Shown here piece after piece: positions 1-64,000 of a DNA stretch of 64,000 nt. The notes beneath the pieces were generated by a model. The model searched no databases. It was given only the letters and a program-made list of their open reading frames with translations, and was not told the DNA's origin. Position numbers and translations under genes: made by a program. Source of the DNA: an uncultured Planctomycetaceae bacterium (lineage in GTDB: Bacteria > Planctomycetota > Planctomycetia > Isosphaerales > Isosphaeraceae); contig CAWIAD010000002.1 of NCBI GenBank assembly GCA_963833985.1, forward strand, positions 4,640,001 to 4,704,000. The letters run 5' to 3'. The stretch's first letter is position 1. Each line of letters starts with the position of its first letter.

Positions 1-314
1 AGCCGGACTGGATCGATCGGGCTGGCCGCACCATGGGCTGGCTTTGGATCATTCTCGTGCCCGTGATCTGGCTCCATTGTTACTGCATCTGAACGACTTG
101 CCCGGCGACAAGACCGGTCGAGCGACAGCAAACGCAATGGAATGCTGATATCAGAGCATGAGCGATCTCGCATGTTCACAATGCGCGGCTCAAGTCGCCA
201 GTGCATTGAGAGATCCCCCGGCTTGTGCCATTCTGGGTGAAGAGGTCCCACCCGCTGGTCATTCACCATACCTGGTTTTGCCCTCCCTCCCTCGATCGCC
301 GGAGGACTCGTGCT

Positions 315-2645
315 ATGAGGCATGAAACACTGAGAAAAATCGTCATTTTCGCGGTGGCCGCCTGGTTCTGGCCTGCGTTCACCAGAGCGCAGGTCGGGGC
401 TGGCCCAGGCGCGGCGAGTGGCGCAGGACACCTGAGCGACCATCGCCCGTTGCAGGTTCGCGGCGTCACGCTCAGCGCGCGAACCGTGTCCATCGACGAG
501 CCCGTTGAGCTGACCGCCGACGTTGCCGCAACCTACGACAACCCGTTCGATCCGGGCCAGATCGCTGTGGATGCCGAGGTGACCACAGGTGACGGCAAGA
601 CGCTCACCGTGCCTGGCTTCTTCGACGTTCGCATGCGGGCCGAAACGGCGGCGGGTCGTGAAAGCCTGGTGCCGGCTGGACCAGCCGTCTTCCGGGTGCG
701 CTACACGCCCACGCTTCCGGGCAAGCAGAGCGTGGTCCTCACGGTCAGCGACAGCAGCGGCACCGTCCGTTCGTCGCCTCAGGAAATCACGGCCACGCCG
801 GGCTCCTCCCCCGGGTTCCTCCGCGTCTCTCCGCAATCGCCGCGCTACTTTGCTTTTGACAGCGGCCGGCCCTACTTCGCCGTCGGCGAGAACGTCTGCT
901 GGTCAGGCTGGCGCACGCCGCTGGCGGACTATGCCGCCTGGTTCAAGGCCCTGGGCGGCGCCGGAGGCAACTGGGCCAGGCTCTGGCTGGCCAACAACGA
1001 GAAGGGGCTGGAGTGGATGCCCCACCCCACGCCCAAGCCGGGCAACGGAGATTTCCTCGGCCTGGGCCGCTACTCCCAGGGCAATGCCTGGCGGCTCGAC
1101 GAGATCGTGCGGCTGTGCGCGAGCACGGCGTCTCTCTCATGTTCTGCCTGGGCACCTACGGCGAGTTCACCGAGGGCGGATACTTCAACGAAGGCATGTG
1201 GGTGAGCAACCCGTACAACGCCAGGAACGGCGGGCCATGTGCCCGGCCGGCCGACTTCTGGACCAATCCCGAGGCGAAGAAGATTTACAAGCATCGGCTC
1301 CGCTACCTGATCGCGCGGTGGGGATACGCGACGAACCTGTTCGCCTGGGAATTCTGGAACGAGGTGCCGGCGAACGCCGCGACCGCGGCCTGGGTGGCCG
1401 AGATGGCGGCGTACCTCAAGCAGCACGACCCGAACCGGCACCTGGTGAGCACGACCTACGGCAACGCGTCCATCTGGAAATGTCCGGACGTCGATTTCAC
1501 CATGACTCATATGTACGGACAGGCGGGCAACACGGCGGATTTTACCGGCCAGATCGTACGCGATGCGCGCCAGGCCCTGCCCTATGAAAAGCCTTACTTG
1601 CTGGCCGAGTTCGGCATCGACTGGCAGACCGGCGACGAGCGCTGGGACCGCAAGCACACGGGCCTGAACATGCACAACGGCGCCTGGGCCTCCATGATGA
1701 GTGGCGCTGCCGGCACGGCCATGCTCTGGTACTGGGACAGCTACGTCCATCCGGGCCGTGTGTACCATATCTTGACCCCCGTGCGCAAGTTCGCAGATAC
1801 CGTCGACTGGTCGAAAACGCGCTTCCGCCCGATCTCCGGCTTGCGCCGAGCAGGCCGGCATCGAGGCAGAAACCTTCACAGAACTGGCCGTTCCCGCGAC
1901 CGTGCAGTGGGGCCACTCGGGTTCCGGAGAATACACCGTCGCTCGGGACGGCACGGTGCAAGGCGGGCCGGTGGCGATGACCATCGGCAGTCCGCTGCGG
2001 GGCAACCCGGGAGAGCTTTCGACGCGGCTCAAGTGGCATGTCGATCTGCCTGGACCGGAGACCCTGACCGCGCGACTGGGCGAGGTTTGCTCGCAAGCCA
2101 GGCTGCGGATCAGCGTGGACGGCCACATCCGCATCGACCGCAAGCTCACCGCGGGAGAGCCCGGAAAAGGACCCTGGAAGTCCGCCCATCGCCTCGCGCA
2201 ATGGAACGTCTGGGTGAGCGATTACGACGAGGATGTCGCCATCGAAGTCCCCGCCGGCCGGCATACCATCCAGTTCGCGAATGTCGAGGGAGACTGGCTC
2301 CAGGTTCGGTCGCTCCGTCTGCCGCGTTACCGGTCCAGCCGCTTCCCGGCCGTTGACGTCCTGGGCCTGGGCAGCGAGGGTCAGATCTTGCTCTGGATCC
2401 ACAACCAGGAAAGCACCTGGCGCACCGAGTACGACGGCAAGGTGCCTTCGGAACTGAAGAACGTCCAGGTGCGCGTGCCGGCGGCCGGCGAAACCTGGCA
2501 CGTCGAATGGTGGAATACGACCAGCGGGCAGGTGATCCGCAACGATACAGCGACCGCAACAAACGGCGTGCTCATGCTGGCCGTTCCCGACTTCCGATCC
2601 GACCTGGCGGCCCGGGTTTCTCGTGTCGATGCGGCCCGGAGGTAA
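315..2645 (+). CDS. Secreted DUF5060-domain / GH5-like (clan GH-A) glycoside hydrolase, split by two probable sequencing frameshifts (~1120, ~1845)
   Basis: ATG at 315 after GGAGG; signal peptide; YDNPFDP N-terminal motif; AWEFWNE acid/base and PYLLAEFG nucleophile motifs; ORFs 225-1205, 1013-2356 and 1902-2645 join into one protein. Confidence 0.75.
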
Positions 2646-2711
2646 GCGACGCAACGGCTCGCTGCTGCTGCTGTGGTCGCTGCCGCGAGCCCCGAGCGGC
2701 CGCCAGAGGCG

Positions 2712-4187
2712 TCACTCCGCCAGGGTCACAGGTCCCTGGTCGGTCATGAGCCGCACGGGGCCCTTGAGCTCGGCGACGGCCCTGGCGAACTGGGGCGGAT
2801 TGTTCACAGGAGTCCGGTCGACCTGAAGAATGACCTGGAACTTCTTCAGGCCCGCCCGGGCGGCCGGGGTGTCGTCGAGCACCTCGGTGACGAGCACTCC
2901 CCCGGGCAAGTGCTCGGCGAACGGCGGGCCCGGGCGCGGGCGCTCACGGTGCTGAGGTAGTCCACCCGGATGCCGCGCCAGGGGGCGGGCTTGTTGGTGG
3001 CGATCAGGTCGCCGTCCACCGGGTACTTCGCCAGGTTCACCGTCTTCGTCATCTCCCGCCCGGCACGGCGGATCTTGAGCCGGACCTCCTCACCGGGCGG
3101 CGTACGAGTTGATGGCCAGCACGAGCGTCTCGAAATCGGTCACCTGCGTGTCGTTGACCGAGAGGATCTCGTCGTTGGCCTGCAACTGCCCCTGGTCCGC
3201 CGGGGAATTGGGCGTGACGGCCTCGACCCGGTTGGTGCTGGAAAGGTGAGCATGAATGCCCAGCAACCCGTACTCGACCTCCTTGCCCTGCTTCAAGGTC
3301 TCGACGGCCCGGCGGCCAATGCGGTCCATGGGAATGGCATAGCCGGCCATCGCGTCGAAGCCGGCCGGGCTGGCGGCCATCGTGGTCAGACCCACCAGCT
3401 CGCCCTTCATGTTCACCACGGCCCCTCCGCTCATGCCCAGGTTCAGCTTGGCGTCCAGTTGCAGCAGCGTGGGATAATTGGGGAAGCTGAGCCGGCGGGA
3501 AAGCATCACCATCTCATCATAGTCGGGCGGGACCTTGCGGGCGATGTTCGAGAGGATGCCCAGGCTGGCCGAGGGCTTACCATCCTGTGCCGCGTTGAAC
3601 GGATTGCCGAGCGCGATCAGGAAGGCCCCTTTCCGGAGAACGGTGGCGTCGCCCAGTGCCAGCGGCTTGAGCCGCGGACCGGGGACTCCGGGAATGGCGA
3701 CCGGCACGATCACGGCCAGGTCGATGCGCGGGTCGGCGGCGATGATCTCGGCTTCGAACTGCTGCCGCTCGGTCGCGCGGACGACAATCAGGGTGGCTCC
3801 CTTCACCACGTGGTAGGCCGTGAGGATCTGGCCCTCCTGGCCCACGACGACGCCCGATCCGAAGTCGAACGAGATCTGGTCGGTGAGCTCGCCGTCGCGC
3901 GCAAAGCGCGAACGAGCGGAGCGCGGATCAAAGAGCTGCGGCCGGGGCTTGCCGCGGACCGCGAGGGTCTCCTGGGGATTCTCTCCCTTGGTCCGGTGGA
4001 TGGCGACGACCGACGGCTCGGCTTTGGCAATCGCGTCCCCCACGACCGTCTCGAGCGCCGAGACCACGTCAATGGGGGCAGGAGGCTGGCCTTGTGCCGC
4101 CTGAGGACCGGGACTGCCGCTTGCCGCCCCGGCGGGCGGATCGAGCATCGCAAGCGGCAGGCAAGCCAGTAGCAGATAGCCAGTCAT
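2712..4187 (-). CDS. HtrA/DegP-like trypsin serine protease with PDZ domains, frameshifted (~3095, ~2905)
   Basis: Triad motifs TAYHVV, DLAVI, LNLGMSGG; PDZ motifs GLLGI..SPADQGQLQANDEILSVN and TPAARAGLKKFQVILQVD. Confidence 0.85.
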
Positions 4188-5011
4188 CAGTGCACCCCTG
4201 TGGGTCAATCCGCGGAAGTTCTGATTTCATCATTCCCGGTTCTGCCCTCCGGGAGCAACCCGAGATTCCCGCACCCTCCCTCTGGCCAGGAAGCAAGCCC
4301 GCGCGCCGGAGGACACCCCGCCCCGTTTCATGCTGCCGCCGGTGCCAGCCGTCGGGCGCTCGCCCCACGCGCGGTCCCGTCATGGCCAACCCCCCGAATC
4401 CGTCCCGGCCGAAATTGGGTTCGATCTCCGTCCGCGGATCCGAAGCCAGTCGACGTTAGTCATTTTCCTGCTGGCATTTCGAGAGAGAATCATCGGCTTC
4501 GTTTGGGAACATGACCTGCAACTGTCGCGTACTTCCGCTGTCTTTGACTCGCACACCGCCGGGCAAGCCTGTCGACGTTCGACCGGGCGCTCCCAGCCGT
4601 CCACGGCTTTCGCTTCCGTCAGCCGGCCCCTCGTGCCCTGGCCGGTGCAAATGGGTTCGTTCTGGGCATCGCCGGAGCAAAGCCATCGGACGCTAACCAC
4701 TGCCGCAGAATAAGTTAGATACCGTTTTTTCGGTTTTTCATTGGCTTCGCAAGGAATCCTTTTTTCATCCCGCCCGTCCGCAGATCGCCCTGTACCAGGT
4801 CGAGCCAGGGAGTGGCCCGCCGCGCGCCGTCAGGCTCCGACGGCGCACGGTCTCCTCACAACCGACCGAATTGTCAAGGAGCCTGCGCTGCACCGTCATG
4901 GACAGTCTACGGTACAAATACCGCAAATCTCGCGAACCACCACGCGGTTTGTTGTCCCGTTGGGGAGTTCAGCCCCTCTCTCCCGGCGACCCCCGCGCTG
5001 GCTCCCCTGAC

Positions 5012-5400
5012 TCGATCCAGGGGGATCTCGACTCCTCCGGCGGCGCGGCCCGGCGCACTGTACGCGCGAGCTGCTGGAACGGCTCGGAGCGCGGTTCAGA
5101 CCGGACTCGTAGTCTGCGGAACGGCCGACGTGCTCGACCTGACCGTGAACGGGGTCCTGACCGTACGGTGTATCGAGTGCGGAGACGACCCTCCATTCAC
5201 GGCGCAGGCCTCGCCACCGGTGCGTCGTCGCTCCGCTTGACGCACCCTACCGCTTGGTACCGGCGGTCGGGGCGTATGGCCACGTGCGTGAGCACGTGGT
5301 TTTCACGGGCGCAGCCCCCAACCTCGGGCGTGAGCCCGACCAGCATCACGGCGCATCGCGCCGCATCGTGCTCATCCCCACGACCGCGTCGTCGTCACGT
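5012..5400 (+). pseudogene. Decayed fragments of a GT4 glycosyltransferase paralogous to 45011-46177
   Basis: Broken frames read SIQGDLDSSGGAA / CTRELLERLGAR / GTADVLDLTVNGV / RIVLIPTTASS, collinear with SVHCYLDPSGGAS / CTRELLELLAAR / GQAAEVLDLNVNGV / RVTLMPTASS of the intact GT4. Confidence 0.7.
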
Positions 5401-5524
5401 CGCCCCGCCGCGCACCCGCCCAGGTTCGCCAGGTGATGGCGCCCCAACCGCCCGGCTATCTCCCGCAGCCCTTCCCGGCTCGCCGCAAGGAAGACTGCAT
5501 GGCCCGTCCCTGGCCAGCACACGA

Positions 5525-5663
5525 CATCCCTCGCCGCCGAGGAAGTCTTTCCTCTCGATGTCGCCGCGGCCGAACTGGCGGGCCGCATCACCGCGATCTC
5601 GAACGCAGCGGTCAGCCGATCGGCCGGGCGGACCCCATGATCGCGGCAGTCGCCTTACCGTGA
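5525..5663 (+). pseudogene. VapC/PIN-domain toxin remnant
   Basis: EEVFPLDVAAAELAGRIT-(frameshift)-DLERSGQPIGRADPMIAAVAL matches the central PIN motif; N- and C-terminal parts are missing. Confidence 0.7.
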
Positions 5664-5762
5664 TTGCCGAAGAGCGCGGCGACCGCGGCGAAGGCGTGCT
5701 GCGTCTGGACCCGGGTCTTCGCCGGCCGAAAATGAAAGGGCCAGGGGGGACGCTCCTGCCTG

Positions 5763-5791
5763 TTGACAGCCTCGCCATGGCGTCTGATAGT
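5763..5791 (+). promoter_or_regulatory. Putative sigma70 promoter of the exbBD cluster
   Basis: TTGACA-17 nt-GATAGT upstream of 5967. Confidence 0.45.
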
Positions 5792-5966
5792 GAATGAGTT
5801 AGAGCCATGCGAACCAGGGCGAGCGGCTGACTGGTCCAGCACTGCACCATGCTGCGCGAGGGACCCGGGTCACCGCATGACGTTCGCCCCGTAAATCGAG
5901 ACGGAAGCTGGATCTTCTGCCCGACTGACCAAAAACCTTGAGCGATCTTCGCGGGAGCTCTTTTCC

Positions 5967-6872
5967 ATGCGGCAGCCTTGGGTTCTTCGTCCCGCCGGGA
6001 CGGTGGGCGGAACGCGGCTTCTGTTCCTGGTCGTCATCGGTTTTCTGATCTGTATGGCCTGGGGACAGACCTCCGGCGCCCGCGCCCAGGATGCCGCCAA
6101 GAATGACGAGCCGCCGGCCGCCAAGACCGAACCGGCCCCCGCGCCGGCCGAGCCGGCCGACGCTGCTCCGGCCGCCCGGACTCCGGCCGCGTCCAGCACC
6201 GGCAGCGACGAGGGATCGAAGCCAGCGGCCCGGGAGAACATGCTCCAGTGGGCCATCCGAGCGTCCGGCCCGATCGGCCTGTTCCTGCTCTGCCTGTCGG
6301 TCTACTTCACCGCCCTGGTGATCCGTCTTTTCATGGAGTTCCGGGTGAGCGAGGCCGTGCCCGCGCCGCTCGTCGAGAAGCTCGAGGCCGCCATCCGCGA
6401 CAAGAGGTTCCAGGAAGCCTACGACGTCTGCAAGGATAGCGATTCATTCCTGGCCCGGCTGGTGCGGACAGGCATCGCCAACCTGCCCAACGGGCGGAAC
6501 GAGGCCAAGGAAGCCATGATGGCCATGAGCGACGAGATCGTGACCGGACTGGAAATGAGGATCAGCTACCTGGCCACGATCGGTACGCTGGGACCGATGA
6601 TCGGCCTGGTCGGCACCGTCTGGGGCATGATCATGAGCTTCCAGACGATCGCCACCGCCGGCGGCGAACAGCCCCGGCCGGAGAAGGTGGCCGAGGGCAT
6701 CTCCACCGCGCTGTTCATCACGCTGGAAGGGATCACCCTGTCGGTACCGGCGATCTTCTTCTTCGCCTTCTTCCGCAACCGCATCTCGCAGATGACCATG
6801 GAAGCCAACCGGGTTGCGGACCGGACCATCAACTCCCTGGTCGCGGCCGCCAAGACGTCCAAGCCCGCCTGA
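5967..6872 (+). CDS. exbB: MotA/TolQ/ExbB proton channel protein
   Basis: LATIGTLGPMIGLVGTVWGMIMSF and GISTALFITLEG transmembrane motifs. Confidence 0.9.
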   Translation: MRQPWVLRPAGTVGGTRLLFLVVIGFLICMAWGQTSGARAQDAAKNDEPPAAKTEPAPAPAEPADAAPAARTPAASSTGSDEGSKPAARENMLQWAIRASGPIGLFLLCLSVYFTALVIRLFMEFRVSEAVPAPLVEKLEAAIRDKRFQEAYDVCKDSDSFLARLVRTGIANLPNGRNEAKEAMMAMSDEIVTGLEMRISYLATIGTLGPMIGLVGTVWGMIMSFQTIATAGGEQPRPEKVAEGISTALFITLEGITLSVPAIFFFAFFRNRISQMTMEANRVADRTINSLVAAAKTSKPA

Positions 6873-6901
6873 ATCGACCAGGCTTCCCGGGAGCAGCAAA
6901 C

Positions 6902-7372
6902 ATGGCCGGATCCGTGACCGGAGACGTGCGTGCCGAGCCGAACTTGACTCCCCTGCTGGACGTCGTCTTCCAGCTCATCACGTTCTTCATGCTGGTGATC
7001 AACTTCACGTCCGATAATTACGACCAGCGGGTGCACCTGCCGGTCGCCGGCTCGGCCCGGCCGATCGAGGACACCCAGCGCGTTTCCGAGGACCGGATCG
7101 TCCTGAACGTCGACGCGCAGGGGCACCTCCTGGTCGGCGGCCAGGTGCAGCCCGTCGTCGAGGCCCTGCAAACCATCAAGCACCAGGCCGACCTGGTGCG
7201 GCTGAACCTGCGTGCGGCCGGCCAGAAGATCGATCCGGTCGCCGGCCTGCCCACGACGGTCGTCTTCCGCGCCGATAAGGACGCGACCTTCGCCTCGGTC
7301 ATGACGCTGATCAACGCCTGCCAGGCCCAGGGCTTCCGCAAGTTTGCCTTGAAGGCAATGACGAGCGTGTGA
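6902..7372 (+). CDS. exbD: ExbD/TolR family protein
   Basis: NLTPLLDVVFQLITFFM with conserved Asp; VVFRAD motif. Confidence 0.9.
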   Translation: MAGSVTGDVRAEPNLTPLLDVVFQLITFFMLVINFTSDNYDQRVHLPVAGSARPIEDTQRVSEDRIVLNVDAQGHLLVGGQVQPVVEALQTIKHQADLVRLNLRAAGQKIDPVAGLPTTVVFRADKDATFASVMTLINACQAQGFRKFALKAMTSV

Positions 7373-7427
7373 GCACCGGCCGGCCGGTGGCGGTGACTGA
7401 ACGGCCAGCCGCGGAAAGGAATGCGAA

Positions 7428-7939
7428 GTGCAGAGGAAAAAGAAGAAGCCGGAGCCCGAAGGACCCAACGTGCCGATCGCGCCGATGCTGGACATGGCGT
7501 TTCAGCTCCTGACGTTCTTCGTGCTCACGTACCACGCCGCGCCCACGGAAGGCCAGTTCGTGATGAGCCTCTTGCCTCCCCAGCCGGCCACGGCAATGGC
7601 CGCGGCGCCGGCGGCGAAGGAGGCGGCGGCCGCTAGCGAGCTGCCGGCGTCCCTGCGCACCTTGCCGACAACGCTCAAGGCCGGCGACGGCGGCAGGCTG
7701 GCCCGGATCGTCATCGAACAGAACGAGGTACCCAACGATCCCCATGCCCTCGAAGAGGCGCTCGGCCGGTACTTGCAGGACCCCGATCTGCCGTTCGACC
7801 AGACGCTCATCAAGGTGGACCCGAACCTGCGGTACTCGGAGCTGATGGTCGTCATCAACGCCTTCTCCAATGCGTTCGTCAAGGCGCCAAGGACCCCAAG
7901 CTCAGCTTCATGGAGCTTCCCCCGGGCGAGGGAGAGTGA
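7428..7939 (+). CDS. exbD: Second ExbD/TolR family protein (frameshift ~7885)
   Basis: PIAPMLDMAFQLLTFFVLT; the alternative frame ends KLSFMELPPGEGE* at 7939, just before the next gene. Confidence 0.8.
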
Positions 7940-7942
7940 GGC

Positions 7943-8850
7943 GTGGAACCCATCCAGACCCCGAGCCGCCGTTTCTTCCTCGGATCCGAATTTCCTCTGC
8001 TGCTCCTGCTGGCTGCGGTCATGGTCGGCGGCTGGGCCCTGGTCTGGCAATACGTTCACCAGAAGCCGACGCCGGAAGAGCCGGTCGCCCAGGCCGAGCC
8101 GCACCCGCAACCCGTCGTGGCCGACCATGCGGAGGCGTTCGAGACGGTCACCGACCGCACACCGATGACCTTTCGCGATAACGCCGCCTACGCTTACCTG
8201 CTGGACAAGGCACGCGACCGGACACCCTCGGAGCTGGCCCGGCAGAGCCGGCGGGACATCCTGCTGACCCATCTCTGGGAGCGGCCCGAGCTGTACCGCG
8301 GAGTGCCGGTTCACCTCCTCGGCACGGCCCGGCGCGTGCTGCGGTTCGAGTCGAAGCTGAGCCGTACGGGCTGGCTGTACGAGGCCTGGATCGTCTCGCC
8401 CGACGCTCCCAGGTACCCGTATAGCTGTGTCTTCGAGCAGGCGCCGGAGGGTTCCCCCTGGGCGCCGATGTCTCCGAGCGCGTGGTGTTCAACGGCTACT
8501 TCCTGAAGATCATGAAGTACCAGGCGGGCGACGTCCCGCGCGGAGCGCCAGTGCTCATCGGCCGGATTGGCTGGGAGCCGCACCCGGAAGCCGACAGCGG
8601 CAAGGGCGGCGGGGCGGGCGCCGCAGGCGCGAATTCCTGGCGTGACCAGTTCCTGGCCATCCTTGGCTTCATGTTCGTCGTCACGCTGGGACGCTGGTTG
8701 TACCAGCTCCGGCTCTCGATGCGCGGTCCGCACTCCGGTCGATCTCCCTCTCCCCACCATCCCACCGAGGAGATCCTGCCCGGGGATCTCCAGGCCTGGG
8801 CGAAGGCTCAGACCGAGACTCCCGGGGGAGAGCCCGAGGGCGAAAGCTAG
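7943..8850 (+). CDS. Hypothetical membrane-anchored protein (frameshift ~8455)
   Basis: ORFs 7943-8506 and 8482-8850 join (CVFEQAPEG..VVFNGYFLKIMKY); TM helix near each end; coupled to the exbD genes. Confidence 0.65.
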
Positions 8851-8924
8851 CCTGCACCCGCACGGCGCAGGCCGCACCCGGCGAAGGGGTGTGCCTGGCT
8901 GCCCGGTGGCGGCCCCTGCTCTGT

Positions 8925-9929
8925 TCAGTCCTTGCGCGGCAGCGCCAGCTTGACCAGCAGCTCTTCGAGCACCACCCGGGGCTCCAGCGGGCTGCCGCCC
9001 TTGAGGTCGAGATCCGCCTTGAGCAGCATGGCGGGTAACTCGTCCACGCGCGACGGCCCCAGATGCGCGTGCTGCCGGCGCGTCTTCTCCGCGGCATATT
9101 CACGGATGCCGGCAATCCGGCACGCCTCGTCAAGGCTCACCCGGAAAGCGCGCAGTCGGCCGGCGTGATGCAGCTTCAGGAGAGACGTGGTCAGCGCGGC
9201 TAGCACCCGCACCGGGAACTCGCCGGCGGCGAGCAACTGGTCCAGGTCGGCGATCGCCTCGGCGGCGTGGCCGGTGGTGGCGGCGTCCAGCACTTTCCAG
9301 ACCGTCTCGATCCGGCCCGCCTCGACCATCCGCGCCACGTCCGCGCGGCGGATCCTGCGTGCCTCCCCCACGTAGACAGCCAGCTTCTCGACCTCGCTAG
9401 CCAGCAAGCCCACCTCGGGCCCGACCAGCTCGAGCAGCAGCCGGGCGGCGTCGCTATCAAGCTGGGCCTCGTGCCGCGACGCATGCTGGAGAAGCCAGGG
9501 AACCAGCTCCTTCTCGGCAGGGCTGTTGCAGTCCAGGGCCAGGCCCTCCGCAGCGATCAGGCGGGCCAGGTTCGTGGTCGCGGGCAACGTCTTGACCAGC
9601 AGCACCAGCACGCCGGCGGCGCCGGGTGCGGCCACATAGGCCTCCAGCTCCTTGCGGTTCCTGGTCACGAACGGGTCCGCATCGGCCACCACCACGACGC
9701 GCCGCTTCGAGAAGAAGGGGAGCATCCGGACCTCGTCCATCACGTCGGCGAGACTCGCCGCATTGCCATCCAAGCGGCTCACGGCCAGCTCGTCCGCATT
9801 CGACCCGAGAATCACGCGAACCACCGCCGCGGTCGCCTCACGCCGCAGGTAGACGTCGTCGCCGTAAACCGCGTAGACCGCCCTGGGCGGAGTCGCTTCA
9901 GGATCCCGCAAGAATTCTAATGCACGCAT
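8925..9929 (-). CDS. holA: DNA polymerase III subunit delta
   Basis: VYAVYGDDVYL, LPFFSKRRVVVV, EVEKLAVY, LLKADLDLKGG. Confidence 0.92.
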   Translation of the reverse strand: MRALEFLRDPEATPPRAVYAVYGDDVYLRREATAAVVRVILGSNADELAVSRLDGNAASLADVMDEVRMLPFFSKRRVVVVADADPFVTRNRKELEAYVAAPGAAGVLVLLVKTLPATTNLARLIAAEGLALDCNSPAEKELVPWLLQHASRHEAQLDSDAARLLLELVGPEVGLLASEVEKLAVYVGEARRIRRADVARMVEAGRIETVWKVLDAATTGHAAEAIADLDQLLAAGEFPVRVLAALTTSLLKLHHAGRLRAFRVSLDEACRIAGIREYAAEKTRRQHAHLGPSRVDELPAMLLKADLDLKGGSPLEPRVVLEELLVKLALPRKD

Positions 9930-10025
9930 GCTCGCGACCTCTGGCTCAGTCCCCGCAACGGCCGTTTCAGTCTACTCACTTTGCCGACTCGCCCCCATGA
10001 AACCTCTGTTTTTTTTCGATGCCTC

Positions 10026-10086
10026 TTGACCGGGTGCACGCATTTCATACAGTTGATTGAAACGCTTGTTTGAAACAACTGTTTTG
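10026..10086 (+). promoter_or_regulatory. Promoter (TTGACC-16-TACAGT) overlapped by three imperfect TCAAAC-N4-GTTTGA boxes, candidate TetR operators
   Basis: Boxes at 10045-10060, 10058-10073 and 10071-10086 with a 13-bp period, directly upstream of the TetR gene. Confidence 0.6.
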
Positions 10087-10104
10087 ACCCGTTTGCAAGG
10101 TGGC

Positions 10105-10767
10105 ATGGTGGCACAAGACCTCACGAGGACGCGGTTGCTGGAAGGGGCGGGGCAGGAGTTTGCCGAGAAGGGTTACGAGCTGGCCCGGGTGCGTTCAATC
10201 TGCGACCGGGCGGGAGCGAACCTGGCGGCGATCAACTACCATTTCGGCGACAAGGAGCAGCTCTATGTTGCGGCTTTGCGGGAAGCCCATCGTTGCGGGC
10301 TGGAGCCCGGGGACCCGCGGACTGATGCCTCGTTGCCTGCCGCGGAGCGCTTGCGAGGATTCATCCATCACTTTCTGGATCGAGTGCTGGCCATGAATCA
10401 TCCGGATGACTGGCAGCACCGGCTCATGTTGCGAGAGATGCTTTCGCCGACCCCCTTCTCGGATATCCTGATCCGTGAAGTGATCCGCCCGCGCTTCGAG
10501 ATGCTCCGGAGCCTGATGGGGGAGATCTGTCCCGAGGCGGACGACCGCCGGCTCAATGCGCTGGTGTGCAGCATTATCGGTCAATGTTTGCATTACAAGA
10601 TGGCGCGGCGGGTGACCGAGCGGCTCCTTGGACCGGAGGGCTACGCTGCCCTGAGCCTTGATTACCTGACCGACCACATCACGTCTTTCTGCCTTGCCGC
10701 CCTGGGCATGGGGCCCACGCTCAACCAGGCGGGTGAACCTGCGGGCTCGGGCTCTCGACCCATCTAA
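10105..10767 (+). CDS. TetR/AcrR regulator (CecR/CerR type)
   Basis: HTH: TRTRLLEGAGQEFAEKGYELARVRSICDRAGANLAAINYHFGDKEQLY. Confidence 0.9.
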   Translation: MVAQDLTRTRLLEGAGQEFAEKGYELARVRSICDRAGANLAAINYHFGDKEQLYVAALREAHRCGLEPGDPRTDASLPAAERLRGFIHHFLDRVLAMNHPDDWQHRLMLREMLSPTPFSDILIREVIRPRFEMLRSLMGEICPEADDRRLNALVCSIIGQCLHYKMARRVTERLLGPEGYAALSLDYLTDHITSFCLAALGMGPTLNQAGEPAGSGSRPI

Positions 10768-10790
10768 ACCGACGATCGCGAGGGAACGTC

Positions 10791-12228
10791 ATGTACTGGA
10801 TCGCGCTGAAGATGCTGGTCGGCGACCGGGCCAAGTTCCTGGGCATCGTGCTGGGGCTGACCTTCGCGGCCGCGCTCATCGTGCAGCAAGGATCGATCTT
10901 CTGCGGGCTCATGCTCCGCACCTGCGCAGATCTCGGACATCACGGGCGCCGACCTGTGGGTGATGGAGCCAAGCGTCCGGTTCGTGGACGACATCAAGCC
11001 GCTCCTGGAGAGCAACCTTCAGCGCGTGCGGGGGGTTTCCGGCGTGAAGTGGGCGGTTCCGCTGTACAAGGGGAACGCGCGGGCGAAGCTGACGTTCTCG
11101 GCGGCAGAGCTGAAGGAGCGAACCTATCCGCCCCGTGAGCTCGAGCGCGACCGGCAAGCCAGGGCGGCACCCCCCGCGAATCCGTTCACGAAGGTGCTCG
11201 ACCTGCTCCAGCCTGGCATCGACTATCCGCCCACTCCGCCCGCGCGGTGGTACGACGAGCGGATCCTGAACGTCATCGAGCAGGTGATCCTCATCGGTGT
11301 TGATGACACCTCCATGGTGGGCGCACCGCCGCGCGGGTCGATGATCGGCCCTCCTCCGAACGGGCGCATGCTGGTGGGCAATCCCGAGGACCTGCGCCGG
11401 CCTGATTCGGTCATCGTCGACCGCGTCGGCCTGGCCAAGCTGTTCCCCGGCTGTCATCTCGACGACCCCTTCAGCAAGCCTGAGAAGGAGTCTGATACGC
11501 AGTACATCGAGCGGCTGCACAGGTTCGTGGCGGCGGCTCCCGAGATCGAGATGAACGATCACCGGGCGATCATCGTCGGGGTCTGCGAGGCAACGCGGAC
11601 GTTCCAGTCCAACCCGGTCGTCTACACGCTCTACAGCAGGGCCAAGCAGTTCATTCCGATGGAGCGGAAGATGCTCTCGTTCATCCTTGCGAAGACGGGC
11701 GACGACGCGAGCGGCCGGAAGATTCCGCCGGAGGTCGTCGCCGAGCGGATCCAGCGGCAGACCGGGCTGGGCGCCCGCACCAGCGAGAAGTTCATGTACA
11801 AAACCATCAAGTACTATCTTATCTATACAGGCATCCCGATCAACTTCGGCATCACGGTCTTCCTCGGGTTCCTGGTGGGAACGGCCGTCGCGGGCCAGAC
11901 CTTCTACAACTTCACGATCGAGAACATCAAGCAGTTCGGGGCCCTCAAGGCCATGGGCGCCTCGAACTGGCGGATCGTCACCATGATCCTGCTCCAGGCG
12001 GCCGTTGCGGGTGTGCTCGGCTATGGCATCGGAGTGGGGCTTTCCACGCTCTTTGGCTGGAAGGCGGCCACCGGCTGGCAGGGCCAGCCGACCGAGCTGG
12101 CGTTCTTCACCCCCTGGCAACTGCTGCCCACCGCCGCCGTGGCCATCATCTTCATCTGCGTGCTGGCCAGCCTGCTCTCGGTACAGCGCGTGATCCGGCT
12201 CGAGCCGGCCATCGTCTTCCGGAGTTGA
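10791..12228 (+). CDS. FtsX/MacB (DevC-like) ABC permease (frameshift ~10925)
   Basis: MYWIALKMLVGDRAKF N-terminus; KQFGALKAMGAS; RLEPAIVFRS C-terminus. Confidence 0.85.
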
Positions 12229-12292
12229 TCGTCTCTTTCCCGTCGCGCCGTGGCGTCGTTCTTGACGGAAAAGGCAGAGGGCGGACAGAACC

Positions 12293-13045
12293 ATGTTCCA
12301 GTCTCGTTCCGCGGTGAAGTTGCAGCCCGAACCCGATACCAGCGGCGTCGCCGTGCGGGTTCGCGGGCTGACCAAGCATTTCGGGTCGGGCGATCAGCGT
12401 GTGCAGGCGCTCGCGGGAGTGGACCTCGATATCTTCGCCGGCCAGATGTCGCTCATCGTCGGCCCTTCCGGATGCGGCAAGACCACGCTGCTCTCGGTGA
12501 TCGCGGGCATCCTCGATGCCGACGCGGGCGAGGTGTCCATCTTCGGCAGCGACATCACGCGCATGAGCGACCGCCAGAAGACCTCGTTCCGCGCCAGGAA
12601 TATCGGCTTCGTGTTCCAGCAGTACAACCTGCTGCCGGCATTGACCGCGGCCGAGAACGCCGCCATCCCCCTGGTCATCGCCGGCTGGAGCAAGGCCCCG
12701 GCCGTGCGCAAGGCCAGCGAGGTGCTGGCGTCGATCGGCATGGGCAAGAAGATCAAGAGCCTCCCCTCGCAGCTCTCCGGCGGGCAGATGCAGCGCGTGG
12801 CCATCGCCCGGGCGCTGACTCATGACCCCAAGCTGCTGGTGTGCGACGAGCCGACCGCGGCGCTCGACCACGAGACCGGGCTCACCGTCATGGAGCTGCT
12901 CAAGGAGTCCGCCGTCAAGCCCGACCGGGCCGTGGCCATCGTCACGCATGACAACCGCGTCTTCCAGTTCGGCGACCGCATCGCCCACATGGACGACGGA
13001 GCCTGCGTGCAGGTGGAAGACCGCACCGCGGAAGCCGCGGCATGA
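12293..13045 (+). CDS. ABC transporter ATP-binding protein (LolD/MacB type)
   Basis: GPSGCGKT, LSGGQMQR, CDEPT, VTHD. Confidence 0.93.
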   Translation: MFQSRSAVKLQPEPDTSGVAVRVRGLTKHFGSGDQRVQALAGVDLDIFAGQMSLIVGPSGCGKTTLLSVIAGILDADAGEVSIFGSDITRMSDRQKTSFRARNIGFVFQQYNLLPALTAAENAAIPLVIAGWSKAPAVRKASEVLASIGMGKKIKSLPSQLSGGQMQRVAIARALTHDPKLLVCDEPTAALDHETGLTVMELLKESAVKPDRAVAIVTHDNRVFQFGDRIAHMDDGACVQVEDRTAEAAA

Positions 13046-13110
13046 CGTTCCGGGTGCTTCGAGCAAGAAACCAATACCGCCATTCATGATCCCTTGTCAT
13101 GGGGTTTTCC

Positions 13111-14309
13111 ATGTTCACAAAGATTGCCTTACCCATCATGGCCTTGCTGGGCATTGCCCTGGGCGTGGGTGCGGTCTATTCCAGTGCGAAGAAGGAACGG
13201 CCCGTCTCGCAGCCGATCCTCGACCCTCCGCAAAGGCCGGAGCAGATCGAGCACGCCATCTACGGCCTGGGGCTCGTGGAGGCCCAGCGCGAGAACATCC
13301 CGATCGGCACCGCAGTCCCGGGCGTGGTGATGGAGGTCTACGTCGACGGCCGGCCCGGCTTCACTCCGCACCACAAGCGCGTGGGCGACAAGGTCACGAA
13401 GGGTGAGCCGCTGTTCCGGATCGACGACCGGGACCTGAAGGCTGAGCTGAGGACCCGCGAATCCGCGCACCGGGCGGCGGTGGCACAACTGCACCGTCTG
13501 GAAAAGATGCCCCGCGCCGAGGACCTGCCTCCCGCCATCGCGGCCGTCGACGAGGCACGCGCCCGGCTGTTCGACTCTGAGGCCGCTTACAATCGCGACG
13601 TGAATCTCTTCGAGAAGAAGATGCTCTCCGCCTCGGACTTCGACAAGGACCGGTACACTCGGCTGGGCGCCGGGCCATGCTCGCCCATGCCGAGGCCGAC
13701 CTGGCCAAGCTCAAGGCGGGCGCCTGGAAGGAAGATATCGAGGTCCAGCGCGCGGCCGTGGAGCAGGCGCAAAGCCAGATCGACAGCATCCAGATCATGC
13801 TCGAACGGCTCGTCGTGCGGGCGCCCGTGGACGGCGAGGTACTCCAGGTGAACGTGCGCCCGGGACAGCTTGCCACCCTGTCCTGGAAAGAACCGATGAT
13901 CGTGCTGGGCGAGGTCAACCGACTGCACGTCCGGGTCGATATCGACGAGAACGATCTCTGGAGGTTCAGCGAGGGCATGACGGCCTGGGCCAACATCAAG
14001 GGCCGCAAGCAGCCCCGCTTCCCCCTCGAGTACGTCCGCATCGAGCCGTACGTCATTCCCAAGAAGAGCCTCACCGGCGACAACTCGGAACGTGTGGACA
14101 CCCGGGCGCTCCAGGTGCTCTACGCTCTGCCGGACCAGGCCCCGGCCAGGGTCTATGTCGGACAGCAGATGGAAGTGTTCCTCGCCCTGGACGACGAGCT
14201 TCCGGACCTGGCTGGAACCGGCCAGACGTCGCGGGATACACGTGACAGCCAACTTTCCCCGGCAAGCGCGCACGACCACCCTTCCGCACGGCCGGGCCTC
14301 TCACGCTGA
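13111..14309 (+). CDS. HlyD family periplasmic adaptor (frameshift ~13670)
   Basis: VGDKVTKGEPLFRIDD and VRAPVDGEVLQVNVRPG lipoyl halves; coiled coil; LHVRVDIDE. Confidence 0.88.
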
Positions 14310-14554
14310 TCGGCCGTCCGGTGACGAGGAACAGACTCAGGCATCGAGCGACGTTCAGGGTGTGCCGGGCCTGACATTGTGGCTGGCCCGGGCGCCGGAC
14401 TCCCGATCGTTCCTTCTGTTCACCCCGGCATTACGAGCGGAATGAGATTCCGGGAAGGGGGCAGGCGCGGCGGAATCACGTGGTCATACTGCTCGGGAGG
14501 AAGCTCCCAGACCCAGCCAATGCCACTCCGTGGGCGACTCGAAAGGCGCAAGCG

Positions 14555-16689
14555 ATGACCCAGACCACCCGCGCAGCCGCACGCCTGCTGGTCCTTGCTC
14601 TGGCGATCGTCATGGCTGCTTCGTCACACGCCCAGACGCGCGGCGTGCCGCTGGATCTTTCGGGGTACGATCCCGCGTGCGGCGTGACGGTGGAGCAGAG
14701 CCGCGAGCTGCTCACCCTGCGCTGGCCGGCCGGCGGTGGAGAGATTGCCCAGCTTGTGCTTGACCTGCGACCGGGAAAGCCGCTCTGCGCGCGCATGGAC
14801 GTGGCCGCGAAAGCCGGCGAGACGTTCCGGACGGTGCTCCAGAATGTCGATCCGGCGGCCTTCGTGACCGTCGGCGACCGCGAGGCGCCGACCGGGCGTC
14901 CACCCGAGATGAGCGTCTTCAACGTCTTCTTCGACACGCCCGCCAATCGCCCGCACCAGACGCATCGTTCGAGTTTCGAGCTTCGGAACGCAAGCGTCCG
15001 CTCTCGGGGACGGCGGGCGACGGTCACGCTCGGGGAGCTCACTGCCGGACCCTTTGCCGGACACTGGGAGATCACCGTCTATGCAGGCGCCAGGCTGATC
15101 CACCTGGAGGCGGTCGTCCGCACTCAGCGCGCGCGCACGGCGTTCCTCTACGACATGGGCCTGGTGAGCGAAGCTCTCCCCGCGAGCCGGCTGGCCTGGG
15201 TCGACACCCAGGGCGTGACGCACACGACCGAGCCCAGCGCGGGCGATCATCACGAGGCCGTCCGCCACCGCGCGATCGTGGCCGAGACGGACGGCGGTGC
15301 GGTCGCCTGTTTCCCGCCGCCCCACCAGTACTTCTTTCCCCGGGACCTCACCGAGAACCAGCAGACCGTCTGGTACGGCAGCAACCATCGCGGCCTTGAC
15401 CCGCGCCATGGATTCGGCATCCGCCAGACCGAGCGCGGAGGGGGCTCTTACGTCCCCTGGTTCAATGCCCCGCCCGGCAGCACCCAGCGCCTGGGGGTCT
15501 TCCTGCTGCTCACGCGGGGCAAGACCGAGGACGCCTTGCGGGAAACGCTCCGCTTCACCCACGGTGACCGTTTCGTGACGCTCGACGGCTATCGCACCTT
15601 CACCAGCCACTTCCACATGGCCATCGCCATGGCCGCACTCGAGGAACAGGCGCGCGGCACGCAGCGATCGACGCCCGATTTCGTACGGATGTTCAAGGAC
15701 CTTGGCGTGAACATCGTCCATCTGGCCGAGTTCCACGGCGACGGCCATCCTCAAGATCCCGGCCAGGTGCGGCTGGCCGAACTGCAAGCGATGTTCGACG
15801 AGTGCCAGCGGTTGTCGGACGAGCAACTCCTCTTCCTGCCGGGCGAGGAAGCCAACGTCTACCTGGGACTCCCCGCGCCGGGCGGCACGCCGGACACTGG
15901 CTTTACCTCTTCCCCAGACCCGTCTACTGGACCATGAAACGCGCCGCGGGCCAGCCGTTTCACGAGGCGGACTCGCGCTTCGGCTCGATCTACCACGTGG
16001 GCAGCAGGGCCGACATGCTCAGGCTGCTGGACCAGGAGGACGGGCTGGCCTGGACCGCGCACGCCCGGATCAAGGCGTCGAGCTGGACGCCGGACATCTA
16101 TCGGGACGAGGACTTCTTTGTCTCCGACCGCTGGCTGGGCGCGGCCTGGAAGGCCATGCCCGCCGACCTCTCGCACGATCGGCTTGGCCGGCGCGTGCTG
16201 GACCTGCTGGACGACATGGCGAACTGGGGCCGGCACAAGCAGGTCATCGGCGAGGTCGACGTCTTCAAGCTCGGCCACTCCCACGAACTTTATGGTCACA
16301 TGAACATCAATTACATCCGCCTGGAACGCACTCCGCGCTCTGGTGAAAGCTGGAAACCGGTCCTGGATGCGCTCCGCCAGGGGCGGTTCTTCGTGACCAC
16401 CGGCGAGGTGCTGATTCCCGAGTTCAACGTCGAGCAGCCGCGCCAGGATGCTCCCGCCCGGCTCCACGCCCAGCTTCACTGGACCTTCCCGCTCCACTTT
16501 GCGGAGGTCGTCTCGGGAGACGGCAAGCAGGTCTTCCGGCAACGGGTCGACCTGTCCGACACCGAGGCGTTCGGCCAGAAAACGCTGGACCTCACTCTTG
16601 CGCTCGCCGGAAGGACCTGGGTCCGCCTTGAAGCATGGGATGTTGCTTGCAATGGCGCGTTCACCCAGCCGGTCTGGCTCGGGCACTGA
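14555..16689 (+). CDS. Secreted protein with a C-terminal PHP-like metallohydrolase domain (frameshift ~15890)
   Basis: Signal peptide; HFH, HLAEFHGDGH, PGEE, GHW, AHARIK and GRFFVTTG motifs across ORFs 14480-15937 and 15802-16689. Confidence 0.6.
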
Positions 16690-16839
16690 GCGCCTCTGGC
16701 TCGAATCGTTCTCTCATTCTTTTCTTCGCTCATACGGTGGGGGTGAGCCCCTGCGCCTCGTTGCTCCGGGGGGTTGGCGGACCCGGTAGAATCGACCGTG
16801 CCCCGGGGACGGCCAGGAACGGAACAGGGAGTTGCAGGC

Positions 16840-18432
16840 ATGGCAGGATCGAGTGCAGGTGAGAACGGTCAATCGGGGGACGATTCCGGAGGCAGCGATG
16901 GGCCGTTGATCCCGGGCCGGCGGCAGGTGACCGCCGCGCTCCTGGTGGCGATGATCGTCACGGCGATGGAGCAACTGGTCGTCTCGCCGGCCATGCCCAC
17001 GATCATCGCTCAGCTCAAGGGCTTCGAGATCTACCCGTGGGTGATCTCGGCCTACCTGCTGGCCTCGACCGTGAGCACGCCGCTCTATGGCAAGCTGGCC
17101 GACCTGTTCGGCCGCAAGCCGGTCCTGCTCTTCGGCCTGGTCGTCTTCAGCATCGGGTCGATGCTCTCGGGAACCGCACAGAGCATGGGCCAGTTGATCG
17201 TGATGCGGACGATCCAGGGGCTGGGAGCGGGTGCCGTCGCACCGATCGTGCTGACCCTGCTGGGGGATCTCTTCTCGCTCAAGGAGCGCGCCCGTATCCA
17301 GGGTCTTTTCAGCACGGTGTGGGGACTTTCCAGCATCGCGGGCCCGCTCATCGGCGGCTGGTTGACGGTTCATCTCAACTGGCGCTGGGTGTTCTTCGTG
17401 AGCGTCCCGTTCGCCGTTCTTGCCTCGCTCATGCTCGCCTTTTGCTTCCACGAGAAGACAGAGCGGCGGACCGTGGCGCCGATCGATTGGGCGGGCGCCG
17501 GGCTGCTCACCGGAGGGCTCTCCGCGCTGCTCTTGATTGTGCTTGACGGATCCAGCCTGGGCCTGAAGCTGGACGTGGTCCTCGCCGTGCTCACGGTGGG
17601 GCTGCTGGTCGGCTTTGTGTTCCGGGAACTGCACGCCGAGGATCCGATCCTGCCCATGGACCTGATGATCCGGCCAACCATCCTGGCGTCGGTCATCGCC
17701 AACTTTCTGATCGGTGGCATTCTTTACGGAATCGAGACCTACGTGCCCTTGTTCATGCAAGGGGTACGGGGCGGCGACGCGCGGCAAGCCGGGCAGGCAC
17801 TCACGCCCCTCTTCCTCTCGTGGGCCGTGAGCGTGGCCTTCGCTGCGCAAGCCGTGGTGCGGTGGGGATTTCGGCGCGGCGGGATGTTCGGGGCGGGACT
17901 GGTCGTGGTGGGCGTGTCCGGACTGGTCGCCGGCGCCATGCTGCCGGAGTGGACCCGATTGATATTCACGGGTTCGCTGATCGTCATCGGCATGGGGATG
18001 GGGCCGGCGTCGCTCAGCTTCATCCTCGCTGTGCAGCACGCGGTGAGCTGGGGTCAGCGAGGCGTGGCGACCGGAGCCGTGATCTTCTTCCGCACGATCG
18101 GTGGCGCGATTGGCGTGGGCATCCTGGGAGGAGCCCTGGGCTGGGAGCTGAGCCACCTGCTCTCCTCCGCGGGCGTGACGGGGATCGACGTCTCGGCAGC
18201 GCTCCGCCCGGAAACTCACAACCAGCTTCCCCCCGGCAGCCTTGGTCTCGTGCAGTCGCTGCTCGGGCTGTCGCTGCGCGACGTGTACGTCCAGATGCTC
18301 ATCCTGGCCGTCGGGACGATGATCTGCACGGCCTGGCTGCCGGGAAAGTCGGCGACCGCCGCGACCGGCCCCGAATCCACGGAAGACGAGGTCTCGGAAT
18401 CCGAGGCCATCGCGGCAGCGATCGAAACCTGA
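16840..18432 (+). CDS. MFS drug:H+ antiporter (DHA2 type)
   Basis: GKLADLFGRK motif A; GPLIGGWLT..WRWVFF; many TM helices. Confidence 0.9.
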   Translation: MAGSSAGENGQSGDDSGGSDGPLIPGRRQVTAALLVAMIVTAMEQLVVSPAMPTIIAQLKGFEIYPWVISAYLLASTVSTPLYGKLADLFGRKPVLLFGLVVFSIGSMLSGTAQSMGQLIVMRTIQGLGAGAVAPIVLTLLGDLFSLKERARIQGLFSTVWGLSSIAGPLIGGWLTVHLNWRWVFFVSVPFAVLASLMLAFCFHEKTERRTVAPIDWAGAGLLTGGLSALLLIVLDGSSLGLKLDVVLAVLTVGLLVGFVFRELHAEDPILPMDLMIRPTILASVIANFLIGGILYGIETYVPLFMQGVRGGDARQAGQALTPLFLSWAVSVAFAAQAVVRWGFRRGGMFGAGLVVVGVSGLVAGAMLPEWTRLIFTGSLIVIGMGMGPASLSFILAVQHAVSWGQRGVATGAVIFFRTIGGAIGVGILGGALGWELSHLLSSAGVTGIDVSAALRPETHNQLPPGSLGLVQSLLGLSLRDVYVQMLILAVGTMICTAWLPGKSATAATGPESTEDEVSESEAIAAAIET

Positions 18433-18483
18433 GCATGGCCGGGTTCGCCGCTCGGGGGGTATGGCGGCGAACCGGCGCGGCGC

Positions 18484-19988
18484 TCAGGCGAGTTCGGGCA
18501 CGACGAACGGCTCTCGATACCTGCGCCGCGACAGCGCGTTGGCTCCGTCCGCGAAGTCCTGGACGAACCGCTCGGTCGTGGCATCGAACGTGACCCAGGG
18601 CCCGAGGGCCGCCCGCGTCCTGGAGAGGTCCACGCCGTTCTCCCGGAGGTACTCGCGGCAGCGCTCGAATGCGTCGGCCAGCTCCGTGTTCCCCTCGATC
18701 GTGGAGCGGATGGCCTCGGGAGGGGCCTCTCTCCCGAGCCGGTGCGAGATGTTCGCCATGTGGCAGCAGGCCACGGAGCGGTGCCCCTTGAGCGCCTCGG
18801 CCTTCAGCTCGCTCGCTTTCCGGCTGCGGACCGATGCGATGAAGTTCGCGAGATGAGCCGTTTCCAGCGCCTGGGCATTGCCGGCGGCCGTGAAGCCTTT
18901 GATCTTCTTTCCCGCCTTGTCGAAGAGCGCACCACCGTTGGCATCGCCGGCGAAGGAGCCGCCCTCGCAATCGATGACCACGCCGTGGTTCGCGTTCCGG
19001 AACCGCCCCATCGCATCCCGGCCCTGGGCGGCGTGCACGTTGCGGATTTCACAGATGAGCGGCGCCGGCTGGTAGTCGAAGAGTGCAACCTGGGTGTTGG
19101 CCGTCTCGCCGCAGTCATCGAAGGCAAACCGGCCGCCGATGCTCAGGGCGCGCGGGGCGGCTGGTTCTGCCGCAATGCCCAGCGGCAGACGTCGATGACG
19201 TGGATCCCGTTATTGCCAATCTCGCCGTTGCCGGTGGCCCAGAACCAGTGCCACTCGTAGTTCAACTGCTTGCGCATGAGCGGCTCCCGGGGAGCCGGGC
19301 CGCACCAGATGTCATAATCGATGTTCGCCGGCACCGAGGTGGGCGCACTGACGCGCCCGATGCCCTCGCGGGGCCGATACACGAGCGCATGGGCATAGCG
19401 GATCGCCCCGAGGTCGCCTCCGTGCAGGTGATCGAAGGCCTCGCGGAGCAGCGCGCTGGAGCGGCTCTGCATGCCCACCTGGACCATCCGTCCATGCTTC
19501 CGGGCCGCAGCGACCATCTGCTTCCCCTCCCACAGGTCGTAGGAGAACGGCTTCTCAACGTAGACATCCTTGCCCGCTTGAATCGCCCAGATTGTCGCCA
19601 GCGCGTGCCAGTGGTTGGGCAGGGCGACGACCACCGCGTCGACGGACTTGTCGTCGAACACCCGGCGCAGGTCGGTGTAGGTAGCGACGGCTTCGCCTCG
19701 ATCCTTGAACTCCTGGACTTCACGGATCAGGAATGCCTGGTTCACGTCGCAGAGCGCGACGATGCGGGCGCCGGGGACCTCTCGCAGGCGGGGGATGAGC
19801 TGATGCCCTCGGCCGCCGACACCCCCGATGGCCTTCGTGTCTCCCATTCCCACCACTGCCACGCGGACCGTTTCACTGGGGCTCGCCCCGCTGGACCAGC
19901 GCCCGGCGCGGATCACCCCCGGCATGCCGAGGACAAGCCCGGCCGTCGTTGATTGCTTGAAGAAATTCCGCCGTGTGAGTGGCTTCAT
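18484..19988 (-). CDS. Tat-exported Gfo/Idh/MocA oxidoreductase (frameshift ~19145)
   Basis: TRRNFFK Tat motif; PNHWH, KDVYVEKP, QVGMQSRS, GIHVID; ends YREPFVVPELA. Confidence 0.9.
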
Positions 19989-20240
19989 GTTTTTTCCGCT
20001 CCCGGGGGGTCCGCAGACGGATGACCTGGCAGAAGGCCCGCATGAGCCTGGAGCCATGGCTCCCTAGACTACGAGGTTTGCACTGAGTAACTCAAGCAAC
20101 CTGTACCGGAACTCATCGTGAACCGGCGTGTCCCGGCGCCATCCCGCGCGAACCTCCGGCCAAGAGACACTTTCCCCGACCCCGGCGGGGGATTACGATG
20201 ATGCGGCTTGATCGCTCCGTTCGACCAGGAGTCTACTCGC

Positions 20241-20732
20241 ATGATTCGATCGTCGTGCCGCTTTCGTCGCTCACCGCTGCTCTGGGCCGCGATGAGCCTT
20301 ACCCTGGGTACGGGCTGGGCGTTTCGCGAGCTGGCGCACGCCCGCGAGCGGGCCGCGCAGGTTGCGTCGCAGACGCTCACTCTGGACCAGCTCAAGATGG
20401 CGACATACGAGGACCGGGGGACGCCCGTGGGCCAGATTGGCCTCTATGTCCAGGGCGAAACGCCGGGCTGCGCTTCGCTGGTGGCCGGCCGGTTGGTCCT
20501 CGACCCCGGGAAGTCGCCGCATCCGCCGCATATGCACGAGGACGAGGAAGTGCTGATCGTCGCGTCCGGGCATGGCGAGATCGTCTGCGAGGGCAAGACC
20601 ACCAGCGTTGGGCCGGGCTCGCTCATGTACTCGACACCGAACGTCGCCCACGGCATCAAGAACACCGGAACAGAGCCGCTCTCGTTCTACTTCATGAAGT
20701 GGATTCCCCGCGGAAGCAGCGCCCCGCGATGA
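20241..20732 (+). CDS. Exported cupin-domain protein
   Basis: HPPHMHEDEE and PNVAHGIKN cupin motifs; N-terminal signal. Confidence 0.85.
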   Translation: MIRSSCRFRRSPLLWAAMSLTLGTGWAFRELAHARERAAQVASQTLTLDQLKMATYEDRGTPVGQIGLYVQGETPGCASLVAGRLVLDPGKSPHPPHMHEDEEVLIVASGHGEIVCEGKTTSVGPGSLMYSTPNVAHGIKNTGTEPLSFYFMKWIPRGSSAPR

Positions 20733-21742
20733 CCCGACCGGGCGCCGCCGGACGACCATCCATGAGAAGACTTCGATCGCTTACGTACTTTGCTCTTGCC
20801 GGCATCACCGCGTGCGTGCTGGGCTGCGGCACTGCCGATGACGGAACGGCATCCGGGATATCGCGATCCTCTGCCGGCTCCAGCGCCGCGGCCCGCATCG
20901 GTGCCGTCCTGCCCACCTTCAGCCACCCGTTCTTCCTTGCCCAGAAACGGGGGCTGGAAGAGAAAGCGCAGGAACTCGGCGTCACAATCGACGTCCGGGA
21001 CGGACAGGACGACGACGTCAAGCAAATTGGCCAGGTTGAGACGCTCATCAACCTGGGATGCAACGCCCTGATCCTCTGCCCGCGCGACGAGGATGCCCTG
21101 GTACCCGCGGTGGAAGCCGCCAACCGGGCCGGCATTCCGATCATCGCGCTGAACCGGCGTATCCATGGCGGCAACGTGCTTGCGTACGTGGGCGCGGACG
21201 ATGCCGAGGGGGGCGTGCTCCAGGGCGAGGCACTGGTGCAATGGCTGGGACCCCAGGGAGGCAAGATCCTTTACCTGGAGGGAACCGAGGGATCCAGCCC
21301 CCAGCGCCAGCGCAGCAAGGGCCTGCTGGCCGTGCTTCAGAACCACCCGGCGATCACCATCGCCGATCGCCGGTTCGCGGGGTTCCAGGAAGACAGGGCC
21401 AAGGGCATCATGACCGACCTGGTCCGCCGCTTTTCTCCCGGCGAGATCCGCGCCGTGCTGGCCCAGTCCGACGAGATGGCGCTCCCGGCCGCGGAGGTGC
21501 TGCTGGCCGAGGGCTGGAAGGACACCGTGGTGATTGGCTTCGACGGCAGCCGCGCCGCGTTTGAGGCCATCCGCAAGGGCACACTGAAAGCGACGATCCT
21601 CCAGGACCCGCTCGAGCAAGGCAAGAAAGCCGTCGAGTCCATCGCCGCCCAGCTCCGGGGCCAGACCATCGACCCGGAGATCATCACCCCCCTCCGCCTC
21701 ATCACCCGCGACAACGTCGACCAGTTTCAACCGGCCTACTGA
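20729..21742 (+). CDS. RbsB-like sugar ABC substrate-binding lipoprotein
   Basis: Lipobox VLGC; SHPFF, SDEMA, VIGFDG, ATILQDP; ATGA overlap with the cupin stop (alternative start 20762). Confidence 0.88.
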   Translation: MTRPGAAGRPSMRRLRSLTYFALAGITACVLGCGTADDGTASGISRSSAGSSAAARIGAVLPTFSHPFFLAQKRGLEEKAQELGVTIDVRDGQDDDVKQIGQVETLINLGCNALILCPRDEDALVPAVEAANRAGIPIIALNRRIHGGNVLAYVGADDAEGGVLQGEALVQWLGPQGGKILYLEGTEGSSPQRQRSKGLLAVLQNHPAITIADRRFAGFQEDRAKGIMTDLVRRFSPGEIRAVLAQSDEMALPAAEVLLAEGWKDTVVIGFDGSRAAFEAIRKGTLKATILQDPLEQGKKAVESIAAQLRGQTIDPEIITPLRLITRDNVDQFQPAY

Positions 21743-21755
21743 GCTGAGCCGCGCT

Positions 21756-21807
21756 GGTGGGCCTCGCCTACGGCTCGACCCACCCTACAAACTGCCTACT
21801 GCCTACT
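21756..21807 (-). repeat. GTAG-type REP palindrome plus a short CTGCCTA heptamer repeat between convergent genes
   Basis: Reverse complement GTAGGGTGGGTCGAGCCGTAGGCGAGGCCCACC (21756-21788); ACTGCCTACTGCCTACT at 21791-21807. Confidence 0.75.
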
Positions 21808-22645
21808 ATTCCCCCGGCCACTCTCCCTGAAAGACCTCAATGGCCGGGCCGGTCATGAGGACCGAGGAATGGCGATCGGGCCATTCCAGCACCAGGTCGC
21901 CGCCCGGAAGATGCGCCAGGATGTGCCGACCGGTCCGGCCGGTGAGCACGCCCGCGACGCACACGGCACACGCGCCCGTGCCGCAGGCGAGGGTGATGCC
22001 AGAGCCTCGTTCCCAGGTCCGCATGCGCACCTCGCGCGGGCTCATCACGTCGACCACGTGCACATTCACCCGGCGGGGAAACTTCGGGTGGTGCTCCAGC
22101 GCCGGACCAAGCAACTCCAGCGGAAAATGATGGACATCCTGGACGTAGATCACCGCGTGCGGGTTGCCCATGGAAACGGCCGTCACGGCGAGCGTCTGGC
22201 CTTCCAGTTCGATCGGGGCGTCGATGGGAGGATCGCCCGAGAGCAGCGTGGGAATCTGGGCCGCCTGAAGAATCGGCGCGCCCATGTCCACCCGCACGTG
22301 CCGGACCAGCCCGCTCTCGACCTCGAGGTCAAGCACCAGCCTGCCGCGGCCGGTCTCGATTGTCAGCCTGTCCTTCCTGGCAAGTCCATGATCATGCAAG
22401 AGCTTGGCCACACAGCGCACGCCGTTCCCACACATCTCGCCTTCGGATCCGTCGGCGTTGAACATTCTCATCCGCGCATCGGCAAGCTCGGACGGTTCGA
22501 TGAGGATCAGGCCGTCCGATCCCACTCCGAGATGCCGATCACTGATCGCCACGGCCAGGCGCTGGGGATCCACGGGAGGACGCTGCGTGAAGGCCTCAAC
22601 AAAAACGTAATCGTTGCCAATACCATGCATCTTGGTGAACTTCAT
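21806..22645 (-). CDS. dapF: Diaminopimelate epimerase
   Basis: MKFTKMHGIGNDY, EMCGNG, SMGNPH, ERGSGITLACGTGA. Confidence 0.97.
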   Translation of the reverse strand: MKFTKMHGIGNDYVFVEAFTQRPPVDPQRLAVAISDRHLGVGSDGLILIEPSELADARMRMFNADGSEGEMCGNGVRCVAKLLHDHGLARKDRLTIETGRGRLVLDLEVESGLVRHVRVDMGAPILQAAQIPTLLSGDPPIDAPIELEGQTLAVTAVSMGNPHAVIYVQDVHHFPLELLGPALEHHPKFPRRVNVHVVDVMSPREVRMRTWERGSGITLACGTGACAVCVAGVLTGRTGRHILAHLPGGDLVLEWPDRHSSVLMTGPAIEVFQGEWPGE

Positions 22646-22894
22646 CACAGTTCTCGGGGGCGTGGCGCCGCGTGGATGGGTCATGAGACGACGTCGATCT
22701 CCGGCCATCACCTGATGCCGGCTCTCATCGTATGGCTGCCATGAGAAACTTTATCAAGCCGCTCGCGAACAGGGTAGCCAGGCGGAACCCCTGAGCTTTG
22801 CAGCGAACAAGACCTTGTCTCCACGGTGCCATGGGCCTAACGTGGAAGAGTGGTTTCAGGGAAGCAAGCGACGAACGCGAGGATAATAGCATCC

Positions 22895-23686
22895 ATGCTT
22901 GGCACGGCCGCGACGCAGTATGACCTGCGTTTTCGCTTCCTGGACATTCCGGTCCGGATTCATCCTTTTTTCTGGCTCATGTCGGGAATCCTGGGGTTCC
23001 AGAATGAGCAGCTCATGTCCGTGGCGATCTGGATTGGCTGCGTGCTTCTCTCCATTCTGGTCCATGAATATGGCCATGCCATGATGGCCAAGCGTTTCCA
23101 CTATGCTCCGTCGATCACGCTTTATGGTCTGGGGGGGCTGTGTAGTTACGAGGGGGACCGGACGCCCCGGGAACGGCTCGCCGTGCTCATTGCCGGCCCT
23201 GGCGCGGGGTTTATCCTGTGCGGGATCGTTTTCCTGGTCGCTTCCGCGGTGCTGGGGGTCACGGGCAAGGAACACCTGGCCGTCGCCGAAAGGATTCTCG
23301 GGCTCCCCGCGAATCAATTTGACGTCTTCGGCGTGCAGCAGAGGTTTCCGTCCATCGTTCCGCTGATGGTTTATTATGACCTGGTGCAAATCAACCTGCT
23401 CTGGGGGCTTGTCAATCTGCTGCCGATCTACCCGCTCGACGGCGGTCAGATCACCCAGGTCTTGCTCTCGCAGCTTGACCGGCGGCACGGGGTGCGCCGT
23501 TCGCACATCGTCTCGCTGGTCACCGCCGGGGTACTGGCGGTGGTGGCTGCAAGTATCAGCCGCCACGACTATTACCCCATCATTTTCTTTGGCGTGCTGG
23601 CTTTCCTGAATTACCAGGTTCTCCAATCGATTCATCAGGCCGCGGCCTTCGGCGTTTACCACGACGACGATTGGTGGCGCGGTTGA
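22895..23686 (+). CDS. Site-2 protease (M50)
   Basis: HEYGH, AGPGAG, NLLPIYPLDGG; TM helices. Confidence 0.92.
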   Translation: MLGTAATQYDLRFRFLDIPVRIHPFFWLMSGILGFQNEQLMSVAIWIGCVLLSILVHEYGHAMMAKRFHYAPSITLYGLGGLCSYEGDRTPRERLAVLIAGPGAGFILCGIVFLVASAVLGVTGKEHLAVAERILGLPANQFDVFGVQQRFPSIVPLMVYYDLVQINLLWGLVNLLPIYPLDGGQITQVLLSQLDRRHGVRRSHIVSLVTAGVLAVVAASISRHDYYPIIFFGVLAFLNYQVLQSIHQAAAFGVYHDDDWWRG

Positions 23687-23780
23687 CCGCCGTCTGCCAT
23701 CGCAAGCTCTCGCTTCAAGAAGCGGCTGACCGTTTCGAGCGGCCGCGACGGATTTCTCTGCTCCTCGGCGCCACGTTATT

Positions 23781-23808
23781 TTGACTTGCGGGCTCCAGAG
23801 CCTATGTT
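23781..23808 (+). promoter_or_regulatory. Putative sigma70 promoter of lon
   Basis: TTGACT-16 nt-TATGTT. Confidence 0.45.
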
Positions 23809-23964
23809 ATTGGTGTCTGAACGTTTATGTCGGAATGCCGGTCTCTGTCGGGTGCCCCCTTCCTTTTGACCCGGCAATCATCAACAATTCGTTGGGAAGT
23901 CTGGGGCGGAGTAGCAGTCAGGACGCCCCGGAAGTTCCGTGCTTCAGACCGTCAATAATAATCC

Positions 23965-26546
23965 ATGCGATCAAGCAAAAAAAGAACTTCTGCCGTTCGT
24001 TCGCAGCGCGGATCCAAGGCGTCTTCCGGCGCAAAGGCGCCTCTCCGTCCGCGGGGGCAGCCCACGCCCTGGCCGTCAAGAATTCCAGAGAGCCCTCGTC
24101 AGAACACCCCAATCGATTGCCCCTGCTGGCGTTGCGCTCGGATGTCGTGTTCCCTCAAACGGTCGTGCCGCTGGTGATCAACCGGCCCAGCGGGATCCGT
24201 CTGGTAGACGATATCCTGGTGGCCGAGCGGCTCGTCGGACTGGCGAGCCAGTTGCATCCCGAGGTGGACGAGCCGGGCATGACGGACCTCTACCCGGCCA
24301 TCTGCGTGGGCACCGTGCTCAAGATGCTCAAGTTCCCGGACGGCTCCACGCGCATTGTTTGCCAGGGCCAGACGCGGGCGCGGCTGATCAGGGTGGTCCA
24401 GACCCAGCCTTACCTCGTCGGCGAGGTTGAGCCGCTGGAGGAAGAGCTGGAAGAGGGTGTCGAGCTGGACGCGCTGGTCCATCATGTGAACCGGCTGTTC
24501 CAGCGGATGATCGATCAGAGCCAGCAGATTCCGGAAGAGCTGCAAGTGGCCGCCATGAACACCCGCGAGCCGGGACGGCTGGCCGACCTGCTGGCCTCGA
24601 GCTTGCCGTTCTCGATCGAGGAGCGCCAGACGCTGCTGGGCGAGGTCAACGTGCGCAGCCGGCTGGAACGCCTGGGGCAGTACCTGGCGCGCCAGCTCGC
24701 CATCCTGGAGCTCTCCACCAAGATCCAGGAGCAGGTCGGGTCCGAACTTTCGAAGGCCCAGCGCGACCACTTCTTGCGACAGCAGATCAAGGCCATCCAG
24801 GAAGAGCTCGGCGAGGGCGAGCCCGAGAATCCCGAGCTCGCGGAACTCTGGGAACGGATCAAGACGGCCGGTCCGCCGCAGGATGTGCTGCACGAGGCCG
24901 AGCGCGAGCTGGAAAGGCTCGCCGGCATGCACCCGAGCTCGGCCGAGTACTCGATCGTCCGCACCTACCTCGACTGGCTGGCCGTGCTTCCCTGGTCCAA
25001 GGCGAGCCGCGACCGGCTCGATCTGCGGCGCGCACGCAAGGTGCTCGATCACGATCACTACGATCTCGAGAAGATCAAGGAACGCATCCTCGAGTATCTC
25101 GCCGTGCGCAAGCTCAAGAAGGATATGAAGGGTCCCATCCTCTGCTTCGCCGGCCCGCCCGGCACGGGCAAGACCTCACTGGGCAAGAGCATCGCCAAGG
25201 CGCTGGGGCGGGAGTTCGTGCGCGTCAGCCTCGGCGGCGTCCACGACGAGGCCGAGATCCGCGGCCATCGCCGTACGTACGTGGCCGCCATGCCCGGCCG
25301 CATCGTCCAGGGCATCCGCAAGGCGGCCACCAACAACCCGGTCTTCATGCTCGACGAGGTGGACAAGCTGGGTGCGGATTTCCGCGGCGATCCTTCCTCC
25401 GCGCTGCTGGAAGTGCTCGACCCCGAGCAGAACTCCACCTTCCGCGACCATTACCTGGACGTCGATTTCGACCTCTCCAAGGTGATGTTCATCGCCACGG
25501 CCAATATGCTCGAGACCATTCCCTCGCCGCTGCTGGACCGGATGGAGGTGCTTCAGCTCCCCGGCTACAGCGAGGAGGAGAAGACGCTGATCGCCCAGAA
25601 GTACATCATCCCCAAGCAGCTTGAGGCTCATGGGCTCGTCAGCGGCGACGTCGAGATCACCGAGCTTGCCCTCAAGAAGATCATTGCTGACTACACCCGG
25701 GAAGCAGGCCTGCGCAACCTGGAGCGGGAGATCGCCGGCATCTGCCGCAAGGTGGCGCGCCGCCGCGCCGAGGGCAAACGCACCGCGGTCAGCGTGGGGC
25801 CGAACCAGCTTGCCGACCTGCTGGGGCCGTCACGCTTCTTCCGGGAGCTCGTCGATCGTACGGGAATTCCCGGTGTCGCCACCGGTCTGGCGTGGACGCC
25901 CGCCGGCGGCGAGATCCTCTTCATTGAGGCGACCGGCATGCCGGGCAAGGGACAGCTCACGCTCACCGGGCTGCTGGGCGAGTCCATGCGGGAAAGCGCC
26001 CAGGCCGCCATGAGCTACCTCAAGAGCCACGCCAAACCGCTGGAGCTCGACGCCTCGCGGTTCCACAAGACCGACGTGCATATTCACGTCCCGGCCGGGG
26101 CCATTCCCAAGGACGGTCCATCCGCGGGCGTGGCCATCGCCGCGGCGCTCATCAGCCTGTTCCGAAACGTGCCCATCCAGACCGAGCTGGCCATGACCGG
26201 CGAGGTGACGCTCACCGGCCGCGTCCTGCCGGTCGGCGGCGTGCGCGAGAAGATCCTCGCCGCCCGCCGCGCCGGCATCAAGACGCTGCTCATTCCCCGG
26301 CATAACGAGAAGGACCTGGTCGAGCTGCCGCAGGAGGTCAAGACCGACCTCACCTTCCGCCTCGTCGACACGCTCGACGACGTGGTCCCCAGGCTGTTCG
26401 AGGTGCGGACGGCGCGGTCGCGGCGCAAGCCAGACCCGGTCAAGTCCAAGGCCTCGGCACTGCGGACGGTCAAGCCCCCCAAGATCGCGACTCCCCCAGC
26501 CGTGGAGAACGAGCTGCCGGCGACCAAGCTGCCGCGCCGACCGTGA
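23965..26546 (+). CDS. lon: ATP-dependent Lon protease; start uncertain, probable frameshift ~24035
   Basis: LPLLALRSDVVFP, GPPGTGKTS, LDEVDK, PKDGPSAG, GGVREK. Confidence 0.96.
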
Positions 26547-26598
26547 ACCGCCTCAGACCCGCCAGACCGTAGCACCCGCGAACGCCTCCGGAGCTGCC

Positions 26599-28113
26599 GT
26601 GGCCCATCGGACGCCGCCGACCCGTTCTCCGAGTGAGCCCTTCCGTGTCGTCCTCAACGCGGTCTCGAAGCGGTTCTCCGGCATCACGGCCCTGGAGCCG
26701 CGTCTGCCTCGAGTTCGAGGGAGGTGAAATCCATGCGCTCTGCGGGGAAAACGGCGCCGGGAAGAGCACCCTCATCCAGATACTGGGCGGCATCCTGCGT
26801 CCGGATTCCGGCCACATCGAGCTGGGCGGCAGCTCTGTCCGCTTCCGCGACCCCGCGGCCGCACAGGCCGCCGGCATCGGCATCATCCACCAGGAGCTGA
26901 ACCTGGTCGGCCCCTTCACGGTGGCCGAGAACCTGGCCCTCGGAGATGAACCGAGGATCGGTCCGTGGATCAACCGGCGGGCGCTGCGCAGCCGCGCAGC
27001 GCCTGCTGGACGAGCTCCAGTTCGACCTCGACCCGCGTACGCGGGTGGCCGAGCTCACCCTCGGCCAGATGCAGCAGGTCGAGATCGCACGGGCGCTGGG
27101 CCGGCAGGTCCGCGTCCTGGTTCTCGATGAGCCGACGGCGGCCCTTTCACGCGCGGAGACCGAGCAGCTCTTTCGTATTCTCCGGTCGCTGCGCAGCACG
27201 TGGACTGGCCGTCCTTTACGTGTCTCACCATCTGGAGGAGGTCTTCGAGCTGGCCGATCGGATCAGCGTGCTACGCGACGGCCGAGGCGTGGGGACCTGG
27301 CCGAGAGCCGGGCTGACTCTTCCCGAGCTTGTGGCCGCCATGGTGGGCCAGGCCGTGGACACGCGCGGCCGCCCGCCGCGCCGGCTCACCGCGCCGGCTC
27401 CTCTCCAGGCCAGAGCGGTCCGTGGCCGCATTCTGCAAGGCGTGGACCTGGCGGTGCGGCGCGGGGAGATCGTCGCTCTCACCGGTCTTGCCGGTGCGGG
27501 CCACGAGGAGCTTGCCGCCTTGCTGTTCGGCGCCGCGCCCTTGCGTTCCGGCCAGGTCTCCTGGCATGACCGCCCGTATCGCCCGCGGCATCCCGCCGAC
27601 GCCCGCCGGGCGGGCATCGCCTACGTGCCGCCCGACCGCCGCGGACAGGGGCTGATCCCTCCCCTGGGCATCACGGAGAACCTGACGCTGGCCGGCCTGC
27701 ATGAGCTGGCTCTTGCCGGCTGGATCAACCAGCCTGCTCGCCGGCGCCGCGCCGAGACCTGGTGCCGCCGGCTCGAAATCGATGCCGCCCGGCTCTCTCA
27801 GCGCGTGACGACGCTCTCCGGCGGCAACCAGCAGAAAGTCCTCCTGGCGCGGTGGGCCGCGCTGGAACCGGAGCTGTTCCTCCTCAACGAGCCGACCCGG
27901 GGGATCGACGTCAAGACCCGTGAGGCCATCCACCGCTGGATCGAGCAGCTTGCCGATGCCGGAAGCTGTGTGCTGGTCGTCTCCTCGGACGTCCAGGAAC
28001 TGATCCGGCTGGCCGACCGCTGCCTGATCTTTCGCGGTGGGCGGATCTGCTGCGAGCTCGAGCCTCCGGCGCTGAATGAGCACTCGGTGATCGCGGCGAT
28101 GACAGGCCATTGA
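26599..28113 (+). CDS. RbsA-like sugar ABC ATP-binding protein (about three frameshifts)
   Basis: [37 protein letters not shown] spread over three overlapping ORFs. Confidence 0.88.
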
Positions 28114-28127
28114 GGGCAGAGAGCGAC

Positions 28128-29075
28128 ATGAACCCGGAACGATGGCGGCTGGTGAATCGTCTGCCGCAGGTGGTGCTGCTCATCCTGGCCCTCTTCCTCA
28201 TGGCGCGCACCGAGCGGTTCTTCACGCCTGGCACACTCACGAGCATTCTGACGCAGGCGAGCATCGTGGGTGTGCTGGCGCTCGGGCAGGCATTCGTGCT
28301 TCTGGGAGGCGGATTCGATCTCTCGCAAGGCGCCGCAATGGCCCTGATTGCGGCGCTCACCGCCGAACTGGCCCGGCGCGGGTTCAGCCCGCTGGCCGCC
28401 GGAGCGGCCGCGCTGGCCATCGGCGGGTTCCTCGGTTCCATCAACGGCGTGATGATTGCGCTGGTGCGGACGAACCCGTTCGTCACGACCCTGAGCACGC
28501 TGCTGGTGTTCCGTGGCGCGGCCTTCATCGTCCTGGGCGGCCAGCCGGCGGCCAACATCCGGGTGTTCCACGCCATCGACTCGGGTTTCACGCTCGGGCC
28601 CGCCTACGTGCCGTGGCGCGGCATCGTCTTTCTGGCCCTGACCGTGCTTTCCTGGCTTGTCTTGCGGCAAACGGTCTTCGGCCAGCACATCTACGCGCTT
28701 GGCGGCAATGCCGAGGCCGCCCGGCTGGCGGGCGTTCGAACCGTGCGATTGCGCGTGCAGACCTTCATGATCAGCGGCCTGGCCGCCGGCGTGGCCACGG
28801 TCCTCTTCCTCTCGTGGCTGCGCGTGGCCAAGCCAGACACCGCCACCAGCTACGAGCTGGATGCAATCTCCGCCTGCGTCGTCGGCGGAGTTTCCTTGCA
28901 AGGCGGCCGCGGCAGCGTCCTGGGTGCGGCCGCCGGCTGCCTGCTGCTTCAGGCCCTGCGCACCCAGATCACCATGAGCGGCTTTCCCGAAGAGTACCGC
29001 ACGCTGGTGACCGGCGCCGTCATCCTCATCTTCGCCGCCGCCGACGCACTGGCCAGGCGGCAGGAACGGGCCTGA
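28128..29075 (+). CDS. RbsC-like sugar ABC permease
   Basis: GGFDLSQG, FGQHIYALGGNAEAARLAGV, YELDAISACVVGGVSL. Confidence 0.9.
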   Translation: MNPERWRLVNRLPQVVLLILALFLMARTERFFTPGTLTSILTQASIVGVLALGQAFVLLGGGFDLSQGAAMALIAALTAELARRGFSPLAAGAAALAIGGFLGSINGVMIALVRTNPFVTTLSTLLVFRGAAFIVLGGQPAANIRVFHAIDSGFTLGPAYVPWRGIVFLALTVLSWLVLRQTVFGQHIYALGGNAEAARLAGVRTVRLRVQTFMISGLAAGVATVLFLSWLRVAKPDTATSYELDAISACVVGGVSLQGGRGSVLGAAAGCLLLQALRTQITMSGFPEEYRTLVTGAVILIFAAADALARRQERA

Positions 29076-29267
29076 GCCACGGGCGGCCGAGGAAAAGCTC
29101 CACGTGCCCGCGGCCGATGAACCCACGTATGCCATTTGCATTTCTGAGACTTGACCCTGGCGGCCCGCTGGACTTGCTCTGGTCAGAACCACCATTTTGA
29201 TCTAGTCTCCGGCCGCGTGTGCCACCGGGTCTGGTCAAGCTCAGGCGGGAGAGACGTCGAGGCCGGC

Positions 29268-29933
29268 ATGAAGATCCAGAATCCGTTCCTGGTCAGCGCG
29301 GTGGGGCGCACCGGGGCCTGGGTGGTCCGGGGCGTGGGCCGCACGATCGACTATCACTTCCGCTATCAGGACGCCGCGGTCAATCCGGAAGTGGTGCGCA
29401 GGTCGGGCCAGCGGTTCATTTACGCCTTCTTCCACGAGGTGATGCTCTTCCCGGCGCACTACTGGGCCTGGCCGTCCATGCACATCCTGATCAGCGACCA
29501 TCGCGACGGCGAGCTCATCACCCAGGTGATCCGGCGGCTCGGTTTCGGCGTCGTGCGGGGGTCCACAACGCGAGGCGGTGTGCGCGCCCTGCGCGAGATG
29601 ACGTCGCGCATCGAGACCGGAAATCTCTGCGTCACGCCGGACGGCCCGCGCGGCCCGCGCAGGCACGTCCACCAGGGCCTTGTCTACCTGGCCAGCCGCA
29701 CGGGATTACCCATCGTGGGAGCCGGCATGGCCTTCAAGCACTGCTCGCGCGCGACAAGTTGGGACCGCTTCGCCGTACCTCACCCGCATACGCCGGCCGC
29801 CTGCGTGGCTCCGCCCGCCGTGACCGTCCCGCCGGACGCCGACCGCGAGACGCTGGAGGAATGCCGGCTCCTCGTCGAGCGGCGCATGCAAGCGGCCATG
29901 GAAGAGGCCGAGGCCTGGGTGCGGGAATTGTAA
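29268..29933 (+). CDS. DUF374 / lysophospholipid acyltransferase family protein
   Basis: LISDHRDGE, RGSTTRGG, TPDGPRGP, SWDRF. Confidence 0.88.
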   Translation: MKIQNPFLVSAVGRTGAWVVRGVGRTIDYHFRYQDAAVNPEVVRRSGQRFIYAFFHEVMLFPAHYWAWPSMHILISDHRDGELITQVIRRLGFGVVRGSTTRGGVRALREMTSRIETGNLCVTPDGPRGPRRHVHQGLVYLASRTGLPIVGAGMAFKHCSRATSWDRFAVPHPHTPAACVAPPAVTVPPDADRETLEECRLLVERRMQAAMEEAEAWVREL

Positions 29934-30031
29934 GCAAGACATCACCTCCCGCTCGACCAATCCGCTCACCCCTTCGCGGGTCCCGAGCTCCAGGAAGCAG
30001 GTTCCCGCCTTCTGAGCGTGCACGCTTTCGT

Positions 30032-32704
30032 TCAGCCGGCGGCCGAGCAGCGTGCGAGAGCCTCGGCATCTCCCGGCCGCTCGGCGAGGACCATGCCCCA
30101 GAGGCGCTGAGCTTCATCGCAGTCGCCGCGCTCTTCAGCCAGCACGGCCAGGTTGCGCAGCGTCAGATGGCCGTAGATGCCCTGGTCGACGCTGCAAAAC
30201 TGCTCCGGACGCTTCAGCGTCAGGATGCGCCGCCAGCAGGCTTCGGCCTCGGCGGGCTGGGCCGCCTTGCGATGGAGGATCGCCTTGCGGAAGTGCAGCT
30301 CGGCGTCGTCGGGGTCCAGCCGTAACCCCGCGGCGCAGTCGCTCAGGGCCGAGGGGGTGTCCTCCAGCATCTGGTGGCAGCGGGCGAGCAGGGCGTAGAG
30401 CTTGCGCACGATCGAGGCCGTGGGGTCCGACCTGCGCAGGCTCTGCTGGAGGTATCCGATCGCCGTCGGCCAGTCGCGCCGCTCCACGGCGATCGCGCCC
30501 AGGTTGAAGAGCACGAACGGGTCGTCGGGCCGCTCGGCCAGCTCGGCTTCGAGAATCTTGCCATCGCGCTGAAGCTTCCGCTCCCGCAGCTCCGGATCGG
30601 TGTATCCCGTGTGCCGCACCGTGATGTCGGTCCACTTCACCGGCACGTTCGCATGCCGCAGGGCCGGCAAGATCTGCTCATGCACCGCATACGTCCAGCG
30701 CACGTCCTCGCGCACCGGAAACAGCCGGATATGGTCCACCACCGTCTGCCCGCTATCTCCATGCGGTCCCGGATCGCACGAGCACCGCACCACGTACGCC
30801 GCCTGCTCCACATCGCCCGCCCGGCTGCGGTGGCACGGTGTCGTGGGTCGAGCGTCCTCGCGAGGCCCACCAACCTGCACCGCATCGCCCGCCCGGTAGG
30901 GTGGGTCGAGCGTCCTCGCGAGGCCCACCGGAACACCTCTGTCGTCAACGTTGTGAACCGGCAATTCCTCCAGCAACTTCCGCAACTTCTCCCGCTCCGG
31001 CGGGTCCACCACATCGTCGGCATCGAGCCAGAAGGCATAATCGCCGGTCGCCCGCGCCAGGGCGGCGTTGCGGGCCGCGGCGAAGTCATTGACCCAGACA
31101 AAATCAAAGACCCGTGCCCCGAACTCGCGGGCGATCTCGCGCGTGCGGTCGGTCGAGCCGGTGTCCACCACCACGATCTCGTCGAAGACCCCCGCCACGG
31201 AGGCCAGGCAGTTCGGCAGGTTGCCCTCCTCGTTCCGCACGATCATCGTCAGCGAAACCCTGGCCCGGCGCGTCGGTGTCGAAGCGTGCCCGGCGCCATT
31301 GGCCTGCGGTTGCCCGGTTTGTTCTTGCGGCTCTCGACCGGTCCACGGTAACAGGCTCACGCTCCGGCGTCCGCCGACGTCGGTACCCCACTTCTCCGCG
31401 AACCTGCGGCCGTTCTCCTCCAGCAACCGCGCTGCATCGATACCGTTGCCCTGCAACGTCCGGCTGCCGAAGTGGTGGACGAACAGGTCGTGCGTCACGG
31501 CCAGGGAAAACCCGGCCCTTCGTGCGCGCTCAGCCAGGTCATCGTCGTCGAACAGTCCCAGCCCGAACCGTTCGTCGAGCCCGCCGATCGTTTCATAAAC
31601 CGCCCGTTTCATGAGCAAGCAAAACCCCGAAAGCTTCCCCGCCGTGAACCACTGCCCGCGCCGCTCCTCGCGCCATCGCCGCGCAAACGCGTGCATCTCC
31701 TCGAGGCTCGCATACGGCACATTCTCGACGAGTTGTGGCGGCGAGGCATAATTCGACATCGGACCGACCAGGCCAATCCTTCCCCCTTCTTCCCCCTTCG
31801 TGTTCTTGGTGTTCTTCGTGGTTCCAACTCCGTCCATTTCCGCCATTTCGTAGGGTGGGTCAGCGGCGTACCCGTCGCGCAACCCACCGTGATTCGGTCG
31901 GCACTCGGGATTGCTCTTCGTGTGTTTCGTGGTTCCTTCCCAATCCTTCTCCGTGGTGCGATCGGTGAAGTGGGCAGTTGTTCTCGTTTCCTCCGTGATC
32001 TCTGTGTGCTCTGTGGTTCGATCGGTGGAGTGGGCGCCGGGCGGTAGGCCGTGAAAAGTTGTTTTCGTGTGTTTCGTGGTTCCCTCCCCATCCTTCTCCG
32101 TGCTTCGATCTTCCCCCTTCGTGTTCTTGGTGTTCTTCGTGGTTCCAACTCCGTCCATTTCCGCCATTTCGTAGGGTGGGTCAGCGGCGTACCCGTCGCG
32201 CAACCCACCGTGATTCGGTCGGCACTCGGGATTGCTCTTCGTGTGTTTCGTGGTTCCTTCCCAATCCTTCTCCGTGGTGCGATCGGTGAAGTGGGCAGCG
32301 GTTCTCGTTTCCTCCGTGATCTCTGTGTGCTCTGTGGTTTGTTGATCTTCTGATTTTATTTCCGCCAGTGCGATGAGCTGATCGAGCCAGCCGTCAGTGA
32401 CCACGGCATCGTTGTTCAGCAGCACGAGATAATCTCCTCGCGCCGCCTTCAGCCCCTGGTTGACGGCCGCGGGGAAGCCGATGTTGTGCTCGTTGCGAAT
32501 GATGGCCACGGGCATCGGCGCGACGTCCTGCACGCCGGCCAGGTAGCTCGCCGTGCCGTCGGACGAACCGTTGTCGACGACGATCAGCTCCCACGGCCGC
32601 CTGGTGTGCCGCACCAGCGCCCGCAGGCAGTGCCGCGTGAACCCAACTTCATTGAAGCAAGGCACGACGATCGATGTGCTGGCCGCCATGAGACCCTCCA
32701 CCAT
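30032..32704 (-). CDS. Tandem GT2-GT2-TPR glycosyltransferase with two in-frame repeat-derived insertions
   Basis: Domain 1: SIVVPCFN, VVDNGSSD, LLNND, LFDDDDL; domain 2: SLTMIVRNEE, VDTGSTD, FAAARN, WLDADD, VHEQ, HTGY; C-terminal TPRs. Confidence 0.9.
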   Translation of the reverse strand: MVEGLMAASTSIVVPCFNEVGFTRHCLRALVRHTRRPWELIVVDNGSSDGTASYLAGVQDVAPMPVAIIRNEHNIGFPAAVNQGLKAARGDYLVLLNNDAVVTDGWLDQLIALAEIKSEDQQTTEHTEITEETRTAAHFTDRTTEKDWEGTTKHTKSNPECRPNHGGLRDGYAADPPYEMAEMDGVGTTKNTKNTKGEDRSTEKDGEGTTKHTKTTFHGLPPGAHSTDRTTEHTEITEETRTTAHFTDRTTEKDWEGTTKHTKSNPECRPNHGGLRDGYAADPPYEMAEMDGVGTTKNTKNTKGEEGGRIGLVGPMSNYASPPQLVENVPYASLEEMHAFARRWREERRGQWFTAGKLSGFCLLMKRAVYETIGGLDERFGLGLFDDDDLAERARRAGFSLAVTHDLFVHHFGSRTLQGNGIDAARLLEENGRRFAEKWGTDVGGRRSVSLLPWTGREPQEQTGQPQANGAGHASTPTRRARVSLTMIVRNEEGNLPNCLASVAGVFDEIVVVDTGSTDRTREIAREFGARVFDFVWVNDFAAARNAALARATGDYAFWLDADDVVDPPEREKLRKLLEELPVHNVDDRGVPVGLARTLDPPYRAGDAVQVGGPREDARPTTPCHRSRAGDVEQAAYVVRCSCDPGPHGDSGQTVVDHIRLFPVREDVRWTYAVHEQILPALRHANVPVKWTDITVRHTGYTDPELRERKLQRDGKILEAELAERPDDPFVLFNLGAIAVERRDWPTAIGYLQQSLRRSDPTASIVRKLYALLARCHQMLEDTPSALSDCAAGLRLDPDDAELHFRKAILHRKAAQPAEAEACWRRILTLKRPEQFCSVDQGIYGHLTLRNLAVLAEERGDCDEAQRLWGMVLAERPGDAEALARCSAAG
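30843..30929 (+). repeat. Two tandem REP-like palindromes inside the GT2 coding sequence
   Basis: GTGGGTCGAGCGTCCTCGCGAGGCCCACC at 30843-30871 and 30901-30929; the second has the GTAGG head from 30896; same family as 21756-21788. Confidence 0.8.
31789..32339. repeat. About 230-bp direct duplication (offset 321 nt); each copy has a REP and 9-nt-period repeats
   Basis: 31789-32018 and 32110-32339 differ at about 2 nt; REP GTAGGGTGGGTCAGCGGCGTACCCGTCGCGCAACCCACC at 31850-31888 and 32171-32209; encodes TTEHTEITE, TTKHTK, TTKNTKNTK. Confidence 0.92.
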
Positions 32705-32769
32705 GTACCGCCCGTTGCCTGCTGCTCACGATTCCCTGCCCACCGCCCGCTGTCGTCCGCCCACGGTCG

Positions 32770-33066
32770 CTACAGCCCCGCCTCGCGGCACAGGTACATG
32801 ACCCTGGGCACGCCCCAGGAAATCACCGGCCTCAACTTGCCGGTCTCCGGGTCAGGCACCACGACCAGGAACCGTGCGGCACGGTCGTGAAACTCGGTGA
32901 CCTGGCCGGTCTCACTGGTGATGCGGAAGACGCGCCTTGCCTCGTCGTGCTCCCAGGTCACGTCCGGCGGAGTGGGGGCATCGACGGAAAGCAACTGCCC
33001 CTCCGGGTCGTAATGAAAGGTGGCGAGAAAGGAGTCTGGTTCATGATCCTTGCCCGTATCGCTCAT
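32770..33066 (-). CDS. Small (98 aa) protein with one or two YD-like repeats
   Basis: ATG at 33066 after GGAG; FHYDPEGQLLSV and WEHDEARRVFRITSETGQVTEF resemble YD units; GC-rich codon usage. Confidence 0.6.
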   Translation of the reverse strand: MSDTGKDHEPDSFLATFHYDPEGQLLSVDAPTPPDVTWEHDEARRVFRITSETGQVTEFHDRAARFLVVVPDPETGKLRPVISWGVPRVMYLCREAGL

Positions 33067-33383
33067 GGGTGCGCTCCAGAAAGTCGTGTGAGAATCGCAA
33101 GGCATGGTACACGAGGCTGCGGCGCTCTGGGGCGTCAATCGTCGTCGGTTTGCAGCGTTATCAGTAACACATCCAATTCTCTTGCTCTTTGCGGGAGGGC
33201 GTGCCGCATTGCAGGGATCTTTGCGTAATAGCTTGATGGATCATTTTCACAGCGCGAAATTGCATGTCTTGGCCATGTCGCCTGGTATCATCCTTGGCTT
33301 CCCCGGCGATTGGAACTACACGTTAACCCAAGCGACAAAAGAAGACGATCAAGTTGTTTCTGGGCGCATCCCAACCTCACGAA

Positions 33384-33746
33384 CTATCTCAACTGGCTAT
33401 GGCCCCCACTAAGCACGCGCGGGGGAATCGGACGAAGGAATAACAACCGCCACGGATTACTCAAGAGGACGTTCAGCCTTTGCTTCTCGACCTGCAACCG
33501 ATCCATATCGCGACGCGCTGTCTCGTTCCTAGATTCGGCATGCTGGAAGGTCGATACCGACCGCGCGTGGTCCATATGAAATTGCGACATCCCCTCATCG
33601 AACACGGCGCATTCAAGCTGGTAGTTCACCTCTTCCAGCTCCTCTCGTGTATAGCGCACCTTTCTAACAAAATCAACGATTGCTAGAGCCAGCGCTATAA
33701 GCGCAATACTAAGCATGAATCGGCGCATAGTACATCGAATGGTCAC
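33384..33746 (-). CDS. Candidate immunity protein for orphan Rhs-CT 2 (N-terminal TM helix plus coiled coil)
   Basis: Starts 17 nt after the toxin stop with a GAGGT RBS; lower GC. Confidence 0.65.
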   Translation of the reverse strand: MTIRCTMRRFMLSIALIALALAIVDFVRKVRYTREELEEVNYQLECAVFDEGMSQFHMDHARSVSTFQHAESRNETARRDMDRLQVEKQRLNVLLSNPWRLLFLRPIPPRVLSGGHSQLR

Positions 33747-33762
33747 GGTGCGGCACCTCTTT

Positions 33763-35496
33763 TTAGAAGATCGGCAACGAGGCAGAAATTACCAGGATCT
33801 GTGCTCTCACGTATGCCTGATCCGCCGTTGCTTCCTCCTCTAAGAGGGCTCTTGCGTATTCCCTTTGATTAAACCTGCTTATCTCGATGAGGTGGCGTAG
33901 CTCAGCGAGCCTAGCGGCATTGTCCTTGCCGAAGTCTTTTGTTTCTGTGTTCAGACGAGTGCGTTCCTGTTTGTATAGATCTTCTTGCTGCTCTTCCTGC
34001 GCCAGCCCCTGATCCGCCTGTTCCGCGCCCTCATCGGCTTCTTCCATCTCGGCAATCGCAATGTCGTACGTGTATCTGAGGATTTGGTAATACGTGCTCG
34101 TGGAGGCCTGTCCTCCCGCTTGTTCTCCTTCCTGACCATTTTCCTGAATGTGCCCACTTCGATCAAACGTGTCCGTCGGAGCGTTGAACACGTATCGATA
34201 GAGGTTTGTGTCTCGACCCGCAAACCCTATGGCGTCGCGCTGGAGAAATCTACCGGTTCCTACCCCATACCACCTCGCATGATCATAATACTGCCCGATG
34301 GCCGCGTCCCACTCCATCCCCGCGAACTTGAACCGGTCGCCGTTCGTACCTCCGCTGCTCTCGCTGAGGATAGTTCCGTAGCTGTCGTAGACCACATGGT
34401 CGATGCTCGTGCCGGAGGTGTTCACGATGTCGCGCACGCTTCCTAACCTGTCGCCCAGATACCATGCTGTTGTGCCACCGGAGCTGGTACGAGCGAAGAT
34501 GTCGTTGATTCCGGGGCCGGAGACGTATCGGGTGAGCAGCGTGCCGGAGCTGTTGAAGTCGGCGTAGGGGTTGGCGTCGGCGCCCTGGCCGTCGTACACG
34601 GTCCACATCTGCGTGCCGTTGGTGTCCACGCCGATGCGGTGATCCAGCGCATCGTAGGTGTACGTCACTTGTTCCAGCGTGGTGCCGCCCGAGTTTTTCT
34701 CCACCGCGCTGGTCATCCGGTTGCGGTCGTCGTAGCCGAAGGTCCAGACGTCGTGAGTGGAGAGCTGCGTCTCGCCGATCGTGTTGCCTTCCTTGTCATA
34801 CGTGAACGTGTAGCCGCCGCCGGACTTTAGCTCGTTACCCGTGCCGGTGGTGTAGCCGGTCATGTTCCGGTTCCCACCCGAGTCATAGCTATAGTTTTCC
34901 GTCCGCGAGCCTCGTGCGGTCAGTAGTTCACCACCGCAGTCATAGCCGTACGTGACGGTCCCCTCGGCGTTGACCTCGGTGGTCACGCGGTTGGCGGTGT
35001 CGTAGCCATAAACATACGTTGAGAGTGCCGTGCCGGTGCCCGTCTGGTCGGTGATCGTGCCGACACGGTTGGCCGGGTCGTAGACGATCGAGGTGTTCAC
35101 AGACGTGCCCGAGCCGCCGATGGTGCGGTCGATCGAGGTGAGCCGGTTGCCCGGGTCGTACCCCAGCACCACCTGCGGCCCGGCGCTGCCGTTGTAGCTG
35201 GCCGAGATGTTCGTCAGCCGAAAAGCAGGGTCGTACTGGAAGGTCGTCACGCCGACATTCCCCGTGATGTTGTCCGTCAAGCTGGTGCGGTCGTGGTACG
35301 CGTCGTAGCCGGAGCTCAATGTCACGCTCGGCTGGTGGCTGCCCGGACCCGACGTGGAGTCGGTGAGCTGGTTGCCTCGAATCCTCGTGAGTCGAATTAC
35401 GGACACGTTCAAGGCTTTATCCATTCTGCGCAATTTGCTCGCGATCAGAGGAACGTCCCCTTCAGCCTCCTTGTCCCTTTTAGCTTTCACGTACAA
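33763..35496 (-). CDS. Orphan Rhs core plus C-terminal toxin module 2 (Rhs homology starts ~35375; CT 33763-34152)
   Basis: Core nearly identical to the main Rhs; GRFLQRDAIG..NLYRYVFNAP..DRSG, then an unrelated Glu/Gln-rich tip. Confidence 0.88.
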   Translation of the reverse strand: MYVKAKRDKEAEGDVPLIASKLRRMDKALNVSVIRLTRIRGNQLTDSTSGPGSHQPSVTLSSGYDAYHDRTSLTDNITGNVGVTTFQYDPAFRLTNISASYNGSAGPQVVLGYDPGNRLTSIDRTIGGSGTSVNTSIVYDPANRVGTITDQTGTGTALSTYVYGYDTANRVTTEVNAEGTVTYGYDCGGELLTARGSRTENYSYDSGGNRNMTGYTTGTGNELKSGGGYTFTYDKEGNTIGETQLSTHDVWTFGYDDRNRMTSAVEKNSGGTTLEQVTYTYDALDHRIGVDTNGTQMWTVYDGQGADANPYADFNSSGTLLTRYVSGPGINDIFARTSSGGTTAWYLGDRLGSVRDIVNTSGTSIDHVVYDSYGTILSESSGGTNGDRFKFAGMEWDAAIGQYYDHARWYGVGTGRFLQRDAIGFAGRDTNLYRYVFNAPTDTFDRSGHIQENGQEGEQAGGQASTSTYYQILRYTYDIAIAEMEEADEGAEQADQGLAQEEQQEDLYKQERTRLNTETKDFGKDNAARLAELRHLIEISRFNQREYARALLEEEATADQAYVRAQILVISASLPIF

Positions 35497-35520
35497 CGCT
35501 CAGTAGTGCCCCGGTTGGCT

Positions 35521-35982
35521 TTATTGCACATTGAGATCCTCGTCTCGCGGAATGAGGTAGAGGTCGAGCGAGAGGTCCAAGTTGAGCTGTCCTAGCCTGC
35601 CAAGTTGCGACGGGTATAGATTGACCACGCCGAGGCCCTGACTTGACGCCCAGAAGCAAGATACTCTCGTCACACACCGACGCGCTTGAAGCTGCGAGAA
35701 CTCATGGCGCGATGGCCAAAGCTTGTCCAGGATCCAGTCGACGTGTCGCCCGAGGTCCCTTGAATCGACGATCCCCTTCGACGAAAGGAACCAAGCGGTT
35801 ACCGGGTACGACCGTTGCAATCGCTCGTGCACACGTTCGCCGCGACGCTGAATCTGGCTTGGTGATATACCCAAACTCGCAGTGACCAAATCCGGATCGA
35901 TTTCCTCGCTGTAGATGCAAAGTGTCGCGTATGTCCTAGAGCACGTCTCGGTTTGGTCGCAGTATCGCTCGTTATTTGGCAA
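35521..35982 (-). CDS. DUF4279-like protein, candidate immunity for orphan Rhs-CT 1
   Basis: TYATLCIYSEEIDPDLVTASLGISPS..WFLSS..LNLDLSLDLY; downstream of the toxin tip; start uncertain (TTG 35982). Confidence 0.7.
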   Translation of the reverse strand: MPNNERYCDQTETCSRTYATLCIYSEEIDPDLVTASLGISPSQIQRRGERVHERLQRSYPVTAWFLSSKGIVDSRDLGRHVDWILDKLWPSRHEFSQLQARRCVTRVSCFWASSQGLGVVNLYPSQLGRLGQLNLDLSLDLYLIPRDEDLNVQ

Positions 35983-36151
35983 TGGCCCCGCCCCCGCCCG
36001 TCCGCGTCTTTGTTTTCTTGCCGCCCCGAGCCCTGCCCAGGAGATGCTCACCTTCCGGCGCGGGTGCACCGGTGTGCACCAAGTATGATCGATCACGAAG
36101 TGGCGACCGGGAAACGCAGTGACCGCGTCTACGCTTGTCCCGGCCTCCGAC

Positions 36152-37831
36152 CTACGTGTCTGGCGGGCAGTATCTCGGATCGACTTGCCACATCTGCCAC
36201 TCAAATATGAAAAACGGGGCGACTGACACGGTCCCACGGCTCCGACCGAGCTCCACCAGCTCCCTGGCCAGCACTTCCCACTGCGAATAGCTCAGGTTAT
36301 CATTGGGGCTTCTGCCAGTAGAATCCTTGAAATCATGCCCATAATCCGAGAGCTCGTATGGATTCAGGTTGTACCTCTTGGCCAGTTCCACGATGATCTT
36401 CCATCCCGAGGTCGCACTGAGCGTAGGAGTGGGGCCGGGCCTTGTGGGCGCCTGAGGCGGCACTGGTGGCGACGCCCGCCCAGGCCTGTTATGGCTTGGC
36501 GTCATGCCCTGCACGGGCTCATCCGCCGCCGTTCCACCGCCGCTCATCCCGCTCGGGTCAGTGTAAGCAAGCGGCCGATCAGCCGCATAGCGGTAGACGT
36601 TGTCGTCCCCGGCCGAGAGACCCAGCGGATCCTGCTCCGCAAACCTCCCGACCCCCGCCTCATACCACCTCGCATGGTCATAATACTGCCCAATCGCCGC
36701 ATCCCACTCCATCCCCGTGAACTTGAACCGGTCGCCGTTGGATCCTCCGCTGCTCTCGGAGAGGATATTGCCGTAGCTGTCGTACACGACGTGGTCGATG
36801 CTCGTGCCCGAGGTGCTCACGATGTCGCGCACGCTTCCTAACCTGTCGGCCAGATACCAGGCGGTTGTGCCGCCCGAGCTGGTGCGGGCGAAGAGCTCGT
36901 CGACGGCCGGGCCGGAGACGTATCGGGTGAGCAGCGTGCCGGAGCTGTTGAAGTCGGCGTAGGGGTTGGCGTCGGCGCCCTGGCCGTCGTAAACGGTCCA
37001 CATCTGCGTGCCGTTGGTGTCCACGCCGATGCGGTGATCCAGCGCATCGTAGGTGTACGTCACTTGTTCCAGCGTGGTGCCGCCCGAGTTTTTCTCCACC
37101 GCGCTGGTCATCCGGTTGCGGTCGTCGTAGCCGAAGGTCCAGACGTCGTGAGTGGAGAGCTGCGTCTCGCCGATCGTGTTGCCTTCCTTGTCGTACGTGA
37201 ACGTGTAGCCGCCGCCGGACTTTAGCTCGTTACCCGTGCCGGTGGTGTAACCCGTCATGGTGCGGTTGCCACCCGAGTCATAGCTGTAGTTTTCCGTCCG
37301 CGAGCCGCGGGCGGTCAGTAGTTCACCACCGGAGTCATAGCCGTACGTGACGGTCCCCTCGGCGTTGACCTCGGTGGTCACGCGGTTGGCGTTGTCGTAG
37401 CCATAAACATACGTTGAGAGTGCCGTGCCGGTGCCCGTCTGGTCGGTGATCGTGCCGACACGGTTGGCCGGGTCGTAGACGATCGAGGTGTTCACAGACG
37501 TGCCCGAGCCGCCGATGGTCCGCGAGATTGACGTCTCGCGGTTGCCCGGGTCGTACCCCAGCACCACCTGCGGCCCGGCGCTGCCGTTGTAGCTGGCCGA
37601 GATGTTCGTCAGCCGAAACGCAGGGTCGTACTGGAAGGTCGTCACGCCGACATTCCCCGTGATGTTGTCCGTCAAACTGGTGCGGTCGTGGTACGCGTCG
37701 TAGCCGGAGCTCAATGTCACGCTCGGCTGGTGCGTGCCACCGCCCGACGTCGAGTCGGTCAGCATGTTGCCGGCGGAGTCGTAGGTATGGGTGATGGTAG
37801 CGTAGTTGGTCAAAACAACGACTCCTGACAC
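36152..37831 (-). CDS. Orphan Rhs core plus C-terminal toxin module 1 (CT 36152-36547)
   Basis: YD repeats; DRLGSVR, GRFAEQDPLG..YTDPSG, then a unique tip. Confidence 0.9.
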   Translation of the reverse strand: MSGVVVLTNYATITHTYDSAGNMLTDSTSGGGTHQPSVTLSSGYDAYHDRTSLTDNITGNVGVTTFQYDPAFRLTNISASYNGSAGPQVVLGYDPGNRETSISRTIGGSGTSVNTSIVYDPANRVGTITDQTGTGTALSTYVYGYDNANRVTTEVNAEGTVTYGYDSGGELLTARGSRTENYSYDSGGNRTMTGYTTGTGNELKSGGGYTFTYDKEGNTIGETQLSTHDVWTFGYDDRNRMTSAVEKNSGGTTLEQVTYTYDALDHRIGVDTNGTQMWTVYDGQGADANPYADFNSSGTLLTRYVSGPAVDELFARTSSGGTTAWYLADRLGSVRDIVSTSGTSIDHVVYDSYGNILSESSGGSNGDRFKFTGMEWDAAIGQYYDHARWYEAGVGRFAEQDPLGLSAGDDNVYRYAADRPLAYTDPSGMSGGGTAADEPVQGMTPSHNRPGRASPPVPPQAPTRPGPTPTLSATSGWKIIVELAKRYNLNPYELSDYGHDFKDSTGRSPNDNLSYSQWEVLARELVELGRSRGTVSVAPFFIFEWQMWQVDPRYCPPDT

Positions 37832-37928
37832 CTTATCCCTCCCGCCTTCGACAAGGTTCTGCCAAAGTGGAACTACCGCGCCGTTCTGAGGGAATCATGA
37901 AATCGGGAGGTTATTCCCGGCCCGTTCC

Positions 37929-38411
37929 TTATCGGATCTGACCTCGCGAAGCCGTCCCCGCAGAGCCGAAGCGCAGATTGACCCCGCAGGTGCGGACAAG
38001 CCTTCTTGCGGTCCAGAGTGCGCCAGCGACACCCACTGCGAGTCCCACCACATTAAGCTCAGGCGTACCGTCGGGGTCGATTACAACGAAAAATCTGAAA
38101 CCAGGCGCGAGAGTGCTGTAGAGGAGCAAGAAGATCAAGTCCGGCGTTCCTATGAGGAAAACAGCGAGAGCAAGTGACCTTACCAGTATTCGAGCATTCG
38201 CACGACAGCTTAAGAATCGGCGACCGTCACGGCGAAGCTGTTCCGAGTGTATAGAGCAAAAAAGAGTGCCCACACTGGCTACAATGAGGGCAGCACCGAT
38301 ATGTGGATCCCCGGTTTCTAGGCTGACGCGTCCGTAGAAAACGAGTGCGAGTGCGATCCATAGAACCAGCGCGGATGTCTCGCATGTATTGTAGGGCGGA
38401 AAGTGTCTCAT
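37929..38411 (-). CDS. Four-TM membrane protein, candidate immunity for the main Rhs tip
   Basis: 160 aa, four hydrophobic segments, lower GC; first sizeable ORF after the Rhs stop (gap ~283 nt). Confidence 0.55.
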   Translation of the reverse strand: MRHFPPYNTCETSALVLWIALALVFYGRVSLETGDPHIGAALIVASVGTLFCSIHSEQLRRDGRRFLSCRANARILVRSLALAVFLIGTPDLIFLLLYSTLAPGFRFFVVIDPDGTPELNVVGLAVGVAGALWTARRLVRTCGVNLRFGSAGTASRGQIR

Positions 38412-38694
38412 GCGGTCTGCCTTTTCGCAGTCCTGTGCCCAGAATCACAGAGTGTTCTAGGGACGATTATTTATCAGGCGGCGCATAGCGTAATGCTATC
38501 TCGCAATGAGTGACGAGCGCTCATGAAGTCGAGGGCGGAGGGCCTGCTATTTCAAGCCCATGCTCCGAGCTTTGGGGGCAATAGCCGGCCCCGGACAAAT
38601 TTATGAACCTAGATGAAGGCTCAAGATTAATCTGCTTTGGCACGCTCGCGCCTGAAGCCATATCGGACCTGTGATGTGACTTTTGCTCTCCTGC

Positions 38695-41600
38695 TTAGAA
38701 TGGGGCGTAGGGTATGTGCTGTCGATTTAAGGACTTCCAGTAAATCTGGTACTTGAAGAAATCGCTCCAAAGACCGGAATTTCTCGCATATTTAGCCAGT
38801 TGTTCCGCCACATACTCGGCGTAGTGCTCCGGGTCGTAGCTTTGCCTGTTCGGGTAGGGCCTTACGTACGGATCGGGAACACCATGTTCGTAGTAATCAT
38901 GGTAACTCTCGTGGAGAAGTGTCTTAACTTGCTGGTTTGGATCCGTGTTGTAGAAAAAATCACTTGATAGATATAGTATTCCACGCTTAGCTCCGGCAAT
39001 GTTCTTTTGACTTGGATCGGAGTAAAGCCGAATCTGCATCTTCGACAGGTGCCCGACAAGGTCAGCATACATTCCCCCCTTATACTCGTCGGGAATTGTC
39101 ACCCAATTAACGGCGGCCATGGCCTGCACCAGCCTCGAGATGTACTGACGTTCGGCCTCGTTCAAAAGTTCGGAATTGGGCTGCGTTACTTTGTAAATCC
39201 CATAAACCACGTAGCTGTAGGCTCTTTCGTACCACGTCAGGTTCTGGCCGGATTGAACCTGTGTCGGAGACTGGTAGCATCCCGTCGGGTCAACGAATAA
39301 GGTTGTGCAGTTACTTACATATGCGTACAGATTTGGTAATTGATCGGATGATCCCAGTGGATCCTCTTGCACAAACCTACCTGCCATCGCCGAGTAGGAG
39401 CGTGCATGATCATAGTACTGCTCGATCGCCGCATCCCACTCCATGCCCGCGAACTTGAACCGATCGCCGTTGGAGCCCCCGCTGCTCTCGGAGAGGATAT
39501 TGCCGTAGCTGTCGTAGACGACGTGATCGATGCTCGTGCCGGACGTATTGACGATGTCGCGAACGCTTCCTAACCTGTCGGCCAGGTACCAGGCGGTTGT
39601 GCCGCCCGAGCTGGTGCGGGCGAAGAGCTCGTCGACGGCTGGGCCGGAGACATATCGCGTCAGTAATGTCCCTGAGCCGTTGAAGTCGGCGTAGGGGTTG
39701 GCGTCGGCGCCCTTTCCGTCGTACACGGTCCACATCTGAGTGCTGTTGGTGTCCACGCCGATGCGATGGTTCAGGGCATCATACGTATACGTTACCTGCT
39801 GGAGCGTCGTCCCGCCCGAATTCTTCTCCACGGCGCTTGTCATCCGGTTGCGATCGTCGTAGCCGAACGTCCAGACGTCGTGAGTCGAGAGCTGCGTCTC
39901 GCCGATCGTGTTGCCTTCCTTGTCGTACGTGAACGTGTAGCCGCCGCCGGAGCTCAACTCGTTGCCCGTGCCCGTGGTGTAGCCGGTCATGTTCCGGTTC
40001 CCACCCGAGTCATAGCTATAGTTTTCCGTCCGCGAGCCGCGGGCTGTCAGTAGTTCACCACCGGAGTCATAGCCGTACGTGACCGTCCCCTCGGCGTTGA
40101 CCTCGGTGGTCACGCGGTTGGCGTTGTCGTAGCCATAAACATACGTTGAGAGTGCCGTGCCGGTGCCCGTCTGGTCGGTGATCGTGCCGACACGGTTGGC
40201 CGGATCGTAGACGATCGAGGTGTTCACAGACGTGCCCGAGCCGCCGATGGTCCGCGAGATTGACGTCTCGCGGTTGCCCGGGTCGTACCCCAGCACCACC
40301 TGCGGGCCGGCGCTGCCGTTGTAGCTGGCCGAGATGGTCGTCAGCCGAAACGCAGGGTCGTACTGGAACGTCGTCACGCCGACATTCCCCGTGATGTTGT
40401 CCGTCAAGCTGGTGCGGTCGTGGTACGCGTCGTAACCGGAAGTCAATGTCACGCTCGGCTGGTGGCTGCCCGGACCCGACGTGGAGTCGGTGAGCTGGTT
40501 GCCACCCGAGTCATAGGTGAAGCTCAGGGTCGCGTAGTTATCCGTGATCTTGGTCAGCTCGTTATCGGCGTTGTAGGTGATCGTGATCAGGTTGGTCGTG
40601 CCGCCGGAGGCGCTGTACCAGGTCTCGCCAGTCTCCTGGCCTCCCAAGTCGTACGAGTACGTCACCACCCGGCCGTTGCGGTCGGTCGAGGCCGTGAGCT
40701 GGTCATCATAGTTGTACAGGTAGGTCGCCGTGTTACCCAGCGGATCGGTCATCGTGGTCAAACGGTCGGCCGAGTCGTAGCCCCAGGTCGTGTGGTTGCC
40801 CAGCGGATCGGTCAGAGTCGTCATCCTCCCGGCCGCGTCATAAGCCATGGTGGTGGTGTTGCCCAGCGGGTCGATGATCGTCGTGGCGCGGTTGTCGGCG
40901 TCGTAGAGCGTGGTCGTCACGTTCCCCAGCGCGTCCTTGACCGTCTGCTGGTTGCCGCCCGAATCGTAGCCGTAGACCGTGGTATGCCCCAGCGCGTCGG
41001 TCACGGTGGTCAACCGGTTCATCGTATCATAAGCATGTTGCGTCGCGTTGCTGTTAGCGTCGGTCATCCCCGTCATGTTGCCCACGCCGTCATAGACGTA
41101 GGTCGTGGTGTGGTTATTGGCGTCGGTGTAGGTGGTCAGCCGGTCGTCCTTGTCGTAATAGAACGATTGCGTCGAGCCCCCGCTGTGCCCGGGGTCCACC
41201 TCCGTCGATTCCTTGCCGGTGGGCGTGTAGGCGTAGGTCGTGATGTTCCCGAGGCCGTCCTCGACCGTCGCCACCCAGCCGCGGTAGTTGTACGCCGTCG
41301 TCGTGATCCGCCCCATCGGGTCGGCGACCTGGATCACCTGCCCCTCGGCGTCGTAGGTCGTGGTCGTCACCGCGTTGGCGCTGGCGGTCAAGGGGGCCGT
41401 GACCACCGTCGGACGGTTGAGGGCATCATACGATATGGACGTGATGCGGCTCATGGGATCGGTGATCTTGATCAGGTTGCCGCCCGAATCGTAACCGTAC
41501 ACCGTCACCCGCGACAGCGGCGCCGTGACGGTCACCGCGCGGTTCATCGCGTCGTAGGAGATGGTCGTCGTGCGCGCGACCTGAAGGGCCGGGGTCGGGT

Positions 41601-44600
41601 CCTGTTCGACGATCAAGTTGCCACCTGAATCGTAGACGTCGGTCGTCCGGTTCGTCAACGGGTCGGTCATGCCCGTCTCGCGGTTCATGGCGTCGTAGCT
41701 GTAGGTCGTCGTGTTCGACCGCTGGTCGGTGACTGACGTCACGTTCCCCTGGTTGTTGTAGCCGTGGAGCACCGTGGTGCCGTCGGGGTTCTGGACGGTG
41801 GTCGCCCGGTCCTGGCTGTCGTACTGAATGCTCGTGGTATGCCCGTTGGCATCCTTGAGCGTGGCCAGCATGCCGTCGCCGGTGTAGGTCATGGTCGTCA
41901 GGTTGCCCATCGGGTCCTGCGTGACCGTCAGGTTGCCGTGGGTATCGTAATCGTAGGTATAGACGTGGTTGTTGGCGTCGGTGAACTGGGTCACCTCGGC
42001 GAAGCTGTTGTAGCTGTACTGGTCGAAGTTCAGGTCGGGGTAGGTGTGCTGGGTGATGTTGCCCTTGCTGTCGTAGGCATACTGGTCGATGCGATTGAGC
42101 CGGTCGATGGTGACGGTGGCCAGGCCCATGGACGCGCCGCTGCCGATGCGGTCAGAGCTGGCCACGTTGCCCAGCGCGTCGACGGCCACGTCGGTCAAGC
42201 CCTGGCCGTTCCAGTCGGGGCGCAGTGTCGTGACGTTGCTGTTGGGGTCGGTATAGTTGCTGGTGGCGGTGGCCAGCGGCACGGCCGCGGTGCCGCCGCC
42301 GGAGGTGACGCTGCTGCTCAGGCCGGCCTCCTGGCTGGGGAAGAACTCCTCGGTGGTGCTGTTATCCGGCCGGGTAATCGTCGAGGCCCGCTCGGCGGAA
42401 TCGTAAGCGACCGTCACGGTCTTCGAGTTCGGGTCGGTCACCTGCGTCATGCGGCCCGAGCCGTCATAGGCATAACCCCAGGTCGAACTGTCGGGGAGGG
42501 TCGCGCCGGTGAGGCTGGATCCGCTGTGGGTGAGGGTGGTGAGCCGCCCGGCCGGGTCCTTGATCGTCTGCAAATATCCACCGCTGTATGAAAACGTCGT
42601 GGTGTTCCCATACGGGTCGGTGATGTTGGTGAGGTTACCGGAGCTGTACGAATACGTGATGTGCAACCCATTGGTGTCGATCGTGGCCGTCTCATGGCCA
42701 CCCGAATCGAAAGTGATCTGGGTGCCGTCTGTGAGGGTCCGTGTGTAGGTGCCGCCGGAGTTCTGCACCAGCGTGGAGAACTCGCCGGGCGGGTCCGTGA
42801 ACGTGCCGCCCCCGCTGCCGAAGCTGCCGCTGAACCAGAGGCTGCGGCCCCCGCTGCCCAGGTCGAGGATCATGCCGCCGGAGGCCGAGGTGATCTTCTC
42901 CAGGCCGGAGACCGACCAGCCGTTGCCGATGGTACTGGAGGAGTCGTTGAGCACCGACATCGTGCCGGTGAGGGTCGTGGTCGTGTTCGTGCTGCGGTAA
43001 TCAACCACGGTGGCCGTGTAGTTGTAGCGCCCGGTGCTCTGCCCGGTCATGTTCGCCTGAAGCGCCATCTGCTGGATGTCGCCGGCCATGAGCTGGCTGG
43101 TGTTATCGTACCAGGTCGAGCCGGTATAGACGGTGGTGCCGCCGGTGGTGGCCACAGAAATCTGGCCGCTGTCCTGGGACGGCAACGTCAGCGTGGGGCT
43201 GAGCGCATGCGGGATGTCGACGATCGGCCGTGGATCGGCGGTCAGCGAGTCATAGGTCAGGGCCACCGCGGGCACGTTGGGGTTGTAACTGGGCAGGTTG
43301 ATGCTGGTATCCAGCGCGCCGCTGGTGGCGTCGACCGACACGTTGTGGCTGACGAAGGCGGGCGCCTGGGGAAGCTCCAGATCCGGTGCCAGCGAGCCTG
43401 GCCAGGTCGGGTCGCCGCCACCGCTCATGCCCGAGCTGGACCCGGCGGGAACGAGGAAGTCATACGTGAACGTCTCGGTATGCGAGTTGGTATCGGTCAC
43501 CGAGAGCGTGACGCTGTTCACGCTGGGCGCGGGGTTGACGCTGCCGTTGCCCCAGGTGAAGGTCAGGTCGTAGCCGGTGGTTCCCGAGACGTGGTTGACG
43601 AGGGTGAGATGAGTCGTGTCCCAGCTGATCGAGCTGACCGTGGTGTTCTCCACCTGGGCGCGGAGATCGACGAACTTGTTGAACGTGGCCAGCTGGTAGG
43701 CGCCCGGGAACATCACCTCACCCTGCGTGTAATCGACCACGTACACGGGGAAATACGTGAACGACCCAAGGCTTGCCCCCGACGAGTTGCCGATCGTCGG
43801 GTCGATGTTGGGATTGATGCCGCCGCCGGAGCTCGACCCCGAGCTCGCCGGCGGTGGCGGCTGGGGTGGAATGGCGCTGGGAGGCGCACCGGCATGGGGC
43901 GGAGGTGAGGCGCCGGGCTCGGGGCTGCCGGCGCCCGGGTTGGGCGTTGGCGGGACAGTGGGCTGAGACGCGCTGGAGGCGGCTGCCAGCAGGGCGGAGG
44001 AGGCCGCCTGGTTGCTGCCGCTCGAACCCGGCGCGGGAACCTTCAGCGGCGTGATCGCGCCGCGGTTTGCAGTAGCCGCTGGCGCACTACCGCCGGCGCC
44101 TGTGCCCAGGTTGATCACCTGCCCGGCCCCCTGGCGCTGCGCCGGATGCCAGGGAGGCGTGATGCCTGTCTCACCGTTCGAGGCCGGGCTTTGCAGGGGT
44201 AGCAGGCTTAGCCAGTCGCCCGGCGCCGCTGGCGCCGGCACGATGGAGACGGGAACGAGGCCTTGTGCATTGCCCGCGCCGCCGGTTGTTCGCGGCCGCG
44301 CCGCGGCGGAGTTGAGAAAAGTCGCCGCTCGCGCCGTGGTGCCGGCGCTCGCGGGGGCATTCTGTCCAGGAGTTGCACCGCCTCCCCGGCCCGGCCGGGC
44401 CGCGGTGCCGGCAAGCTGCGCCTTGCTCGCCGCCGACAGACCCAGGAGGGAATCCAACCCCAGGGGCAGCCCCATGCTCAGCGCCGTCAGACTGATCGGT
44501 TCCGTGATCATTATCCGGAGCTCGCACTGTTCCAGGCGATCGAACTTCCTGGCCATGCGGGCACGTCTTCGCTCGGTGAAGCTGAGGCGGTGCTTGCTCA

Positions 44601-44658
44601 GGATGCGTTCCTTCGGCCCGGCGCGGACCGATCCCGTGGCCCACCGGGCCCGGTCCAT
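38695..44658 (-). CDS. Full-length Rhs/YD-repeat polymorphic toxin with a C-terminal HExxH (zincin-like) domain
   Basis: 1987 aa; many YD repeats; core DRLGSVR..GRFVQEDPLG..VDPTG; tip TLLHESYH; Pro/Ala/Ser-rich N-terminal linker. Confidence 0.95.
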   Translation of the reverse strand: MDRARWATGSVRAGPKERILSKHRLSFTERRRARMARKFDRLEQCELRIMITEPISLTALSMGLPLGLDSLLGLSAASKAQLAGTAARPGRGGGATPGQNAPASAGTTARAATFLNSAAARPRTTGGAGNAQGLVPVSIVPAPAAPGDWLSLLPLQSPASNGETGITPPWHPAQRQGAGQVINLGTGAGGSAPAATANRGAITPLKVPAPGSSGSNQAASSALLAAASSASQPTVPPTPNPGAGSPEPGASPPPHAGAPPSAIPPQPPPPASSGSSSGGGINPNIDPTIGNSSGASLGSFTYFPVYVVDYTQGEVMFPGAYQLATFNKFVDLRAQVENTTVSSISWDTTHLTLVNHVSGTTGYDLTFTWGNGSVNPAPSVNSVTLSVTDTNSHTETFTYDFLVPAGSSSGMSGGGDPTWPGSLAPDLELPQAPAFVSHNVSVDATSGALDTSINLPSYNPNVPAVALTYDSLTADPRPIVDIPHALSPTLTLPSQDSGQISVATTGGTTVYTGSTWYDNTSQLMAGDIQQMALQANMTGQSTGRYNYTATVVDYRSTNTTTTLTGTMSVLNDSSSTIGNGWSVSGLEKITSASGGMILDLGSGGRSLWFSGSFGSGGGTFTDPPGEFSTLVQNSGGTYTRTLTDGTQITFDSGGHETATIDTNGLHITYSYSSGNLTNITDPYGNTTTFSYSGGYLQTIKDPAGRLTTLTHSGSSLTGATLPDSSTWGYAYDGSGRMTQVTDPNSKTVTVAYDSAERASTITRPDNSTTEEFFPSQEAGLSSSVTSGGGTAAVPLATATSNYTDPNSNVTTLRPDWNGQGLTDVAVDALGNVASSDRIGSGASMGLATVTIDRLNRIDQYAYDSKGNITQHTYPDLNFDQYSYNSFAEVTQFTDANNHVYTYDYDTHGNLTVTQDPMGNLTTMTYTGDGMLATLKDANGHTTSIQYDSQDRATTVQNPDGTTVLHGYNNQGNVTSVTDQRSNTTTYSYDAMNRETGMTDPLTNRTTDVYDSGGNLIVEQDPTPALQVARTTTISYDAMNRAVTVTAPLSRVTVYGYDSGGNLIKITDPMSRITSISYDALNRPTVVTAPLTASANAVTTTTYDAEGQVIQVADPMGRITTTAYNYRGWVATVEDGLGNITTYAYTPTGKESTEVDPGHSGGSTQSFYYDKDDRLTTYTDANNHTTTYVYDGVGNMTGMTDANSNATQHAYDTMNRLTTVTDALGHTTVYGYDSGGNQQTVKDALGNVTTTLYDADNRATTIIDPLGNTTTMAYDAAGRMTTLTDPLGNHTTWGYDSADRLTTMTDPLGNTATYLYNYDDQLTASTDRNGRVVTYSYDLGGQETGETWYSASGGTTNLITITYNADNELTKITDNYATLSFTYDSGGNQLTDSTSGPGSHQPSVTLTSGYDAYHDRTSLTDNITGNVGVTTFQYDPAFRLTTISASYNGSAGPQVVLGYDPGNRETSISRTIGGSGTSVNTSIVYDPANRVGTITDQTGTGTALSTYVYGYDNANRVTTEVNAEGTVTYGYDSGGELLTARGSRTENYSYDSGGNRNMTGYTTGTGNELSSGGGYTFTYDKEGNTIGETQLSTHDVWTFGYDDRNRMTSAVEKNSGGTTLQQVTYTYDALNHRIGVDTNSTQMWTVYDGKGADANPYADFNGSGTLLTRYVSGPAVDELFARTSSGGTTAWYLADRLGSVRDIVNTSGTSIDHVVYDSYGNILSESSGGSNGDRFKFAGMEWDAAIEQYYDHARSYSAMAGRFVQEDPLGSSDQLPNLYAYVSNCTTLFVDPTGCYQSPTQVQSGQNLTWYERAYSYVVYGIYKVTQPNSELLNEAERQYISRLVQAMAAVNWVTIPDEYKGGMYADLVGHLSKMQIRLYSDPSQKNIAGAKRGILYLSSDFFYNTDPNQQVKTLLHESYHDYYEHGVPDPYVRPYPNRQSYDPEHYAEYVAEQLAKYARNSGLWSDFFKYQIYWKSLNRQHIPYAPF

Positions 44659-44850
44659 GGCGAGAAAGGCGCGGACCGAGAGCCGGCGGGGTAAGCCCCT
44701 GGAAGCGAGTCACGAGATGACGCTTGAAACAGAGGTCAGGACGTAGCCCACCTCGCGCTGCGAGCCGGCGAACGCCAGCGCAGACAAAGACTGACAAGTG
44801 GAGGTGACGAACGTGTCACATCAGAAAGTGCGTTGCCCGAACGCACGACG

Positions 44851-44878
44851 ATTTTAATTCCGCGGAAAGGAAGGTCAA
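44851..44878 (-). promoter_or_regulatory. Putative sigma70 promoter of the Rhs gene
   Basis: Minus strand TTGACC-16 nt-TAAAAT with AT-rich upstream sequence. Confidence 0.55.
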
Positions 44879-45010
44879 GAAAATTTCTGATCATGCCGGT
44901 GATTTTCTTGAAAGGCACCAGACCCTGTGCGGTCGCGGTGGTGCACCTAACCTTTTTCGGATCAATCGCTTTCGTGTCACCTGATTCGTTCGGAGAACAG
45001 CTGAAAAAAC

Positions 45011-46177
45011 TCATCGAACTGACCGGCAACACGCTGCGGTTCCCACCGCTGCGCCTCGGCGCTGGCGAGCGCCGCGCTGGCGGGCCTCGAACTCCGGATC
45101 GTCCCAGAGCTTCTCCAGCGCGGTCACCCAGGGCGCGACCTCGCGCACTGTTGGAATCGCCAGCGAATGGGCCGTGTACTGCGCCGGGATGGTGAAGACG
45201 AAGCCGGCGCCGCCCAGCGTCTCGGGCAAGGCACCGCGGTCGCTGGCCAGCACAGGAATGCCGTTGGCCATCGCCTCCATCGGCACACGGCCCAGCGACT
45301 CCCGCCACAGCGACGGCACCAGCACCGCCCGGCTCACCCGGTAGAAATCACGCGGATCAGGCGTGTGGGCCATCCGGTGCAGGTTGGTGAGACCGGAAAG
45401 GTCGATCGGCAGCTTGCCCAGCGTGTCGGACGTCCCGCGCCCTTCCACCACCAGCAGCGGAATCTCCGGCCGGCGCCGGTTCAGCTCGGCGGCGATCCGC
45501 GCGAAGACCGTGACGCCCTTGGACGGCTGCGGGTTGATGAACGTGACGTATCTCGGCTCCGGGTCCGCGGCGACGATGCGGTCAAGCGGGATCGGGTCGG
45601 GGATCACCGGGCCGTCCAGTCCCAGCAGCCTGGCGTGGTAGCGCCGGGAGTATTCCGACGGGAAGATCACCGCCGAGACATCGGCGAACGCCGAGCGGTC
45701 GTTGTATCCAAAATTGTGCAGGTGAAACACGACCGCAATCCCGCGCTGTCGTGCCCGGTGCATGAGCGCGAGGCTGACGGGATGGCCGCCGTAGGTCAAG
45801 AGGACGTCGGGCTTGAAGCGGTCGAGGACCTGGTCGGCCAGGTCGAGGAAGACCGCCGCTTCACGCGGGTCGGGCGACCGCTCGCCGCGGCTGGACGCCG
45901 TGGGCATGAGCGTGACCCGCACGCCGTTCACATTCAGGTCGAGCACCTCGGCGGCCTGGCCCGATTTCCGTTCCGCGTGGAATCGCTGCACGGGAAGTTC
46001 CAGCGCCCCGAGCAGCTCGTCGAGGGTCGTTTCTCGCTCGGTGTCGAGGATGCCGGCCGTGAGCACGCGGCAATCCATCCCCCGTGCCGCGAGCAGCTCC
46101 AGGAGTTCCCGCGTGCACAACGACGCGCCGCCGGAGGGGTCCAGGTAACAGTGAACCGACGAGAAGAGCAGACGCAT
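45011..46177 (-). CDS. GT4 (GT-B fold) glycosyltransferase; extreme C-terminus possibly frameshifted
   Basis: FINPQPSKG, VPSLWRESLGRVPMEAMANGIPVLASDRGALPE. Confidence 0.9.
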   Translation of the reverse strand: MRLLFSSVHCYLDPSGGASLCTRELLELLAARGMDCRVLTAGILDTERETTLDELLGALELPVQRFHAERKSGQAAEVLDLNVNGVRVTLMPTASSRGERSPDPREAAVFLDLADQVLDRFKPDVLLTYGGHPVSLALMHRARQRGIAVVFHLHNFGYNDRSAFADVSAVIFPSEYSRRYHARLLGLDGPVIPDPIPLDRIVAADPEPRYVTFINPQPSKGVTVFARIAAELNRRRPEIPLLVVEGRGTSDTLGKLPIDLSGLTNLHRMAHTPDPRDFYRVSRAVLVPSLWRESLGRVPMEAMANGIPVLASDRGALPETLGGAGFVFTIPAQYTAHSLAIPTVREVAPWVTALEKLWDDPEFEARQRGARQRRGAAVGTAACCRSVR

Positions 46178-46827
46178 GGGGCACCTGAGGTGAAGTGATC
46201 CGACCGCGCCGGCACAAGGAGAGCAAACCGTGTACTGGTTGGCAAGATCCGCGGCGTCCGCATCGTAAACTCAATAGAGTGGCGCAACGCGCCGGCTCCT
46301 TGGCATTTCGGTTGTTTGTACGGACCAGGGCGCCGCCAGGGGAAAGCCGGGCGGCGCACCGGCGTCCATCACCTGGCCGTCTGGTGGGCCTCGCTGCGCC
46401 TCGACCGCACCCTACCTGATGTGGGAATCGCCACGGCTGCTTGCAAAAAAACGCGGACCGAACCCAAATGAAAACCCGGGAAATGCGTATGTAAAGCTCA
46501 TTCAAAAAGAGAGTTACGTCCGATGGCTTCGCTGGCATGATGGCGAGAACGAAGCCAATCGCGGAGGGGGTGGTCCGATCCCCCTTGCACCGGGCGGAGG
46601 CGCCCGGGACAACGGCCCTGCCAGAGGATTGTCGGGGTCGCCTGCGGACGATCCGGACATCCTGCGGCGCACGCGAGAGCGGACGTGCAGCCCTCGATTG
46701 AGCTCGGTTGGTTTCAAGTTGAGCTTGCCAGCCGGGAAGAGGCACGATAGTCTTCGCGTACATATCCGGGCTTCAACGGTCTCGACTCTCCGATCTTCAC
46801 GGCCGCTTCTGGAACGTTTCCTGCTCC

Positions 46828-47316
46828 ATGAGCACACATCCCCGAGGGTTCCAGCGTCTCGAAGGGCGAAACCGCTGGTGCTTGCTGGTGCTGGCGGCGG
46901 GTCTGGTGGGGCTTCTGGGTGTGTCGCGGTGGTTGAAACCCGACCCTCGCGGGTACGGGACTCACACGCAGCTAGGACTTGGCCCTTGCGCGTTCGCCCG
47001 GCTGACTGGCCGTCCCTGTCCCACGTGTGGGATGACGACGGCCTTTGCCTGGTTCACGCGCGGCTGTTTCCGGAGCTCGTGGCAGGCCAATCCCGCGGGA
47101 TGCATGATGGCCGCCCTGATCGTACCGGTTTCCTTGTGGCTGCTGGCCTGCGGATGGCTGGGAAAGGCCGTCGGCTGCCGGTCGGTGGACCGCCCGCTCA
47201 TGGGGATGCTGGTCGCCATCGTGCTGATCAGTCTCGCGTTCTGGACGATTCGATTTCTCGGTGCTCCCCTCAACCCTGCCGCGTCCGGCCTGCCGCCGGT
47301 TGCCGGCACCGGGTAA
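46828..47316 (+). CDS. DUF2752 family membrane protein
   Basis: GTHTQLGLGPCAF..TGRPCPTCGMTTAF..ANPAG. Confidence 0.85.
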   Translation: MSTHPRGFQRLEGRNRWCLLVLAAGLVGLLGVSRWLKPDPRGYGTHTQLGLGPCAFARLTGRPCPTCGMTTAFAWFTRGCFRSSWQANPAGCMMAALIVPVSLWLLACGWLGKAVGCRSVDRPLMGMLVAIVLISLAFWTIRFLGAPLNPAASGLPPVAGTG

Positions 47317-47351
47317 GCCAGCACCCGAACCAAGGAAGGAGGGGGTGAAGC

Positions 47352-48065
47352 ATGACCCCTCGTGCTCTGGCAAGGATGCGCTACGTCGCCGCCCTGTTTC
47401 TGGTTGTCGGGAGCTCTGTCTCGCTGCTGGGCTGCGACCCCCGCGCTGCGTTTTACTTCCTCCAGCCGTTCGAGCCCATGGTCGCGCCGCCGGGTCCGAG
47501 CCTGGAAAACAAGAAGATTGTCGTGCTCACGCACGCCACCTCCGGCAGCCAGGTCGAGTTTCCCTCGCTGGAGCGCGACCTGAACCGGGAATTCATTACC
47601 AACCTCAAGAAGCACAGCAAGAAGCTCACCGTGGTCGATGCCGACAAGGTCCGAACCTGGGTGGAAGGCCATCCCAAGTGGACCGACCCGGCTGACGCCG
47701 CCCGCGACTTCGAGGCCGACGTGGTGGTCTTCCTGGAGCTCGAGCAGTTCCAGGTGCAGGCGCCGGGCGACCTGAACGTACTTCAGGGGAGCTCGAAGAT
47801 CCATATCCAGGCGTTCGAGCTGACGCCGCCGAAGAACAGCAAGGGCAAGCCGATCAAGGACCAGCCCAAGGAATCGAACTCCATCTACGACGACTACCAG
47901 GAGAGCTCGTTCCCGACCCAGGGACCCATCGCCATGGATTCCGGAGTGGGCCGGTCCGCCTTCAAGAACAAGTTCCTCCAGGTGGTCGCCAGCGAGGCCT
48001 CCTGGCACTTCGTGGAGCATTCGCCGGAGGAAGTGATCCGGGACATCCACCTGAACCAGCGCTGA
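47352..48065 (+). CDS. Hypothetical lipoprotein
   Basis: Lipobox LLGC; strong GC3 bias; RBS upstream. Confidence 0.75.
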   Translation: MTPRALARMRYVAALFLVVGSSVSLLGCDPRAAFYFLQPFEPMVAPPGPSLENKKIVVLTHATSGSQVEFPSLERDLNREFITNLKKHSKKLTVVDADKVRTWVEGHPKWTDPADAARDFEADVVVFLELEQFQVQAPGDLNVLQGSSKIHIQAFELTPPKNSKGKPIKDQPKESNSIYDDYQESSFPTQGPIAMDSGVGRSAFKNKFLQVVASEASWHFVEHSPEEVIRDIHLNQR

Positions 48066-48545
48066 GTTCAAGCGCCTCGTGCGGCCGGGGAGCAGTCGGT
48101 GGCCCCGGTTCTTCCTGGCGCCAGCCTGGCATTCAGCCATCCGGGAAACAGCGGGTGGCTGAATGCGGAGAACCCGTTCCAGGCGCTGCCTGCAACCGCA
48201 GTACATGCCGGCGGCGGGAAAAAAGGTGGATCCGTCCCGGAACAGGGCGACACGTGAAGCACCATCATCGCCAGGATGCGGACGAGGGCGCAGAGGAAAC
48301 GATCGGGACGGCGGTCTCCACGAGCGAGGTCCCGTTCGTGGGGAACAGCGTCGCCAGCGATGCGGCATGATGACTTCGAGGACAGCATGGGATATCCGAT
48401 GCTGGCCGATGCAGTGAAACATCCGGCGGTCGGTTCTGGGGTCTGGAATGCTCCGCGCCGCCCTGCCGATATCGGACTGGTGCCTCCCCTTCCGTGCACG
48501 TCCGCCAGCATCGGCCCCGGGATGCCCGGCATCGTTTTGCCGGCG

Positions 48546-49553
48546 TTAGAAGGGCGGCTCGATCATCTCGGATCCCGACCTGGTCCCGAGCGCCTGCCAC
48601 ACCCGTGACGAGACCGTATTTGAAACCCAGTGGACAGCGCCGTCGGCTGTCGCAACACTTACTCCGCCCCTGTGCATGCTGCGGGCGGGATAGATGCCGG
48701 ACTCGGAACTCCCCATTGGTGGGAACTGTGCGTCCGCGCCGCCGCAATCAAACCACGCGCTGTTTGGTGTGAAAATGTGGTTGTACGAAGTCGTGTCGTA
48801 GCCGCATACCGCCCAGGACCAACCACCCGAGCAATAGAAGGAAGAAGAAGAGCCGGGCCCGCTCTGACACGCGGCAATCTCATCGCCGACAGATTGGTAC
48901 GCCCCGATGCCTGCCCTCCATGAATCGCGAGCCGGGTCCGGACGCCTGAGGTCGCCGGACCCGAGCAGCCGCTCCGAGAGCATGGCGGTCGTGGAGAGAC
49001 CATCGGTGACCTGCGCCGGGCTCACCCACTGGTAGATCTCGAACACCCCCAGCCGATTCACCTCCTGCGGGGACGGGAACGTGCCAATCTGCGAGCCCAT
49101 GCAGACTCTATAATCTACCGGCCCATTCGGCGTGGGCGACGGATTGCCGTCGGAGGGGCACAGGAATACCGAGAGGGTTACAGACATGAACGTCGCCTGC
49201 TCTGGCCACGACTCCGTGCCCGCCGACTGCCCGGACTGAAAGTTGATGGAATCGAAAATGGGCCTCAGCTCGAGATCGGCCAGTACGTGAGTGAACGCCG
49301 AGTAATCATTGCCGCGAAAGGTCGCCGTGGGGAGCTGGATGGGCATTCCCTGAGCTGGAAACCTCCCCTCCCGGGTCTGGTAAGAGTGCATGGCCAGCGT
49401 GATCTGCCGCAGGTTGTTGACGCACTGCGCCACTCGTGCCGATTCCCGGACCGCCTGCACCGCTGGCAACAGAAGAGCGATCAACAGCCCCAGAACCAGA
49501 ATCACGACCAGCGTTTCGACGAGGGTCAATGCAGAGCAAGGACGCAGTCTCAT
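48546..49553 (-). CDS. DUF1559 prepilin-like protein with H-X9-DG motif
   Basis: ALTLVETLVVILVLGLLIALLLPAVQAVRESARVAQCVNNLRQI, FLCPSD, VTDGLSTT, SMHRGGVSVATADG. Confidence 0.93.
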   Translation of the reverse strand: MRLRPCSALTLVETLVVILVLGLLIALLLPAVQAVRESARVAQCVNNLRQITLAMHSYQTREGRFPAQGMPIQLPTATFRGNDYSAFTHVLADLELRPIFDSINFQSGQSAGTESWPEQATFMSVTLSVFLCPSDGNPSPTPNGPVDYRVCMGSQIGTFPSPQEVNRLGVFEIYQWVSPAQVTDGLSTTAMLSERLLGSGDLRRPDPARDSWRAGIGAYQSVGDEIAACQSGPGSSSSFYCSGGWSWAVCGYDTTSYNHIFTPNSAWFDCGGADAQFPPMGSSESGIYPARSMHRGGVSVATADGAVHWVSNTVSSRVWQALGTRSGSEMIEPPF

Positions 49554-49566
49554 TCCACTCGTATGG

Positions 49567-50633
49567 CTATTCTCGATTCTCACCGCTTTTGCCCTCCGGA
49601 AAGCTCGGAGTCCAGCCCTTGATCAGCAGAGGTACATTGAAGCTGGTTGCCTCCGAGGCGGACAGCTCAACGGAAAGCGTCCCCATGGCATCGCCGCTCC
49701 CCGACGGAAACATGAGGTCGAAATCGAGGGTCGCGAGTCCATCTCCGGCCTTGGTGGCAGACAGGTTTGTCAGGACCCACGGAGGTGAAGTCGTGATTGA
49801 CCTCGCGACCAAAGTGTCGCCCGGGGAACTGGACCTCACCAGCAGCTTGCGGTGGATGATGCGCCCGATGTCGTCCTTGTCGACCTCAATCTGAGAAGGA
49901 GTGCATTGGAACGGACCGGAGACCGTCACAGTGAACGGAATCATAACGAGGAAGGCCTTCTCGTCGTCGGTTACGATATAAATGGTCCCACGGTGGACAC
50001 CGAGCGCCCGTCCCGCACGAAATATCACAGAAACTCTGTGAAACTGGAGACTAACGTCGGCGCTCTCAGCCGTCGCGTCGATGTCGGGGACGTCAGTCGT
50101 GATGTTCTTGATCGTGAAGTCCTTTTTCCCCGGCGAGTAGACCTCGACAATCCACGTTCTGTTCTGTCCGAGAGGGATTTCTCCAGCATCAATCGCCTCC
50201 GGCGACGTCCGCAACCCTAACCACCCCTCGGCGAAAAGGTGGATCTCGGTACGGGGCGCGCGGGGTCGTTGGCGTCGATCGATACGAAGTGCTGCACGTT
50301 CGCGGGGGCCGGCGGGAGATCGAACTCGACTTTCAGGTCAGTGCTCTCTCCGGGTGCAAGTGACGAAACCAAGAGATGGGGCCTGGTGCACCCGCATGAT
50401 GACCCAACTTTGTCAAATACTAGGGCTGCTGAACCTTGATTACTGATACGAAACACTTTTTCCAAATGGGAGCCAGGCGGGTGTTTTCCCCAGTTCCACG
50501 AGTCCCGGTCGAGCACCATTCTGGGACTGCCCGGGCGCTTGGCCCCAACCGAAACCGCCCAGATTGATAGCAGGAGGCAAAGGGAGCCAACCGCGAACAA
50601 TGCGGATAACAGGTGCCGCTTGGAGCCGAGCAT
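49567..50633 (-). CDS. DUF1573 / Ig-like repeat protein (frameshift ~50255)
   Basis: N-terminal TM; FRISNQG..SSCGCT..LAPGES; joins ORF 49567-50214 via PRTEIHLFAEGWLGLRTSPE. Confidence 0.82.
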
Positions 50634-50675
50634 TGTGACCTCACCGATGGAGCTTGGAGCGCAGGTCGGCCGCCG

Positions 50676-51212
50676 TCAGCTGCCTGACGCGCCCCCGGTC
50701 ACCCGCGCGATTCCGCCAATCACGATCGCCTCGCCTCCCCACACACCCGCCAGCGCACGCCAGGAGAGACGCCTGGGTTCGGATGGAGGGTCGAGAACGA
50801 TAACAGTTCCGTCCGCGCAGGGGAACGCCGCCACGAAGTGCGTCCCACTGACGAAGAGGATCATGGGTTCGCGGGGGCGGCCAGGGTTGCTCGGATCAAA
50901 GCGAAGCGCCCGTGCCGAAAAGTCGCGCTCGCGCAGCGCCCTCAGAATGTCGGTGAACGAGCAAAATCCGTTCTCGCCGAGCCGGACCATGTCGCGTGCT
51001 TCCGCGAGGCCGACGGGACGCCCCAGGTAACCGGTCACGGCAGCGATGCAGACCGGACCGCAGCTTTCCTCCGTCCTCGTGCGTTGGTTGAACATCAAGG
51101 CAGCCCCAGCGGGCCCGCCGCGTCCGCGCAGGCCGACGACGAATCCAAGCGCCAGGACACCGCCCGTGAGAAGCGCAAGCAGGTCCGCGCGTCGTAGCGT
51201 TCGCCCGAGCAT
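50676..51212 (-). CDS. Stand-alone C39 cysteine peptidase with an N-terminal membrane anchor
   Basis: ESCGPVC (Cys), GTHFV (His), VLDP (Asp), WGGEAIVI; no ABC domain; RR plus hydrophobic N-terminus. Confidence 0.85.
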   Translation of the reverse strand: MLGRTLRRADLLALLTGGVLALGFVVGLRGRGGPAGAALMFNQRTRTEESCGPVCIAAVTGYLGRPVGLAEARDMVRLGENGFCSFTDILRALRERDFSARALRFDPSNPGRPREPMILFVSGTHFVAAFPCADGTVIVLDPPSEPRRLSWRALAGVWGGEAIVIGGIARVTGGASGS

Positions 51213-51351
51213 GTCGAAGCGATCCTTTTCCGGGTTGAGTTGTACAAGTCATCGCGGCACCGATGTCACCGCATCCGGCTGTCCTCGTCCTGCCAGCTCA
51301 TGCGCCCGACGGCTCCCCATTTGCCATGACGGCATCGACGTAGGGCACGAG

Positions 51352-52440
51352 TCAGCGGTGGGAGGTGTGATCTCTCCAGCGGACCGCGGCCACGACCGCG
51401 GCGACGAGGAGCAGCGCCCCCACGGCCGCAAGAGCCCAGGCTGCGAGGGCTGGGCTCACTGTGAAAGGCCCAGGTTTCCCTCCATTCGACTCGGTGTCCG
51501 AGAGCTCGGACTGGAGCTTCTTGATCTTCTCGATCTGAGCGCTAATGGAGCTGTCAGTCACTCGCTTCACAACGAACGCAGGCCCCCCCTTGATCTTGTC
51601 GGAGAGAAGCGTGCCGTCAGGAAAGTCGAGCTGGAACGTGTCGGGCTTGAGCGTCCGGTTCACCGCCCAGTCGGTGAGGTCCAGTGTGAACTCGTGCATG
51701 AGCTCATAACCACCGTCGTCGTAGTACCCGTGACTGACATGGTGGACCTGCGACGGGACCCAGAGCGGCCCGTAGCGGACAAAGCCTTTGCTCTTGGTTT
51801 CGTGCCCGGGCTTCCAGTCGAGGCCTGCCTTGGGACGAAAGCTGGTGATGTTGCTAACAACCGCGAAGCCGTAGGAGGGCGCAACCAGGATGCTGCCTCT
51901 AAACAGGCTCCCGTCGGGCAGCGCGTGACTTGACTCCCAGATCAATTCCACGACCCGAGTCCCCTCCGCCTCCCCGGTACTCCCCATGTTGAGCGGCACT
52001 TCCTCGTAGAACTTGGGCACCGACCAGGTGTTCAGGTTCAGCAGCTCAGCAGGCTGGGCGGGCAGAGGTACGCCCAGTTCCCGACGCCTCGTTCCGGTGA
52101 TCCCATACTTACCTCCAGCCGGCTCCTTCTCGACGGTGATCGACCTGTACTCCTTGTCAATAACGATGATCTCGTGGGAGCCAGACTTATCGAGTTGCTC
52201 GATCCGTTTACGGTCCGAACGATCCAGCAGAAACTTGAATTGTTGGACATACTCTTTCAGAGGAGCGCCCCTGATAATCCTGCGCTGACCGTGGGCCTCG
52301 GCCTGAAACTGGAGGTTCTGGAAGGCGGCCTGGCGCGCCAACAAACCCGCCTTGATCTCGTCGAGGGTGTAGTCAGCCTTCGGATCTTCGAACGTCCCCG
52401 CACTAATAGCAAGGATGCAGACCAGTAGCCAAGCAACCAT
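51352..52440 (-). CDS. Exported hypothetical protein (LolA-like beta fold suspected) with a C-terminal TM anchor
   Basis: GGAGAGGAG RBS; signal peptide; WVP..VNRTLKPDTFQLDFPDGTLLSD; C-terminal hydrophobic helix followed by RWR. Confidence 0.7.
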   Translation of the reverse strand: MVAWLLVCILAISAGTFEDPKADYTLDEIKAGLLARQAAFQNLQFQAEAHGQRRIIRGAPLKEYVQQFKFLLDRSDRKRIEQLDKSGSHEIIVIDKEYRSITVEKEPAGGKYGITGTRRRELGVPLPAQPAELLNLNTWSVPKFYEEVPLNMGSTGEAEGTRVVELIWESSHALPDGSLFRGSILVAPSYGFAVVSNITSFRPKAGLDWKPGHETKSKGFVRYGPLWVPSQVHHVSHGYYDDGGYELMHEFTLDLTDWAVNRTLKPDTFQLDFPDGTLLSDKIKGGPAFVVKRVTDSSISAQIEKIKKLQSELSDTESNGGKPGPFTVSPALAAWALAAVGALLLVAAVVAAVRWRDHTSHR

Positions 52441-52766
52441 GACGCACTCCTCTCCGAAAAAGAGCCGCCGGGTCACGGGCATGGAACAAGCAGGGTTCTT
52501 AGCTTAGAGCCCTTCTCGATTCCCGCGATGCATTGCGGTCGAAGCCTGGCTCGAACAGTTCACCCCACATCGCCGCTCGTTTGGGGCGGCCGCCCGCCTC
52601 CGGTCCGTCGAGAGCGGTCGACACAGGCGCCGTAGGCCAGGCTCGCCGATCGTCGACATGCGCCATGGTGACGTTCGTCGGATACGCCATCCGTGGGGGC
52701 CTGGGCGACGGTCCTTCCAGCGTCCAACCCGTCCAGTTGTGGCGCGCTCGGCCCCGGAACGCGTCG

Positions 52767-53213
52767 TCAATGAATCATATCGCAGTCGTATAGCTCGGCA
52801 CCACACTGCTGCGAGTTTCCGTTCAGGCAGCTTGCGGGGCAACCGTTCGGGCCCGGGGCTGTGGAATAAACTGTCCCGCAGAGCTGTTTTTTGTCGGTTT
52901 GCGTGCATCCCATCGGGAAAGTCTGAGTCGGGTTGTTGCAGAGGAACTGGCTCATGGTCACCAGCGAGTAGCAAGTGCCTCCGTAGTTTACGCAGAAGAA
53001 GGTGTAATTGCCACACGCCGGATTGCCTTGGGTGCCGCACACGTCGCTCTTGCACATGCAGTTCTGGTTCATGTGCATGCACTCACCGCCAATGATCCCG
53101 AGACACTCCTTCTCGCTCATCGGAATGGGGGCATGGGAGGAACCGTCTGCCGTGATGGGCACGAGCAAGCAGACCGTCACGACGAGGGCTGCTGCGAGCA
53201 TTGCAAATCGCAT
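52767..53213 (-). CDS. Secreted Cys-rich precursor: signal peptide, double-glycine-type leader, 105-aa core with 14 Cys
   Basis: GGAGAG RBS; MRFAMLAAALVVTVCLLVPITADG; PMSEKECLGIIGG|ECMH.. Confidence 0.8.
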   Translation of the reverse strand: MRFAMLAAALVVTVCLLVPITADGSSHAPIPMSEKECLGIIGGECMHMNQNCMCKSDVCGTQGNPACGNYTFFCVNYGGTCYSLVTMSQFLCNNPTQTFPMGCTQTDKKQLCGTVYSTAPGPNGCPASCLNGNSQQCGAELYDCDMIH

Positions 53214-53316
53214 TGTTGCTCTCCCGTAGGGGGTTGCCGGACCGCAGGAACGGGGCCCGTCGCGCAAGACCGGGTCTCACGTTGGTGGTCGCGGCGACGT
53301 CCGTGAGTTTTGGACA

Positions 53317-53359
53317 TGACGCATTCTGCGTCAAGCTACCCCCCCCCCAGATAAGTCAA
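53317..53359 (-). promoter_or_regulatory. Promoter with a poly-G spacer and an adjacent perfect palindrome
   Basis: Minus strand TTGACT-TATCT-G10-TAGCTT; TGACGCA-TTC-TGCGTCA at 53317-53333. Confidence 0.6.
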
Positions 53360-53482
53360 GAAAAAATTTGAATAATGAAATCCCCAAATCCCCGCTACCC
53401 TTTTGCGGGAAGTAGGTTTGTCGTAGGGGACGTAAAGCCAAGGCGAAGCGGTCCGGTCCGCCAAAGACGCACGCGACGTGAG

Positions 53483-55282
53483 CTAAGGTGTCGGGCCGAT
53501 TCGGGCCGGCCGAACGTTATTCCTCCCGGGTAGCACCACCAGCCGGTACCTGGGCGCGGGGCCGCGCTGGCCTTCTCGATCCGGCCCCGCTTCAGGCGGT
53601 GCAGCCAGCCGCGCGTCGCCCAGGCGGAGCGCACCAGCCCGGCCTGGCCGAAGAGCTGGTACATGATGCGGAACTTCCAGAGGGCATCGACGGTGAGGAC
53701 CGCCTTGAGTGCCCGCAGCGGATTGTAGAAGCACGCGTAGGCGATGAGTATATTGATCTGCTTGCGCCAGGGATGCCGGCTCCGGCTGGCAATCGTGTGG
53801 TTGCCGTCGAACTGGTAATCGGCGACATCCAGGCTGCCGACCCGGCTCATCACCTGGCCTTCCTCGAACGTCCGCTTGTACGCCTTCGAGCCGACCATGG
53901 GCGTCAGGAATGTGATCTGCACGCTCACCGCCCCGGCGCGCTTGAGGTACTGGATCTGGTTGAGCAGGCCAGCCAATCCCCGGCGCGAGACCAGCGGCTG
54001 GTCGTCGTGGTGCATCATCATCGGCATCGGTGCAATGCCGTGGTCCAGCAAATTGCGGAATACCTTGCGCGTCTTCTCGGGGCTCTGGCCCTTCTTGACC
54101 AGCTCGGCGGTCATGTCCTCGATGCCGAACCAGATCGCCCGGATGCCGGCGTCGCGTGCCAGCGGCATGAGGTCGGCGCAGCGGTCGACGTCGTGCTCGG
54201 TCCCCTCGGTGCCAATCCACACCGAATCGCGGAACGGCCGGCCGGCGATGGTGCCGCGGGCCATGGTCGTCAGGATCGATCCGGCGGCCTCATGATTGTT
54301 GAAGAAGTTGTCGTCTGTCCCGAAGAAGCTGTCGATCCCCGTGCGCTCGACCATGCCGGAGATCTCCGCCGCCAGCCGATCCGGGCCGCGGAAGCGGAAG
54401 GTGCCCTGGTTGTAGGCGTGGATCGGGCAGTAGGGACAGTGAAACTTGCAGCCGTGCGTCATGATCAGCGGCAGGATCCTGGCGTGGCGCCGCAGGCGGT
54501 CGGCGGGGACCGGCCGGTCGTCGAGCCCCTCCTGGCGATGCGGCCGCTCGAACATCCCCAGGGCGTCAAAGGGGAACGGCAGCTCGTCCAGGTCTTGCAC
54601 CAGGCGCTGGGTGCCGGTGTTCACCAGCTCGCTCACGTGACCGCCTTGCGGATCGCGGCGGTAGACCAGGCCGGGAATGTCCTCCAGCGCGCCCGCGGGC
54701 CGGGCTCGCTCGAACGCTTGCCGCCAGCTCTCGTGGAAGCCCTTGAACTCCAGGAGCCGGTCCAGCAGCTCCAGAAGCACGAATTCCTCACCCGTCACCA
54801 CCAGGTCCGCCCCGCGCTGGCCGTCCGGGCCCAGGCCGAAGAAGTCCCATGGCTCGTAGATCGCCTTGGCTCCGCCAGCCAGGATGAGCGGGCGATCCGC
54901 GCCGCAGCGCATGGGCGTCCTCGATGAGCCGGTAGGCCGAGGCGCTGTGGATCTGCATGCTCGAGACGAGCAACAGCTCAGGGGGCCGGCCGCCCAGCCG
55001 TGCCTGGCTGGGCCGGAAACGAGGATTCCACTGCTGGAGCACAACGCGGATGTTGCGGAAGCCGGCGCCCGCCAGCGCGGACGGCACGGCCAGGGGTGCA
55101 CCCGGGATGAGCTGCGTGTCCACGAACACGAACGGCCCCAGGCGGGTGCGCTGGTCGAAGGCGTTGACATGGAGCACCGGTGTCTCACCGGCCGCAACAC
55201 CGCTTCGAATCTGGCGTTCTAACTCCTGGTAACGACCCGGCCGGGTGAACTGGTCACCCTTCGGACGCCCTGGCAATTCCAT
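53483..55282 (-). CDS. B12-binding-type radical SAM protein (frameshifts ~54905, ~53550)
   Basis: THGCKFHCPYC (CxxxCxxC), FGTDDNFF, WFGIED; N-terminal LLVSSMQIH..ILAGG..DLVVTGE. Confidence 0.88.
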
Positions 55283-55406
55283 GGCTGCCGCTCGCAACTT
55301 CTTGTTGACGTTGTGTTTCCATCGTGAGGTCCGGTCTTTTCAGCGGAGATCGTCCCGGAACGGTCTCGGCTCGGCGCAGCTCCCCGCACGCAAAGCTCTG
55401 CCATCC

Positions 55407-55436
55407 GGTGGGTTGCGCTGCGCTGACCCACCCTAC
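55407..55436 (-). repeat. Intergenic GTAG-type REP palindrome
   Basis: Reverse complement GTAGGGTGGGTCAGCGCAGCGCAACCCACC; same arms as the copies at 31850 and 32171. Confidence 0.75.
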
Positions 55437-55622
55437 GGGTGGTCGGACACGGCTCATTCGGGACGATTCCTTTCAGCGCGCTCACACACGGAGCGCGGCC
55501 GGAACCCACGTCTCTCTGGAGGAATAAAGACAGAGCGGGTGAGTGATCTCGCCAGGCAGGCGGTGAAGCTGGATTGGCGGGCGGGCGCTGCGCTCGGCGA
55601 CCCGCCCGATATCCTTGGTGGT

Positions 55623-57122
55623 TCATAGTTTCGATCCGAGATGCGGTGCCGGCCGGGGTCCGGGCGCGGTCTGGGCGACGTGCCTGTGCGCGGCGGCGGT
55701 GGTCGCCGCGTGGCCGGTCCCGATGGACCTGGCCCCCCTCCTGCCGTGACGGCTGGGGCGGTGGGGGTGTCTGCCCACGGGCCTGGGGGTGGGGGTGGGA
55801 GTGGGAGTGGGAGACGGGGTGGGAGTTGTCCCGCCGGCTCCGGTTCCCGTGACCGGTGTCAGTGGCGTGGTCAGAGTGCTCGACACCAGGTCGCTCGCCA
55901 GGGCCGGCCCGTTGGGCGAGCCCAGGCCGGTCGCCGTGTTGGCCCCGATCGAGCTCCCGGTCGTGGAGTTCGAGCTGGAATTCAAGGACCAGCCGCCGAA
56001 GTACCAGGACCAGGAGGTGGAGCTGAAACTGCCGAAGCCGCCGCCGAACTGGAAGAAGCCTGCTCCGAACCCCATGCCGGTTCCCGCGGCAGCGGCCGCG
56101 ACGGTGTGGAAGATGGACGAGGGGGCCGCGTAGAGCGCCGGAAGCGTCTGTGTGGGTCCGTCCAGGCTTCCCATGCCGTCAGCCGCACGTCCCTGGTCGA
56201 CGATGGCGATGATCCCCGCCCAGGCGGGAGTGCCCAGGCTCGTGCCGCCGACGGTGAACCACGAGCCCTGGCTGCCGAAGCGGGTGGGCGTGGTCACGTA
56301 AACCGGTACGCCGGTGCTCGGGTCGCCGTCGAAGGCGACGTCGGGGGTGGCCCGGCTGCCGGTGGTCTGAACCTTCGCCTGGTAGCTGGGCTCGGGCTCG
56401 TATGGGCTATATCCCCCTCCGCTGCCGGACCAGGCCGCTTCCGACTGGTACGCCCCCGCGCTGGTCAGCAGCAGTGTGGTGCCGCCGACCGAGAGCACTT
56501 TTGGTGATGCGGCCGGGTACGACGCGCCCGCCATGACGCCATTGTCGCCGCTGGCGGCGATGAAGGTGACCCCGGCGTGGCCGGCGGGCGTTGTGAAGAT
56601 AAAATCGTAGGCGGTTTCGCCGGGCGTTTCACCAAACCCCCAGCTCATCGACACGGCTACCACTCCCGGCACGTTTCGCGCCAGGTTCACGGCTGCCATG
56701 AGGTCAGAGAGGTTCTGCGTGCTGGCCTCCACGACCAGCAGGTTCGCCCCCGGTGCGACGGCGTGGGCCCATTCCACGTCGAGCGCCTCTTCCTGGGTCC
56801 AGCCGCTGTTGGCCGGCGTCGAGGAGCTGACTGCGCCGCCCGTCTGGTTGACCACGGTAAGCTTCGGGTCGGGAAGACCATACGCCTGATCGAAGGTGTG
56901 CAGGTCCGAGCTGATCGTGGGATCGTGATACGCTTCGATGAGAGCGATCGTCTGGCCGCTCCCATCGCCCTTGACCGTGGTTCCGGACGACGTGGTGAAG
57001 GCGATGGAATTCAGTCCGTAGGCGGACGTCAACTGGGCCGGAGTCAGGGTCGAGAGCAGGCAGCGGTCATCGAGCGCATCGATTTGCGGCCTGAGGCGCA
57101 AACCGCGACGGCGGTTTCTCAT
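55623..57122 (-). CDS. S53 (sedolisin/kumamolisin) peptidase with a LEPR-xLL-like N-terminus and no pro-domain
   Basis: EEALDVEWAH, ASGDNG, TPDVAFD, GGTSLG; N-terminus RRRGLRLRPQIDALDDRCLLS; PT-repeat tail. Confidence 0.9.
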   Translation of the reverse strand: MRNRRRGLRLRPQIDALDDRCLLSTLTPAQLTSAYGLNSIAFTTSSGTTVKGDGSGQTIALIEAYHDPTISSDLHTFDQAYGLPDPKLTVVNQTGGAVSSSTPANSGWTQEEALDVEWAHAVAPGANLLVVEASTQNLSDLMAAVNLARNVPGVVAVSMSWGFGETPGETAYDFIFTTPAGHAGVTFIAASGDNGVMAGASYPAASPKVLSVGGTTLLLTSAGAYQSEAAWSGSGGGYSPYEPEPSYQAKVQTTGSRATPDVAFDGDPSTGVPVYVTTPTRFGSQGSWFTVGGTSLGTPAWAGIIAIVDQGRAADGMGSLDGPTQTLPALYAAPSSIFHTVAAAAAGTGMGFGAGFFQFGGGFGSFSSTSWSWYFGGWSLNSSSNSTTGSSIGANTATGLGSPNGPALASDLVSSTLTTPLTPVTGTGAGGTTPTPSPTPTPTPTPRPVGRHPHRPSRHGRRGARSIGTGHAATTAAAHRHVAQTAPGPRPAPHLGSKL

Positions 57123-57473
57123 GGGTGCCCTCGTTCTGGAATCGATGAAGCTTCAAGGAGCCCTGCAAGCCGAGGGACGGGTGTGCGTCTCGGCGTTCCG
57201 TCAAGCCCGCGGAATCAGCGAGGTCCACGGTTCGCCGCCTGAGATCGTTGCCCCATGAACCGTCTCATGCGCTGCGACTGCGTGGACGAGCTGCGTCCCT
57301 CGAGAGCCTGTTTTCAACTCCGGGAAATCTTACCTCACGATTCTGGGTCGTTCCAGAAAAACGGCCGCTCTGCCGGCCGTGTCCCGCCCCGGTCGCCCGT
57401 CGGCGGCGACGGCGGGGTCTTCGCGGCGAGGCTCGTAAGCCTTGCCGATCTCGGTCAGTCAGCGACGCTGAGC

Positions 57474-58445
57474 TTATTCGCCAGGCTTGCCGCGTGAATC
57501 GGTCACCGAAGCCCAGGGCGGAAAGTCCAGCTCGAACGAGCCGGGAGGAGTGGCCATGTTCACCTTCACATCCGAGATCGTGATCTGATCGATCGTCTTG
57601 TCGAAGAGGTTGACCCGGCGGATGGTCCTGGGAAACCAGTAGCCGTCCACTTCCTGGAGTTCATAGTCAGCGCGCGCCCAGGGAGCCTCTGGAGTTCCGT
57701 TCTGCCAGGTGGCGCGGAGCACCGCGTCCTTGTGTGGATCGTAGACAACGACGATCGTGCTCTCTCCGTCGCGCTCGGGAACCGAGATCGTCCAGAGGCC
57801 GTGGTCCTCGTTGATCGTGGGCCTCCGGTTCGACCTGAGTCCCGTCCGGATCAGGCCGGAGAGCCGCTCGCCCAGATGACACGGCGGCATCTCGCCGAGA
57901 CCGCAAACGAGACGGAAGGAGTGGAACTGGCTGTTCTCCTGGCCGGGCCGGTAAAGCCGGCCTCGACCCGGGTCATCCCCGCGCTGGGGTGGAACTCGGG
58001 GCAGCGTCTTGCCAGGCGCGGTGTAGTTCAGGTCGCGGCAGAAGAGGCCGTCGAACGACCAGGTGTTCCGCTCCGCGACGTGGTCGTTGATGCCCTGAAC
58101 CCACCGCATCACCGAGTCCAGGTCCACGCGGTAGCGGCCGGAGAAGTGCTCGATCATGACTTGCCCGTGGTGCCGGACCGGTCCAAAGCTCGCCTTTTCC
58201 GGGCGAGCCGGGTCCTCGACCTTCCCCTGGCGGAAATCCACGGTCCAGCGCAGCGCCTGGACCCGGGGCTCCTGTGCCTCGATCGTTGCCAGTGCCTTGT
58301 TGACGTCGATGTCGCTGCCTGTACCGGTGCCGGCGCCGGCTGCGGCCGGCAGACCCAGGCATGCCGCGGATAGCAGGTAAGAAGAATAGAGCAGGTAAAG
58401 AAGAATGGCGCTGGGCCGTACGCTTCTCGGGTCTGGAGTCGGCAT
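57474..58445 (-). CDS. Exported hypothetical protein related to 51352-52440
   Basis: Signal-like N-terminus; WFP..VKVNMATPPGSFELDFPPWASVTD. Confidence 0.7.
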   Translation of the reverse strand: MPTPDPRSVRPSAILLYLLYSSYLLSAACLGLPAAAGAGTGTGSDIDVNKALATIEAQEPRVQALRWTVDFRQGKVEDPARPEKASFGPVRHHGQVMIEHFSGRYRVDLDSVMRWVQGINDHVAERNTWSFDGLFCRDLNYTAPGKTLPRVPPQRGDDPGRGRLYRPGQENSQFHSFRLVCGLGEMPPCHLGERLSGLIRTGLRSNRRPTINEDHGLWTISVPERDGESTIVVVYDPHKDAVLRATWQNGTPEAPWARADYELQEVDGYWFPRTIRRVNLFDKTIDQITISDVKVNMATPPGSFELDFPPWASVTDSRGKPGE

Positions 58446-58589
58446 CGGATTGGCTCCGCGAATCGTACGAAGGGTCGGTCCAGCGGACTGGCTCAGGCAT
58501 TTTAACCGCGCCGTCGAGGCGAATCTATGACTTTTGTCGCAGTAGGAGCGCGGAGCGGACCACCTCGTCAACAGGAGGAGCGCGGGGCT

Positions 58590-60044
58590 TCACGGCTTTG
58601 GCGAGGTTTTCCTCACCATGCGGGCGATGTACCTTGCCTCGCAGTCATGCAGGTGTGGCCAGAGCTGAAGCGTACCGTTGGTGGTGGTTTCGTCCAGGGG
58701 ATGAGGAAAGGGATCGAGGGCGAACTCCGGGTGCGCGGCCAGGAACGCCTGGACGACCTCGTGCGTCTCGACGACCGTTGCCGTCGCCACCGAGTAGATC
58801 AGGGTGCCGCCGGGACGCACGGCGTGCGAGGCGGCGTCAAGCCGTTGTTTCTGGCGTTCGACCAGTCCCGGCAGTGCGTCTTTCTTGACGATCCAGCGCA
58901 GCTCGGGGTGCCGGCGCCAGCTTCCCACTTCCGAACAGGGCGCATCGACGAGCACGCCGTCGAACGAGGCCGCCTTGGCCGGCGTACGCTTGCCGTCCCA
59001 GAGCTTGGCCGCGATGTTGCGGAACGGGAAGCGCCGCAGCCGGATGACCGCGTCGTGTCGGCGATGATCGTTTTCGTAGGTGGTGATCACGGCTCCCTTG
59101 TTATTCATGAGCGCGCCCAAGTGCAAGGCGTGCAGGCCGGCGCCGCCGATGACGTCCCACCAGCGCTCCCCGGGATCGGGGTCGCAGACCGTTCCCAGAG
59201 CCTGAGACGACAGGTCCTGCGCGGCGATTTCCCCTTCGCGATAGGCCCGCACCGCCAGCAGGTCCGTATCCGGGTCGAGCCGGGCGGCGGTGCTCAACCG
59301 ACGATGGAGCCAGGGCTTCATGCCTGCTTCACGGAGCTCGCTCCAGACGGCCTTCTCCGCGGCGCCGCGGACGCCGATCCAGAGCGGCAATCGGGTTTGC
59401 AGGGCATACAGGAAGGCAAGCCGGCGTGCTTTCGCGGGAGCCTCGCCCGGAGGCAAGGGAAGGTGTTCGCGCAGCCATGCGGGGAAGAGCAGCCAGGGAT
59501 CGGCCGTCACGGGCCGGCCGTCCACCCACCGCTTCAGACCCTCGGCCCGGGCCGTCCAGCCGGGCGCATCGCCCACGGCCATGAGCCGGTCGATGGAGCG
59601 GCCGGTCCGGCTCGCCAGGGCCCGGCAAAGGCCATCGGTTTCGGGCAGATCCAGCAGGCAGGCCAGGAGCAGTTGCTCCTCGATTTGCAGCGAATGCAAG
59701 GGCTCGATCCAGCCCCTCCAGCGGAACAGTGCGGCGATGGAGCGCAGGACCAGCCTGCGATCGATGCGCCGTACGTCCGGGTGCGCGCGCAGGGCCTGCG
59801 TCACGGCCGTCTCCAGCCGGGTCCCCTCGTCCATCACCGAGCGCAGCACGCCGGGGGCAACGCTGGACGCCAGGCTGGCCACGGCCGGAAGCGACTTGAG
59901 GTTCTCCGGCGCGGCACGCCGGCCGCCGGAGCGCCTGGGGGCCGGCGCACCGGGGTTCAGCCGGCGGTCCAGAGCCCTGCCGCCCGGCCTGCGCTTTGGC
60001 TTTCCCTGGGCAGCCGCATTGCGGCGATCATCTTTGCGAACCAT
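58590..60044 (-). CDS. RsmB/NOP2-family RNA m5C methyltransferase-like protein with degenerate motifs
   Basis: QDLSSQ, FDGVLVDAPCSEVGSWRRHPELRW, RPGGTLIYS. Confidence 0.85.
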   Translation of the reverse strand: MVRKDDRRNAAAQGKPKRRPGGRALDRRLNPGAPAPRRSGGRRAAPENLKSLPAVASLASSVAPGVLRSVMDEGTRLETAVTQALRAHPDVRRIDRRLVLRSIAALFRWRGWIEPLHSLQIEEQLLLACLLDLPETDGLCRALASRTGRSIDRLMAVGDAPGWTARAEGLKRWVDGRPVTADPWLLFPAWLREHLPLPPGEAPAKARRLAFLYALQTRLPLWIGVRGAAEKAVWSELREAGMKPWLHRRLSTAARLDPDTDLLAVRAYREGEIAAQDLSSQALGTVCDPDPGERWWDVIGGAGLHALHLGALMNNKGAVITTYENDHRRHDAVIRLRRFPFRNIAAKLWDGKRTPAKAASFDGVLVDAPCSEVGSWRRHPELRWIVKKDALPGLVERQKQRLDAASHAVRPGGTLIYSVATATVVETHEVVQAFLAAHPEFALDPFPHPLDETTTNGTLQLWPHLHDCEARYIARMVRKTSPKP

Positions 60045-60364
60045 CCGGGGAAAACCTCACGTCGAGACGACCCGGCAAGCGTGGCCGGGCCGCATGGTGC
60101 CACTCAGCGCGGATTTCCGCCCGCTGCCGCTTCTTAACTCAATAATGCCGCACGCCGTGCAGGTCCCGGCCCTGAGGAGAGATCCGGACCGGTGTCATCC
60201 CTGGCGTGCCGAACGTGTCAGCATTCCCTGCCAGACCCAGTATACCCGGATAGGGCAGGAAGCAGGATATGCCCTTCGCCGCCATCCCCCCGCAGCCTCG
60301 CTCCCGTGCCAGATGTCAGACCGGAAAGGGAACCCAGCTATGGCTTTGGTCTGTGCTTACTTCG

Positions 60365-60404
60365 ATTACACTCGACTGGATTCGAACCAGTAATCTTCGG
60401 TTCC
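60365..60404 (-). mobile_element. att-like duplication of the tRNA-Arg 3' half
   Basis: 38 of 40 nt identical to 61639-61678, same orientation. Confidence 0.85.
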
Positions 60405-60459
60405 ACGGGCGACCTGTAGTGACAGTCAGAAAGCCGTTCAAACCCTGTCACTCACAAGG

Positions 60460-60801
60460 ATGCTAGCCAGCTGGCCACAGCCACCAACCAGTTCCACGCC
60501 GACGCATTCGACCTGCTCTGCCACCTGGCCTTCAACGCCCCGCCGAGAACGTGCCGAACGATTGAAGAAAGACAGGCAAGACTTCTTCAACCGGTACGGA
60601 CCCGAGGCCCGTGCCATCCTGGAACAACTGCTCGACAAGTACGCCGACCGCGGCACCGGCCAGTTCGCCCTGCCGGAAGTGCTAGAAGTGCCACCGATCT
60701 CCGAGCATGGCAACGTCATGGAGATCGCCTCCCTGTTCGGGGGTACGGCCCAACTGGTCGAGGCAGTGCGGCATCTCCAGACGATCCTCTATGCGGCCTG
60801 A
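60460..60801 (+). pseudogene. hsdR: C-terminal remnant of a type I restriction enzyme R subunit (EcoEI R C-terminal domain)
   Basis: DAFDLLCHLAFNAP-(frameshift)-RRERAERLKK..FFNRYGPEARAILEQLLDKYA..EIASLFGG..LQTILYAA. Confidence 0.8.
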
Positions 60802-60949
60802 CGCCGCGTCGAGATTCCTGACGCAGTGCGTCAAGAATCCCGACGGTGAACACGCGGGCGGTGCCGTCCGGCCTCGCCCGCTCCTGTCCTTCATGGTAGA
60901 ATCGTGGTCGTAAGTCAAGACCAGGGCCTAATGCTATGGAGTCGCCCAG

Positions 60950-61237
60950 GTGGAATCCACGCTCACGCCGAACAAGACGGCTTCGGCGATCTGGGGTCGG
61001 GTCGTGAATCCGGAACAGGCAAACCTCGCACCGGAAGCGGCCCGGGGCATCCTCAAGCTGGACTCCGACGCCAATGATCACCGTCGGATGGACGAGCTGT
61101 CCGCGAAGGCCCGGCAGGGCACCCTGACCGCGGAAGAGCGGGTGGAGATGGACGAGTACCTCCGGGTAGGGAGTGAGCTGGCGGTCCTTCAATCCAAGGC
61201 CCGGATGTCGCTCCAGAGGGCGAAGTCGCCCCGATGA
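60950..61237 (+). CDS. Small helical protein, putative antitoxin-like partner of the downstream HNH gene
   Basis: 95 aa; RRMDELSAKARQGTLTAEERVEMDEY; ATGA overlap with the HNH start. Confidence 0.7.
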   Translation: MESTLTPNKTASAIWGRVVNPEQANLAPEAARGILKLDSDANDHRRMDELSAKARQGTLTAEERVEMDEYLRVGSELAVLQSKARMSLQRAKSPR

Positions 61238-61410
61238 CCGAAGACCTGAGAAGGCGTGTCCGACGCCGGGCCCGGAACCGATGCGAGTCCTGTCAGCACC
61301 CACAGGCAGCGATCCGCCCCGTCACGAGATCGAGCACATCCTAGCCGTCTGGCACGGCGGAGGCGACGATCCCTCGAACGCCGCCCTGGCCTGCATCTAC
61401 TGGAACGTAC
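61234..61410 (+). pseudogene. Decayed HNH endonuclease
   Basis: MTEDLRRRVRRRARNRCESC-(frameshift)-HEIEHILAVWHGGGDDPSNAALACIYWN; last Zn-binding Cys lost; truncated. Confidence 0.75.
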
Positions 61411-61640
61411 AATATCCAGATTCCCGTCTGGGACTGGCTGTTTCGCTGTGCCGATCAGTTGGTGCACGATCGACCCCGTTACCGGATTCCTCCCTGGGCA
61501 AGCCCGACCGGATCAGCCCGAGGACTTCAGCTCGAACTTCGGGGGCAGGGACGGTTAGCGTTCGACCACTTCGATGAGGTCAGCGGGAAGAAATGGGGGC
61601 TGGGCGTGGGCAAGGGGGCGTTGATCTGATCGTAAGTCAT

Positions 61641-61714
<74 letters not shown>

Positions 61715-61735
61715 ATACGTCCAAAATGCAGGTCC

Positions 61736-61764
61736 ATCCTATCGTGGCACCCCGGGGAAGACAA
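61736..61764 (-). promoter_or_regulatory. Putative tRNA promoter
   Basis: TTGTCT-17 nt-TAGGAT ending 21 nt upstream of the tRNA. Confidence 0.5.
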
Positions 61765-62013
61765 GACTCGGGGAATCGAGGTTCGCAATGGCTGCCGGAC
61801 GGACATGCTGGCCAGTGTCCTTTTGCCCTTCACGACTTCGGGCAAGCGGGCTAGGATCCGCGGGATATCGAAGGTCGCCGCTATTACGGCCGATGAACAA
61901 GATTGAGAAAGAAACCTCGGCGGGCCGCGCGTGCTGGCGGGAACGGCGCGGCGCTCAATCGTGGCTCCCGGGCAGGGAGTGTGCCTTGGCGGGTACAGGG
62001 AGGTCCCGGGTCG

Positions 62014-64000
62014 ATGCATCTCAATCGCCGCTGGATCGCGATCGTCCTGGCCGCTGGAACGCTGGCCACACCGGCTTCCAGGCCACAAGTCCACGCGGAT
62101 GAGCCCCGAGCGCCCGCGGGCAGCCTGCACGACGGTTTTGAAACGCCCCAGGTCTGCTGGGAACGCGAACACACCGATACGACGATCAACCTGCTCGCCC
62201 AGGAGCGGTCCGTACGCGCCGCTCACGACGGCAACCAGTCCGAGCACTTCCAGTTCGAAGCGGAGACCGGCAGCCAGTTCTTCGTGAGCTATGCGCTGCC
62301 GAAGATCCCGATCGTCCAGGCGCTCCGGGCGGTCGTGCATGCGCGGGCCAATCGGGTCGGGGTGCAGCTTTACGGGCGGGTCGTCTTGCCGGAAGACATC
62401 GATCCGGAGACGCGTGCCCCGTCGTTCGTGCTCATCCAGGGGACGATCTACGACCGCGTGGATCGCTGGCAGCCGCTGGAGCTGTCGGAGATGATCACGG
62501 CCGTCGAGCACCAGGCCCGTGTGCTCCGCGCGTCGACCCGCCGGCCGGTGAGCCTGAAGGGCGCGTACCTCGAGCGGCTGGTCGTGAACCTGATGGGCGG
62601 ACCGGGCGCTTCGGACGTGTTCCTGGACGATGTCTCTGTCTCGCCCGTTCCGCCCGACGTGCTGGCATCGTGGACCAGCGGCGGCGCCCGCACCGGCGGC
62701 AAGCCGGAGAAGGCGGCTGCCGGGTCAGCCAGCAAGAGCGGGGGCAAGGCCGACGATCCACTCTTGCGGCTGGACCGCAACAGGCTGCGGCGGATGGGCA
62801 ATGATCGCAGGTACCATGACTGGCTGCCCACGGCAATCGACGCGCCGGGTGCGGACGTCACGGAACTGCGGCGTCATGGATTCGATCTGCTGGTGGACGA
62901 CCGCAAGTCCGGCCCGGAGCGGATGCAGTCGGCGATCGACAAGGGTTTCCTGCTGCTGACCAAGCTTGCGCCGATCGCTCCGGCAGCCGACACCGAATCG
63001 TTGCTCCGGGAGATCGAGAGCTATCCCTACAAGGACTTCGTCGCCTTCTGGCAAATTGGCGAGGGGCTGGGCCGGAAGCGAGACCTGAAATCGCGCGAGC
63101 TCGAGCTGGCCGCCACGCGGAAGGTGATCACGGCGATGCGGCAGCTTCCCCCGGGGACTTCGCGAATCACGACCGGAGTCGTCGACGGCGAGATTCCGCT
63201 CTATTCCCGGGCGCCTGGAAATCTCGACACCATGGGCATCCAGCCCCTGCTCTGGGCCTCTTGCCAGTCGCTCCAGGAGAGCCTCGGTTTTCTCAAGGAG
63301 CGGCGGCTGCTGGCGGCGCGATCGAACCCTGACGAGCTGTTCTGGGCCTGGATTCCGGCCGCGGCGCCGGCGATCGTGCGGACCAATATCTGGGGGGAAG
63401 ACCCGCCGCCGGCGTGGGGCAACCCCCGGGTCGCGCCGGAGCAGCTCCGGTTGTTCACCTACATGGCGCTCTCGGCGGGTTACCGGGGTCTCGGCTTCCT
63501 GGGCGATGCCGATCTGACGCGGCCCGCGGGACGTGCGCTGCTGATCGAGCTGGCGTTTCTCAACGAAGAGATCGATCTCTGCGAGTCGCTGCTGGCGCGC
63601 AGCTCCGACCCGATCCCGGTTTACCACGTCTTCGACCCCGACCCGCCCGACCTGCCTCCGCCGGGGACGCCGCCGGGGACGCGGGTCCGGCCGCAGAAAG
63701 AGCTGATCGCCAAGCCCGGATTGCTGGCCTCGTCGATCAAGGCTGACCGCAAGGGCGTGCTTTTGCTACTGGCCGATTACGCCGGCAACGCGGAGTTCCA
63801 GCCGCCCCAGCTTGCCGCGCGGAACCTGGTGCTGAAAGCGAACATCCCGGAAAGCGCCCAGGCCTTCGAGATCAGCCCGGGTGAGATCAGGCTCCTGCCC
63901 CGGGAACGCGCCCCCGGGGGCACGCGCATCATCCTCGACGAGTTCAACATGACCACGATGATCCTCTGCACCACCGACCTGAGCCTGAGGGATCGGCTCG
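62014..64000 (+). CDS. Large exported hypothetical protein, runs off the window end (absent from the ORF track)
   Basis: GGGAGG RBS; MHLNRRWIAIVLAAGTLA signal; frame stays open to 64000 with strong GC3 bias. Confidence 0.8.
   Translation, partial: MHLNRRWIAIVLAAGTLATPASRPQVHADEPRAPAGSLHDGFETPQVCWEREHTDTTINLLAQERSVRAAHDGNQSEHFQFEAETGSQFFVSYALPKIPIVQALRAVVHARANRVGVQLYGRVVLPEDIDPETRAPSFVLIQGTIYDRVDRWQPLELSEMITAVEHQARVLRASTRRPVSLKGAYLERLVVNLMGGPGASDVFLDDVSVSPVPPDVLASWTSGGARTGGKPEKAAAGSASKSGGKADDPLLRLDRNRLRRMGNDRRYHDWLPTAIDAPGADVTELRRHGFDLLVDDRKSGPERMQSAIDKGFLLLTKLAPIAPAADTESLLREIESYPYKDFVAFWQIGEGLGRKRDLKSRELELAATRKVITAMRQLPPGTSRITTGVVDGEIPLYSRAPGNLDTMGIQPLLWASCQSLQESLGFLKERRLLAARSNPDELFWAWIPAAAPAIVRTNIWGEDPPPAWGNPRVAPEQLRLFTYMALSAGYRGLGFLGDADLTRPAGRALLIELAFLNEEIDLCESLLARSSDPIPVYHVFDPDPPDLPPPGTPPGTRVRPQKELIAKPGLLASSIKADRKGVLLLLADYAGNAEFQPPQLAARNLVLKANIPESAQAFEISPGEIRLLPRERAPGGTRIILDEFNMTTMILCTTDLSLRDRL

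Follow-up and report, generated by a model that had tools for sequence, protein, structure and literature searches.

In planctomycete bacteria a gene cassette recurs in many copies. Its four-gene core consists of a Cys-rich protein, a LolA-fold protein, a DUF1573 protein, and a DUF1559 protein, with a C39 peptidase and a double-glycine (GG) leader as an optional module on top. We consider it slightly better than even (probability about 0.55) that the cassette makes a variable disulfide miniprotein that would be processed at its GG leader in the periplasm, displayed at the cell surface by pilins, and switched by homopolymer tracts. In the 64,000-nt stretch of DNA analyzed (the window; Table 1), all five genes are co-oriented on the minus strand in the order given by the preliminary description of this DNA: precursor, exported protein with a C-terminal transmembrane (TM) segment, C39 peptidase, DUF1573 protein, and DUF1559 protein. 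The cassette is broader than first described, and its layout is not a product of chance, since it recurs in the same genome and across relatives; a fixed gene order was rejected, as the order varies between cassette loci. MauE was rejected as a regular member (L064 by Pfam plus one further motif match among 63 cassettes). No description of the cassette was found in the literature searched, in keeping with the earlier statement that no characterized system is known to have such a layout, but a stand-alone periplasmic C39 peptidase does have a precedent in FapD (available part of PMC5557850).

Table 1. Features of the cassette copy in the window (position 1 is the first nucleotide of the window)
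Feature	Position	Strand	Basis
Candidate -35 hexamer TTGACT, downstream of an A/T-rich tract	53354..53359	-	by eye; missed by automated scan
G10 homopolymer, candidate phase-variation tract in the -35/-10 spacer	53339..53348	-	sequence
Candidate -10 hexamer TAGCTT	53333..53338	-	sequence
Candidate operator spanning the likely start site, a perfect inverted repeat of 7 bp (TGACGCA-3 nt-TGCGTCA)	53317..53333	.	sequence
Cys-rich pre-pro-protein, 148 aa	52767..53213	-	ORF; no Pfam/NCBIfam family
Precursor, predicted signal, residues 1-22	53213-53148	-	sequence
Precursor, double-glycine-type leader, residues 23-43	53147-53085	-	sequence
Precursor, core, 105 aa, 14 Cys	53084-52770	-	sequence
Exported LolA-superfamily-fold protein, 362 aa, C-terminal TM (51450-51382)	51352..52440	-	AF2, Foldseek
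Stand-alone C39 peptidase, 178 aa, N-terminal TM at residues 11-28	50676..51212	-	PF03412
C39 catalytic Cys51	51062-51060	-	triad alignment
C39 catalytic His125	50840-50838	-	triad alignment
C39 catalytic Asp141	50792-50790	-	triad alignment
DUF1573 multi-Ig protein, 5' piece, signal/anchor and first Ig domain, 138 aa	50217..50633	-	PF07610
DUF1573 protein, 3' piece, 215 aa, read in another frame, with more Ig-like repeats	49567..50214	-	L036 alignment
DUF1559 (SBP_bac_10) prepilin-like protein	48546..49553	-	PF07596

The precursor has the three parts that had been proposed for it: its N-terminus is signal-like, its leader ends in IIGG (...MSEKECLGIIGG, with the core running on from ECMHMNQ), and the core contains exactly 14 Cys (16 in the whole precursor). 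The leader residues M-12, C-7, and I-4 and the two glycines fall within the pattern of hydrophobic residues at -12, -7, and -4 followed by G[GAS]. Close homologs of the precursor and the LolA-fold protein were sought by sequence, with self and one short match as the only results, and the precursor had no match in Atlas; its ortholog in cassette L036 (E 5e-10) has the leader TPSDCIAILGG. Clustering of 107 cores gave 77 clusters, making the cores hypervariable, and Cys counts are even in 86 of 99 cores, which fits disulfides. The core could alternatively be the released toxin of a polymorphic antibacterial system, in which the membrane-anchored LolA-fold protein would provide immunity and the pilin and Ig proteins would deliver the toxin, with export and GG processing unchanged. 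Hypervariable cores, a LolA-fold gene that usually adjoins the precursor gene, the patchy, island-like occurrence of cassettes, and the typical association of GG leaders with bacteriocins (PMC10885120) all favor such a system. We nevertheless think it unlikely: the cores (median about 100 aa) are neutral to acidic, with a median net charge of -3 under an analysis filter that capped Arg; none matched a bacteriocin or toxin family in Pfam or NCBIfam; and a switched-off toxin-immunity cassette would expose the cell to its siblings, phase variation being mostly a matter of surface structures in the available part of PMC3711429. A RiPP model was matched at E < 0.001 by 1 of 42 leader segments. The bacteriocin- or RiPP-like maturation relocated to the periplasm, as put forward in the preliminary description, is supported in part, by the co-occurrence of leader and C39, the signal or anchor on C39, the lack of a nearby ABC motif pair, the even Cys counts, and the C39-leader complex model; the nature of the cores, the missing bacteriocin family, and the optional status of C39 and leader count against it.

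Co-occurrence of C39 genes with Cys-rich ORFs bearing a GG leader had been suggested as a check, and an a priori leader rule was matched by 48 of 66 precursors near a C39 gene versus 2 of 41 without one. A stricter leader score gave 48/66 versus 0/41 (shuffles: mean, 2.65; maximum, 8), and the median distance to the first core Cys was 42.5 aa with C39 versus 26 aa without. The leader consensus is [LV]-12, [LA]-7, [IVL]-4, G-2, [GAS]-1, and its hydrophobic positions are those named in PMC10885120. On a quick tree of DUF1559, the C39 presence label changes 7 times, at least 2 of these changes being forced by strong branches. Homologous precursors lacking the GG motif, named in advance as evidence against the proposal, do exist; the 41 leaderless ones sit in C39-less cassettes, which favors the pairing, and the 18 of 66 C39-linked precursors outside the a priori rule speak against it. 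Six further metagenome precursors have S, S, R, R, R, and L at position -1, and the strict score was reached by one of the six; one clade is relaxed at this position (R, L, S). Leaderless versions are found where C39 is missing, so the C39-leader pair is optional (cassettes of both types occur in genome G000), and the GG segment would be a removable pro-peptide and not an export signal.

Modeling of C39 with the leader, also suggested earlier, gave a predicted complex scoring 0.66 against 0.02 for the best control, with the leader -12, -7, and -4 residues and the GG placed at the C39 active site (contact agreement between runs, at least 73%; partner pLDDT, at least 60). The mark used for such complexes was reached by 116 of 157 solved pairs and 2 of 215 mismatched pairs; the score may stem from the model's memory of the solved LahT and PCAT1 complexes. 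From the co-variation, the intact triad, and the complex model together, we strongly infer that C39 would cut after IIGG. It is extremely unlikely that C39 instead acts in a FapD-like manner on another component (the LolA-fold protein, DUF1573, or a host protein) with the GG of the small protein being incidental. The target of FapD is itself unsettled and without a canonical leader in the available part of PMC5557850, and one C39 cassette (C2:212.9-215.8k of G000) has no precursor; however, both leader presence and spacer length follow C39, the leader is kept between orthologs whose cores are only about 30% identical, and the predicted complex joins C39 to this leader.

The C39 peptidase of the window is membrane anchored and has no ABC part, as first described (PF03412, E 1.6e-14, 54.3 bits against a cut-off of 22). 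In the family alignment (33 rows), the catalytic Cys and Asp are invariant and the His is present in at least 90%. In ComA and PCAT1, an oxyanion Gln usually lies six residues before the catalytic Cys; this Gln is not conserved in the cassette family. Among PDB entries, the family profile matched the LahT protease best (6mpz, E 5e-21; 4ry2, E 3e-18), and a search of metagenomes with the C39 of the window gave no match. A signal or anchor on 54 of 65 cassette C39 ORFs and fusion to an exported DUF1573 in 11 loci support action in the periplasm, and the window C39 would be oriented N-in/C-out. No ABC ATPase motif pair (Walker A plus signature ORF) was found within 6 kb of 63 cassettes, some of which end at a contig edge. 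C1 also carries a separate PCAT-type gene.

The earlier assignment of the exported protein as LolA-like was confirmed at the level of fold in its predicted structure (AF2 pLDDT 74; Foldseek E 7e-6 to 3buu; 9tp6 LolA3 at Z 13.6, rmsd 3.4, 183 aligned; top Z scores 13.6, 13.2, and 12.9), and the C-terminal TM segment is present. It has no match in Pfam or NCBIfam, and its Atlas matches are unnamed Planctomycetota clusters only. This fold, with MucB among the structural matches (Z 7.0), raises the alternative of a periplasmic sensing or lipid module, in which the LolA-fold protein would resemble RseB/MucB or a lipid carrier and the Cys-rich protein would be a ligand or chaperone that stays inside. 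Such a module is quite improbable, since no regulator cluster recurs among cassette neighbors, most cassettes contain a pilin, and both the hypervariable cores and the homopolymer tracts suggest selection from outside. The DUF1559 gene encodes a prepilin-like protein as proposed (PF07596, E 2.3e-32; weak PF07963, E 0.0065), with a predicted cleavage site SA|LTLVE at 49529, an H-X9-DG C-terminal motif, and a frame open from 49583. Its AF2 model (pLDDT 82) has a 52-residue N-terminal helix (6-57); pilins make up 22 of 24 fold matches, all weak (best Z, 4.7), and a Foldseek search returned nothing at E <= 0.001.

The DUF1573 Ig-like protein is present (PF07610, E 1.4e-14, with Ig domains), but not as the single intact gene first described: a one-base frameshift near 50253-50256 divides it in two, and both pieces match one 360-aa ORF of the orthologous cassette L036 (the 5' piece is 42% identical to residues 33-138 and the 3' piece 37% identical to residues 151-356). 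PF14055, searched for in view of a possible analogy with Bacteroidota NVEALA/DUF1573, was matched nowhere, controls included. The frameshift, the short promoter spacer of the window copy (15 nt as assembled), and remnant cassettes beside transposases in G000 would be explained if the family were real and this copy silent or decaying, a reading compatible with the best explanation for the family. We regard decay as very unlikely; 4 of 38 conserved orthologs are also split in this assembly, so that an indel error is plausible, and the other four ORFs and the C39 triad are intact.

The single promoter of the preliminary description was not listed by the automated scan, and a candidate was found by eye. 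Its G10 is the only run of at least 9 in the whole window, and comparable spacer tracts occur in L013, L014, L036, L039, and L060. The inverted repeat has one exact copy in the genome, and the 290-nt gap downstream of the precursor is structurally unremarkable (z -0.75). G/C runs of at least 8 are found in 38 of 74 cassette-leading DUF1573 genes versus 1 of 42 inner ones (genome background, 32/5081), which, with the G10 spacer, suggests phase variation. The tract is absent from about half of the leading DUF1573 genes and from 25 of 31 precursor-first cassettes, and new held-out DUF1573 loci had none except L180, a near-copy of L151 with the same G12. The only length difference between identical flanks (C10 versus C11) is among paralogs in one MAG and may therefore be an assembly error. 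The window DUF1573 frameshift was rejected as a phase switch because it sits at a 4-base run. Reads from two DNA sequencing runs covered neither this site nor the G10 tract.

The cassette shares with PCAT/AMS proteins (LahT, PCAT1, and ComA) the C39 Cys-His-Asp triad and a leader with hydrophobic -4, -7, and -12 positions and GG, GA, or GS. It differs from them in that its C39 has its own signal or anchor and no ABC transporter, fused or clustered; that its substrate has a hydrophobic Sec-type signal before the leader, which is thus not at the N-terminus; and that leaderless versions exist and the core is about 100 aa. Class II bacteriocins and microcins are recognized by a family match and a small, often cationic core, neither of which characterizes the cassette cores. 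In the available part of PMC5557850, Fap needs a stand-alone periplasmic C39 (FapD) in an export operon (the stand-alone cassette enzyme would also act in the periplasm), whereas Fap substrates have Asn/Gln amyloid repeats and no canonical leader and use the FapF outer-membrane pore. The cassette has a canonical leader on a Cys-rich protein and LolA-fold, Ig, and pilin partners, with no pore gene seen; neither Fap-type amyloid-repeat substrates nor FapF were found among the five genes and recurring neighbor clusters. The planctomycete N_methyl plus SBP_bac_10 (DUF1559) proteins are likewise an expanded family, often flanked by signal-peptide genes, but no Cys-rich/C39/DUF1573/LolA cassette is described in the available part of PMC8567305. 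The G run in the -35/-10 spacer resembles that of the Neisseria porA promoter (PMC3899988), and the runs near 5' ends resemble frameshifting poly-C/G genes (available part of PMC3711429); unlike those slipped-strand loci, the cassettes belong to free-living planctomycetes, and their switching is predicted from sequence.

In our preferred account, the precursor would be exported by Sec and lose its signal, host Dsb would form seven disulfides (Cys counts are even, and DsbB is present; VKOR was not found in G000), and the membrane-anchored C39 would then remove the pro-segment in the periplasm by cutting after IIGG; these three steps are likely. The LolA-fold and Ig proteins may next hand the miniprotein over for display or release via the host type IV pilus/T2SS and the cassette DUF1559 pilin, a step we hold weakly, at odds just short of even (the host has 3 secretins, 11 T2SSE matches, and 2 prepilin peptidases). 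Slippage of the G/C runs would turn each cassette on or off, which we find reasonably likely. More tentatively, at somewhat below even odds, the about ten cassettes per genome may together encode a phase-variable repertoire of disulfide miniproteins displayed on pili. Each cassette would combine a single hypervariable ligand, the DUF1559 pilin, Ig adaptor, and LolA-fold loader that belong to it, and a G/C toggle; one branch might have taken double-glycine processing of the bacteriocin type into the periplasm to serve for activation.

These cassettes offer three unknown families (DUF1559, DUF1573, and the planctomycete LolA-fold family) a candidate role, and they offer periplasmic C39 peptidases, called uncharacterized in the available part of the FapD paper (PMC5557850), a defined class of substrates. 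In the natural contrast between cassettes with and without C39, the GG leader is seen in use without ABC export. Free C39 enzymes could serve as the leader-removal tools wanted by a RiPP review (PMC10885120), and the many cores amount to a sizable collection of bacterial disulfide scaffolds. Eukaryotic pre-pro cystine-rich peptides such as defensins and conotoxins combine a signal, a removable pro-segment, and a hypervariable disulfide core; the likeness is an analogy of layout, with no homology claimed. Conserved contingency tracts in free-living planctomycetes would point to selection at the cell surface by phage, predators, kin, or substrate recognition. If the repertoire reading is true, bacteria would have their own equivalent of pre-pro cystine peptides, and part of the large DUF1559 expansion would gain a function.

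All five genes of the proposed cassette lie on the minus strand in the order given in the preliminary description: Cys-rich precursor, exported protein, stand-alone C39 peptidase, DUF1573 Ig-like protein, and DUF1559 prepilin-like protein. In the 148-aa precursor, as described, a hydrophobic N-terminus and the leader segment DGSSHAPIPMSEKECLGIIGG precede a core of 105 aa that contains 14 Cys. No family match was obtained for the second protein; its AF2 model (pLDDT 74) matches LolA-superfamily proteins (Foldseek E = 7e-6; best match, Z 13.6, rmsd 3.4, 183 residues aligned), and the LolA-like label stands as a predicted fold. The C39 protein (PF03412) has an N-terminal TM segment and C51, H125, and D141, and the DUF1559 protein has the expected prepilin-type start followed by a 52-residue helix, with pilins making up 22 of its 24 fold matches, every one weak (best Z, 4.7). 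The DUF1573 gene belongs to its family but occupies two frames here, and both pieces match a single 360-aa ORF of L036, an orthologous cassette with identical gene order. This split may be an assembly error or a real lesion: 4 of 38 conserved orthologs are also split in this assembly, and the two public runs leave that point uncovered. Codon fit places four of the five genes in the bottom 2-6%, and in four relatives whose sequence extends 1.5 kb past the conserved flanking gene, other genes occupy that stretch; the cassette therefore resembles an acquired island.

Coordinates of features in the window and in related loci (G000, source genome; C2, its contig, with the window at C2:4640001-4704000; L numbers, fetched relative loci)
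Location	Strand	Feature	Remarks
Window 38695-44658	-	Rhs/YD-repeat protein, 1987 aa	Short low-GC C-terminal region; lies in a ~17-kb stretch parting two genes that adjoin in relatives, hence an apparent insertion hotspot
Window 48546-53359	-	Five-gene cassette	
Window 50253-50256	-	Split in DUF1573 (near)	
Window 53395-55297	-	Radical SAM gene directly upstream of cassette	B12-type NCBIfam matches below cut-off; apparently split over two frames; in 1 of 5 relatives searched; no sign of cassette membership
Window 55623-57122	-	499-aa ORF	Planctomycete-type N-terminal motif; no Pfam match; motifs presumably subtilase/sedolisin-like
Window 57474-58445	-	Second exported protein	Weak LolA-fold profile match (E = 2e-3); no C-terminal TM, no cassette partners
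G000:C2:3293300-3307200 (L005)		Tandem pair of closely related C39 cassettes	C10/C11 run in each, leaving the DUF1573 signal out of frame
L008:5613-6956		~400-aa protein, conserved His/Glu/Trp	Also in L020, L025, L028, L031, L033, L037, L042
L127:4622-5590		Two tandem precursors	Leaders close to textbook (LSLDQLQAVTGG, LSFEQLHAITGG); cassette of another family within the window's class

The source genome has four C39 cassettes, one of them lacking a precursor; six more cassettes encode a secreted Cys-rich protein and no C39. With ABC-fused matches counted in, PF03412 was matched in 52 of 81 genomes of the host's family and the C39 profile in 56 of 151 genomes across the phylum. From about 97 family matches not looking ABC-fused we sampled 60, preferring those with flanking sequence; the resulting 61 C39 loci (L005 included) contain DUF1559 in 48, a LolA-fold gene in 46, DUF1573 in 39, and a precursor, called by a GG-blind rule, in 39. 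Phylum-wide, 8 of 20 short-ORF C39 loci taken have a Cys-rich secreted ORF (at least 6 Cys), three of them outside the window's class, and 12 have none. Gene content recurs elsewhere, gene order varies between loci, and the cassette is a real, repeated system. A control set of 58 regions was taken from a DUF1573 search of 26 well-assembled genomes, among the matches listed, omitting top-scoring matches that resemble housekeeping paralogs.

Other gene arrangements were seen in these searches. Tandem C39-C39 proteins of ~400 aa prevail among the top profile matches (P0002-P0105; also L020, L021, and L033), with no catalytic Cys in the second domain of L020 and L021. The His/Glu/Trp protein, which faintly matches the squalene-cyclase QW type (E = 0.001), is confined to a subset of C39 cassettes; four of these also encode a PMT-like glycosyltransferase, and both are possible core-modifying enzymes. 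TPR-sulfotransferase genes lie behind the C39-less cassettes L094, L095, L099, L103, L105, L110, and L113.

Leader and peptidase go together. Among 107 distinct precursors picked blind to GG, a leader rule (G-[GAS] plus hydrophobic-type residues at -4 and -7, counted back from the predicted cleavage site) is obeyed by 48 of the 66 that have C39 within 6 kb (18 miss it), vs 2 of 41 without C39; the Fisher p of 8e-13 exaggerates significance, since related cassettes are not independent. A graded score on canonical leader positions, drawn up after the sequences were known, separates 48/66 from 0/41 (shuffles: mean 2.65, maximum 8), and the signal and first core Cys are a median of 42.5 residues apart with C39 vs 26 without. 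Leaderless proteins start directly behind the signal, frequently at A|DEPL, a mature N-terminal motif common to L072, L073, L076, L077, L086, L093, L096, L098, L113, L114, and L116. In a quick tree built from 79 cassette DUF1559 proteins, 7 changes of the C39 label are required, of which strong branches force 2; shuffled labels average 26. Module and leader have therefore probably switched together more than once. In six held-out metagenome precursors of one clade, G-2 is kept, -1 is S, S, R, R, R, and L, and only one reaches the strict score. The Gln six residues ahead of the catalytic Cys in ComA/PCAT1 C39 domains is not conserved among cassette C39s. The leader consensus agrees with the -4/-7/-12 rule for LahT in the accessible text of PMC10885120.

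The C39 had been described as lacking an ABC domain, and a search up to 6 kb around 63 cassettes detected no ABC motif pair. Hydrophobic signals or anchors on 54 of 65 C39 ORFs, together with C39 fusions to DUF1573 (11 ORFs, ten of which place one or two predicted TM segments between the domains) and to a LolA-fold protein (one ORF), fit a periplasmic orientation of both C39 and partner domain. Modelled with the precursor's leader, as had been proposed, the window C39 scored 0.66 vs 0.02 for the best control (the score mark was reached by 116/157 solved and 2/215 mismatched pairs), with contact agreement between runs of at least 73%, partner pLDDT of at least 60, best contacts at M-12, C-7, and I-4, and the catalytic Cys and His as well as the GG within the interface; since similar complexes are solved (6mpz, 6v9z), the predicted model may reflect mere likeness. 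An even Cys count in 86 of 99 cores and a host-encoded DsbB fit disulfides. The cores form 77 clusters, are rich in G/C/T/S/N/P, and have a median net charge of -3, under a precursor filter that limited Arg.

Homopolymer runs mark many cassettes. Upstream of the window precursor lies TTGACT-TATCT-G10-TAGCTT, followed by a unique perfect palindrome, and a TTGA hexamer followed by such a run, 8-17 long, occurs in 6 of 31 precursor-first cassettes, L036 included; this resembles the promoter-spacer homopolymer of Neisseria porA (PMC3899988, in part). Runs of 8-14 near the 5' end occur in 38 of 74 leading DUF1573 genes, being absent from about half, vs 1/42 inner and 3/22 solitary ones (background in the source genome, 32/5081 genes), much like the frameshifting tracts that, in the accessible portion of PMC3711429, lie mostly in surface-protein genes. 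A crude frame test puts signal and domain in different frames in 27 of 42. In L052, L151, and L165, fragmented assemblies that likely come from short reads, the frame visibly differs between the signal and the far side of the run; in L160 it does not. Of the held-out DUF1573 loci, L180 alone has a run, and it nearly duplicates L151 (both G12). The single run-length difference with identical flanks is C10 vs C11 in paralogs of one MAG; long-read errors alter run lengths, not the presence of runs.

The layout had been thought to match no characterised system, and searches of mostly open-access literature, at the level of listings and abstract openings save for the papers cited here, yielded no description of the cassette, nor did the parts of PMC8939145 and PMC5352709 available, although supplementary tables could list such clusters. 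A stand-alone periplasmic C39 by itself is not new, since Pseudomonas FapD is one, with an unknown target (PMC5557850, in part); DUF1559 genes appear in excerpts of PMC8567305 as expanded, with signal-peptide genes at their flanks. The proposed bacteriocin/RiPP-like pathway is supported in part: the cassette would act like double-glycine processing, yet it is no member of PCAT systems, class II bacteriocins, or Fap. The analysis shows gene content, motifs, co-variation, folds, and tract enrichment. The precursor would be exported by Sec, form disulfides in its core, and be cut by C39 after IIGG, with cassettes putatively switched by phase variation. The main rival to display is a toxin/immunity system. 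We favor display or release on a pilin-based structure, the least supported step, because most cassettes include a DUF1559 pilin, the host encodes secretins, assembly ATPases, and prepilin peptidases, and hypervariable cores with contingency tracts suggest outside selection.
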